Origin: Anaeramoeba ignava BMAN
Lineage: Eukaryota; Protista; Anaeramoebae
Direction: 5' to 3'
Assembly: GCA_028826165.1 (NCBI GenBank)
Contig: JAPDFW010000058.1
Location: forward strand, 186,001-250,000
DNA: 64,000 nucleotides
In this document: positions 1 through 64,000 of the stretch, piece after piece
How the letters are laid out: each line of letters begins with the position of its first letter
Position numbering within the stretch: the stretch's first letter is position 1
Translations under genes and position numbers: made by a program
Notes under the pieces: model-generated
The model's input: the letters and a program-made list of their open reading frames with translations, nothing else
Told to the model about the DNA's origin: nothing
Database searches by the model: none

Positions 1-55
1 ATTTTTTGATTTTCAATCCACTTTTTTTATTTGAATTCAAAAAAAATCTAAAAAA

Positions 56-3000
56 TTATCTTCCAGTTTCTCTTTTTCTTGCTTTAGAAAGAAAATAAAC
101 AGATAAACCCCAATAAATCAAAATAAAAGTAACTATAAGAAGAGCATTTTGCCAAAAACTAACATCATAAAAACCTTTCAATTTAAGGAATTGTTCACCA
201 GTAGTAATAGGACAAACACCTTGAACTAATTCAGATTGAGTACAAGTAAATTTAAGTCCAGTAAATTCATTTTTGACAATAGAAGCAAAAGAATACTTGA
301 TTGGATCAATATATTGAAACCAAGAAAGAGCTTTAGTGATATTATTCAGATCAATCATGAATCCACAAAAAATAATCATTGGAAGAAGCATAGAAGGACC
401 AACTAAAAGTGCTATTTCAGGACTTCTTGTTCCAGTTGAAATCGTCATTCCAAAAGCACTTCCTGTGACTGATGAAAGAATACAAAACAAAATAAGAATA
501 AACCAATTTTTTGGATTTTTTTGTAATCCTGTTATTGGTGTGACTATAACTGCAAATATTGTTGGAACTAAAATTTCAAATGGTAGATCTGTTAAAACTT
601 TGGAAATGAAAAAACAAACTGTTGGATATGCTGAATCCATTGATTCTCGAAGAAAAACTGCTTTTTCTTTTGGTAAAACATATAATACTGAGACTACTGG
701 GACTGTCATTTGACTTAATACAATAAAGAAAAGTAATCCTGTTTTATCATTTATCCCACTTTGATTTTTTGATATTGCTGAGAAGATCCATGCAACAAGA
801 CAAGCAGAAATGGCTGGTTCAAGAAGTCTTTCGATAATATATCTTTTTTGATTTTTCAATCCATAAAATCCTCTTTTGGTTAATATTAATGTTTTCTTGA
901 ATGAATTTACTGGTTTCTCCAAATGAATATTCATTCTTTGTTTTGGAATTTTCATTGATAATGTTTTTTTCATTAAATTTGAATTATTATAATATTTAAC
1001 AAGTGATTTAATAAATTCTAATGTTCCAACTTCTCCTTTAATTATTTCATTTGAATCGTTTTGAATAAAATCAGAATTTATGATGTTATCAATATCAATT
1101 TCTTCAAATTCATCTGAAGTGTCTTGAATTTCTAAATCAACCTCGTATTTATTCATTTCAATTAAACCAATTCCATCTTTTTTATAAACTGATAATGATT
1201 TACTTAATTTATTAATTGTTTCTTCTTTTTTTAATTCTTCTTCTGAAAGTGAAACTAAATCAATTAACCAATCTGCAAGATTTGTATTTCTTGGTGGAAA
1301 AAAATTCATTTTTGCAAAATAATTCTCAATTTCATTAATAGGTCCAAAATAAACTAATTTTCCATGTGAAAGAAGAACTAAATAATCAAATAATTCAAAT
1401 ATTGATTGTCTTGGTTGATGAATTGTTGAAATAATTGTTCTTCCATCTTTGGTTAAATCTTTTAAAATTGTAGTACATAAATAAGCTGTTTGTGCATCTA
1501 ATCCTCTTTTTTTTTTGAAAAAGAAAAATTAAATATTTTGATTTTGATTTTGATTTTGATTTTAATTTTGATTTTGATTTTAATTTTGATTTTAATTTTG
1601 ATTTTGATTTTGATTTTAATTTTGATTTTAATTTTGATTTTAATTTTGATTTTAATTTTGATTTTGATTTTGATTTTGATTTTTAATTTTGATTTTGATT
1701 TTGATTTTAATTTTGGTTTTAATTTTGATTTTGATTTTGATTTTGATTTTGATTTTGATTTTGATTTTGATTTTAATTTTGATTTTGATTTTTAATTTTG
1801 ATTTTGATTTTGGTTTTAATTTTAATTTTAATTTTGATTTTGATTTTGATTTTGATTTTAATTTTGATTTTAATTTTGATTTTAATTTTGATTTTAATTT
1901 TGATTTTAATTTTGATTTTAATTTTAATTTTGATTTTAATTTTGATTTTGATTTTGATTTTGATTTTAATTTTAATTTTAATTTTGATTTTGATTTTAAT
2001 TTTGATTTTGATTTTGATTTTGATTTTAATTTTGATTTTGATTTTGATTTTGGTTTTAATTTTGGTTTTAATTTTGATTTTGATTTTGATTTTAATTTTG
2101 ATTTTAATTTTGATTTTGATTTTTAATTTTGATTTTGATTTTGATTTTAATTTTGATTTTGATTTTGATTTTAATTTTGATTTTGATTTTGATTTTGATT
2201 TTAATTTTAATTTTGATTTTGATTTTGATTTTGATTTTAATTTTGATTTTAATTTTGGTTTTAATTTTGATTTTGATTTTGATTTTGATTTTGATTTTGA
2301 TTTTGATTTTGATTTTGATTTTGATTTTAATTTTGATTTTGATTTTTAATTTTGATTTTGATTTTGAATTTGAATTTGATTTTGATTTTGATTTTAATTT
2401 TAATTTTAATTTTGATTTTGATTTTAATTTTGATTTTGATTTTGATTTTAATTTTGATTTTGATTTTAATTTTGATTTTGATTTTAATTTTGATTTTGAT
2501 TTTGATTTTAATTTTAAATTTACGAAGTTGGTTCATCAACAAGAATAACACTTGGATTTGTAACAAGTCCCATTCCAATATTAACTCTTTTCATTTCTCC
2601 TCCACTAATTCCACGTTTTATTTCTGATTCTGGTGATCCAACAATAGTATCAGCACAATGTTCAATTTGTAAACTTTTCAAAATATTTTCAACAATTTGA
2701 TTTTTTTCTTGTTTTTTAGTTGTTTTTGGAAGTCTTAAATCAGAAACAAATCTTAAAATTTGACGAGGAGTTAAATTAGTATTCATTGTATCTTGTTGAG
2801 TAACATATGAAAGAATTTTATTAATTCTATTTGAATGAGGTTCATTTCCAAATAAAATTGAACCTTCAGATTTTCCTAAAACTCTTCCAGCAATTGAATT
2901 TAAAAGAGTTGTTTTCCCTTTTGATTTTTTATTTATTAAATCCAAAATTTTAAATTTAAAAATAAAATTAAATTTAAAAATAAAATTAAAATTAAAATTA

Positions 3001-3255
3001 ATATTAAAATTAAAATTAAAATTAAAATTAAAATTAAATTAAAATTAAATTAAAAATTAAAATTAAAATTAAAATTAAAATTAAAATTAAAATTAAAATT
3101 AAATTACCAGCACCAGATGCACCAATTATTGCAACTAAAGAACCTGATGGAATTGATAAATTAATATGATCTAAAATTGTTTTATATCCTTTTTTTGTTT
3201 TAACACTAAATGAATAATCTTTAACGAATATTGGAATTTTGTTTATTTCACTCAT
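56..3255 (-). CDS. ABCG-family half transporter (NBD-TMD), copy 1; exons 3255-3108, 2917-2524, 1505-56 (~663 aa)
   Basis: Splicing at GT-AG sites rebuilds Walker A GASGA|GKTT and DEPTS|GLD. Signature ISGGEMKRV, H-loop STIHQP, C-terminal ABC2 membrane domain (FLRE, SWFQYIDPIKYSF, KNEF). Spliced length of 1992 nt is a multiple of 3. Confidence 0.93.
1506..2523 (-). repeat. 1018-nt intron almost entirely (TTTTGA/TTTTAA)n hexamer microsatellite
   Basis: Direct reading; bounded by GTAAAT and AAG on the minus strand. Source of the spurious IL/DF ORFs. Confidence 0.9.
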
Positions 3256-3369
3256 TTCTTTTTCTTTAATTTAAATTTAAATAATTTAAATTTTGTTAAA
3301 TGAAAAAAATGAAAAACCATTTCCAAAATTAAAATTTTAAAAAAAAACGGAAAAAAAATTGAATTAACA

Positions 3370-3670
3370 ATTTTATCTTTTTAAATTTAATCTTTTTAAA
3401 CTAATCTTTTTAAATTTATCTTTTTAAATTTATATTTTTAAATTTAATTTTTTGTTCCACTTTTGTTTATTTAAATTTAATTTTTAAATTTATCTTTTTA
3501 AATTTATCTTTTTAAATTTAATTTTTTTAAATTTATCTTTTTAAATTTATCTTTTTAAATTTATCTTTTTAAATTTAATTTTTTGTTCCACTTTTGTTTA
3601 TTTAAATTTATCTTTTAAATTTAATTTTTTAAATTTATCTTTTAAATTTATCTTTTTAAACTTGTTTATT
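3370..3670. repeat. Degenerate ~15-nt tandem repeat (TTTAAATTTATCTTT) between the ABCG copies
   Basis: Direct reading; includes a duplicated TTTTTGTTCCACTTTTGTTTATTTAAA block. Confidence 0.75.
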
Positions 3671-3744
3671 TAAAAGTAATTTAATCAAAAACCTAAAATT
3701 CGAAAGAAAAAATTAAAAAGGAAAAACGGAAGAAAAATAAAAAA

Positions 3745-6341
3745 TTATCTTCCAGCTTCTCTTTTTCTTGCTTTAGAAAGAAAATAAATAGATAAAATCC
3801 AAGAACCGAAAATAAAAGCAAGCATAACAAGAGCATTTTCCCAAAAACTAACATCATAATAATCTTTCAATTTAAGGAATTGTTCACCAGTAGTAACAGG
3901 ACAAATACCTTGAACTAATTCAGATTGAGTGCAAGTAAATTTAAGTCCAGTAAATTCGTTTTTGACAACAACAAGATAAGAATACTTGATTGGATCAATA
4001 TATTGAATCCAAGAAAGAGCTTTAGTGATATTATTCAGATCGATCATGAATCCACAAAACATAATCATTGGAACAAGCATAACTGGTGCAAGAGCAAGTG
4101 CTATTTCAGGAAGTCTTGTTGCAGCTGAAATCATGTATCCAAATGAGCTTCCTGTATTTGAGGAAAGAATGCAGAAAGCAACAAGTGTGAATAATTTTTT
4201 GGGTTCTGTTTGTAATCCTGCTATTGGTGAAATTATAACTGCAAATATTGTTGGAACTAAAATCCCAAATGGTAATTCTGTTAAGATTTTGGATAGAAAA
4301 AATGAAAATGTTGGATATGCTGAATCCATTGATTCTCGAAGAAAAACTGCTTTTTCTTTTGGTAAAACAAATAATACTGCGATTATTGTCATCATCATTT
4401 GACTCAAAATGATAAAAAATAAAATTCCCATTCTATCCATTAATCCACTTTGATTGTTAGAAATTCCTGTGAAAACCCATCCAACTAAACATGATAATAC
4501 TGCAGGTTGAAGAAGTCTTTGAATAACATATCTTTTTTGATTTCTTAATCCATAAAATCCTCTTTTGGTTAATATTAATGTTTTTTTGATTGAATTTGCT
4601 GTTTTTTCCAAATGAAGATTCATTTTTTCTTTTGGAATTTCCATTGATAATGTTTTTTTCATTAAGTCCGAATCATTATAATATTTAACAAGTGATTTAA
4701 TAAATTCTAGTGTTCCAACTTCTCCTTTAATTATTCCATTTGAATTGTTTTGAATAAAATTAGGATTTGCAATTTTAGGAATATCAACATCTTCAAAATC
4801 ATTTGGAATATCTTGAATTTCTAATTCATCTTTTTTATCTTTATCCACTTCATTTTTATCATCTTTTTCTTCATCTTTTTCTTCATCTTTTTTATCATCA
4901 TTTTTATCATGAATAATATCTAATTGAATTTCATCTTTTTGATAAACTGATAATGATTTACTTAATTTATTAATTGTTTCTTCTTTTTTTAATTCTCCTT
5001 CTGAAAGTGAAACTAAATCAATTATCCAATCTGCAAGATTTGTATTTCTTGGTGGATAAAAATCAATTGCTGAAAAATAATTTTCAATTTCATTAATAGG
5101 TCCAAAATAAACTAATTTTCCATGTGAAAGAAGAACTAAATAATCAAATAATTCAAATATTGATTGTCTTGGTTGATGAATTGTTGAAATAATTGTTCTT
5201 CCATCTTTGGTTAAATCTTTTAAAATTGTAGTACATAAATAAGCTGTTTGTGCATCTAATCCTCTTTTTTTTTGAAAAGAGAAATTAAATAAAATTTTGA
5301 TTTTAATTTTTAATTTTGATTTTGATTTTGATTTTGATTTTGAATTTGATTTTGATTTTGATTTTGATTTTGATTTTAATTTTGATTTTGATTTTAATTT
5401 GATTTTGATTTTGATTTTGATTTTGATTTTAATTTTGATTTTAATTTTAATTTTGATTTTGATTTTGATTTTGATTTTGATTTTAATTTTGATTTTGATT
5501 TTGATTTTGATTTTGATTTTGAATTTTGATTTTGATTTTGATTTTAATTTTGATTTTGATTTTGATTTTGATTTTTAATTTTGATTTTGATTTTAATTTT
5601 GATTTTGATTTTAATTTTGATTTTGATTTTTGATTTTGATTTTGATTTTAATTTTAATTTTAATTTTGATTTTGATTTTGATTTTAATTTTAATTTTGAT
5701 TTTAAATTTACGAAGTTGGTTCATCAACAAGAATAACACTTGGATTTGTAACAAGTCCCATTCCAATATTAACTCTTTTCATTTCTCCTCCACTAATTCC
5801 TCGTTTTATTCCTGATTCTGGTGATCCAACAATAGTATCAGCACAATGTTCAATTTGTAAACTTTTCAAAATATTTTCAACAATTTGATTTTTCTCTTGT
5901 TTCTTAATTGTTTTTGGAAGTCTTAAATCAGCAACAAATCTTAAAATTTGACGAGGAGTTAAATTAGTATGCATTGTATCTTGTTGAGTAACATATGAAA
6001 GAATTTTATTAATTCTATCTGAATGAGGTTCATTTCCAAATAAAATTGAACCTTCAGATTTTCCTGAAACTCTTCCAGCAATTGAATTTAAAAGAGTTGT
6101 TTTCCCTTTTGATTTTTTATTTATTAAATCCAAAATCGAAAATTTTAAATTAAAATTAAAATAAAAAATAAATTTAAATTAAAATTAAATTACCAGCACC
6201 AGATGCACCAATTATTGCAACTAAAGAACCTGATGGAATTGATAAATTAATATGATCTAAAATTGTTTTATATCCTTTCTTTGTTTTAACATTAAATGAA
6301 AAATCTCTAACGAATATTGGAATTTTGGTTATTTCACTCAT
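3745..6341 (-). CDS. ABCG-family half transporter, copy 2; exons 6341-6194, 6105-5712, 5263-3745 (~686 aa)
   Basis: Same exon 1 and 2 lengths (148, 394 nt) and intron phases as copy 1, with the same motifs. Spliced length of 2061 nt is in frame. Confidence 0.93.
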
Positions 6342-6839
6342 TTCTTTTTCTTTAATTTAAATTTGGTTTTGTTTTGTTTTTGCTATTAAAAAATAAAAAA
6401 TAAAAAATAAAAAATAAAAAATGAAATGATAAAAAAAATTTTTTTTAGATCCTCTTAAAAAAATCCAAATTACAACGTGTCACTTATTTTTATTTTTTGT
6501 TTTTTTTGTTTTTTTTGTTTTTTTGTTTTTTAAAAGAAAAAATTAAATTTATTTCCAAAATTTCAAATAGAAATAAAATTAGAAATAAATAAAAAAAGAT
6601 CAAAAAAAAATCAACACGTAACCAATTTTTGTTTATTTATTTTGTTTATTTATTTTGATTATTTATTTAATTAAAAAAAGAATTGCCACGTTATTAAGAA
6701 AAAAATTTAAATCAAATTTGCTTTTTTCTTATTTTTTTTATTTAATTTTTTTATTTTTGTTTTTTGAAAAAGAAAGAACAAGAAAACAACCAAAAGTTCG
6801 AATTAAGTTTTGGATTTGTTTTAAATTGAATTTAATTTT

Positions 6840-7225
6840 GTTTTAAATTGATTTAAATTGAATTGAATTGAATTTTGAATTGAATTTTAAATTGAATTAA
6901 ATTAAATTTTGTTTTAAATTAAATTTTGTTTTAAATTGAATTAAAATTTTAAATTGAATTAAATTGAAATTGAATTAAATTAAAATTGAAATTAAAATTG
7001 AATTAAATTGAATTAAATTTTGAATTGGAATTGAATTTTGAATTGAATTGAATTAAATTGAATTGAATTAAATTGAAATTGAATTAAATTTTAAATTGAA
7101 TTAAATTGAATTTTAAATTGAATTTTAAATTGAATTTTAAATTGGAATTAAAATTAAAATTGGAATTAAAATTAAAATTGGAATTAAAATTGAAATTAAA
7201 ATTGGAATTAAATTTTTGATTTGAA
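6840..7225. repeat. Low-complexity (AATTG/AATTAA)n satellite in intergenic spacer
   Basis: Direct reading. Confidence 0.7.
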
Positions 7226-10200
7226 TTAAATTTTGGTAAATTCTCTTCGAATAGGTTCTCCAATTTTTTCAATCATTGGTTCTAATTTGGTTTTTAATTC
7301 TTTATCATTTTCTTCCAAATATTCAAAAAGTCTGTCTTTATTAAAAGAGATGTATCTATGAATAATTGCAAGTGAACTTAAAACAACATTTTGAGGATAT
7401 TTAATTTGTTTCAATTCATCATCATCTTCTCGATTAATAGGTGAAGCAAGAAGGTCAAAAAACTAAATAAAAATTATAAAATAAAATTATAATTAAAATA
7501 AAATCATGTAAATGAAAAAAAATTAAAATAAAATTAAAATAAAATTAAAATAAAATTAAAATAAAATCATGTAAATGAAAAAAAATATAATTATAAAATA
7601 ATTTCCTTACATCATATGCTTTTTGTTTGTTTGTACTAATAAAAACTGCAAGATCTTCAAATTCAGCTTCTCTAAAATTAGTCCCATTAGCTACATTCTG
7701 AAGAGTTTTTGCAACAAGAATTAAATGTCTTCTTGCATTATCAGATGGTTTTTTTCTCACAAGTCCATATGATTCAGGTGCAGTAACAGCAGGACAAACA
7801 AATCGAAGGAAAAAGAAAGATCCAACTGAAATGTCTTTTGATTCTGGAAACTTCTCAGTTACACCTTTCTGGAGTAATCGACTAATCTCTCTAAATTCAA
7901 TAGGAACAAACTTCAATGACTTGGATATTCGATAAAGAACTTTTTGAGCTGAAAGAAGTAATCTCCATCTGTTGACATCAACTGAATTGATTTCTCTATC
8001 AGTTGAATCATCACTATCTTCAGGATTATTATTATTGTTGTTGTTTGATTGTAGCAACTTGACTTCACTTACTTCAACTGGATTTGTCAATTCTTCACAA
8101 ATTTGATAAATTTCAATTCCAATTGTTTTGTAAAGATAAGGAAGTCCATAAAGTCTAGAGTAAATTGCGAGAAGTTTACTTGCAAAGCTATTACTTCTGA
8201 AAAGTGTTCCTGGATCTTTTATCAAGGCAACTTCTTGAACAATTCTCTCTTTGATAAGTTCAAGTGCCAAGTTTTGTGATTCACTTTCAAGAAGATAAAT
8301 CAATGCTCGACAAAGAGAATCAGCATCAGCTGGACGAATCACACTGAATAAGGCTTTTATGACTTTTTTCTCAGGATGAATAATCAATTTGCGAAGTTCT
8401 TCCATTTCGGAAATTTGTTTTTTTTGTTTTTTTGAGAATTCAGCATCGTAAATATCTCCAAACATATAAGGAGTGAAATCAGGAGGAGGAGGAAGTTTCA
8501 CTTTGAATTTTCTTTTCCTATAAACAACAATAAGAATAACAACAATTCCAACAGTTCCAAGAGAAACTCCTAATCCAACTCCCAATGCAACTTTATTACT
8601 TGATGTTGTCTTGATTGTTTTCGATTCACTCCAAGGACCTGTTCCAATATCATTCATAGCACAAATTTTGATTGTGTATTCTGTTGAAGCTGAAAGATCA
8701 CCAAGTGTCATGTCTGTGGTAAAAGATAATTCTTGACCTGAATCTTTGCTTGATTGCTTGTCTACGATGTAGTATGTGATTGGTGATCCATATGGATTTG
8801 CTGCATCCCATTGGATTGTTAATGTAGTATCGCTTGTTGATTTCTCTTTCAATCCTGTTACTTGTGATGGGATTGATGTTGATGTTTTGAAAGTTTCTGG
8901 ATTGCTGAAGTTACTTTGATACTCACCAATTTGTGATTGGATTTGAATTGTTTGATCTGTATATGGCACTAAGTTATCAATTCTTTTACTTGGTGACATG
9001 ATTCCTGAAAAAGAAATGGTTTCATTCAAAAGAAGTGTGTAGATAACTTCTCCTGTGTCTTCTGGCTCCCATGCAATATTGAGTGATGTGTTTGTTATTT
9101 CTCCTGCCCAAATGTTGCTGATTATTTTTGGATTTGGTGAATCTGTTGCTAAAGAAATTGAAACAGAATTTCCATAACCTATTTCATTGTGTGGTTCAAC
9201 ATAAACATTATATTCAGTTGAGTATAAAAGATCTGTAATTGTAAAAGAAGTTGTGCTTGTCATGTTTGTGGAAGTATCTTGTAGATGAAGATTTGTGATT
9301 TCTTGATTTCTTTCATTTTTTGTTTTTAAATTTTTTAAAATGTCTTGTTTTTGGATTTTTTGGATTTTTGATGATGTTGATGATGTTGTGTTATTCCAAG
9401 AAATTCTATAATAATCAATTTCTGCTCCTCCATTTGATTCAGGTTCAAGCCATTCAATAGTCAATTCATTTCGATTTGGTGTTCCTGTTAAATTAACAAC
9501 TTCTGTTGGAAGTATTGAAGGTAATGTTTCAACTCCAACTTCTATTCCCCAATCAGAACTTGAGCCGATATTATTATAAGCCTTCATACTTACATAATAA
9601 TAACCTGAAAGCAATCCAGTAACATTAAATGTTGTATCATTGTTTGAAGTATTAACATAACCTATTGCTCCTGTTTCGTTATAGATGTATTTAATCATAT
9701 AAACAATAATAGGAGAACCTCCTGTATCAGGTTGTTCCCATTCAAGTTCAAATTCAGTTGGTGAATCTGAAGTCGCATTCAAAACTTCAACATTTGCTGG
9801 TGCTTGTGGACTTAATGTGTATGTACTAATTTGTGATGTTTCTGATTCTCCTACAGAATTATCTGACCAAACAGTAATAACATATGTTCCCGAAAATAAT
9901 CCATCACATACAAATGTAACTCTATCATCATTATCTGGAGCTGGAAAAGTGTAATTGTATATCATATTTCCATAACCATTTTGAGCTTCTAAATTGTAAT
10001 TATCTATAAGGTCATATAATTTTTCTGCTGAGATATAATAGTTCAAAAGAGGTGCGCCATTGGGTAAAGGAGGAAGCCAACCTATTGTGATACTTGATGG
10101 AGAATAATCATCTCTTTTAAGTGAAAAAACTTGAGATGGAACTTGTGCTGTAGCTTCAGTTATACAAAGTGTTGTTGCAACTTCTCCAAGTCCAACTTCA

Positions 10201-13200
10201 TTTTGAGCTGTCACGTTAACGGTATAATTTGAGACAAAAACATTATTAAATGTGTATTCAGTGTAATTTCCAATTGATACTGAATCATTTATTGTATATG
10301 ATTCTGATTCATAATAAATTGAATATCCTGTAATTCTGCTTCCTCCATCATCTAAAGGTGGTTGCCAAGTCACATATAATTCAGAAAGCATTGATGAGCC
10401 TTGTGTTGCTGTGAGTGACTGAACTTGAAGTGGTGTTGTTGCATTCAGTGTTTGAACATCTAACAAATCACTTCTCAATCCTGTTCCATATATGTTTTTA
10501 GCTGCGATTTGAATGGAATATGCTCCAGATAAAAGACCATGCATCCAATAAGTTGTTGAATCATTATTTGGTGTGATAGAATAATTTTGTGAATCAAATT
10601 GATAATAAATGATATAAGTTTGAATCGGATCTCCATTTGGATCTGCAGCATCCCAAGTCAAATCAAAATTGGATGATGCTATACTACTTGCAACAACATT
10701 CATTACTTGTCCAGGAACACCTGTTTTTGTTGTTGAAGCATTAATTTCGTTGCTGTAATTTGAATATCCAATGGAATTATTTGATCTGACTTTAATCAAA
10801 TAACTATCAGTTGCAACAGATAAATTGTATTGAGTAACATAACTAGTTTCGTTATAATATTGAGAATCGTTAACTTGTCTGTATGAGATTTCATAAGCAA
10901 TAATTGGTCTTCCTCCATCTGATTCTGGTTCTGACCACATCAAATTAATCCAAGTTGAATCTCCACTTTGTTTATAAAGATCTGTTATTGGAAAAGGAAC
11001 TTGAGCTGGTTGAGTACTCAATGTGAAATTTTGTGATACTTCTGCTGATCCTTGACTGTTTTTTGCTGATATTCTGATATCATATGTTCCACTCTCAAGA
11101 TTTGTTATATTAATTGAAGTTGTTGTTGTTATCAAAGTTGTCCAATTAGTGCATCCTTCTTCACAAACATAAACAGTGTAATAATTAATCAAAGCTCCAT
11201 TACTCGAAGGTTCTTCCCATTCAATATTCAATGATGTGGATGTATTTTCAGTTACATTTACACTTGTGATTACTCCAGGTGGTTCTGCTGATAAAGTTTC
11301 CATTGTTTTCCAAGTATAAGAATTATAATAACCATTGTATGCTCTAATACTCACATTATAAGATCCTGAGAGTAGATTACTAGCATTGGCTTGAAAAGTG
11401 GAATTGCTCACATTGAATTCTTGTGTGACTAATCCAACTATTTTGATGTTATATAATGATATTAATTGTCCTCCATTTGATAATGGTTCAGTCCAATTAA
11501 AAAGAATACTATCACAAGTTGATCCATTTTTTTCTAAGTTGAGAACTGGTGATGGAAAAGTGGCTTGAGATGTAAAGATTAGAAGTGGTGAAGAATATGA
11601 ACTTGTGTTGTTTTCTGTGATACTTCTACCAATTACATAATAATCTCCTGAAAGAAGACCTGTTGCTAAATAACTTGTTGAATTTCCTGTTACATTCACT
11701 GATGAGTTTTGTGAATCATTTCTCCAATAAATGATTTCATATTCAATAATTTCTGCTCCTCCATCATAAGGATATATCCAATAAATTCCCCATGTTGTTG
11801 GTGTTTTTTGACTGGAATTTATCGAAAAATATGGAGGATCTGGTGCAACTGGTGGGAGTGTTTCTAGTAAGATTTCGGTTATTACTCCTGAACCTTGATT
11901 GTTTATTCCTTGTATTCTTATCTTATATGTTCCTGATTTTATTCCATTAACTGTAAAAGTTGTTTGATTTCCTAATAGTGTTGTTGTTATCCAATTATCT
12001 GTTCCATTTACTGCATAAGAGAAGTTATATGAATTAACTTCAAATTGAGAAGGAGGTAGCCATGTAATTGTGAAATTAGTTGGACCAATGTATGAGGATT
12101 GAAAATTGTTTACTTGAGGAGGAGTACATTGATAACTTCCTTTAATATTTAATTTAATATTTATTTTAATATTTAATTTAATATTTTATTATTAATTTAA
12201 TATTTATTTTATTATTAATTTATTATTTATTTTAATATTTATTTTAATATTTAATTTAATATTTATTTGAATATTTAATTTAATATTTTATTGAATATTT
12301 ATTTGAATATTTATTTTATTATTATTTGAATATTTATTTGAATATTTATTTTAATATTTATTTTATTATTAATTTAATTTACCAGAACTAGAAGTTGTAT
12401 TAATAGGACAATCAATACATTCAGTTGATGAATAATAAGGAGTATAAGTATTAGGAGAACAAGAATAACAACTTTGAAGATTTGTAATATTACTAAAAGT
12501 ACCAGGAACACAAGAAGGACAAGAAATATCACTAAGAGAAGGTTTATAAGATCCAGGTAGACAAATACAAGTTCCAGAAGGATAACAAGTACCACCACCT
12601 TCACAATCTGTACAATTTCCAAGATAACCTTGTGAATAATTACAAGCTAATCCTGATCCTCCAGTTGAAAAAATTTTGTAAGCATTATAAATATTTTCTG
12701 ATCCATTTCCAGCTGAATTAGAAACTATTCTTGCATTTGTAAATGTTATAATTGCTTGTGTTGATGCTGTACTTGGTAAATCACAATAAAATCCTCCTCC
12801 TTCATAATTAGCTATATTATCAGAAACGTTACTTGATTGAATTGTTGTATAACATCCTGAGTTGTAAATTGCTCCTCCATGTCCTCCACTATTATTTTGA
12901 AATAAACAATTTTTAATAGTTGGTGTCATTTGTCCATAACAAGTTAATTGTATTGCTCCAGCTATTTATTTTATAATTTTAAATTATAATTTTGATTTTT
13001 AATTTTGATTTTGATTTTGATTTTAATTATAATTTTAATTTTAATTTTGAATTTTGATTATAATTTTAATTTTAATTTTGATTTTGATTTTGATTTTAAT
13101 TTTGATTTTAATTTTAATTTTGATTTTAATTTTAATTTTAATTTTAATTTAGATTTTGATTTAAATTTTGAAAAAAAATACCAAGAGAATTATCATGACA

Positions 13201-13563
13201 ATTTCTAAAAGTAAAACCATCAACAAGAAAAGTATTAGTTTTTTTTGGAGTGATAGTTAAACAAACAAGAGAATTTCCACCATCAATAATAGTATCTTGA
13301 TAACTTGAAGTTGAATACAAACGGAAACTATCTCTTTGAACTTGAAGAGTTTGACTAAGATAATAAACACCAGGAGCAACATAAATAGTAGGATTTTTAT
13401 CTGATTCAGCTAAAGCTCTTTCTATTGTTCTGCAAGGCTGATCTTGATGAGAACAATCATTTTTATGGTCATGTCCGTTAACTGCATCTGCATATGTTGT
13501 TGATGTTTTAACAATATCACTTAAAATTAATAAGAAAATTACGATCGAATATTTTAATCTCAT
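7226..13563 (-). CDS. Type I membrane receptor-like protein: signal peptide, right-handed beta-helix-like region, Cys-rich region, ~12 fibronectin type III repeats, TM helix, cytoplasmic RasGAP domain; exons 13563-13182, 12961-12383, 12139-7611, 7462-7226 (~1908 aa)
   Basis: N-terminal MRLKYSIVIFLLILS; FxNN/GGAI motifs; CxxCxxGTFS...C-x2-C repeats; FN3 motifs (W..P..NGG.I..Y, Y.I.V.A.N..G); TM VALGVGLGVSLGTVGIVVILIVVY-RKRK; RasGAP arginine finger TLFRSNS, FFFLRFVCPAVTAP and AKTLQNVAN. All splice junctions keep the frame. Confidence 0.88.
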
Positions 13564-13812
13564 TTGCCAGTTTTTTTAAATTAATTTTAAATTAAGTTGC
13601 TTTTTTTTTTAATTAAAAGAAAAAAAGAAGTAAACAAAATGAAAAGTAAAGTAAACAAAAAAGAATTAAGAAAATAAAACGAAAAAGAAAAAAAAACAAA
13701 AAGATGGTAAAAAAAACGAAAAAAAAGAAGAAAAATGAAAAATAAAAAATGAATTCTTTTTTTTCTTTTTATTTTGATCAATAAAATAAAAACTAAAATT
13801 AAAAAATTTAAA

Positions 13813-14976
13813 TTAAAATTTTTGATAAATAATTGAATCTCCAAATTCTTCATATTCTTTTTTATTTATAAACAAATCTTCATATTCTTTTAAAGAACCT
13901 AAAATAGAACCTCCAATCCAAGGTGAATATTTCCTTTCAGGCGTTGAAATAACTTCAGTTTCAAATTCATTTCCGAAATTATTAATTTCCTTTTGTAATC
14001 TCTCTGCAAAATTTGGAAACATTGTTGATCCTCCTGTTAAATAAACTTTTTTGAAAATTTCTTTTTTTGATTTTCCCCAATTTGTAAAAAAATTCTCTTT
14101 TTCCGTTTTTTTTTCCAATTCAAAAAATGCATCTTGAACTGATAAACTATCCAATCCAATTAAAGAGGGTTGAAAAAATATTTCTGGAACAAGAAAAACC
14201 TCTTCATATAAATCAATTTCTTGACCATCAGGAAATTCATAAATAATTTTTGCTTTTTTTTCATTTGAAAAATCTTTTGCAAAATCAAGAGAAACTGAAC
14301 AAAAATTTTTCATATCAGCTGCAATTTGTCTTTCTGCAAAAGATGTAAGGAAAAAGGATCGATTCGACAACAATTTCAAAAAATGTTCCGTTGCTTCTCT
14401 CCCTGAAATCTCCGATTCAACAAAAGCAAAAGGAGAATAACTTGTATTATTATAAATTGAAACATGAAAATTTTGTTCACCAATTTCAATTACAGTTCCT
14501 GATCTTTGTCCAAAACTCAAAAGACTTAATCTTCCTGAATCAACCAGTAAAAATTTTGGAACATGAAAAAATTCGAAGAAATATTCCAAAGTGATTTCTT
14601 TATTTTTTTTGCGATTCCAAGGTTTTTCAGTTAAAATCAATGGATGTTCTTCAATTTGGATTCTTAAATCATATTTAAAACTTGCTTCCCAAAAAATTTC
14701 CATATGTTCCCAATCAGTTATTATTCCTTTTTGAACTGGCAAAACTTTAGTTAATAATCCTCTACAAGATTCAAAAGCATCTCCACAACGATATAAATCT
14801 AATCGAGTCGTGTATGGATAATCTGTGCGAACAGGTCTTCCAAGAATTGTTGAAAACTCTGCGGTTGGTGAATCATCTCCTGCAAATCCTATTTTGGTTT
14901 TGGTTGTTCCGTTATCCATTACAATTACTTTTTTTGGTTCATTTTGAAAAATTTCATTTTCATTTGTTTTTTGCAT
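13813..14976 (-). CDS. Divergent actin-like protein (intronless, 387 aa)
   Basis: DNGTTKTKIGFAGDDSP, ITDWEHMEIFW, EHPLILTE, LTGGSTMFPNFAERLQKEI and PERKYSPWIGGSILGSL are actin-fold motifs. Confidence 0.92.
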   Translation of the reverse strand: MQKTNENEIFQNEPKKVIVMDNGTTKTKIGFAGDDSPTAEFSTILGRPVRTDYPYTTRLDLYRCGDAFESCRGLLTKVLPVQKGIITDWEHMEIFWEASFKYDLRIQIEEHPLILTEKPWNRKKNKEITLEYFFEFFHVPKFLLVDSGRLSLLSFGQRSGTVIEIGEQNFHVSIYNNTSYSPFAFVESEISGREATEHFLKLLSNRSFFLTSFAERQIAADMKNFCSVSLDFAKDFSNEKKAKIIYEFPDGQEIDLYEEVFLVPEIFFQPSLIGLDSLSVQDAFFELEKKTEKENFFTNWGKSKKEIFKKVYLTGGSTMFPNFAERLQKEINNFGNEFETEVISTPERKYSPWIGGSILGSLKEYEDLFINKKEYEEFGDSIIYQKF

Positions 14977-15028
14977 TTTAAAGAGAAAAAAATGAAAAAA
15001 AAATTTTATTATTTGTTTATTTAATTAT

Positions 15029-18000
15029 TTAATCCATTTTTCTTTTAAATCTATTTCTTGTCATTTTATTGGAATAATTTTGATAAGTGTTGGATTTTTC
15101 TGGTTTCTTTTCTGGAATTGAAACCAATCCAAAAGAGGAAATCAAACTTTTTTGATCTAAAGAAGAAATACTAAAAATATCTTTAAGTGTATGAGATGCA
15201 TAAGCTTTCAAATAAGAATGAAAAGCTTCAATAGCTGAATTTTTCAAATAGGAATTATTTTGAATCAAAAAAAGAAGTTGTTCTTGAATTTTGGAGATTT
15301 TCGAATCTGGAAATTCATATTCATTCAAAGGAACTTTTGCTTGTTTTAAATACTTGAGAAAACCAATTTCAGAAGGCATTAGAAAAAGAAGAGCTTTTCC
15401 TCTTTTACCTGCTCTTGCAGTTCTTCCTACTCTATGGATATATTCCTTTTAAAAAAATTTCAAAGTAACACGTGTAAATTAGGGAAAATTTTGGAATTTT
15501 TTTTAATTTTAATTTTATAAATGAATTTTAATTTTAATTTTATAAATGAATTTTAATTTTGATTTTAATTTTATAAATGAATTTTTTTACAGTTGGGTCA
15601 TTTGGAGGATCAAATTGTAAAATATAATCCACATCAGGAATATCCAAACCACGAGCTGCAATATCAGTGCACAACAAAGTTCCTTTCTCAGCATTACAAA
15701 ACTCAAAGAAAGTAGAGGTGCGTTTTTTCTGTTTCTGTCTTCCATGAAGAGACAAAACAGGAACATCAATATAATTCAAGAGATCAGAATGAAATTTAAC
15801 CGAGTTTACAGTTGAAAAGAAGACAATAATTTTCTTTGAGTGGTTGCGACTCAAGAAGCTAAAAAGAAGAAGAAAGCGTTTTTGAGGAGGACATATGATG
15901 TATCCTTGTTCAAGCTCTTCAACTGTTGCAATATCAGAAGTGTCATCCACTCCAATATAAAGTGGGTTTTCTTTAAGAGTAATTCTTGCCAAATCACGAA
16001 CATTTGTTGTTTGAGTTGCTGAGAAAAACATTGTTTGCCGATCTTTCGGCAAGATTTTGATGATTTCTTGCATGTCTTCTTCAAATCCTGATTGTAAAAT
16101 TCGATCAGCTTCATCGATAATTAAACATAATAAATTTTTGTAAATAAATCCTTGTGTTGTTTGAAGATGATCCAAAAGTCTTCCTGGTGTTGCGATTAAG
16201 AGATTTACTCCTCGAATAAGTTTTTGTGCTTCGACATATTTTTTGGCTCCTCCGATTACAACTCCATGTGTTTGAGTGTGATATTTCATTAGATCTCTTA
16301 CTACAGTATAAGTTTGTAAAGAGAGTTCTCTTGTTGGAGATATTATAATAACTCCTGTTCCTGATTTTTATTTTGAATAATTTAAATAAATATAATTTAA
16401 ATAATTTAATAAAAATAATTTAAATAAATATAATTTAAATAAATATAATTTAAATAATTTAAATAAAAATAATTTAAATAATTTAAATAAATATAATTTA
16501 AATAATTTAAATAAAAATAATTTAATAATTTAATAATTTAATAATTTAAATAAATATAATTTAAATAATTTAAATAAATATAATTTAAATAATTTAAATA
16601 AAAATAATTTAATAATTTAATAATTTAATAATTTAAATAAATATAATTTAAATAAATATAATTTAAATAATTTAAATAATTTAAATAAAAATAATTTAAA
16701 TAAATATAATTTAAATAAATATAATTTAAATAATTTAAATAAATATAATTTAAATAATTTAAATAAAAATAATTTAAATAAAAATAATTTAAATAAATAT
16801 AATTTAAATAAATATAATTTAAATAAATATAATTTAAATAATTTAAATAATTTAAATAATTTAAATAATTTAAATAAATATAATTTAAATAATTTAAATA
16901 AAAATAATTTAAATAAATATAATTTAATAATTTAATAATTTAATAATTTAAATAAATATAATTTAAATAAATATAATTTAAATAATTTAAATAAAAATAA
17001 TTTAAATAATTTAAATAAAATTTTATAAACCAACCATTTCTTGGTTTGAAATTTGATTCATATAATAATTGTATTGCTGGTATTAAAAATGCTAATGTTT
17101 TTCCACTTCCTGTTTTTGCAGCACCAAGAACATCTCTTCCAGATAATAATGGTGGAATACATTTTGCTTGTACTGGTCTTAATGTTGTAAATCCAATATC
17201 TACAATTGCATTTTTAGTTTTTTGACAAATTGGAAGATCCTCAAATTTATTAGAAGATTGAATAAATTTTTGATTTTGATTTTGATTTTGATTTTGATTT
17301 TGATTTTGATTTCCATTTCCATTTTCATTTTCATTTTCATTTTCATTTTCATTTTCATTTTCATTTTCATTTTGATTTTCATTTAAAACTTCAATCTGAA
17401 TTTGATTTTTATTTCTATTTGTATTTTGATTTTTATTTTGATTTCTGTTTTGATTTCTGTTTTGATTTCTGTTTTGATTTCTGTTTTGATTTGTATTTGT
17501 ATTTTTATTTTGATTTGTATTTGTATTTGTATTTGTATTTGTATTTGTATTTGTATTTATATTTTTATTTGTATTTGTATTTTTATTTGTATTTGTATTT
17601 TTATTTGTATTTTTATTTTTATTTGTATTTGTATTTGTATTTTTGTTTTTATTTTTATTTGTATTTTGATTTCTGTTTTGATTTGTATTTGTATTTTTAT
17701 TTTTATTTGTATTTGTATTTGTATTTGTATTTGTATTTATATTTTTATTTTTGTTTTGATTTTTATTTTATTTTTATTTGTATTTGTATTTGTATTTGTA
17801 TTTTGATTTGTATTTTTATTTTTATTTTGATTTTTATTTTTATTTGTATTTGTATTTGTATTTGTATTTGTATTTGTATTTGTATTTGTATTTGTGTTTT
17901 TATTTTTATTTGTATTTGTATTTGTATTTGTATTTGTATTTGTATTTGTATTTGTATTTGTATTTGTATTTGTATTTGTGTTTTTATTTTTATTTTGATT

Positions 18001-18096
18001 TTTATTTTTGTTTTTAACAGAAAATTCTTCCCATTTATTCTTATTAATTTTTCTTTTTTTTTCTGATTGATTTAAAATAGATTCCTCTTTAAACAT
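15029..18096 (-). CDS. HAS1: DEAD-box RNA helicase DDX18/Has1; exons ~18096-17035 (N-terminal N/T/K repeat, apparent 1-nt slip near 17765), 16360-15591, 15445-15029
   Basis: Q motif [27 protein letters not shown]|[39 protein letters not shown]|[11 protein letters not shown]; C-terminal SYLKAYASH is typical of Has1/DDX18. Confidence 0.9.
16361..17034 (-). repeat. 674-nt intron made of essentially pure A/T tandem repeats (TAATTTAAA/ATAAATATAATTTAA)
   Basis: Direct reading; GT...CAG boundaries restore the helicase frame. Confidence 0.85.
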
Positions 18097-18182
18097 TTTT
18101 TAAAATGAAAAAAAATGAAAAAAATGAAAAAAAAATTTTTTTATTTTCTTTTGTTTTAAAAATTAAAAATAAAAAAAAAAAG

Positions 18183-18485
18183 TTATTTGTTTGCAGTTTG
18201 TTTTTCAGCTAAAATTTTCATAATAAAATCAGCAGATTCAATATATTTTAAAACGCATCTATCAATACAAGAACGTTCACCAATTGAAAGTTTATCATTT
18301 GGATGTTTATTTCGAAGACATTTTTTTGAACATTGATTCATTAATCGGTTAAATTGATCAGTAAAAGATTGAAGAATTGCTAGTCTTGTTGCTACATCCT
18401 GTTTGTTTTGAGGTTGTTCTTGTGGTTTTGTTTGTTGTTGTACTTTATTTGCTGTTGAAAAATTTCTTGGAAATGGAGATTGCAT
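18183..18485 (-). CDS. TIM10: Small Tim chaperone (Tim10/Tim9 family), 100 aa
   Basis: Twin CX3C motif in FNRLMNQCSKKC...LSIGERSCIDRCVLKY, matching the Tim10 pattern. ATG at 18485 is preceded by TCATTT repeats. Confidence 0.85.
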   Translation of the reverse strand: MQSPFPRNFSTANKVQQQTKPQEQPQNKQDVATRLAILQSFTDQFNRLMNQCSKKCLRNKHPNDKLSIGERSCIDRCVLKYIESADFIMKILAEKQTANK

Positions 18486-18659
18486 TTGTTTTTTTTTTTT
18501 TGAAAATGAAAAAATGAAAAAATGAAAAAATGAAAAAATGAAAAAATGAAAATATTTAAAAATGAAAATAATATTTTTTTTTATTCCACTTTTTTTCCAA
18601 TTTACATGAAAGAAAGATTTCATGTCATGTTTTTAGGAAATTTATTAAATTTATTAAAT

Positions 18660-19224
18660 TTATTTTCTTTTTTTCTTTGTTTGATTTTGTAAAGAAGGAC
18701 GAATACAATCATTTACAATTTGTAATAAATGTGGTTGTTCTAAAGCAGCTCGACATCTTTCTTTATCATTAACTTGTTTATTGATATCATTTTCAGAATT
18801 ATGAGTTCCTTTTGTAATTAAAACATCAAATTTAAAACGAGAAGGTAAACTTCTTTCAAGTTTAGTTCTAATAGAAAGTCCTATTAATGTAGACATTGTA
18901 CAACCTGGAATTGTAGGTGTAAAATTTACTAATACATAATTATCTTTATTAAACACTTTAATTCCATCTAATGTTATAACATTTAATTCTTCTAATGATA
19001 ATGGATGTTCTGGATCAACTATATTTCTTAACATTTCTTTTAATTTATTTATTTAATTTATTTTATTTATTTTATTTTTTTAAAATTTTTCAATTCAATC
19101 TTTTTTATTTACCAAATATTTCAATTTCATCAATTTCATCTTCAATATTATCATCAAAATCAGATTCTTTTGGAATTCTTTGAATTTTTTGTGTTTCAAA
19201 AATAATTGGATTTGGATTTTGCAT
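18660..19224 (-). CDS. CIA2: Cytosolic Fe-S assembly component CIA2/FAM96B (MIP18 family); exons 19224-19113, 19036-18660 (~162 aa)
   Basis: MQNPNP start, EIF|EMLRNIVDPEHPLSLEELNV, FTPTIPGCTMSTLIGLSIR, INKQVNDKERCRAALE. Confidence 0.93.
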
Positions 19225-19312
19225 TTGAAAGAAAAAAATGAAAAAAAAAATTTTAAAAAAAAAAACGTTTTTTATTTTTTCATTTTTTTTTTCATTTTTT
19301 CATTATTTTTTT
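19225..19312. promoter_or_regulatory. Probable 88-bp bidirectional promoter (CIA2 / DCN1) with TCATTT Inr-like motifs on both strands around a palindromic AAAACGTTTT
   Basis: Divergent ATGs at 19224(-) and 19313(+); AAATGA near the minus-strand start and repeated TTTTCATTTT near the plus-strand start. Confidence 0.55.
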
Positions 19313-21484
19313 ATGAAAATTAGTTTCTATTTCATTTTATTTACAATTTTGTTTATAATTTATAAATTTTATTGGAGGAGAAAAAAACCTAAAATTAAAT
19401 TAACTCCATTACAAGAAAAAAATTTGAAAATTTTTGAATCAAAAATTCAAACAAAGTAAAACAAAAACAAAAACAAAAACAAAAAGAAAATGAAAAACAA
19501 AATTGAATTTTTCACCTTTTATTTTTAGACAAGAAACTTCAATAGTTTTTTTACAAAAAAATTTCTGGGATGTTCCATCTACGATATCAGATTATCAAAA
19601 TTTTATAAAAAGATCAAAAAATGATCAAAATTTATATTTTTTAAATCAACTTTCTCAATTTCAACAAGAAGATAAGAAAAATTTAGAAAGATTATTTAAT
19701 AAATATAAAGGTTGAATTTAAATATTAATTTAAATATTCAATATAAATATTAATTTAAATATTAATATAAATATTCAATTTAAATAATTTAAATATTCAA
19801 TTTAAATATTAATATAAATATTGAATTTAAATATTAATTTAAATATTAATATAAATATTGAATTTAAATATATTAATTTAAATATTAATTTAAATATTAA
19901 TTTAAATAATTTAAATATTCAATTTAAATATAAATATTAATTTAAATATTCAATTTAAATATTCAATTTAAATATATTCAATTTAAATATTCAATTTAAA
20001 TATTCAATATAAATATTATAAATAATAATTTAAATATCAATATAAATATAAAATAATAATTTAAAAATTAAATATTAATATAAATAATTTAAAATATTCA
20101 ATTTAAATAAATAAAAATTCAATTTAAATATATTAATTTAAAATTTAAATATTCAATTTAAATATTCAATTTAAATATTAATTTAAATATAAATATTCAA
20201 TATAAATATTCAATTAATTTTAAATATTCAATTTTAAATATTCAATTTAAAATATTCAATATTAAATATTCAATTTTTAAATATTCAATTTAAATATTCA
20301 ATTTTAAATATCGATATAAATAATAATATAAATATTAATATAAAATATTAAATTTTAAATATTCAAACTTTAAATATTATAAATATTAATATAAATATTA
20401 AAATTCAATATAAATATTCAATTTAAATAATATAAATATTAAATATTAATAATATATATATATTTTAAATATTAATTTATAAATTATTCGATATAAATAT
20501 AAATATTGAATTTAAATAATATAAATATTAATATAAATATTCAATTTAAATATTAATATAAATATTCAATTTAAATATTAATATAAATATTCAATTTAAA
20601 TATTCAATTTAAATATCGATATAAATAATATAAATAATAATTTAAATATTAATATAAATAATAATTTAAATATTCAATATAAATAATAATTTAAATAGAT
20701 TTAAAAACAAATTGTATTGAACTTGAAGGAACAAAGAATTATTTTCAAGATATTAAAGTTGATCCATTAGCTATACAAGCATTAATACTTGTTTACTATA
20801 TAGGAGCAAAAGAAATGTGTAAATTTACATATGAAGAATTTGTTGGAGGATGGCTTAGATTATCGTAAAAACAAAATTCAATCAAAATTCAAAAAAAAAA
20901 AAAAATTGATTTATGGATTTAGAATTTTTGTTTAATATTTATTTTAGTTGTTCTGATTTAAAATTAATGAAACAAGAAATATCTTCACTTTCAAAGAATC
21001 TTTCAAAAGAAGAAGAATTCGAAAATTTTTATGATTTCGTTTTTGATTTTGGAAAAAATAATCCAAATCAAAAATTTATGGGTAAAATTTTTTTTTTTAT
21101 AAAATTATAATTGATTTTTATTGTTTTATTTTGATTAAATTAGATCTTGATTGCGCAATTTATTTTTGGGATTTAATTTTAAAAAAGAAATTTTTTCTTT
21201 TGGAAGAATGGATCAATTTTCTTAAAGTAAAGCAAAAATAATTTTTTTTTTGTTCCACTTTTTTGATTAATTTTTTTGGTTAATTGAAAAAAAAATTTTT
21301 TTTTATTTTTTAAAAGAAACAACCTGAAAAAATTCAAATTAGAAAAGATACTTGGACTTTATTTTATGAATTTGTAACTACAATATCAACTGATTTCAAA
21401 AATTATGATGAATCTTCTTCTTGGCCAGTTTTATTTGATGAATTTGTTGCAGAAATGAAAGAAAAACAAAATGAAAAAAAATGA
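19313..21484 (+). CDS. DCN1: DCN1-like cullin neddylation protein; exons 19313-19455, 19529-19710, 20699-20864, 20948-21081, 21144-21226, 21317-21484
   Basis: The spliced product reads LERLFNKYK|D...IELEG...DIKVDP...GAKEMCKFTYEEFVGGW...FYDFVFDFGK...QKFM|DLDCAIYFWDLIL...WINFL...IRKDTWTLFYEF...YDESSSWPVLFDEFV (PONY domain). A UBA-like FLQKNFWDV lies upstream. Confidence 0.88.
19711..20698 (+). repeat. 988-nt AT-only low-complexity intron (TATTCAATTTAAA / TATTAATATAAA units)
   Basis: Direct reading; boundaries restore the DCN1 frame. Confidence 0.85.
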
Positions 21485-21662
21485 AAAAAAAAATAAAAAA
21501 AAAGAAGAAAAAATAAAAAATGGAAAAATCATTTTTCTCATTTCTTTTCTTTTCTTTTTCTTTTTAATTAATTAAGTTTTTTTTTATTGTTTTTTTGATT
21601 GTTTTTTTTTTGTTTAATTTTATAAAATTCAAAATCGATTTTATACATTCAAAAAAAAAAAA

Positions 21663-24600
21663 ATGAAAGAAAAGTTTGTTATTTTTAATTTAATTTTAAT
21701 TTTAAATTGAATTTTTAATTGAATTTTAATTTAATTTTTAATTTAATTTTAATTGAATTTTTTTTGTGGAAATTATTCAAAAAAAAACAAAAAACAATTT
21801 AAAAAAAAAAATTCTTTTTGTTTAAAAAATGATCAATTAAATTTATAAACAAAATAAAAAATTTAAATAATCAAGTGATAAAGATGAAAATCAAGAATCA
21901 ACTTTATTTAGGCTTTCTCGTTCAAAATCAGAAGCAATTGGTAAATAAAAAAAAAGCAAAAACAAAAAAAAATTGAAAAAAAAAAATTTATTGATTTAAT
22001 TTATCAAAATTTTTCAAATAAATTTTTTTCTTTTGTTTTTTTTAATTTAGAATCTTTTTATGAAATTCCAGAAATTGATTCAAAACCAATTCCTCTTTCA
22101 AAATCAGAAATGAATTTTAAAAAAATTAAAACTACTTATTATCTTGGTTCTGATGGAACTGTTTTCGATCTTCATTATAATATTGTTAAAAATCAAGCTT
22201 TAAATGAAAGTAATTTTTATTTTTGTTTTCAATTTATTATTAAAAAATTTTTTTTCTTTCTTTCTTTCTTTCTTTCTTTCTTATTTAGTTTTTAATAAAT
22301 CTTTAGAATTTCCAAATGTTGAAGATTTTAATGATTATAATTCAGTACGTTTAACTTTTATCATTTTTAAGCTTAATTTTTAAATTTAATAAAGGAATTC
22401 AAATCAAAATTAAAATTCATTTATAAAATTAAAATTAATTTATAAAATCAAAATTAAAATTAAAATTAAAATTCATTTATAAAATCAAAACTAAAATTAT
22501 AATTAAAATTAAAATTAAATTTAATAAAGAAATTAAAATCAAAATTAAAATTAAATTTAATAAAGAAATTAAAATCAAAATTAAAATTAAAATTAAAATT
22601 AAAATTAAAATTAAAATCAAAATCAAAATTAAAATTAAAATTAAAATTAAAATTAAAATTCAAATTAAAATTAAAATTAAAATCAAAATCAAAATTAAAT
22701 TAAAATTCAAAATAATTTCCTTTTTTGAAATTTAGTTTGAAAATGCTTGTATTGAATGGATGAAATCTACACAAAAAATTGTTTCAAGATTTCATCTTCC
22801 TCAAATAGTAGGAAGATCATATTTTAAACCCCAAGAAAATATTCCAAAAAATGTAAAAAATTTAAAAATAAACAAAAATCAAAAATCAAAATTAAAAATC
22901 AATAAAAAAAAACACAATAAAAAGAAATTTATGATTCCAAATCATAAAGATAAAGATGAAACTGAAAGTGAAATGCCACTTGAATCAGAAAATACACACG
23001 AAACTGACACAAAATTTGAAAATGAAAATGGAAATGAAACTGGAAATGAAACTGAAAAAGAAATTGATTTAGAAATAAAAATTGAAGTTGAAATTGAAAA
23101 AGCTTTTTCAAATCAAAATCCTGACTTTTCATTTGAAGATGAAGAAAATTCTAAAGAACAAAAATTAAAATTATTAAGTATTTTTGAAGGAAGGTATCAA
23201 AATAATCATTTCAAATTATTCTAATCACAAATGAATCAAGATTTACAAATTCAAAAACAAAACAAACTTTATTTTTTCTTTTTGAAAATAATTGAAAAAA
23301 AAAAAAAGAAACAAAGAATTAATGGAAAAATTTGAAAAGGATGGAAAATTTTTATCACAAGAACCTTGGCATTCTCAACTTTTTCCTCAAGAACCTCATC
23401 TTCAAAGATATATTAAATTTGATCATTTTTCTAGAGCTTATAGAAGATGGGCCCAAATTGTTATTTCTTCTTTGAATCCTGTTCCACTTCATGCTATGGA
23501 TTTTGAATCACAAATTAAACTTCAAACCAATAAAGAAGTATGAATTTAAAATGAAATGAAAAAAAAAAATTTAATCCAAAAATTTGAAAAAACTTGAAAT
23601 GAAAAAAAATTTAATCCAAAAATTTCAAAAAAAAAAAAAAAAAAGAAAGCAAATTCAAAAAAAGAAGAAAGTCAATCTCAATTGAATGAAAATCAATCAA
23701 CAGTTCAACAACAAACTTGGAGATCTAAAATTTATCAAAGCTTTATTCCATATTCTTTAGATTCTTCTCCAGTATTTCTTATTTTATTTTTAATTTTTTC
23801 AAAAATAATTTTTTTAATTATAAAATTATAAAATTATAATCAAGAATTTATCTTTAAAAGTAAATCGAGGAAGAAATAATTCAAATGTTTGCACTTTTAC
23901 AACTTCATGGAAAGAACAAAGTCGTTGGATTAGAGTAAAAATTCAAAATCAAAATTAAAATTAAAATTAAAAATCAAAACCAAAATCAAAATCAAAATCA
24001 AAATCAAAATCAAAATTAAAATCAAAATCAAAATCAAAATTAAAATTCAAAATCAAAATTAAAATCAAAATCAAAATCAAAATTAAAATTAAAATTAAAA
24101 TTATAATCAAAATCAAAATTCAAAATCAAAATTAAAATTATATTTAAAATTAAAATCAAAATCAAAATTAAAATTAAAATTAAAATCAAAATCAAAATTA
24201 AAATCAAAATCAAAATCAAAATTAAAATTATATTTAAAATTAATTTGAATTAGTCAACAATTCAAGATTCTATGGTTCAAATTATGAAGAAAACAAAGAA
24301 AGAACAAACACTTACAAGACCTATTATTGGAAAATTACATGGAGTTTTAAGAGTAAATTTAGATTATCAACAAATATTTTAAATCTAAATATTTTAAATA
24401 ATTTTAAATATAAATATTTTAAATAATTTTAAATCAAAATATTTTTATAATTTTAAATCTAAATATTTTTATAATTTTAAATCTAAATATTTTAAATATT
24501 TTTAAATCAAAATATTTTTATAATTTTAAATATAAATATTTTTAAAATTTTAAATCTAAATATTTTAAATAATTTTAAATATAAATATTTTAAATAATTT

Positions 24601-27600
24601 TAAATCAAAATATTTTTATAATTTTAAATCAAAATATTTTTATAATTTTAAATCAAAATATTTTAAATAATTTTAAATCAAAATATTTTTATAATTTTAA
24701 ATATAAATATTTTTAAAATTTTAAATCTAATTATTTTAAATAATTTTAAATCAAAATATTTTTATAATTTTAAATCTAAATATTTTAAATAATTTTAAAT
24801 CAAAATATTTTTAAATAATTTTAAATCAAAATAATTTTATATTAGGGACATGGAACATCTTCAAGAAGTTTCAATAAAATATCAAGCTCTGTTCTTATGC
24901 TAAACGAAAATTTGGGTCCTTGGGAACTTCTGAGAATGGATTGCGTTCCAATTATTGATGGAGAATCAATTGAATTTTTCGTTCCTTCTTACAATTTAAA
25001 AGAAAAAGTGATTTTATTTATTCAATTAATTTTCAAATTATTCATTTTGTTCTTTCTCAATTTATTATCTTTTTTTTAGTTTGATTTATATCAAGTAAAA
25101 GATGATAAAGAATATTTAACAAAATTAAAACAACAAATTGAAGAAATTGATTTTGGAAATCAAATTGATTCTTATTGTGCTTGGAATTTTCCTTCCAAAT
25201 TTCGAAAAAATGTAAAAAAAAACATTTTTAAACAATATTTTTAAAAGATTTTTTAAAATGTAAAATTTTTTTTTTATATTTAAAGTTTAATTTGGAACAA
25301 GAAAAAATTATCGAAAATGTTTTAAAACAAGATGAATTTAATTACGATTCTTTTTGGAAAATTTTAAACACTCCTCAAGTTTGTTTTAATTTTAATTTTA
25401 ATTCTACTTTTGCAAAAGAAATATCAATCAATATTTAAATTCAAACACAAAAAAAATGATTTTGTTATTGATTTAATTTAGTTATTTGATAAATTTGTTG
25501 AAATGCTTGATTCAAATAAATTTATGCATAAAAAAATACCTTTGAAAGAATTATTGATTGAATTTCTCAGAAAAAATTATCGGAAAAAACTGAAAGAATG
25601 CTTATTAGAAAATCAATCCAGATTAACAAAAATGAAAATTGCAAAATTAATTGAAATGATTTTTGAAAATTATGATTTTATAAATGAATTGCTTTCCGAA
25701 AATGATATTCAAGTGATCTATTTGGTTGCATATTCATTATCTCTAATGATCCCTTATTGCAAAAAAGTGTTTCCTTTTTTCCCAGAAATTTATCATCAAA
25801 TACAAATTGTAAGTTATAAAATTTTTAATTTTTAATTTTTAATTTTTAATTTTTAATTTTTAATTTTTAATTTTAATTTTGAAAAAGAAATTTAAAGACG
25901 AGAAATTCCTCAATTTTATCCACAAAATTTGGATATTTGATTACCTCAAAATTATATATGAAGCAACTCAATCGAAAAACATAAGATCAATTATTAAAAG
26001 TATGATTGATTACGAAAAAATAATCATTGAAGAACTAGAAAAATATAGATTTCTTAATTGGAGAATTAGTCAAAGGATTAGATCAAAGATCACCAACAAT
26101 TTCATCCATTTTTCTTTATTTATTAATCCAAATTTTGGAGCTTCAAGACGAAAGAATTGTGAAAATTTTTGAAAAAAATGGAAAACAAATAGTGTTTCAT
26201 TTCAGAAAGGCTGCCAAATCAAAGTTTACACACACACAACTTGCAGCCAAATATTTGTGGAATCGAATGAAGGAAGACCGATTTATTAATTTTTTCACAA
26301 ATAAATATGTAAATGATATGGATCAAGTTATCAATGATTTATTTGAGAATCAAAAAACACAAAAAAGTGGGAAACCAGAAAAAAAAGAAAGCAAACAACT
26401 CAATGCTAAATTAAGATCATCCACAATTTTGCACAATCCTTTGCAAATGATGGATAAAAAATCGCAATCGTTTGCAAATTTAACTTCATTGATAAAATCA
26501 AATGAATATTTTCAACCAGATATAAATCCCACAACAACATCATCATCATCAACATTAACAAAAAATCAGGAAAAATCAGCAAATTATTGGAATCAATTAA
26601 TCAACAAAAGATACTATCATCGGTTCCCTTTTTTGACTCATTTATTCACTGATTTTTTTGGATATATTTATCAGCAAATCTCAAAAGGAGTCTCAATTGT
26701 TTTGAACGATTCAAATCTTTTATCTCCAAAGATTTATGAGTCAATCACACACCAAATTTTCATGAAATTTGAAAACTACGATGAGGATTTAATTTTCATC
26801 AGTAAATTTCTTTCTGAAATGATAAGATGTCTTCAAAGTTTGGATTTGATTTGCGCAGAAAAAAGAACTTTGAACCAAAAAATTACCCAAAGAAAGCATT
26901 CCAAAAATAGAAACCAAAACAAGAACTCATCGCAAAAAATCCAAATAAGCACATCACAATTGGCGGTGTTTGTCCAATTAATTCACAAAGCGCCTAAAAA
27001 CGAATACAATTTTAAAATCAACATTCTCAACTCATTAAGATATTTACTCAAAGAAGAGTCCATTTTTAACAATTTCCAAAATAACATATCGGATTTGATT
27101 CCGATCATCAAGATATGGTGTCTCGATGAAGGCAATGCAGAATTCAACAAGACTGCGTTTAAGACCTTTTATCAGATTGTTTCGTATCATTCGAATTCCA
27201 TCCAATATTTGATTCAAAATAATTTGTTGGATTTTTTGATTGAAATTTTAACTCCTCATTATAAAATTTATGTTACTCATTGTTTGTATTATTTCTCAAA
27301 GTTGTTTTCAATGGATTTGATTGAAAAAAACAGGATTATGAACCATAAAAAACCGATTAGAGTTCACGAAAAAAGTCCCATTAAAACTGCCAAAAGAGAT
27401 GTTAAAATTTTGGTTCAATATTTTGTTAAAAAGCATTATTTTGTTAGATTCCATATTATGTTGCAGAAATTTAAAGGGAAAAATCATGAGAATTCTGGCG
27501 CCCCTTTTATTTTGCTTGGCAAAATTTATCAAATTATTATGTTTTCTCCAAGTTGCTCAAAGTTTTTTCGTTCTGTGAAGAAAGAAAAAACTTATGAAGA

Positions 27601-27655
27601 AGGTTTTGCTTTTTTTAAGCAGAAATTAATTCCCAAATCCAAATCTCGCAAATGA
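21663..27655 (+). CDS. Large multi-exon protein of uncertain function with helical C-terminus; weak resemblance to Dictyostelium ScaA-like scaffolds
   Basis: Chain of short coding blocks separated by GT-AG repeat-rich introns (YYLGSDGTVFD, FPNVEDFNDY|FENACIEW, LFPQEP...FDHFSRAYRRW), ending in a 506-aa ORF. Apparent homopolymer slip near 26040. Start and internal exons are approximate, and the family assignment is from recollection only. Confidence 0.6.
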
Positions 27656-27977
27656 TTTTTTAAATTTTTTTTAATTTTTGAAAAAGAGATATTTTTCAAA
27701 AATGTATCAATGGGAAAAAATTAAAATTCTTTCATTCAATTTTAATTTTAATTTTAATTTTAATTTTTAATTTTAATTTTAATCTTAAATTTTAATTTTA
27801 ATTTTAATTTTAATTTTAATTTTAATTTTAATTTTAATTTTAATTTTAATTTTAATTTTAATTTTAATTTTAATTTTAATTTTAATTTTAATTTTTTAAA
27901 TTTTGATTTTAATTTTAATTTTAATTTTAATTTTAATTTTTAATTTTAATTTTAATTTTAATTTTTAATTTTAATTT

Positions 27978-29813
27978 TTAAATTTTAATTTTAAATTTTA
28001 ATTTTGATTTTAATTTTGATTTTGATTTGATTTTAATTTTTAATTTTAATTTTAAAATAAATTTTAATTTTGATTTTAATTTTGATTTTGATTTTAAATT
28101 TAAATTTGGATTTGTTTGATTTAATTGAAAATAATCAATTCCAATTTTAATTTCTTCAATTATTTCTTGTGTAATTTCAATTCCTTCTTTAATTTGATTT
28201 GAATAAATCCAATATTCAAATATTTGAAATGATTTATTACTTAATTCACTATAATCTGTAACTTTATTAGAAGTATCTTCAGTTACAGATAAAAACATTC
28301 CTCGATATAATTCACTTCTCATTATTAATATTAATTTAGGAAATTTATATTGTTTTTCTTTTCTTTCAATTATAAAATCTTTTTCATTTTCATTTTCATT
28401 TTCATTTAAATAAATTCTTTTCATTGTTTCTTCAATTTTTTCATTTGAATTTATAATTTCTTTAATTTCAGAATATAATTTTGGATTTATTTTTGAATTG
28501 TTTGAATAAATCATTTCAAATATTTGATTTGATTCTTTAATTGATTTTTTTGAAATAATTTCTTGAAGTTTTTCAATTTCATTTTGATTTAATCTATATT
28601 TCAATATTAATTTATGAGCTTCAATTATTTCTCCATTTTCTGTTTTAAATGAAATATTACAAAATTCTTTTCTTCTAAATAATTTTATCAAATCTTCTTC
28701 AAGATTGGAAAAAGAAGGAGAAGAATAATAAAGAAATGATTTGCTTTCACCACAAGAAACATGATAATTGGAAATATCTTCATTAAATTTTAATTTAGGA
28801 AGTTCAATTTGAATTGGAATTGATTGATGTTTTGTATCTCCAGTTCCTAATTGACCATATTCATTATCTCCAAATACTATTAGTTTCCCTTTTGTTGTTA
28901 AAATCAAACTATGTTTAGTTCCAACAGAAAAATCAAGAATATCATCATTTTCAAATAAAGATGATTTGATTTCAGTAAATTCATAAGTATATTCATTTTT
29001 GCCAAGTCCATTATTTTCAGAATATCCACATGAATAAAGTTTTCTTTTTGGATTTTCATTTTGATCTTCAATCAACATTATTGAATAATCATATCCACAT
29101 TGAATATCAATTATTTTACCTTTTGGAATATTTTGGATTTTGGTTAATTTTTGGATTTCCCAATCTTTTTTTCTTGATTCTCTTAATCCAAGTTGACCAT
29201 AATCATTCCATCCACATCCAAATAATTCTTGATTTGAATTTAAAAGAAAAACAGAATGTGAATCATTTCCTGAAAATATTTTAGAAACATTTTTCATCAT
29301 TAAAATTGGTTTTTTTGTTTTTTTAAGTGTTTCAGAATCAAAACCAAATTGACCATAATCATTTAAACCAATTCCATAAGCATTTTGATTTGAAGTTAAT
29401 AAGTAAACTGAAAGGTATCCAGAAACAATATCTTGAATTATTCTATCATTTGTATCTTTAATTAATGATGAAATATTAATAAATTCATTTGGATTTTTTG
29501 AATTAATATTTTCACCTTTTGCAAATACATTTCCTTCTATTGTTAAAATAGCTTCATTTAGCGCACCAACAGTTACTTTTTGAATATTTTCTTTAATTTG
29601 GATTTTTTCAGGATTTTTATCTAAATATTCTATTGCTTTTCCATTTTTAAAAAGGAAAATTGTTGAATAATTTCCTGTTGAAATTTGTTTAATTTGTTTT
29701 TCATTTTCATTTTCATTTTCAAATTCAAATTGAATTGGTTTTGTTATTTTATCTGGTTCATTTTTGAAAAGAATTGGATATTTATTTTCACCAAAAAATA
29801 AACAATCATTCAT
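27978..29813 (-). CDS. RCC1-repeat + BTB/POZ protein, paralog 1 (C-terminus runs into microsatellite)
   Basis: RCC1 motifs G.N.YGQ.G, IQCG..HS, SVG..H.LILT..GKL..FG.NEYGQLG.G; BTB-like FCNISF...IEAHKLILKYR and DFII...KFPKLILIMRSELYRGMF. Confidence 0.88.
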   Translation of the reverse strand: MNDCLFFGENKYPILFKNEPDKITKPIQFEFENENENEKQIKQISTGNYSTIFLFKNGKAIEYLDKNPEKIQIKENIQKVTVGALNEAILTIEGNVFAKGENINSKNPNEFINISSLIKDTNDRIIQDIVSGYLSVYLLTSNQNAYGIGLNDYGQFGFDSETLKKTKKPILMMKNVSKIFSGNDSHSVFLLNSNQELFGCGWNDYGQLGLRESRKKDWEIQKLTKIQNIPKGKIIDIQCGYDYSIMLIEDQNENPKRKLYSCGYSENNGLGKNEYTYEFTEIKSSLFENDDILDFSVGTKHSLILTTKGKLIVFGDNEYGQLGTGDTKHQSIPIQIELPKLKFNEDISNYHVSCGESKSFLYYSSPSFSNLEEDLIKLFRRKEFCNISFKTENGEIIEAHKLILKYRLNQNEIEKLQEIISKKSIKESNQIFEMIYSNNSKINPKLYSEIKEIINSNEKIEETMKRIYLNENENENEKDFIIERKEKQYKFPKLILIMRSELYRGMFLSVTEDTSNKVTDYSELSNKSFQIFEYWIYSNQIKEGIEITQEIIEEIKIGIDYFQLNQTNPNLNLKSKSKLKSKLKFILKLKLKIKIKSKSKLKSKLKFKIKI

Positions 29814-30212
29814 TTTTGAAAAGAAAAAAATGAAAAATGAATTTTGATTTTGGTTTTTAATTTTAATTTTTGATTTTAATTTTAATTTTAATTTTAGTTT
29901 TGATTTTAATTTTAATTTTAATTTTAGATTTTAATTTTAATTTTGATTTTAATTTTGATTTTAATTTTAATTTTAATTTTAATTTTGATTTTGATTTTAA
30001 TTTTAATTTTAATTTTAATTTTAATTTTAATTTTATTTTTAATTTTAATTTTAATTTTAATTTTAATTTTAATTTTAATTTTAATTTTAATTTTAAATTT
30101 AATTTTAATTTTGATTTTGATTTTAATTTTAATTTTAATTTTGATTTTGATTTTAATTTTAATTTTAATTTTGATTTTAATTTTAATTTTAATTTTAATT
30201 TTAATTTTAATT

Positions 30213-32009
30213 TTAATTTTGATTATTAGATTTTTTAATTAATAAATCAAATAAATTTGGATTTGTTTGATTTAATTGAAAATAATCAATTCCAGTTTCT
30301 AATTCTTCAATTATTTCTTGTGTAATTTGAATTTCTTCTTTAATTTGATTTGAATAAATCCAATATTCAAATATTTGAAATGATTTATTACTTAATTCAC
30401 TATAATCTGTAACTTTATTAGAAGTATCTTCAGTTACAGATAAAAACATTCCTCGATATAATTCACTTCTCATTATTAATATTAATTTTGGAAATTTATA
30501 TTGTTTTTCTTTTCTTTCAATTATAAAATCTTTTTCATTTTCATTTTCATTTAAATAAATTTTTTTCATTGTTTCTTCAATTTTTTCATTGGAATTTATA
30601 ATTTCTTTAATTTCAGAATATAATTTTGGATTTATTTTGGAATTGTTTGAATAAATCATTTCAAATATTTGATTTGATTCTTTAATTGGTTTATTTGAAA
30701 TAATTTTTTGAAGTTTTTCAATTTCATTTTGATTTTGATTTAATCTATATTTCAATATTAATTTATGAGCTTCAATTATTTCTCCATTTTCTGTTTTAAA
30801 TGAAATATTGCAAAATTCTTTTCTTCTAAATAATTTTATCAAATCTTCTTCAAGATTGGAAAAAGAAGGAAGAGAATAATAAAGAAATGATCTTTCAAAT
30901 CCACAAGAAAGATGATAGTTGGAAATTTCTTCATTAAATCTTAATTTAGGAAGTTCAATTTGAATTGGAATCAATTGTTTTTTTGTATCTCCAGTTCCTA
31001 ATTGACCATATTCATTATCTCCAAATCCAATTAATTTTGATTTGGAAGTTAAAATCAAAGTATGATACCTTCCAACAGAAAAATCAAGAATATCATCATT
31101 TTCAAATAAAGATGATTTGACTTCAGTAAATTCATAAGTATGATTATTTTCATTTTTGCCAAGTTCATTATTTTCAGAATATCCACATGAATAAAGTTTT
31201 CTTTTTGGATTTTCATTTTGATTTTCAATCAACATTATTGAATGATATTCTCCACATTGAATATCAATTATTTTGCCTTTTGGAATATTTTGGATTTTGG
31301 TTAATTTTTGGATTTTTGTTTCTTCTTTTCTTGATTTTCCTAACCCAACTTGGCCATAACTGTTACCACCACATCCAAATAATTCTTGATTTGAATTTAA
31401 AAGAAAAACATGATAAGAAGTATCTCCTGAAAATATTTTAGAAACATTTTTCATCATTAAAATTGGTTTTTCTGTTTTTTCAAGTGTTTCAGAATCAAAA
31501 CCAAGTTGACCAGATGGATTTAAACCAATTCCATAAACATTTTGATTTGAGGTTAATAAGTAAATTGAACTAGCTCCAGAAACAATATCTTCAATTATTC
31601 TATCATTTGTATCTTCAATTAATGATGAAATATTGATAAATTCATTTGGATTTTTTGGATTAATATTGTATCCTTTGGCAAATACATTTCCTTCTATTGT
31701 TAAAATAGCTTCATTTAGCGCACCAACAGATACTTTTTGAATATTTTCTTCAATTTGGATTTTTTCAGGATTTTGTTTTGAATTTCTTAAATATTCTATT
31801 GCTTTTCCATTTTCAAAAAGGAAAATTATTGAAAAATTTCCTGTTGAAATTTGTTTAATTTGTTTTTCATTTTCTTTTTCATTTTCTTTTTCATTTTCAT
31901 TTTCATTTTCATTTTCAAATTTAAATTGAATTGGTTTTTTTTTAACATCTTTTTTATCTTTTAGGAGAATTGGTTTATTATTCCAACCAAAAAATAAAAT
32001 TTCATTCAT
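30213..32009 (-). CDS. RCC1-repeat + BTB/POZ protein, paralog 2 (true start ATG 32009)
   Basis: Same motifs; the upstream extension of the ORF is only microsatellite. Confidence 0.88.
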   Translation of the reverse strand: MNEILFFGWNNKPILLKDKKDVKKKPIQFKFENENENENEKENEKENEKQIKQISTGNFSIIFLFENGKAIEYLRNSKQNPEKIQIEENIQKVSVGALNEAILTIEGNVFAKGYNINPKNPNEFINISSLIEDTNDRIIEDIVSGASSIYLLTSNQNVYGIGLNPSGQLGFDSETLEKTEKPILMMKNVSKIFSGDTSYHVFLLNSNQELFGCGGNSYGQVGLGKSRKEETKIQKLTKIQNIPKGKIIDIQCGEYHSIMLIENQNENPKRKLYSCGYSENNELGKNENNHTYEFTEVKSSLFENDDILDFSVGRYHTLILTSKSKLIGFGDNEYGQLGTGDTKKQLIPIQIELPKLRFNEEISNYHLSCGFERSFLYYSLPSFSNLEEDLIKLFRRKEFCNISFKTENGEIIEAHKLILKYRLNQNQNEIEKLQKIISNKPIKESNQIFEMIYSNNSKINPKLYSEIKEIINSNEKIEETMKKIYLNENENEKDFIIERKEKQYKFPKLILIMRSELYRGMFLSVTEDTSNKVTDYSELSNKSFQIFEYWIYSNQIKEEIQITQEIIEELETGIDYFQLNQTNPNLFDLLIKKSNNQN

Positions 32010-32249
32010 TTTTGAAAAGTAAAAAAATGAAAAAATGAAAAAAATGAAAAAGTTTGGAATTTTAATTTTTATTTTGATTTTAATTTTAATTTTAATTTTA
32101 ATTTTAATTTTAATTTTAATTTTAATTTTGATTTTGATTTTAATTTTAATTTTAATTTTAATTTTGATTTTGATTTTAATTTTAATTTTGATTTTAATTT
32201 TAATTTTAATTTTAATAATTTTGATTTCTTTTTGATTTTTAATTTTAAT

Positions 32250-33997
32250 TTTGATTATTAAATTTTTGAATTTCATTTTGATTTAATTGAAAATAATCAA
32301 TTCAAATAATTTTGTAATTTGAATTCCATTTTAATTTGATTTGAATTCAATATTCAAATAATTGAAATGATTTATTACTCAATTCACTATAATCTGTAAC
32401 TTTATTTGATTTATCTTCTGTTACAGATAAAAACATTCCTCGATATAATTCACTTCTCATTATTAATATTAATTTTGGAAATTTATATTGTTTTTTCTTT
32501 TCTTTCAATTATAAAATCTTTTTCATTTTCATTTTCATTTTTCATTTTAAATAAATTCTTTTCATTGTTTTCTTCAATTTTTCATTTTAAATTTATAATT
32601 TCTTTAATTTCAGAATATAATTTTAGATTTATTTTGGAATTGTTTGAATAAATCATTTCAAATATTTGATTTGATTCTTTAATTGATTTATTTGAAATAA
32701 TTTCTTGAAGTTTTTCAATTTCATTTTGATTTTGATTTAATCTATATTTCAATATTAATTTATGAGCTTCAATTATTTCTCCATTTTCGGTTTTAAATGA
32801 AATATCACAAAATTCTTTTCTTCTAAATAGTTTTATCAAATCTTCTTCAAGATTGGAAAAATAAGGAGGAGAATAATAAAGAAATGATTTGTATTCACCA
32901 CAAGAAATATGATAATTAGAAATATTTTCATTAAATGTTAATTTAGGAAGTTTAATTTGAATTGGAATTAATTGATTTTTTGTATTTCCAGTTCCTAATT
33001 GACCATATTCATTATATCCAAATCCTATCAATTTTGATTTGGAAGTTAAAATCAAATTATGATTGTATCCAACAGAAATTTTAAGAATATTATCTTCATC
33101 ATTTTCAAATAAAGATGATTTGATTTCAGTAAATTTATAAGTATATCCATTTTTGCCAAGTCCATTATATTCATAATCTCCACATGAATAAAGTTTTCTT
33201 TTTTGATTTTGATTTTCAATCAACATTATTGAATGTTCATATCCACATTGAATATCAATTATTTTACCTTTTGGAATATTTTGGATTTTGGTTAATTTTT
33301 TGATATATTGTTCATTTCCTGAATATCCTAATCCAAGTTGACCAACTACATTATATCCGCATACAAATAATTCTTGATTTGAATTTAAAAGAAAAGCAGA
33401 ATAAGAAGAATTTCCTGAAAATATTTTAGAAACATTTTTCATCATTAAAATTGGTTTTTTTGTTCTTTCAAATAAAACAGAATCAAAACCAAGTTGACCA
33501 AATTGATTTGAACCAATTCCATAAACATTATGATTTGAAGTTAATAAGTAAATTGAACTATCTCCAGAAACAATATCTTCAATTATTCTATCATTTGTAT
33601 CTTCAATTAATGATGAAATATTGATAAATTCATTTGGATTTTTTGGATTAATATTGTATCCTTTGGCAAATACATTTCCTTCTATTGTTAAAATAGCTTC
33701 ATTTTGATAACCAACAGTTACTTTTTGAATATTTTCTTCAATTTGAATTTTTGAAGGATTTGGTTTTGAATATTTTTCATTTAAATATTCTATTGCTTTT
33801 CCATTTTCAAAAAGGAAAATTGTTGAATAATTGGATGTTGAAATTTGTTTAATTTGTTTTTCATTTTCATTTTCATTTTCATTTTCATTTTCATTTTCAA
33901 ATTTAAATTTAAATTGAATTGGTTTTGTTATTTCTTCTGGTTCATTTTTGAAAAGAATTGGTTTATTATTCCAACCAAAAAATATAATTTCATTCAT
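32250..33997 (-). pseudogene. RCC1-BTB paralog 3: intact to ~32590, then multiple indels in the second BTB region (pseudogene or poorly polished sequence)
   Basis: The ORF stops at EIINLK* (32582). Region 32250-32600 still aligns by eye to the paralog 3' ends but has several indels and substitutions. Confidence 0.6.
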
Positions 33998-34091
33998 TTT
34001 TGAAAAGTAAAAAAATGAAAAAACGTTTTTGGATTTTTGAATTTTAATTTTAATTTTGGTTTTTGAAAAAGAAATTTGAAAAAGTTTGGAA

Positions 34092-36185
34092 TTAAAAAAA
34101 CCCAAAAATGATCATCAAAAGTAAGATAAAAACGGAGAAAAGATTTTTATTACTTGAAGAAGGTGGTGGAGGAGGATTTGGGAAAATAGCTGGAATCTGG
34201 AATTTATAGAAAATAATGAGACTTTCTGATGCATCTGTTCCATATTCAAAACTAGTTGATGAATCATAATTACCCAGAAAATCATCGAAGAAAAAAGTTC
34301 CAAAGTAATATTTGAAACGACTTCACTTGAATTGGTTTCAATTTGCAAGATTCGTGTTTGATCTTCATCAACAGATCCATTGTAGAAAGATGTGAAAAAA
34401 TATCCCCAGGTATCACTTCTCTCAATCAATGATGCCGAAAAAGAATCAATCCCATCAACTGCTAAACAATCATTGACTACCATCATTATGCTTAAATTGA
34501 CTCGACAAATTCGATAATTATCTTCATCTCCAAAATAAATTAATTGATGAGTTTTATCCAAAAAAATGGTTGCAATTTCATAATCAGTTAAGTTAGTGGA
34601 TCCAATATCTGTGAAGTTCTCTAATTCAATTTGAGCAAGAAAATAGTTTGAACCAACAGCACCATATCTGTAAATCAATGCATAAAGATAATTACTGAAA
34701 GAATCAACAAAAATATTCCGAGGAGCATCATTACTTCCGAGTATCAGAGATCGAACAATTTGAAAATCTGGATAAGTAAGTTGGATCACTGCATATTGCC
34801 CAGAAGAAGAATTATAATATCCAATATAAACCATTTGATTTTTCTTTATCAAACGAGCCTGTTTCCACTCTTCCATTATTAGCGATCACAGTTTCATTCA
34901 AGGAAAAATCTGATAGATTGACTTCCAAAATGTTTATTCCTGAAGATGAATCAAAAAATATGTAAATCATTCCATTTATTGAATCAAGTTCACCAAAAAA
35001 TAAAGTCCAAGTGCCAATCAAATGAAAATAATCAACCAGTTTATATGATTGAAGATCTACTTTAGCTACTAAGTATCCATCACTTAAATGACAAAATATA
35101 TACAGAATTTGTTTTGGTTCATCGATGAAAACTAAAGAGGAACTGTAAAAAGAAGGAATATAAAAAGAATCTTCAACCTGTAATGGAGATAGATCAACTT
35201 CCTTAATTTGATACTCTTGGAGCCAAGCATAAATTTTCTGAGTCGTCAAATCAATGCACATTGAAGTAGGGTTATTCCCGATATCCAATGAACCGTTGAT
35301 CGAGAAATTTGTCAAATTCACTGCAACAACATATCCATTTTCTGATAAGAAATAACCAAAGTCGTTTTCTTGATCAAAAACTGCACCCCGAACTTGATTT
35401 ATGCCTCCATCGCAACTAATCGTTTCTATCTTTGAGAAATCTGTCAAATTGATTTTCACAATTTTGATAGGATACTCATCAGTTCCGAAATACATCAAAT
35501 TCTTTGCGTTATCAACGAAACCTTTTGTCAAGCTGAGCTCTTCTGTATGATCCAATTGAAGAGTATTAACTACACTAAAGTTTGATAAGGCGATCTTGTA
35601 AATTATCGGATCACTTTCTTGAGTTGAGGCATAAAGAAAACCATTTGGCTCGTCAATCGCGCACCCCATAAGATAATCACTTCCTGAAAAGGACAAATTT
35701 GTTTCATTCGTGAAACTTATCAAATCAATTTTCACCAGATTCCCAGGATAACTACAACCAAAATAAGCTTTTTGATTCACAACATCAATTTGAGCACTTT
35801 CAAATCCCGAACCCTCATTACAAGCATCTACAGTCAGAATTTCAACAAGTGAAAATGAAGTTAAATTTACTTTGGAAATTTTGGCTGGAATAGTGGAGGA
35901 GCCAAAATAAGCAAGTTTATTAACATGATCTATTACTCCTGTCTTCACATCTTCTAATTCCAAATGAAGAAAATCAACCATTTCAATAGGATCAAGTGTG
36001 AATTTGAATAAAGAGCAATTTCCGCCTCCATGAAAATCAGCAAAATACATAAATCCTTTGTCTGAATCAATTAGAGAAGCATAAGAATTACTACCAACAT
36101 TTGGCAACTCCAAAGAACCATTTAAAGTAACTTCCGATCGAACAAAAAGGAGAAAAAAAGAAACAAAAAGCAAAATTTGTTTCAT
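34092..36185 (-). CDS. Secreted, probably GPI-anchored beta-propeller repeat protein (~700 aa), two apparent homopolymer frameshifts (~34840, ~34295)
   Basis: Signal peptide MKQILLFVSFFLLFVRS; ~44-aa repeats (ID....AYFG....P..I.K..L..F). The corrected frame ends PNPPPPPSSSNKNLFSVFILLLMIIFGFF* at 34092. Confidence 0.75.
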
Positions 36186-36394
36186 TTGTTTTCTTAATTA
36201 TTTTTTTTTCAAAAATAAAAAATAAAAAACAATTTAATTTCTTTAAAAAGAGGATACAAAGTAAGAATTTTTTCCAACTTACTTTTGCAATTAGATTGCT
36301 TTTTTCTTGTTAAAACAAAAGAAAAATGAAAACAATTTTTTGCTTTTTTTTTTACTCCTCTAAAATGGCAAAAGCAAAATTAAAATCAAATTCA

Positions 36395-36911
36395 AATTGA
36401 AAAACTTCAAGAAATTATTTCAAAAAAATCAATTAAAGAATCAAATCAAATATTTGAAATGATTTATTCAAATAATTCCAAAATAAATCCAAAATTATAT
36501 TCTGAAATTAAAGAAATTATAAATTCAAATGAAAAAATTGAAGAAACAATGAAAAGAATTTATTTAAATGAAAATGAAAATGAAAATGATTTTATTATTG
36601 AAAGAAAAGAAAAACAATATAAATTTCCAAAATTAATATTAATAATGAGAAGTGAATTATATCGAGGAATGTTTTTATCTGTAACAGAAGATACTTCAAA
36701 TAAAGTTACAGATTATAGTGAATTAAGTAATAAATCATTCCAAATATTTGAATATTGGATTTATTCAAATCAAATCAAAGAAGGAATTCAAATTACACAA
36801 GAAATAATTGATGAATTAGAAACTGGAATTGATTATTTTCAATTAAATCAAACAAATCCAAATTTATTTGATTTATTAATTAACAAATTTAAAAATCAAA
36901 ATCAAAATTAA
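36395..36911 (+). pseudogene. 5'-truncated RCC1-BTB fragment (C-terminal BTB half only)
   Basis: Begins at EKLQEIISKKSIKESNQIFEM with no RCC1 region upstream; the C-terminus is of the paralog 1/2 type (QTNPNLFDLLI). Confidence 0.75.
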
Positions 36912-36964
36912 AATTATTTTTTCATTTTTCATTTTTTTCATTTTTTTTCTTTTCAAAAAATAAA

Positions 36965-39175
36965 ATGAATACAAATCCAATAAATGAAGTTTTCTATTTT
37001 GGAGAAAATTCTTCACCAAAATTTATCCAAAATAAATCAGGAAATGTAAGAAGACCAACTCAATCCAAATATGGGAATGTGTTTGAAAAACAAATTAAAG
37101 AAATTATATCAGGAAATTTCTTGACATTTTTCGTTTTTAAAGATGGAAAAGTAGTTCAATTTGAAAAAGGAAAAAAGCATAAAAAAATTCAAATTAAAAA
37201 TATTCAAAAAGTAACTGTTGGTAATTATAATGTGGCTATTTTAACAAAAGAAGGGAATGTATTTGCAAAAGGAAGATATATTAACCGAAAAAATCCAAAT
37301 GAATTTTTCAATATTTCATCATTAATTGAAGATAAAAATGATAGAGTAATTCAAGATATTGTTTCAGGATATGATTCAATTTACTTATTAACTTCAAATC
37401 AAAATGCTTATGGAATTGGTTCAAATCAATATGGTCAACTTGGTTTAGATTCTGTTTTATTTGAAAGAACAGAAAAACCAATTTTAATTATGAAAAATGT
37501 TTCTAAAATATTTTCAGGGAATGCTTCACTTCATGTTTTTCTTTTAAATTCAAATCAAGAATTATTTGGATGTGGGTTTAATGAATATGGTCAACTTGGA
37601 TTAAAAGAACCAACTGAAGAACAAGTTCATAAATTAACCAAAATCCAAAATATTCCAAAAGGCAAAATAATTGATATTCAATGTGGAGAATTTCATTCAA
37701 TAATGTTGATTGAAGAAGAAGAAGATGAAAATGAAAATCCAAAAAGAAAACTTTATTCATGTGGATATTATGATTGTACTGGACTTGGAAAAGAATATGA
37801 AGATACAAAAGAATTTACTGAAATCAAATCATCTTTATTTGAAAATGATGATATTCGTGATTTTTCTGTTGGAACTAAACATACTTTGATTTTAACCGAA
37901 AAAGGGAAACTAATAGGATTTGGACGTAACGGATATGGTCAATTAGGAACTGGAGATACAAAATATCAATTAATTCCATTTAAAATTGAATTTCCTAAAT
38001 TAACATTTAATGAAAATATTTCCGATTATCATATTTCTTGTGGATTTAACAATTCCTTTCTTTATTATTCTTCTCTTTTTTCCAATCTTGAAGAAGATTT
38101 GATAAAATTATTTCGAAGAAAAGAATTTTGTGATATTTCATTTAAAACAGAAAATGGAGAAATAATTGAAGCTCATAAATTAATATTGAAATATAGATTA
38201 AATCAAAATCAAAATCAAAATCAAAATCAAAATCAAATTCAAAATGAAAATCAAAATGAAAATCAAAATCAAAATCAAATTCAAAATCAAATTCAAATTC
38301 AAAATCAAAATCAAAATCAAAATCAAAATCAAAATCAAAATCAAAATCAAAATCAAAATCAAAATCAAAATCAAAATCAAAATCAAAATCAAAATCAAAA
38401 TCAAATTCAAAATGAAAATGAAAATCAAAATCAAAATCAAAATCAAAATCAAAATCAAAATCAAATTCAAAATCAAAATCAAAATCAAAATCAAATTCAA
38501 AATCAAAATGAAAATCAAATTCAAAATCAAAATCAAAATCAAAATCAAAATCAAAATGAAAAACTTCAAGAAATTATTTCAAAAAAATCAATTAAAGAAT
38601 CAAATCAAATATTTGAAATGATTTATTCAAATAATTCCAAAATAAATCCAATATTATATTCTGAAATTAAAGAAATTATAAATTCCAATGAAAAAATTGA
38701 AGAAACAATTAAAAGAATTTATTTAAATGAAAATGAAAATGAAAAAGATTTTATTATTGAAAGAAAAGAAAACCAATATAAATTTCCAAAATTAATATTA
38801 ATAATGAGAAGTGAATTATATCGAGGAATGTTTTTATCTGTAACAGAAGATACTTCTAATAAAGTTACAGATTATAGTGAATTAAGTAATAAATCATTTC
38901 AAATATTAGAATATTGGATTTATTCAAATCAAATTAAAGAAGGAATTCAAATTACACAAGAAATAATTGATGAAATTAAAATTGGAATTGATTATTTTCA
39001 ATTAAATCAAAAAAAGTTAAATTTATTTGATTTATTAAATAGAGAATTCCAAATCCAAAAACAAAATCAAACAATAGAATCTAAATTAGAATCTCAAAAA
39101 AAATTTAAATTTCAATTCCAAAATAGAAAATCAAATAACAAATCTAAAAAAAATAAAAACAAATCAAAAAATTAA
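36965..39175 (+). CDS. RCC1-repeat + BTB/POZ protein, paralog 4 (~120-aa NQ insert)
   Basis: RCC1 and BTB motifs as above; intronless. Confidence 0.9.
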   Translation: MNTNPINEVFYFGENSSPKFIQNKSGNVRRPTQSKYGNVFEKQIKEIISGNFLTFFVFKDGKVVQFEKGKKHKKIQIKNIQKVTVGNYNVAILTKEGNVFAKGRYINRKNPNEFFNISSLIEDKNDRVIQDIVSGYDSIYLLTSNQNAYGIGSNQYGQLGLDSVLFERTEKPILIMKNVSKIFSGNASLHVFLLNSNQELFGCGFNEYGQLGLKEPTEEQVHKLTKIQNIPKGKIIDIQCGEFHSIMLIEEEEDENENPKRKLYSCGYYDCTGLGKEYEDTKEFTEIKSSLFENDDIRDFSVGTKHTLILTEKGKLIGFGRNGYGQLGTGDTKYQLIPFKIEFPKLTFNENISDYHISCGFNNSFLYYSSLFSNLEEDLIKLFRRKEFCDISFKTENGEIIEAHKLILKYRLNQNQNQNQNQNQIQNENQNENQNQNQIQNQIQIQNQNQNQNQNQNQNQNQNQNQNQNQNQNQNQNQNQIQNENENQNQNQNQNQNQNQIQNQNQNQNQIQNQNENQIQNQNQNQNQNQNEKLQEIISKKSIKESNQIFEMIYSNNSKINPILYSEIKEIINSNEKIEETIKRIYLNENENEKDFIIERKENQYKFPKLILIMRSELYRGMFLSVTEDTSNKVTDYSELSNKSFQILEYWIYSNQIKEGIQITQEIIDEIKIGIDYFQLNQKKLNLFDLLNREFQIQKQNQTIESKLESQKKFKFQFQNRKSNNKSKKNKNKSKN

Positions 39176-39438
39176 AATTAAAATTAAAATTAAAATTAAA
39201 ATTAAAATTAAAATTAAAATTAAAATTAAAATTAAAATTAAAATTAAAATTAAAATTAAAACAAAAATTAAAATTAAAATTAATTTATAAAATTAAAATT
39301 AAAATTAAAATTAAAATTAAAATTAAAATCAAAATTAAAATTAAAATTAAAATTAAAACTAAAATTAAAATTAAAATTAAAATCAAAATTATTTTTTCAT
39401 TTTTCATTTTTTTCATTTTTTTCTTTTCAAAAAATAAA

Positions 39439-41316
39439 ATGAATACAAATCCAATAAATGAAGTTTTCTATTTTGGAGCAAATTCTTCACCAAAAATTAT
39501 CAAAAATAAATCAGGAAGTGTAAGAAGACCAACTCAATCCAAATATGGGAATGTGTTTGAAAAACAAATTAAAGAAATTATATCAGAAAATACTTTTATA
39601 ATTTTCGTTTTTAAAGATGGAAAAGTAGTTGAATATTTGCACACAAACAAACATAAAAAAATCCAAATTAAAAATATTCAAAAAGTATCTGTTGGTGTTC
39701 GAAATGAAGCTATTTTAACAATAGAAGGAAATGTATTTGCAAAAGGAAGAAATATTAATCCAAAAAGTCCAAACCAATTTTTCAATATTTCATCATTAAT
39801 TAAAGATACAAATGATAGAATAATTCAAGATGTTGTTTCAGGATATGATTCAATTTACTTATTAACTTCAAATCAAAATGCTTATGGAATTGGTTCAAAT
39901 CAATACGGTCAACTTGGTTTAGATTCTGTTTTATTTGAAAGAACAGAAAAACCAATTTTAATGATGAAAAATGTTTCTAAAATATTTTCAGGAAGTTCTT
40001 CAAATCATGTTTTTCTTTTAAATTCAAATCAAGAATTATTTGGATGCGGTAGAAATAATCTTTATTTTCAACTTGGATTAAAAGAACCAACTGAAGAACA
40101 AGTTCATGAATTAACCAAAATCCAAAATATTCCAAAAGGTAAAATAATTGATATTCAATGTGGTTTTAATCATTCAATAATGTTGATTGAAGAAGATGAA
40201 GATGAAAATGAAAATCCAAAAAGAAAACTTTATTCATGTGGTGATTATGATTGTACTGGACTTGGAAAAGAATATGAAGATACAAAAGAATTTACTGAAA
40301 TTAAATCATCTTTATTTGAAAATGATGATATTCGTGATTTTTCTGTTGGAACTAAACATACTTTGATTTTAACCGAAAAAGGGAAACTAATAGGATTTGG
40401 AAATAATTATTGGGGTCAATTAGGAACTGGAGATACAAAAAGGCGACCAATTCCAATTCAAATTGAACTTCCTAAATTAACATTTAATGAAAATATTTCC
40501 GATTATCATATTTCTTGTGGATATCACAATTCCTTTCTTTATTATTCTTCTCTTTTTTCCAATCTTGAAGAAGATTTGATAAAACTATTTCGAAGAAAAG
40601 AATTTTGTGATATTTCATTTAAAACAGAAAATGGAGAAATAATTGAAGCTCATAAATTAATATTGAAATATAGATTAAATCAAAATGAAAATCAACTTGA
40701 AAAACTTCAAGAAATTATTTCAAAAAAATCAATTAAAGAATCAAATCAAATATTTGAAATGATTTATTCAAACAATTCCAAAATAAATCCAAAATTATAT
40801 TATGAAATTAAAGAAATTATAAATTCAAATGAAAAAATAGAAGAAACAATGAAAAGAATTTATTTAAATGAAAATGAAAATGAAAAAGATTTTATTATTG
40901 AAAGAAAAGAAAAACAATATAAATTTCCTAAATTAATATTAATAATGAGAAGTGAATTATATCGAGGAATGTTTTTATCTGTTACAAATGATAAATCAAA
41001 TAAAGTTACAGATTATAGTGAATTAAGTAATAAATCATTTCAATTATTAGAATATTGGATTTATTCAAATCAAATTAAAGAAGGAATTCAAATTACACAA
41101 GAAATAATTGATGAAATTAAAATTGGAATTGATTATTTTCAATTAAATCAAAAAAAGTTAAATTTATTTGATTTATTAAATAGAGAATTCCAAATCCAAA
41201 AACAAAATCAAACAATAGAATCTAAATTAGAATCTCAAAAAAAATTTAAATTTCAATTCCAAAATAGAAAATCAAATAACAAATCTAAAAAAAAGAAAAA
41301 CAAATCAAAAAATTAA
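39439..41316 (+). CDS. RCC1-repeat + BTB/POZ protein, paralog 5
   Basis: RCC1 and BTB motifs; tandem duplicate including the 5' flank. Confidence 0.9.
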   Translation: MNTNPINEVFYFGANSSPKIIKNKSGSVRRPTQSKYGNVFEKQIKEIISENTFIIFVFKDGKVVEYLHTNKHKKIQIKNIQKVSVGVRNEAILTIEGNVFAKGRNINPKSPNQFFNISSLIKDTNDRIIQDVVSGYDSIYLLTSNQNAYGIGSNQYGQLGLDSVLFERTEKPILMMKNVSKIFSGSSSNHVFLLNSNQELFGCGRNNLYFQLGLKEPTEEQVHELTKIQNIPKGKIIDIQCGFNHSIMLIEEDEDENENPKRKLYSCGDYDCTGLGKEYEDTKEFTEIKSSLFENDDIRDFSVGTKHTLILTEKGKLIGFGNNYWGQLGTGDTKRRPIPIQIELPKLTFNENISDYHISCGYHNSFLYYSSLFSNLEEDLIKLFRRKEFCDISFKTENGEIIEAHKLILKYRLNQNENQLEKLQEIISKKSIKESNQIFEMIYSNNSKINPKLYYEIKEIINSNEKIEETMKRIYLNENENEKDFIIERKEKQYKFPKLILIMRSELYRGMFLSVTNDKSNKVTDYSELSNKSFQLLEYWIYSNQIKEGIQITQEIIDEIKIGIDYFQLNQKKLNLFDLLNREFQIQKQNQTIESKLESQKKFKFQFQNRKSNNKSKKKKNKSKN

Positions 41317-41543
41317 AATTAAAATTAAAATTAAAATTAAAATTAAAACTAAAATTAAAATTAAAATTAAAATCAAAATTAAAATTAAAACTAAAATTAA
41401 AATTAAAATTAAAATTAAAACTAAAATTAAAATTAAAATCAAAATTAAAATTAAAATTAAAATTAAAATTAAAATTAAAATTAAAATCAAAATTATTTTT
41501 TCATTTTTCATTTTTTTCATTTTTTTTCTTTTCAAAAAATAAA

Positions 41544-43535
41544 ATGAATACAAATCCAATAAATGAAGTTTTCTATTTTGGTTCAAATCTAAATCCAAAA
41601 ATTATCCAAAATAAATCAGGAGATGTAAGAAGACCAACTCAATTCAAACATGGGAATGTGTTTGAAAAACAAATTAAAGAAATTATTGCAGGATATAGTC
41701 CAACAATTTTCGTTTTTAAAGATGGAAAAGCAATAGAATATCCACACACACACAAACATAAAAAAATCCAAATTAAAAATATTCAAAAAGCAACTGGTGT
41801 TTTTACATATGAAGCTATTTTAACAATAGAAGGAAATGTATTTGTCAAAGGATATTATATTGATCCAAAAAATCCAAAACAATTTTTCAATATTTCATCA
41901 TTAATTGAAGATACAAATGATAGAGTAATTCAAGATATTGTTCCTGGAGTTGATTCAATTTACTTATTAACTTCAAATCAAAATGCTTATGGAATTGGTT
42001 CAAATCAAGATGGCCAACTTGGTTTAGATTCTGTTTTATTTAAAAGAACAAAAAAACCAATTTTAATTATGAAAAATGTTTCTAAAATATTTTCAGGAAG
42101 TTGTTCAGAACATATTTTTCTTTTAAATTCAAATCAAGAATTATTTGGATGCGGTAGAAATGATCATTTTCAACTTGGATTAAAAGAACCAACTGAAGAA
42201 CAAGTTCATGAATTAACCAAAATCCAAAATATTCCAAAAGGTAAAATAATTGATATTAAATGTGGTTTTAATCATTCAATAATGTTGATTGAAGAAGAAG
42301 AAGATGAAAATGAAAATCCAAAAAGAAAACTTTATTCATGTGGTGATTATGATTGTACTGGACTTGGAAAAGAATATGAAGATACAAAAGAATTTACTGA
42401 AATCAAATCATCTTTATTTGAAAATGATGATATTCGTGATTTTTCTGTTGGAACTAAACATACTTTGATTTTAACCGAAAAAGGGAAACTAATTGGATTT
42501 GGATATAATCAATTTGGTGAATTAGGAACTGGAGATACAAAAAGGCGACCAATTCCAATTCAAATTGAATTTCCTAAATTAACATTTAATGAAAATATTT
42601 CCGATTATCATGTTTCTTGTGGAAATTACAGATCCTTTCTTTATTATTCTCCTCTTTTTTCCAATCTTGAAGAAGATTTGATAAAACTATTTAGAAGAAA
42701 AGAATTTTGTAATATTTCATTTAAAACAGAAAATGGAGAAATAATTGAAGCTCATAAATTAATATTGAAATATAGATTAAATCAAAATCAAAATCAAAAT
42801 CAAATTCAAATTCAAAATCAAAATCAAATTCAAAATGAAAATCAAAATGAAAATCAAAATCAAAATCAAAATCAAAATCAAAATCAAAATGAAAATGAAA
42901 ATCAAAATCAAATTCAACTTGAAAAACTTCAAGAAATTATTTCAACAAAATCAATTAAAGAATCAAATCAAATATTTGAAATGATTTATTCAAACAGAAT
43001 TATAAATCCAAAATTATATTCTGAAATTAAAGAAATTATAAATTCAAATGAAAAAATTGAAGAAACAATGAAAAGAATTTATTTAAATGAAAATGAAAAT
43101 GAAAAAGATTTTATAATTGAAAGAAAAGAAAAACAATATAAATTTCCTAAATTAATATTAATAATGAGAAGTGAATTATATCGAGGAATGTTTTTATCTG
43201 TTACAAATGATACTTCAAATAAAGTTACAGATTATAGTGAATTAAGTGATAAATCATTTCAATTATTAGAATATTGGATTTATTCAAATCAAATTAAAGA
43301 AGGAATTCAAATTACACAAGAGATAATTGATGAAATTAAAATTGGAATTGATTATTTTCAATTAAATCAAAAAAAGTTAAATTTATTTGATTTATTAAAT
43401 AGAGAATTCCAAATCCAAAAACAAAATCAAACAATAGAATCTAAATTAGAATCTCAAAAAAAATTTAAATTTCAATTCCAAAATAGAAAATCAAATAACA
43501 AATCTAAAAAAAAGAAAAACAAATCAAAAAATTAA
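41544..43535 (+). CDS. RCC1-repeat + BTB/POZ protein, paralog 6 (~45-aa NQ insert)
   Basis: RCC1 and BTB motifs; tandem duplicate. Confidence 0.9.
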   Translation: MNTNPINEVFYFGSNLNPKIIQNKSGDVRRPTQFKHGNVFEKQIKEIIAGYSPTIFVFKDGKAIEYPHTHKHKKIQIKNIQKATGVFTYEAILTIEGNVFVKGYYIDPKNPKQFFNISSLIEDTNDRVIQDIVPGVDSIYLLTSNQNAYGIGSNQDGQLGLDSVLFKRTKKPILIMKNVSKIFSGSCSEHIFLLNSNQELFGCGRNDHFQLGLKEPTEEQVHELTKIQNIPKGKIIDIKCGFNHSIMLIEEEEDENENPKRKLYSCGDYDCTGLGKEYEDTKEFTEIKSSLFENDDIRDFSVGTKHTLILTEKGKLIGFGYNQFGELGTGDTKRRPIPIQIEFPKLTFNENISDYHVSCGNYRSFLYYSPLFSNLEEDLIKLFRRKEFCNISFKTENGEIIEAHKLILKYRLNQNQNQNQIQIQNQNQIQNENQNENQNQNQNQNQNQNENENQNQIQLEKLQEIISTKSIKESNQIFEMIYSNRIINPKLYSEIKEIINSNEKIEETMKRIYLNENENEKDFIIERKEKQYKFPKLILIMRSELYRGMFLSVTNDTSNKVTDYSELSDKSFQLLEYWIYSNQIKEGIQITQEIIDEIKIGIDYFQLNQKKLNLFDLLNREFQIQKQNQTIESKLESQKKFKFQFQNRKSNNKSKKKKNKSKN

Positions 43536-43904
43536 AATTAAAATTAAAATTAAAACTAAAATTAAAATTAAAATTAAAATTTAAAATTAAAATTAAAATT
43601 AAAATTAAAATTAAAATTAAAATTAAAATTAAAATTAAAATTAATATTATAATTAAAACTAAAATTAAAATTAAAATTAAAATCAAAATTAAAATTAAAA
43701 TCAAAATTAAAATTAAAATTAAAATTAAAATCAAAATCAAAATTAAAATCAAAATTAAAATTAAAATTAAAACTAAAATTAAAATCAAAATCAAAATTAA
43801 AATTAAAATTAAAATCAAAATTAAAATTAAAATTAAAATTAAAATTAAAATCAAAATTATTTTTTCATTTTTCATTTTTCATTTTTCATATTTTTTATAA
43901 TAGA

Positions 43905-46464
43905 ATGAATTTAAAAGAAGAAGAAAAAGAAAATAAAGGTTTTTTTCAAAATTAAAAAGAAATTAAATTTTTTTTTAATTTTTAAATTAATTTTTTTAAT
44001 TTTCAAAGTGAATAAACAAGAAAAAATTGAAGAAAAAACAATTTATAGTACAACATCCACTGCAGAAAAAATTAATAAATATATTGAAAAACCATTATTT
44101 GAAGGAATAAAAGGATTACATAATTTAGGAAACACTTGTTTTTTTAATTCAATAATGCAATGTTTAAATCAAATTGAATTTTTAAGGAATTATTTTTTAA
44201 ATGAAAAAGTTAAAAGTAAAGAAGGAACACTTATTCAAGCAATGAGAATATTTTATATTTCAATGTGGAAAATGGATCAAAAAAATTCTTTTTCTCCTAA
44301 AATTGTTTTTGACCAAATTACTCAAGCTTTCCCTCGGTTTTCTGGTTATCGTCAACAAGATTCTCATGATGTTTTGAAATGTATTTTGGATAAATTACAT
44401 GAAGAAGAAATTACTCGATTGAAATATTTTAAATTAATTGAAGATGATGAAGATGAAACTCAAAATCAAAATCAAAATCAAAATCAAAATCAAAATCAAA
44501 ATGAAAATGAAAATCAAAATCAAAATCAAAATCAAATTCAAAATCAAAATCAAAATCAAAATCAAAATCAAAATGAAATTGAAAATGAAAATGAAAATCA
44601 AAATCAAAATCAAAATCAAAATCAAAATCAAAATCAAAATCAAAATCAAAATCAAAATCAAAATCAAAATCAAAATCAAAATGAAAATGAAAATGAAAAT
44701 GAAAATGAAAATGAAAATGAAAATCAAAATGAAATTCAAAATCAAAATCAAAATCAAAATCAAAATCAAAATCAAAATGAAATTGAAAATCAAAATCAAA
44801 ATCAAAATCAAAATCAAAATCAAAATCAAAATCAAAATGAAAATGAAAATGAAAATCAAAATCAAAATCAAAATCAAAATCAAAATCAAAATCAAAATCA
44901 AAATCAAAATCAAAATGAAATTCAAAATGAAAAGAAAAAGAAAATTGTAACTTTAAATACACCCAAACAAACAATCATTGATGATATTTTTCGAGGGACA
45001 CTTTCAAGTACAGTAACATGTTCTGTTTGTCAAAATAAAAGTATTGTTTATGAACATTATTATGAAATTTCTGTTGCAATTACAGGAACAAATAAAATAT
45101 TTGAAAGAGATTATTCTCGTCCAAAAAAACAATATGGAATGTCTAAATTACAAAAAAAACATCTTGCTGCAAGAAGGAAATTTCTAAAAGAAAAAGCAAA
45201 ACTTGAAAAGAAAAAAAGAAAAGAAAACAAACCAAAAAAACCTTTTCTTCAATCTTTTAGGAATTTATTTAAAAAAAACAAAAAAAATCATTTAGAAGAA
45301 TCAAAAAAAGAAATTGAAAAAAATCAATCATTATCAAAAAATAAACCAGAGATTGATTTGGATAAATTTCAAAAAAATGAAAATCAAAATGAAAATCAAA
45401 ATGAAAATGAAAATCAAAATCAAAATCAAAATCAAAATCAAAATGAAAACCAAAATCAAAATCAAAATCAAAATGAAAACCAAAATCAAATTCAAAATCA
45501 AAATCAAAATCAAAATCAAATTGAAAATCAAAATCAAAATCAAAATCAAAATCAAAATCAAAATCAAAATCAAAATCAAAATCAAAATCAAAATGAAAAT
45601 CAAAATGAAAATGAAATTGAAAATCAAAATGAAAATGAAAATGAAAATGAAAATCAAAATAGCAATTCAAAATCAAAAGAAAATAAAGTGGAATTTGAAA
45701 TTGAAATTGAAATTGAAAATCAAAATTCAAAAGAAAATTCAAAACCCAAATCAAATTCAAAATCAAATTCAAAAGAAAATTTAAATTTAAAAGAAAATTC
45801 AAAAGAAAATTCAAAATCAAAATCAAAAGAAAATTTAAATTCAAAAGAAAATTCAAAAGAAAATTTAAATTCAAAAGAAAATTCAAAAGAAAATTTAAAA
45901 AAAAATTCAAAAAAAAAATCAAAAAAAAAATCAAAAGAAAATCCAAAAAAAATCAAATTTAATCTTCCAAAAAAAAATACTTTAGAATCTTCTTTAAAAC
46001 ATTATTTTCAAAATGAAGAATTAACAGGAAACAATTTATATTTTTGTGAAAATTGTTATAAAATACAAAATCCAAAAGAATCAAGTAAAAAAGAAAAGAA
46101 AAAAGGAATTTTACGGAAAGCAAAAAAACAATTCATTCTTGAAACTGTTCCAAAAATTCTTATTATAACATTAAAAAGATTTTTTCAATCAGGAATTTCT
46201 TTAAAAAAAAATGATCGATTTATAAAATTTCCTGAAAAATTAGATATTGCTCCTTATACAAAATCACCAAAAACCCCCAAATTATTTGAATTATTTGGAG
46301 TTTCTGTTCATGATGGAGGAATGGGAAGCGGTCATTATATTGCTTATACAAAAAGTCCAACAGATGATTGGTATTATTATAGTGATCTTTTTTTCAAAAA
46401 AGTTTCAAAAGAAACCGTTTTTAAATCTCAAGCTTATGTTCTTTTTTATAAACAAATTAATTAA
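43905..46464 (+). CDS. Ubiquitin-specific protease (peptidase C19) with two large NQ/NE inserts; exons 43905-43938, 44009-46464
   Basis: Cys box [24 protein letters not shown], zinc-ribbon CSVC/CENC, LKRF, His box [14 protein letters not shown]...SD, AYVLFY. Confidence 0.93.
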
Positions 46465-46591
46465 ATTCAAATTAATAAATTTTTTTTTTCACTTTTTTTT
46501 TTGATGATCCACTTTTTTTTTTTTGCTTTTTTTTTATTTTCGAAATTTTTTTTTTCATTTTTTTTTTTCATTTTTTTTTTTTTTTTTTAAA

Positions 46592-47727
46592 ATGTCAAGT
46601 GTACCAAGTGTTTTAGATTCAAAAAAATGGCAAATAATTTTACTTTCAATTTTATATTTTTGTATTGGATTGTTTTCATTGATTCTTTTTTTTCTTAGTT
46701 TAAGAATGAAGTAAAAAAAACAATAATAAAATTTTCAACTGATTATTTTTAAATCAAAAAAAAAATTTTTTTTTAATTTGTAATTAAAAAGAACGAATAT
46801 AGGGAAAAGAAGTAGTACATCACGATTTCGTTGTTCAATTCTTTTTATGCTTTCTTTTCTGTGTTTTTTTCGTTCAGTTTTTTTCTTTGTTCATGATGAA
46901 AGCAATTATTATTTTTTATACTTTTGTTATTATTTAATACCTTTATTTGTTGAATTTTTAATGTAAAAAAACAAATACAAATTTAAATTTTGAATATAAA
47001 TTTCGAATTTGAATTGGATTGGATTTGAATTTCTTTTAGATTCTCTTTTTTTATGCTTTTTATAACTCAAAAAATTTATCAATTCCTTCAAAATGAAAAA
47101 ACTTATAAAAAAATTGTTCTTATTTATTCATGTTTAACAATTATAATTTTTTCAACTTGGATAATTGTTTCAGTTGTTGAATATAAAAATAAAGGAGAAG
47201 ATGATTTCCAAAATGAAGTGTCAAGATTTTCAACAATTGTTTTTGCATTTTTAGTTGTAATTCTTGGCGGACTTGCAATAAAAATGTTTTTATCCATTTC
47301 GCATTTTAATATCAAACCAAAACAAGCAAAACGATTGAAAATATTTTTCGCACTTGTTATTCTTTATGAAGTTATATTTATAGTTCGTGCAATTTGGAGT
47401 TTTTTGGGAATGTTTAATAAAAGTCCGTTAAATCAAAAAATTGACTATTGGGATAAACATCATACTGATGGAATTTATACAACTTATCTTATTTGGTACT
47501 TGATTTTCGAAATAGTTCCTTCTGTTGTTCTCACTATTTCCTTTTGGTGGAATATCAATTCAGAAAAAAAATCTGCTCAAAAATTGAGTGAATCTGCTGT
47601 TTTAATAAATTCTCATAAAAAAGATCAGAAAAATTACCAATCTGGAGTAAATACTTCTCATGATTTATCAAGAAGTGAAATTTATCGAGAAAAATTTGAT
47701 GATGTTGATAATGATTTTCTGTTTTAA
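46592..47727 (+). CDS. Multi-pass (about 7 TM) membrane protein, TOM1/THH1-GPR137-like; introns ~46711-46791 and ~46963-47039
   Basis: Hydrophobic helices across three exons; the last helix YLIWYLIFEIVPSVVL resembles the TOM1/GPR137 EI(L/V)PS motif; acidic tail. Confidence 0.6.
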
Positions 47728-47804
47728 AAAAAAAAGCAAAAAAATTTAAATCCAAAAATGTTTTTTTCATTTTTTTTCATTTTGCTTTTTTTTTTTTTTT
47801 TTAA

Positions 47805-50469
47805 ATGAATAAATTTAAAAATCTTACTTTTGGGTTAATAAAAAAAAATTCAACTGAAAAAATTCCTTTCAAAAACATTGAAATTCATATTGATATTCAT
47901 GATTTAATTGCTGAAGTTATTCTAACTCAAACTTTTGAGAATAATGAAGAAAATCCGATCGAAATTTCTTATACTTTTCCAAAAAATCCAGAACTTGGAA
48001 TTTGTGGTTTAGAAGTAAATTTAGAAGGAAAAAAACTATATGGAAAAGTTTATGATAAAGAAAAAACGGAAGAAAAATATAATGATGGAATTGCTCAAGG
48101 AAAATTAGTGTAAAAAAAAAAAACTGTCAAAAAAGAGAAAGAAAGAAAAAAATTAAATTGTTTTCTTCTTTCTTTCTAATTTAGATTTAAAACAAGTGAA
48201 GTTGAAGATTTTTTTGAAATGGGAATTGGAAATCTTTCACCAGGAAAAAAATGTGAAATTGTTTTACATTATCTTACTGAATTAAAATTTGATGAGGATT
48301 CTGGAATTAAATTTTCATTACAAAAAATTCCCATTATTCAACAAAAAGATGATCAAAACTCAACAATTATAACAGTAAATGTTGAAATGGATTCCGAAAT
48401 TGAAAAAATAATCAGTCCAAGCCATAAAATCAAAACAACGATTAGAAATAATAAGGCAAAAATGGAATTAAGTGAAGAAGAAAATAAATCAAAAATTTTG
48501 GATAAGAAATTTGTTTTGAAAATTTATCTTTTTGAGCCGCATAAACCAAGAGTGATAATTGAGGAAAAAGATGAAAAATTTGCTTTTCTTGCTTCTCTTT
48601 ATCCAAAATTCCAATCAAATCAAATCCGTCAGGAAATGCTATTTATTGTAGATAGAAGTGGAAGTATGAATGGAGAACCAATCAAATCAGTTTCTCAAGC
48701 TTTGATATCATTTCTTCATGCTTTGCCCCCGAATTGTTTTTTTAATATTCTTGGATTTGGATCTCAATTCCACTTTTTATTTCCTCAATTTATGATGTAC
48801 GACCAAGACTCATTAGAAAAAGCAATAGAATATGCCAAAAATATGAGAGCAAATTTTGGAGGAACTGAATTATTGCATCCTTTAACACAAGTTTTCAATC
48901 AGGAAATAAAAGAAGGTTATTCAAGACAAATATTTCTATTAACTGATGGGAATATATCACAAAATCAAGAAGTTTTTGATTTAATAAAAAGAAGATCAAA
49001 TGAAACAAGAATTTTCACATTTGGAATAGGAAGAAATGTTTCGAAAGAATTAGTCTCAGGAATTGCTAAATTTGGAGGAGGAAGTTCTGAATTCATCATA
49101 AAAAACGAAGATATCCAACTCAAGGTTATGAGACAACTCAATAAAGCTTTAAAACCTGCTTTAACAAACATTGAATTTCAATGGGAAGGGATTGAACCCT
49201 TAATGATTTTCCCATTTAAAAAATTCCCAATTTATTCAGAATCAAAATTTATTCTTTGTGGATTCTTGAGAAAGCTCTCTCAAAATGCAAAACTGTTCAT
49301 TCACGGGAAAAATTTGGATGAAAAACAAATTTGGGAAATCGATTTGGATTTCTCCAAAATTGAACAATCCAAAATTATTCAAACTTTTGCAGCCAAAAAA
49401 CTAATTTTCGATTTGGAGAATAAAACAAGTCAATTCCATTCAAAAGATGGAGAAATTTGTCAAGAAAAAGATCAGAATTTTATTAACAACAAAATTGTGA
49501 AATTATCCAAAAAATTCAATTTAGTTTCTTCTTTAACAAGTTTTTTTATTGAAAGTGATTCTGGTGAAGCGAAACAAGATTTAGGAGAAATGCAAAGTAT
49601 TCATATTTCTCAAAAGAAGAAAAGATTTTTTTCCAATTTATTTAAAAAGCCAAGTAAATCAATAACAAAATTGAAATTTATATCTAAAGAATTTTAAACT
49701 AATAATATAATAAATATTATTTTTAGATACAAAATCTTCAATGGATGTATTAATGATTTCTCCACCAACTAATTTTAGACATGTTTCACATATTGGATAT
49801 GATCCAGAAGAGTATCATGGAAGAATTACGGGATTTGAAACAAAGATGGATCAAATTTATTCTGATTCTGATTCTGATTCTGATGAATGGGATGATTTGG
49901 ATCAAAAAAAAGAAGATTCAATTATTCAAATTAATCAACCAGAAATACCTTCTCTACAACAAAATCAATTTGATTTTGTATCAACTAAACCACCACTTCC
50001 TCCAAAAATAAAACCTAATGAAATATTTATGAATAAACCAAAACCTCCAAAACAAAAACCTAATGAAATATTTATGAATAAACCAAAACCTCCAATTCCA
50101 ATAAAAACAAATCAAAAATTTCAGAAAAAATCCATTTTGACTAAACAAGAAAAACTCAATGAAATTATCAATCTTCAAAAAGCAAATGGTTGTTGGGAAT
50201 TTTCAAATGAATTAATTCAACTTCTTGGTTTTGATTCAAAAAAAATTAAAGAAAATTTACCTGATGAAAAATTTGATCTTAATATTTGGATTTCTTTTAT
50301 TGTTCTTAATTTTCTCAATTTAAATTTTCAAGACAAAGAAGTTGTTTGGAGATTAATTGGAATTAAATCAAGAAATTTTATTGAACAAAATTTGGATCTT
50401 GGAAAATATTCTTTTGAAAAGATATTAGAATTAGGGAAAAAATTTATTATTGAATCCACAAAAAAATAA
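47805..50469 (+). CDS. VWA5A-like VIT + vWA protein with an inserted CRIB/acidic/proline-rich segment; exons 47805-48109, 48185-49653, 49727-50469
   Basis: VIT (AEVILTQTFEN...PIEISYTFP, IGNLSPG); vWA MIDAS DRSGSM, GGTEL, LLTDG, FTFGIG; C-terminal LQKANGCW...W helical domain. Splice junctions are in frame. Confidence 0.88.
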
Positions 50470-50522
50470 TTTTCATTTTTTTCATTTTTCATTTTTCATT
50501 TTTTTCATTTTAAAAAAAAATT

Positions 50523-52575
50523 ATGAATTCACAAAGAAATAAAAAAAGAAAATCAAGTCAAAAAGAAAAAGAAAAAGAAAGTCAAAAACAAAAAGAAAGT
50601 CAAAAACAAAAACAAAAAGAAAAAGAAAGTCAAAAACAAAAAGAAATTGAAAAAGAAACAGAAAAAGAAAAAGAAAAAGAAAAAGAAAAAGAAAGTCAAA
50701 AACAAAAACAAAAAGAAAAAGAAATTGAAAAACAAAAAGAAATTGAAAAAGAAAAAGAAAAAGAAAAAGAAAGTCAAAAACAAAAAGAAAAAGAAAAAGA
50801 AATTGAAACAGAAATTGAAAAAGAAAAAGAAATTGAAAAAGAAACAGAAAAAGAAATTGAAAAAGAAAAAGAAAAAGAAATAAAAAGTAACGATTTCTTC
50901 TTCTTTTTCTCTTTTAAAATTATTTAATTAATTTTCATAACAAACAAAAAGAATCACAAAGATCCTTGAAAAAAACACCTTCAAAAACAATAAATGATTT
51001 ATCAACACAAGTAATTTCAATTCCAATTTTAATTTCAATTCCAATTTTAATTATAATTATAATTTTAATTTCAATTTTAATTTCAATTTTGATTTTAATA
51101 TTAATTTGAAAATGAAAAGGATTTTGAACTTTTAGTATCACAAATGGTTAGATTTTTTGTATTTCATAGTCGAAAAAATATTCCAATTAAAAAAGCTGAA
51201 ATTTCTAAAAATGTTATGGAAAAATATTCAAAAATTAAAGGATTAACTGATTTAGTATTAAATCAAACCAATATTGAATTACAAAGAATTTTTGGATTTG
51301 AAATTTATATGAAACCTCCAAATAAAACTTCTTATTATTTAAGAAATCATTTATCTCAAAAACTTTATCAAATTGATTCTAAAGATATTGATTATCATGA
51401 AACTGAAAATGGTTTTTTGATGGTTATTCTTTCAATATTATTACTTGAAAAGAAAACAATAAATGAGAGTAAAATTTAAATTCAATTTCAATTTCAATTT
51501 CAATTTCAATTTCAATTTCAATTTCAATTTCAATTTCAAAATCAATTTCAATTTCAATTTCAAAATCAATTTCAATTTCAATTTCAATTTAAATTTCAAT
51601 TTCAATTTCAAATTCAAATTCAAATTCAAATTCAATTTTAATTTTAAATTCAAATTCAATTTTAATTTCAATTTCAATATCAATTTCAATTTCAATATCA
51701 AATTCAATTTCAATTTTAATATCAATTTCAATTTTAAATTTAATTTTAATTTCAATTTCAATTTCAATTTTAATTTTAATTTCAAATTCAAATTCAAATT
51801 CAAATCCAAATTCAATTTCAATTTCAAATTCAATTTCAATATCAATTTCAATTTCAATTTCAATATCAAATTCAATTTCAATTTTAATATCAATTTCAAT
51901 TTTAAATTTAATTTCAATTTCAATTTCAATTTCAATTTCAATTTTAATTTTAATTTCAAATTCAAATTCAAATCCAAATTCAATTTCAAATTCAATTTTA
52001 AATTCAATTTCAATTTCAATTTCAATTTCAATTTCAAATTCAAATTTAATTTCAATTTCAAATTCAAATTCAATTTCAAATTCAATTTCAATTTCAATTT
52101 CAATTTCAAATTCAATTTCAAAATCAATTTCAAATTCAATTTTAAATTCAAAATTAATTTCAAATTCAATATCAAATTCAATTTCAATTTTAATATCAAT
52201 TTCAAATTCAATTTTAATTTTAAATTCAAAATCAATTTCAATTTAGAAACACTTTGGGTTTTATTAAAAGAATTTTCTATTGAACCTACTACAATTATGA
52301 ATACACAAAAAGAAACAGCAAAACAAATGATTGACAAATTTATACATCAAGGATATTTAACACGCAAAGCAAAAAATCAAGCAAAAACAGAATATCAAAT
52401 TGGATTTGGAGAAAGAACAAAAACAGAAATAGAAGAAAAAACAATAGCAAATTTTATATTAACAGAAGCATATCGAGAACAAAATTCAGAGAGAGAAAAA
52501 GAAGAATTTAATAAGAAATTTAGTGTTTATTTAAAACCTGAAGAAAAGAAGAATTTAAATGAGAATTCAAATTAA
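50523..52575 (+). CDS. NSE3: MAGE-domain protein, NSE3/MAGE-G1 ortholog candidate (SMC5/6 complex); KE-rich N-terminus, last intron 51469-52246
   Basis: MVRFFVF...PIKKAEI...LQRIFGFEI...YYLRN, GFLMVILSILLL...INE|KTLW.LL, FIHQGYL, FGERTKTEI are MAGE winged-helix motifs. Confidence 0.8.
51469..52246 (+). repeat. 778-nt intron of (TTCAAT/TTCAAA)n
   Basis: Direct reading; GT...TAG boundaries restore the MAGE frame. Confidence 0.85.
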
Positions 52576-53475
52576 AATTAAAATTCATTTATAAAATTAA
52601 AATTAAAATTGAAATTAAAATTCATTTATAAAATCGGATAAAAATTGAAATTAAATTCATTTATAAAATTAAAATTCATTTATAAAATAATTCAAATTCA
52701 TTTATAAAATTGAAAATCGGATAAAAATTAAAATTGAAAATCATTTATAAAATTAAAATTCATTTATAAAATTAAAATTCATTTATAAAATTAAAAATTA
52801 ATTTATAAAATTAAAATTCATTTATAAAATTAAAATTAAAATTCATTTATAAAATTAAAATTCATTTATAAAATTGAAAATCGGATAAAAATTAAAATTG
52901 ATTTATAAAATTAAAATTGAAATTCATTTATAAAATTAAAATTGAAATTCATTTATAAAATTGAAAATCGGATAAAAATTAAAATTCATTTATAAAATTA
53001 AAATTAAAATTCATTTATAAAATTAAAATTAAAATTCATTTATAAAATTGAAAATCGGATAAAAATTAAAATTGATTTATAAAATTAAAATTAAAATTCA
53101 TTTATAAAATTAAAATTAAAATTCATTTATAAAATTGAAAATCGGATAAAAATTAAAATTAAAATTCATTTATAGAAATTGAAATTCATTTATAAAATTA
53201 AAATTCATTTATAAAATTAAAATTGAAATTGATTTATAAAATTGAAAATCGGATAAAAATTAAAATTAAAATTCATTTATAAAATTGAAATTAATTTATA
53301 AAATTGAAATTAAAATTCATTTATAAAATAATTCAAATTCATTTATAAAATTGAAAATCGGATAAAAATTAAAATTAAAATTAATTTATAAAATTAAAAT
53401 TGAAATTCATTTATAAAATTAAAATTCATTTATAAAATTAAAATTAAAATTCATTTATAAAATTGAAATTGAAAA
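52576..53475. repeat. Composite minisatellite (ATTCATTTATAAAATTAAA interspersed with TTGAAAATCGGATAAAA)
   Basis: About 8 copies of AATCGGATAAAA within ~19-25-nt units. Confidence 0.85.
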
Positions 53476-53626
53476 TTTAATAATTTTTAACGTTTTTTAT
53501 TTAAATTTTTTATTGTTTTTTTTAATTTAAATAAAAAAAAAAACAGTTTAAAAATAAAATAATTTTTTTCATTTTTTTCTTTTTCATTTTTTTCTTTTTC
53601 ATTTTTCTCGTTTCTTTAAAAATAAA

Positions 53627-56600
53627 ATGACAAACACACAAAATACAATTCCAGGAGTAGAAACATCATTTATACAATTTTTCCAAAAACTTCCAACAAC
53701 AAAAAAAGATGAAATCCGATTCTTTGAAAGAAAATCTGATGGGAAATTTTATACATGTCACGGAAATGATGCAAAATTTATAGCGGAAGAATATTATCGT
53801 ACTTTAGCGACACTGAAATACCTTGGACCTCAGAACAACCAGCTGCCCAGCCTATCGTTATCTCAACAAATGTTTGATAGCGTGATTCGCGATCTTCTTC
53901 TTATCAAAAGATATAGAGTTGAGGTTTGGGGGACTGCGAAGAACGAGGATGATTTGGAAACACAAAAAACGAAAAAAGCAAAAAATATCAAGAAAAAAAC
54001 ACAACCGATAAAAACGCAAAGAGGGAAGAATTGGGTTGTAATCAAAAAGGGATCACCGGGAAACGTGCGTGATTTCAAGGATGTACTATTTGGAGCAGAT
54101 GGCGAAATTGAATATATTGATGCCTCGCCAATTGTAATGGGGATCAAAATAGGAAAAGAAGAAGGCGAACGAGTTCTTGGAATTGCTTTTTGCGACACAA
54201 CATTGCATTCACTTGCCGTTTGCGAGCTCAAGGACGACGAGCAATTCTCGACGTTTGAAAGTCTATGTGTGCAAATTGGCGCAAAAGAATGTTTATTATT
54301 ATCAATGGATTCTGCGAATAAAGAGCAAAAAAGCGATTTGAAAAAAATTCATGAAATTTTGAGGAAAAATCAAATCGTTCTAACTGAACAACAAAAGCAA
54401 CTGTTTTCCGTTAAAAATATCCAGCAAGACCTATCGCGTCTTGTGGGAAATCTTGCGAATCATCTGCAAGAAATGATGAAAAAAAACGCAATTGCAGCAA
54501 CAGCTTGTTTGATCAAATATCTCGATTTACTCGCAAATGATGCAAACTTTGCAATGTACTCGTTCCGCTCTTTCGACCCAAAAAACTTCATGCGTCTTGA
54601 TTCGGCGGCCGTTGAGGCACTCAACTTATTCCCGAGCAAAAAAGACCATATTGACACTCGGGTATCTTTCAATTACTCAAGTTATTTAAATCAATCAAAT
54701 TCAACGCAATCAAAGTTGAACACTCAGAATAATTCAACCGACAACGAAAACGAAAATCAAACGGAATCCAATTCAATCCCAAAATCTTTACTTTCAATTT
54801 CTAATTTGAACCGCTACTCAAATCTTGCGGGTCTTTTGAATGATTGCAAAACAAAAATGGGATCAAGGAAATTGTTCTTGTGGATTAAACAGCCACTAAT
54901 AAACAAGGAGGAGATTGAAAGAAGGCATAATTTCGTCGAGATCTTTTTCGAGGATACTCACACACGTTTTAAACTGCAGACGTTCTTGAAAAAAATCCCA
55001 GATATTAACAGAATCACAAAAAAGTTCCAACGAGGAAGTGCCAAACTCCAGGACATCGTCCAACTTTATGACGCAACCCAAACTCTGAAACAGATATACA
55101 ATACTCTTCAGGAATATGATGCAGACGAAAATGCTCTTGATGACTCCGATGATTTCAACATGGACTCATTCAAGTTCGATAAAGGCGAAGAAAAAACTAT
55201 CAAAAAATCAAATGTTCATATTTTGGAGGATGAGCAGTTGGATGCTCATATTCCAAGCAAAATCTCATCCAAACAAAAGCAACTTGTCAGAGAAGTTTAC
55301 ACACAGCCAATTTCCCAAATCATTTCCGATCTTTCCAATTTCGAGGAAATGGTCGAGAGTATCATCGATCTTTCTCAAGCAGAAAAACACAAATTTTTAA
55401 TTAAATCACATTTCGATCCAGAACTTGATAAAATGAACAAGAAAAAGGAAAAAATCAAGGAGAAGATCGAGAGGATTGAGAAGAAAGTCAACTCCCACTT
55501 CTCCAAATCAAATATCAAGGTCAAGTTTGAATCAAACGATCAAATTGGGTTTTATTTCCGAATTTCAAGAAAAGATGAAAAGGAAATTCGAAACTCAAAA
55601 AAATGGAAGCCGTTAGAAACGCGAAGAGACGGAATACGTTTCTCCACACAAAAACTGATTGATCTCAACAGGAAGAACCAAGAAATTGAGGAGAAATATA
55701 ATCAATTACAAACAGAATTAGTATCTCATGTAATTGAAGTCGCGCTTTCTTATGTTTCCATTTTTGAGGTTGTTGCCGAAACTATTTCTGAATTGGATGT
55801 GATCATAAGCTTCGCCTCAGTCGCTTGCAATGCGCCAACTCCCTTTATTCGTCCTGTAATGTATGATTCAACTCATGGAGTGCTTCGATTGAAGGATTCA
55901 AGACATCCTTGTTTGGAAATGCAAGATGAAGTTAATTTTATCCCAAACGATATTGATATGGAAAAGAATAAGTCATCTTTTATTATTATTACAGGCCCAA
56001 ATATGTTTGGGAAATGTATTGTTGGAGATTCTTTAGTTTTCACAGAAAAAGGGATTTTTGAGATCCAAGATTTGAATCCAAATTTAAATCAAAATTCAAA
56101 TCCAAATTTAAATCAAAAAAATTCAAAAAATTTAAATCAAAAAAATTCAAAAAATTTAAATCAAAAAAATCAAAATTATGGATTCCATTCATTTCCAAAT
56201 CAAAAAAATTCAAAAAATTCAAAAAATTCAAAAAATCAAAAAAATCAAAATTGTTCAAAATTCTCCATTAAAACTAGATTCGGTTTGAAAAAACCTTCTC
56301 ATTTCTTTTTCGGAAAATTCAAAAAATGTCTTACTATAATCACAAAAAGAGGTTTCCAAATTTCAGGAACAAAAAATCATAAACTACTTGTTTCGAATCA
56401 AAATAATTTCTTTTATAAAAAATTTTCTCATTTATCTCAAAATGAAAATGTTATCATTAATTACGGAATGAATTTATGGAGCTCAAAAAAATTAATTAAA
56501 CTTGAAAATCCTCATTCCCAAAAAATCAATGAAAATAATATCATTTATCCAACATCTCTTACTCAAGAATTATCCTTTCTACTTGGAATTATAATCGGAA

Positions 56601-58262
56601 ATGATTCAATTATAAAAAGTGATTCAATTACTTTTAACTCAAAAAACCCAAACAAATCCAAAAAGTTATTGAGATTTTTATTCAAAAAAATTTTCAACTT
56701 TCAAAATATCAACTTTTTCAATCAATTTAATTCGAAATTTTCAATTAAACTCCACAAAGATTTAATTCAATTCTTCAAAACAAACTTTGAATTCAATCTA
56801 AACCAAAAAAGCAAAGAAATACCCAAAAAAATTCTCAGATCTTCTTTTGTTTTAATTGTTTCTTTTCTTTCAGGATTTTTCTTTTTATTCAACAACCAAA
56901 AAAATTTATCAACAAAAAAACAAGATTCCAAAATGATCATCAATTCATCAAAATTATCACAACAAATTCAACTTCTTTTATTGAATTTTGGGATAATTTC
57001 ATCACGAAAAGAAATTTCTTCAAAAGAAAATGATTCAATTTATTATGAATTGGAAATTGAAAAAGAAAGAAAATATCAAGATATTTTTGAGAATTTATTT
57101 GATTTTGATTTTAATTTTAATTTTAATTTTAATTTTGATTTTGATTTTGATTTTGAATTTGATTTTGAAGGAATTTCAAAAAAGAAGCAAAAATATATGG
57201 AAAAACTAATTGAAAAAGGAAAACAAAGTGGAGGATTTTATTTGGAAGAAGAAATCAAGAAAATTGAAAAAGAAACAAATGAAAAAAAGCAAGTATATGA
57301 TTTAGCAATGGAAAAGGAGCATTCATACATTGCGAATGGATTTGTATCACATAATTCAACATTTATCAAGCAAGTGGGCGTGATTGTGCTAATGGCACAA
57401 ATAGGTTCATTTGTTCCTTGTTCATTAGCTGAAATATCAATTCGCGATTGCATTCTTGCACGAGTTGGAGCTGGAGATCGCCAACTTCAAGGAGTATCAA
57501 CATTTTTTGCAGAAATGCTTGAGTCATCCTCAATTCTCAAAACAGCAACTCGCGATTCATTGATAATCATTGATGAACTTGGAAGAGGAACATCAACCGT
57601 TGATGGTTTTGCTTTGGCTTGGTCAATTTCAGAATATATTTGTAAAGAAATTGGCGCTTTTACTTTATTTGCCACTCATTTTCATGAATTAACCGTTTTG
57701 GATAAACATTTATCAATGGTCGCAAATTTTCATGTTTCTTCTTTTACTTCACAGAATAATATTACCCCTTTATATAAAATTAAAAATGGTCCAAGTGACC
57801 AAAGTTTGGGTATTAGAGTCGCTGAAATTACAAGATTCCCTCAATCCGTTATTGATGAAGCAAAGAGAAAACATAAAGAATTGGAATCAAAGAAAAAACC
57901 TTTTGAATATAAATTTCTTTTAGATAAGGAAGAAATTGAAAAGAAAGATTTAGAGATGGAAATTGAAAATGAAAATGAAAATGAAAATGAAAATCAAATT
58001 GAAAATGAAAATCAAAAAGAAAATGAAAATCAAAAAGAAAATGAAAATCAAAATGAAAATCAAAATCAAAATTCAATTAAATCAAGCAAACCAAATTATT
58101 ACTAATTTTCTAAATAATTTTAAAAATCTTCCTTTTGATAAAATGGCTCCTTTAGATGCTTTCCAAAAAATGATTCAATTAAAAAATGAAGTTTTAAATT
58201 CTCAAAATTCTTTTATTTTTGGATTATTGGAAAAAAATCAAGAAAACGAAGAAAAAAAATGA
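53627..58262 (+). CDS. MSH2: DNA mismatch repair protein MSH2 precursor containing an intein; intronless; +1 A slip near 58070 (ORF as given stops at 58105)
   Basis: [58 protein letters not shown]|[60 protein letters not shown]. The MSH2-type C-terminal helix (IITNFL...LPF...[11 protein letters not shown]) lies in the shifted frame. Confidence 0.95.
56015..57355 (+). mobile_element. Intein (447 aa, precursor residues 797-1243) with degenerate LAGLIDADG homing endonuclease, in the MSH2 P-loop
   Basis: Block [14 protein letters not shown]; block [14 protein letters not shown]; LAGLIDADG-like [10 protein letters not shown] and FLSGFFFL; block [15 protein letters not shown]; blocks [23 protein letters not shown] followed by Ser+1. 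Removal restores GPNMFGKST. Confidence 0.95.
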
Positions 58263-58299
58263 AAAGGAAAAAAATCAAAAGAAAATAAAAAGAAAATAA

Positions 58300-58500
58300 A
58301 AGAATTTTGATTTTAATTTGATTTTGAATTTTGATTTTAATTTTGATTTTAATTTTGATTTTGATTTTGATTTTGATTTTGATTTTAATTTTTATTTTAA
58401 TTTTAATTTTAATTTTAATTTTAATTTTGATTTTGATTTTAATTTTGATTTTGATTTTAATTTGAATTTTAATTTTAATTTTGATTTTGAATTTGATTAA
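58300..58500. repeat. (TTTTGA/TTTTAA)n microsatellite between convergent gene ends
   Basis: Direct reading. Confidence 0.8.
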
Positions 58501-61500
58501 AAATATTTGAGCAAAATTGATAAACATAGAAACTGTTTCCTAATAAAATTTCTTCATCATTATCAAAATTTTCTTCAATTTCTTTATAAATAATTGTTGT
58601 TTTATCTTTAATTGAAAAAAGAAATAATTTTCTAAATGAATAATTATTATTCAAATTTCCTTTAAGTTTCCTAATAAAATCTTTCAAAACACAAATAAAA
58701 TCAAATATTGGGATTTTTTTTGTAATTTTTTCTAATGAATTTTTCAATAATGAAATTTGGAAAGAAGTCATTTCCATTTGAATTTTTTATCAAGATTTTT
58801 CAAAACATTTTCAAAATTATCTTTAAATTGTTTATGAATAAATAAAAGATGTTTCATTTTAGCAAATTGTTTAAATTTTGATAAATCATTTTCAATATCT
58901 TCTAAATTTTTAAATTCAAATTTAAATTGAAATTCAAGTTTTGTTTTAATAAATTCTATTATTGATAAATCTTTTAATTTTGAAAATTTATTTTCATTTT
59001 CATTTTTAATATTTTGACATCCCAAAATTATATATTCAATAAGTTTTTCAAAAGTTGCAAACAAATTATTCCTTTCTAATTCTTCTTTAATTTGTTTCCA
59101 TTGATCATGATTTAATTCTTCTTGTTCCCATTTTATTTCTTTTTCAAGATATTCTGTTTTGATTTCAATTTGTTTTCCATAATAATTAAAATTTTCAATT
59201 TCAATTTTGAAAATATTTGTTTCTTTTAAATAATTTAATTTTTTTCTAATAAATTCTTCAATATAATCTAATTCTTGAATTAAATTATTATAATTTATAA
59301 ATTCTTGAAATTCTTGAATATTAAATTTGATAATTTTAATAAAATCTGAATTTAATATTTTTGGGAAATGAAGAATTGATTCTTTAAATTCTTGGTTATT
59401 TTCATTATTTTCATTATTTTCATTATTTTCATTTTGTTCATTTTGTTCATTATTTTCATTATTTTGATTTTCATTATTTTCATTATTTTGATTATGTTGT
59501 GAATCTTGGAAAATAGATTTTAGAAATGGAGATTTAATTAATTCATTATGTAGATTAATTGAATGTTCAATTAATATTGGAATCATTAAATTATAATTTT
59601 CTTTTCCTGTTAAACAGAAATCAATTATATCTTCTTTTTTAATTTCATCTTTGAAATTATCATCATTAATTTCTTTTGTAATTTGTAAATATTTAATTTC
59701 TTTTGAACTTAATTTCCAAAATTCTTCAAATTGTAAATATAATTTATTGGTTATTGGATTGTTTTCTGTTTCAATAAATTTTTGAATTTGAATTACTTTT
59801 GCTTCTTCTTTTGAAATTTTTCCATTCATTTTTTTCATTATTAAACTTGTAAATTTAATAAATCCTTCAAATAAATTTAATATTTCTAATTTTGGATAAT
59901 TTTCAATTATAAATTTAATCAATGGATATTTTTCAAAATCTTCTTCTTCTTTTTTTTGAATGTATAAATTAATAATTGGATATAAATTTGGTTTTGATAA
60001 ATCAAATAAATTTATTTTTGTTTTGGATTGTTGTAATTTTTTGTTGATTTTATATTTTTTTTTAATATTTGAAATTATTTTTTCATGATTTTCTTTAAAA
60101 ACATCAGAAAATATTTTTTCTAATTTATTTCTTGTTTCAACTTCTTTGAAATTATTTTTTCTTATTACATCCGCAATTTTCTTTTTGGAAAATAATTTTA
60201 GTGTTTCATAATAATAAAGTATTGATTGATAATTTGTAAGATTTGTTAATTTGGATATAATCAATAAATCATTTTCAATATGAGAAATTAATTGTTTGAT
60301 TAATTCTTTTTGATTTTTTGGTTTAAAAACACAATTATTAATCATTGAAATGAAATGATTTGAAAATTTTTCAGAAATAATTGAAAAAGGAAGAATTGAT
60401 GAATGAATTAATAATCTAATAATTCTAAAAGTTATTGGATGTAATTTTCGATATGTTAATAATGGATTTGAATTTGGTATTTTAGAAACTGAATAAGATA
60501 AAACATTTTCAAAAAATTCTGAATTAATTTCATTTTCTTTTAAATTTGATTTACAAAATTCACACCAATTTTGTAATTTAATATTAGAAGATTTCACAAA
60601 ATTTAAATGTTTATTTTCACATAATTTCCAATAACCTTTTTCTTTTTCAAATTCTTGTTGAAATGGATGTGATCCCATTGATAAAAAATATGATTTTTCA
60701 AGCATTTCTTGTTTTAATTGTGATTCTCCAACTTCAAATAAAAGATCAGATGAAAATAAAAATCGAAATGGTTCAAGTTTTGTATTATCAATAAATTCAA
60801 CACTTTGAATTATCATTTTGAAAATTTCTTTGTTTTCAATTTCTTTTTCAATTTCCCAAAAATTTTCGATAAAATTGTGAAATAATATAACTTATTTTGT
60901 GTTCTGAAACAAATGAAATATGTGTTTTTTGAAATTGTAATGATAAATCATTTCCAATTTCTTTTTGTTCATAATAATATAATAATGATTGATCTTTGTT
61001 CTTTTTTGGATATTCTATTATTATTGAATCATTTCTTTTTGAATTTAAAATATTTTGAGAAATTTCTAGTTTTTTAATTTTATCAGGAATTTCTTTTTCA
61101 ATAAAATTTTGAAGATAATTTCTTCCTTTATCATTTTCAATTTCATTAAAAATAAATTTAATCCATATTTCTCCACTTTTTTTTGAAAAACTATTTTTAA
61201 ATTTTTGTATTATTTTTTTTGGATTTCGAAGTAACATTTTTCTTTTTTCAATAAATTTAATAATATTTTGAATTGAGAATTGATTTTTAGAAATTGCAAC
61301 CATAATATTTTTTGCTTTCAAATTTGGTTTTAGATTCTTTCTTTAAATTAGGTAAATCTTGATTTTTAAAGAGATTTTGTTGAATAGACTTAATATTGTT
61401 TCTTATTTCTTCATTTTCATTAATAATTTTTATACAAGAAATAAGAATAATATTTTCTGATTTGTTTTCTAATATATTTTGATTTGTATTTTTCAAAAAT

Positions 61501-64000
61501 TCATCAATAAAATTAATAATTTCTTCATTATCTTCATTTGAATTTTCATTTTGAATAAATGAAAGTAAATTTTTAAGTATTGGATAAAAAATTGAATAAA
61601 TATTTTCAATTTGTTTAACTTTTAAAAATATTTCAATTTTTTGTATTAAATAATTTAAAAATTTTTGAATAAATCCAAAATTAAATTTTTTTGTTAATTT
61701 TTTCTTGAATAAAAATTGTTGAAAAATTATTCTTCCATAAAATGTTAAATATTTTGAAAATTTATGGAAAATATTTATAATTTCTTTTCTATATTCTTCA
61801 ATTTTACTTTTTCTAATTGTTCTGAAATGTTTTGTATCATTTTCTTCAATTTCTTCTTCACAAATTGAACATTTTCTTTCATTACTTTTCAAACATAAAT
61901 AAATTGGTTTTTTTTCTTTTTGAGATTTTTTACAAATTTTGATTTTTTTATAATTAATATTTTCTGAAAATAATTCTTCAATTAATTCATTTGTTATTTT
62001 ATTAATCATTAATTCATTTTCAATTTTTTGATAATTATAATTTTCTCGTGTTTTTTTTGGATTTAATTGTTTTAATTGAATTGAAAATTGTTTTTGAAAT
62101 GTTTGAATAATCCATTCATTATAAAGTTTTTCAATTTCTTCTTTTTCAATTTCTTCTTGTTTTTGATTTATTTCAATCCAAAATTCAAATAATTCTTCAA
62201 TATTATCATTTTGAATTATTTCTTCTTTATCTTCTTTTATTTTTTCAATCAATTCTCTTATAAATAATAAAAATGAAAATCTTTTTCTCTTTTCATTTTT
62301 TGTTTTTGTTTTTGTTTTTGTTTTTGTTTTAAAATTAATTAATTTGGAAATAAAAAGTAAATTAATTAATTTTTGATGAATTTTTTCAAAATAAATTTGT
62401 TGAATTTTTTGAAATGAAATTGTTTCTATTTTTTCATTGGATTGTTGTGAATAATAATTTTTGATAATTCTTCTTAAATTAATTTTTAAATTTTGGAAAA
62501 TATTTTCTTGTTCTGGATTAAGAACCAATTTGATAAAATCTTTTAAATATTTTTGAATAATTTCATCATTAAAAGATGAATCAATAAATGGAATAATTTT
62601 GTTTTGTTGAGAAATTGTTTCATTTTGTTGAATTATTGAATAAATTATTGATGAAAATGGGAATTCTTGTTTAATTGTTTTTGTTTTGTAAATTGGATAA
62701 CAAGGAATTTCAAATTGTTGAAATATATTATTCCAAATTTCTTTCATTTTTTCATCTTTTGAATTTAATAAAATTGTTAAATTTTCATTTTGATTTATAT
62801 TTTGGAAAAATATATCAAAAATTTCAATTAAATCTTCTTTAATTTTATCAAATAAAATACTTATAAATTTCTTTTTCTCTTTCTTTTGTTTGAAATTATG
62901 TAAAATATCAAAAATTTCCCATTTAAAATTTTCATGTTTTGATTTAATTGATAATTCAATCATTTCTCTAATTTTTTGGATAATTTGTTTTTCATTTCTT
63001 CATTCTTAAAAAGGTTTTTTTCAATTAATTCTTTTTCTTTTTTGAAATTTTCATTTGTTAAATCTTTTTCTTTTGAAAGAATTATTCCTAAATTTTCTAT
63101 TATTATTTTTTCTATTTGTTTGTTTTTTTGTAAATAATCAAATGATTCTAAAAGATTTTGAGGTAAATTTTTAAGATTAAATAATGTTTCAATTTCTTCA
63201 ATATAATAATGTTCCCAATTTTTTTCAAAATAAAAAGGAAATGATTTAGAATTTGAAGTGAAAGATAAATGAATGAATAATATAATATAAGAGTTCTCTA
63301 TTCTGTTTTGATTATTATTATTATTGTTATTGTTGTTATTATTATTGTTATTGTTGTTGTTTTGAGAAATTATTTGTTCAATTAAAATTTTAATTTGATA
63401 AAATAATTCAATTTGATTTTGTTTGAAATGAATAATTAAAATATTTTTTTCTTTTGGAATATTGGAAATTAATTCTTCATTTTCTTTTTTGATAATTTTA
63501 TCTTTGTTTTGTAAATCTAAAATTTTAAATGAATATTCTGAATATTTTTCTTCAATTTTTCCAATTTCTCTTTTATATCCTCTTGTAAAAATTATTGATT
63601 TTTTCACTTTATTTTTTAAAATTTCTTCATTTAAAAGTTCTTCAAAATTATTGTAAATAGATGAAAAATATTCTTCTTTAATTTGATTAACTTTTTGAAT
63701 TTGTTTTTCTTTTTGTTTTTCTGATAATAATTCTTTAATTTCAATCATTTTTTCAAATTTAAAAAATTGAATAATTTTCTTTTTGATTTTTTTATCTTGA
63801 TCTTTTTCATTTTGATATTTAAGAATAAGTGAAGAAAATGAGTTTTGATTAAATTCAATAATTAAATCTTCTTTTTTAATTTTGTTTTCAGTAAATTTTT
63901 TGATTGGATTTAATATTTTGAATATTTTGGATGATGATTCTTTTGGAATATTAAAAGAAGAAATATCAATTAAATGTTTTTCAAATTGATTTAATAAATT
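58475..64000 (-). CDS. 3' part of a very large RNF213 (mysterin)-like protein, broken into 5 or more ORFs by apparent indels; 5' end lies beyond the window
   Basis: YIILFIHL...WEHYYIEEI, a degenerate RING-like C..C...CSIC, RZ-finger-like CENKH...CEFC, and RKLHPITFRIIRLLIH...ISHIENDL resemble RNF213 C-terminal blocks (from recollection). The ORFs abut or overlap in different frames. Confidence 0.55.

What the first reader, a model, noticed from the sequence alone, without database searches (positions are those of the whole stretch)
56015..57355. Intein inserted in the Walker A motif of a nuclear MSH2 mismatch-repair gene
Seen: a 447-aa in-frame insertion splits GPNMFGK|ST. It starts with Cys, has a TxxH block B and ends in HN before Ser+1, so all canonical class-1 splicing residues are present. 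Established: inteins favour the P-loop GK|S/T site of ATPases (RFC, MCM, RadA, DnaB) and are rare in eukaryotic nuclear genes outside fungi and a few protists. Anaeramoeba is reported to carry many nuclear inteins, so this allele may or may not already be catalogued. Inference: MSH2 ATPase activity, and hence mismatch repair and microsatellite stability, depends on protein splicing. That is striking in a genome full of expanded microsatellites, and conditional (e.g. redox-dependent) splicing could modulate mutation rate.
Basis: partly seen in the sequence, partly recalled or inferred. Interest (0 to 1): 0.92.

Follow-up and report, generated by a model that had tools for sequence, protein, structure and literature searches.

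The report
Published intein in Anaeramoeba MSH2
A real self-splicing protein element (an intein) interrupts the ATP-binding loop of the only MSH2 mismatch-repair gene of the protist Anaeramoeba ignava, but its mobility enzyme is dead and a 2023 survey of this genome already names it, so it is an ordinary member of a published set.

Summary
Observation confirmed. 56015-57355 is a 447-aa in-frame insert at GPNMFGK|ST in the genome's only MSH2. It has Cys1, TxxH, block-F Asp, His-Asn and Ser+1, hits Pfam Intein_splicing (E 5e-17) and folds like endonuclease-bearing inteins. No GT-AG intron could remove it precisely. The genome is Anaeramoeba ignava. Gallot-Lavallee et al. 2023 (PMC10710043) name the A. 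ignava BMAN Msh2 intein and map inteins and introns in Msh2-6, so it is already known. I could not see their Dataset S1 to match coordinates.

Added here: the LAGLIDADG endonuclease has lost both catalytic Asp. The intein shares its site and closest kinship with inteins in about 50 prokaryotic MutS proteins. Related copies sit in the MSH4- and MSH5-like genes, and both MSH6-like genes have an intron 5 nt upstream of the site.

Need for splicing follows from the split Walker A. Conditional splicing and a link to microsatellites are untested, although short repeats cover 18% of sampled A. ignava DNA against 1.2% around the intein-free A. flamelloides MSH2 genes. The scan earlier reached the same verdict for this genome's FANCM intein.

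The parts
53627..56014 (+). MSH2 N-extein, 796 aa (MutS domains I-IV and the start of domain V), ending in Walker A G-P-N-M-F-G-K
   Evidence: ORF; Pfam MutS_I-IV; alignment to MSH2 orthologues
55994..56014 (+). N-terminal half of Walker A. Phe (56006-56008) replaces the usual Gly; A. flamelloides MSH2 has the same Phe without an intein
56015..57355 (+). 447-aa class-1 intein with a degenerate dual-LAGLIDADG endonuclease domain
   Evidence: Pfam/NCBIfam; alignment; AF2 model pTM 0.83 and PDB fold hits
56015..56053 (+). Block A, nucleophile Cys1
   Evidence: Cys invariant in 41 prokaryotic relatives
56057..56250 (+). In-frame short tandem repeats (56057-56168, 56203-56250) coding Asn/Gln/Lys/Ser-rich insertions absent from all relatives, mostly low confidence in the model
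   Evidence: TRF; alignment; pLDDT
56369..56380 (+). Block B T119-K-N-H122
   Evidence: His in 41/41 and Thr in 39/41 relatives
56582..56608 (+). First LAGLIDADG helix (block C), degenerate: Asp to Asn196 and Gly to Asp197
   Evidence: relatives have Asp in 39/41 and Gly in 41/41
56864..56902 (+). Second LAGLIDADG helix (block E), degenerate: the D-T/A-D-G motif is replaced by N-N-Q-K, with a 3-residue insertion
   Evidence: relatives have Asp 40/41, Asp 36/41 and Gly 38/41
57098..57168 (+). TTTGAT/TTTAAT microsatellite read as alternating Phe-Asp/Phe-Asn, in a linker where relatives carry an optional domain; pLDDT below 50
57293..57310 (+). Block F with D429
   Evidence: Asp in 41/41 relatives
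57350..57358 (+). Block G H446-N447 and extein Ser+1 (the Walker A Ser)
57356..58105 (+). MSH2 C-extein (rest of the ATPase domain), ending early in this assembly after a GAAAAT repeat at 57959-58072
   Evidence: Pfam MutS_V; 74% identity to A. flamelloides MSH2 over 180 aa; TRF
58092..58262 (+). Conserved MSH2 C-terminal helices, in a different reading frame from the main ORF (frame break, probably an assembly indel)
   Evidence: 35% identity over 51 aa to A. flamelloides MSH2 and 28-33% to two vertebrate MSH2; no GT donor in 57861-58110

Best explanation
A resident, no longer mobile class-1 intein in the single MSH2 gene of Anaeramoeba ignava BMAN, already listed in the 2023 survey. SHOWN: the insert has every class-1 splicing residue and a Hint plus LAGLIDADG fold; both catalytic acidic residues of the endonuclease are lost; the closest relatives occupy the same GK|ST site of prokaryotic MutS; related inteins occupy the same site of two other Msh genes of this genome. 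INFERRED, from the standard class-1 pathway: the 1492-aa precursor is translated, Cys1 makes the N-S acyl shift (helped by T119/H122), Ser+1 takes over the N-extein, and Asn447 cyclises (helped by H446/D429). The O-N shift then restores G-P-N-M-F-G-K-S-T, so active MSH2 exists only after splicing, which is probably constitutive. INFERRED history: a MutS-site intein came in by lateral transfer from a prokaryote or a virus, homed into MSH2, MSH4 and MSH5 (order unknown), and lost endonuclease function. It drifted to high A+T, gained microsatellite loops, and persists because only a precise deletion would leave the P-loop intact. Introns next to the site in both MSH6 copies may have blocked homing, as the paper proposes.
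For: Splicing residues conserved against 41 relatives while endonuclease residues are lost. Pfam hits. AF2 pTM 0.83 with top PDB matches TliVMA, PhoVMA, PI-PfuI and PI-SceI. Genome identity: a protein on contig C123 is exactly KAJ5068016.1 [A. ignava], on a contig of the same 165,247 nt. The paper names the Msh2 intein and Msh paralogue inteins. 50 prokaryotic MutS proteins have an intein at GK|S. Equal-sized site-specific profiles score the MSH2 intein 164 bits for MutS against 104-123 for five other host sites. The three A. ignava inteins group together (SH-aLRT 99-100). A tree holding them with the MutS inteins is 23 lnL better than the quick free tree, p-AU 0.87. Only three full-length relatives exist in the genome. 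P-loop introns in both MSH6-like genes.
Against: Splicing of this intein has not been shown: the main text reports splicing only for two RPB2 inteins and one ASCC3 intein. No RNA reads could be examined. Dataset S1 and Fig. 5A are not held, so the site match with the published entry is inferred from one MSH2 gene with one intein. The three A. ignava branches are long and A+T-biased, so their grouping may be partly artefactual. They fall outside the sampled prokaryotic MutS clade, so no donor is named. The AF2 model leans on the alignment of intact relatives.
Confidence: 0.88

Rival explanations
1. Domesticated switch: splicing of this intein depends on conditions (oxygen, thiol state, metal), so MSH2 activity and mutation rate are regulated.
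For: Conditional splicing is described for mycobacterial DnaB inteins (PMC6195587, PMC7360933; abstracts only). The host is an anaerobe. The intein has two further cysteines (C80, C105). Walker A damage disables MMR in mouse Msh2 G674A (PMC2194233).
Against: No sequence feature here points to sensing. The sister species lacks the intein. It is one of 103 inteins in the genome, in very different hosts. The decay pattern is that of an ageing selfish element.
Confidence: 0.04
2. Burden: splicing is constitutive but inefficient, MMR capacity is chronically low, and this contributes to the genome's microsatellite load.
For: Short tandem repeats (period up to 12) cover 17.9% of the window and 18.1% of 75 kb of gene-picked A. 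ignava loci, against 1.2% of 57 kb around the two intein-free A. flamelloides MSH2 genes. The intein carries repeat insertions within its Hint domain.
Against: Two species give a single contrast, and they share only 37% average amino-acid identity. The A. flamelloides sample is two paralogous regions. DNA polymerases and MCMs also carry inteins in these species. A. flamelloides has two MSH2 copies. The repeats are hexamer-type and may have other causes. Four MutL genes and six MutS genes are present.
Confidence: 0.06
3. The insert is removed as RNA (an intron derived from a dead intein), or the intein no longer splices and the gene is non-functional.
For: The insert is intron-like in A+T (78%). 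The exact translated ORF is absent from the protein collection, so the deposited gene model differs. The 3' end of the gene has a frame break.
Against: 1341 nt stay open and in frame at 78% A+T. All splicing residues are kept while nuclease residues are lost. No GT-AG pair restores the P-loop. The ATPase exteins are 74% identical to the sister species. The 3' frame break may alone explain the different gene model.
Confidence: 0.02

Closest known systems
A. ignava BMAN Msh2 intein and Msh-paralogue inteins of Gallot-Lavallee et al. 2023 (PNAS 120:e2306381120, PMC10710043; Fig. 5A, SI Fig. S7)
   Same: Same species, same host gene (the genome has one MSH2, with one intein), related inteins in several Msh paralogues, introns near the empty site in others, weak similarity to same-site prokaryotic inteins.
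   Different: Nothing in kind. The paper calls it a network singleton; with today's metagenomic genomes about 50 same-site prokaryotic relatives are found (22-30% identity). Exact coordinates could not be compared because the SI is not held.
Prokaryotic MutS1 P-loop (GK|ST) inteins in Chloroflexota, Acidobacteriota, Bacteroidota, Chromatium okenii, Woesearchaeota and Iainarchaeota genomes
   Same: Identical insertion site, Cys1...His-Asn/Ser+1, collinear blocks A-G; best-scoring profile.
   Different: Most keep both LAGLIDADG acidic residues. They lack the repeat insertions and the strong Asn/Lys/Phe bias. The A. ignava inteins branch outside the sampled clade.
Endonuclease-bearing class-1 inteins of solved structure (TliVMA 7QSS/7QSU, PhoVMA 7QST, PI-PfuI 1DQ3, PI-SceI 1VDE)
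   Same: Hint plus dual LAGLIDADG architecture (Foldseek E 2.5e-17 to 1e-6).
   Different: Different host proteins, 10-16% identity.
MutS-like inteins of Mimiviridae (Green et al. 2018, PMC5784728, two entries)
   Same: An intein in a MutS-family protein from the eukaryotic sphere.
   Different: Viral host gene. Site and relationship were not tested. None of the inteins parsed from the 80 viral loci sat in a MutS P-loop.

Membership tests
Class-1 intein | In-frame insert absent from host orthologues | tested here: met
Class-1 intein | Cys/Ser at position 1 (block A) | tested here: met
   Cys1
Class-1 intein | Block B TxxH | tested here: met
   T119, H122
Class-1 intein | Block F Asp, block G His-Asn, and Cys/Ser/Thr at +1 | tested here: met
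   D429, H446, N447, Ser+1
Class-1 intein | Hint fold or profile match | tested here: met
   Pfam PF14890 over cut-off; model and PDB matches; TIGR01445 under cut-off
Class-1 intein | Retained in mRNA | tested here: inconclusive
Sequence alone excludes precise GT-AG removal.
Class-1 intein | Demonstrated protein splicing | not testable with these tools
   Needs a reporter assay or mass spectrometry
Class-3 intein (Anaeramoeba cluster 1, P-loop hoppers) | No N-terminal Cys/Ser nucleophile; block-F Cys as branch point | tested here: not met
   Cys1 is present; the only cysteines are 1, 80 and 105
Active LAGLIDADG homing endonuclease | Two LAGLIDADG helices with catalytic acidic residues | tested here: not met
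   Block C Asp is Asn196; block E D-x-D-G is lost. The fold persists.
MutS P-loop allelic intein group | Same insertion site in a homologous host | tested here: met
   GPNxxGK|C ... HN|ST in 50 prokaryotic MutS
MutS P-loop allelic intein group | Closer to same-site inteins than to other-site inteins | tested here: met
   Profile scores 164 vs 104-123 bits. The joint clade is not rejected, p-AU 0.87, but is not a supported branch in the free trees.
MSH2 | MutS domains I-V and closest similarity to MSH2 orthologues | tested here: met
   ATPase region 65-74% identical to MSH2s against at most 44% for the five other paralogues
Published A. ignava BMAN intein set | Genome is A. ignava and an Msh2 intein is named | tested here: met
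Published A. ignava BMAN intein set | Coordinates match the Dataset S1 entry | not testable with these tools
   No supplementary files held

The most novel reading that the evidence does not exclude
Mismatch repair in A. ignava is really throttled at MSH2, by slow or conditional splicing of this repeat-laden intein (or by a real frameshift that removes the C-terminal helices), and this helps explain why short tandem repeats fill about 18% of its DNA against about 1% in the sampled DNA of its intein-free sister species.
Probability: 0.07. Interest if true: 0.7.

Novelty: already known. Interest (0 to 1): 0.17.

Why it matters
As it stands, little. It is one named entry among 103 published inteins of this genome. 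The small additions are a firmer link to a widespread prokaryotic MutS intein group, evidence that its endonuclease is dead, and a measured 15-fold difference in short-repeat content between the two Anaeramoeba species. If splicing efficiency of this intein limited mismatch repair, it would tie a selfish protein element to the mutation spectrum of a whole eukaryotic genome. A splicing reporter plus read-level repeat heterogeneity could test that.

Tried and rejected
Spliceosomal intron: no junction pair restores the P-loop. Active homing element: catalytic residues are lost. Class-3 or cluster-1 intein: Cys1 is present and there is no block-F Cys. Phe in the P-loop as a result of intein insertion: the intein-free A. 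flamelloides MSH2 genes have it too. A second, intein-free MSH2 in the genome: none among six MutS genes. Viral donor: 80 viral loci gave related inteins in other P-loop hosts, many terminase-like, and none parsed in a MutS P-loop; this does not exclude a virus. Named prokaryotic donor: trees leave the A. ignava trio outside the sampled MutS clade; the careful tree did not finish, so quick trees were used. I expected A. flamelloides to be equally repeat-rich, which would have refuted the microsatellite idea; it was not. Exact look-up of the ORF found nothing. The paper's supplements are not held. No paper in the library links Anaeramoeba and microsatellites.
Full report
Observation. The window holds one open frame at 53627-58105 (1492 aa) with Pfam MutS domains I-V. 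Bases 56015-57355 are 447 codons between G-P-N-M-F-G-K and S-T-F-I-K. They begin with Cys and end His-Asn. The insert hits Intein_splicing at E 5.3e-17 and LAGLIDADG_3 at E 1.1e-5, and the NCBIfam intein C-terminal model over its cut-off. Taking it out leaves 1045 aa collinear with MSH2 of A. flamelloides, a rodent and a third eukaryote. No GT-AG pair near the junctions restores the P-loop.

Organism and prior report. The genome is 42.8 Mb in 147 contigs with at least 38 intein-domain matches. A protein from contig C123 is identical to KAJ5068016.1 of Anaeramoeba ignava, on a contig of the same length. Gallot-Lavallee et al. 2023 (PMC10710043) report 103 inteins in A. ignava BMAN. They list 'mismatch DNA repair Msh2' among singleton inteins with weak similarity to same-site prokaryotic or other Anaeramoeba inteins. 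They state that several A. ignava Msh paralogues have homologous inteins, and give intein and intron positions for Msh2-6 in Fig. 5A. The supplement is not held, so the coordinates were not matched. But the genome has one MSH2 and it has one intein, so this is almost certainly that entry.

Anatomy. Against 41 prokaryotic relatives (alignment A1) the splicing residues are all kept: C1, T119, H122, D429, H446, N447 and Ser+1. The endonuclease is not. The first LAGLIDADG Asp (39/41) is Asn, the following invariant Gly is Asp, and the second motif D-x-D-G is replaced. AlphaFold gives pTM 0.83 and mean pLDDT 78.6, with most of the low-confidence segments on the repeat-coded insertions. The best structural matches are endonuclease-bearing inteins. 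The insert is 22% GC against 34-36% in the exteins and holds three short-repeat runs. This is the pattern of an old element whose splicing is under selection and whose homing is not.

Relatives. Fifty prokaryotic MutS proteins carry an intein at the same K|S junction. Named genomes include Chloroflexota, Acidobacteriota, Bacteroidota, Chromatium okenii, Woesearchaeota and Iainarchaeota. The wider family is large (4085 representatives at E 1e-30) and also occupies GyrA-, RNR-, PhoH- and terminase-like hosts (named from flanking motifs). Profiles of seven sequences per host site, none from Anaeramoeba, score the MSH2 intein 164 bits for MutS and 104-123 for the others. In the genome only three full-length members exist: MSH2, an MSH5-like gene on C81 (370 aa, open) and an MSH4-like gene on C123 (one base short in a T run; read with X at the break). 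They group together with SH-aLRT 99-100, on long A+T-biased branches, outside the sampled prokaryotic MutS clade. Holding them with the MutS inteins gives a tree 23 lnL better than the quick free search found, p-AU 0.87. That fits allelic origin but does not prove it and names no donor. Both MSH6-like genes have a GT-AG intron (77 and 867 nt) inside the P-loop Gly codon, 5 nt upstream of the intein site; the MSH3-like P-loop is uninterrupted. This fits the intron-versus-intein pattern the paper describes. Paralogue names other than MSH2 are inferred from motifs and domain content.

Mechanism. By the established class-1 pathway (own knowledge), Cys1 forms the thioester, Ser+1 the branched ester, Asn447 cyclises, and the O-N shift joins Lys to Ser. 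The junction lies between the Walker A Lys and Ser, so the precursor cannot have a normal ATP site. A Walker A point mutant of mouse Msh2 binds mismatches but is MMR-deficient (PMC2194233). Dependence of MMR on splicing is therefore a fair inference. It is not special to this gene: dozens of conserved proteins in this genome are in the same position. Splicing of this particular intein is not shown here or in the paper's main text.

The microsatellite idea. I tested it by comparing repeat content. Tandem repeats of period up to 12 cover 17.9% of the window and 18.1% of 75 kb of A. ignava loci picked by gene. They cover 1.2% of 57 kb around the two intein-free A. flamelloides MSH2 genes. A full set of four MutL and six MutS genes is present. 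I give a causal link about 0.06 and a regulated switch about 0.04.

Two side points on the host. The Phe in G-P-N-M-F-G-K, where 69 other eukaryotic MSH2 hits have Gly, is shared with A. flamelloides (G-P-N-C-F-G-K-S-T) and so is independent of the intein. The conserved C-terminal helices of MSH2 lie in another frame after a GAAAAT repeat, with no splice donor available. Similar frame breaks appear in the MSH3- and MSH4-like genes. In a nanopore-based assembly indel errors are the likeliest cause; reads would decide.

The RNA test is therefore open. The scan's earlier notes include a follow-up that reached the same kind of verdict for the FANCM intein of this genome; I had identified the organism and the paper before reading it.

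Verdict. A real intein, correctly described and already published. Interest 0.17.

Noticed in passing
window 57959-58262: MSH2 frame break in or just after a GAAAAT repeat. The conserved C-terminal helices (58092-58244) are in another frame and no GT donor is available. Probably an assembly indel; if real, MSH2 lacks its C-terminal helices.
   Followed up: partly
window 56006-56008; P0051, P0054: MSH2 of both Anaeramoeba species has Phe at the Walker A position that is Gly in all 69 other eukaryotic MSH2 hits. Effect on the ATPase is unknown.
   Followed up: partly
G000:C123 132583-133685, minus strand (L009, L022); break near 132948: Related intein in the MSH4-like gene with a one-base frame break in a T run inside the second LAGLIDADG helix: an assembly error or a pseudogene.
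   Followed up: partly
G000:C81 234190-235299, minus strand (L021): Intact 370-aa related intein at GPNSSGK|ST of the MSH5-like gene. With the MSH4-like copy, both presumed meiotic MutS genes carry it.
   Followed up: yes
L023 and L024 (G000:C75 and C89): Two MSH6-like genes each have a phase-1 GT-AG intron (77 nt and 867 nt, the long one filled with microsatellite) 5 nt upstream of the empty intein site.
   Followed up: yes
L025 about 3351-3447 (G000:C82): The MSH3-like gene also changes frame just upstream of its P-loop, so three of six Msh genes show frame breaks in this assembly.
   Followed up: no
whole window; L021-L025 versus L026, L027, L203: Short tandem repeats cover about 18% of sampled A. 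ignava DNA, including coding regions, against about 1.2% in A. flamelloides. No paper in the library mentions this.
   Followed up: partly
L026, L027: A. flamelloides has two intein-free MSH2 paralogues, each next to a ribosomal S17 gene, on different contigs.
   Followed up: no
window 51144-52575: MAGE-domain gene (Pfam E 7e-16; probably NSE3-like) upstream of MSH2, apparently split by a long microsatellite-filled intron.
   Followed up: no
window 49741-50469: Small protein with an N-terminal CRIB/PBD motif (Pfam E 5e-9).
   Followed up: no
L028-L107: The same intein family occupies GyrA-, RNR- (two sites), PhoH- and RecD-like hosts in many metagenomic genomes, and inteins from each well-sampled site largely group together.
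   Followed up: partly
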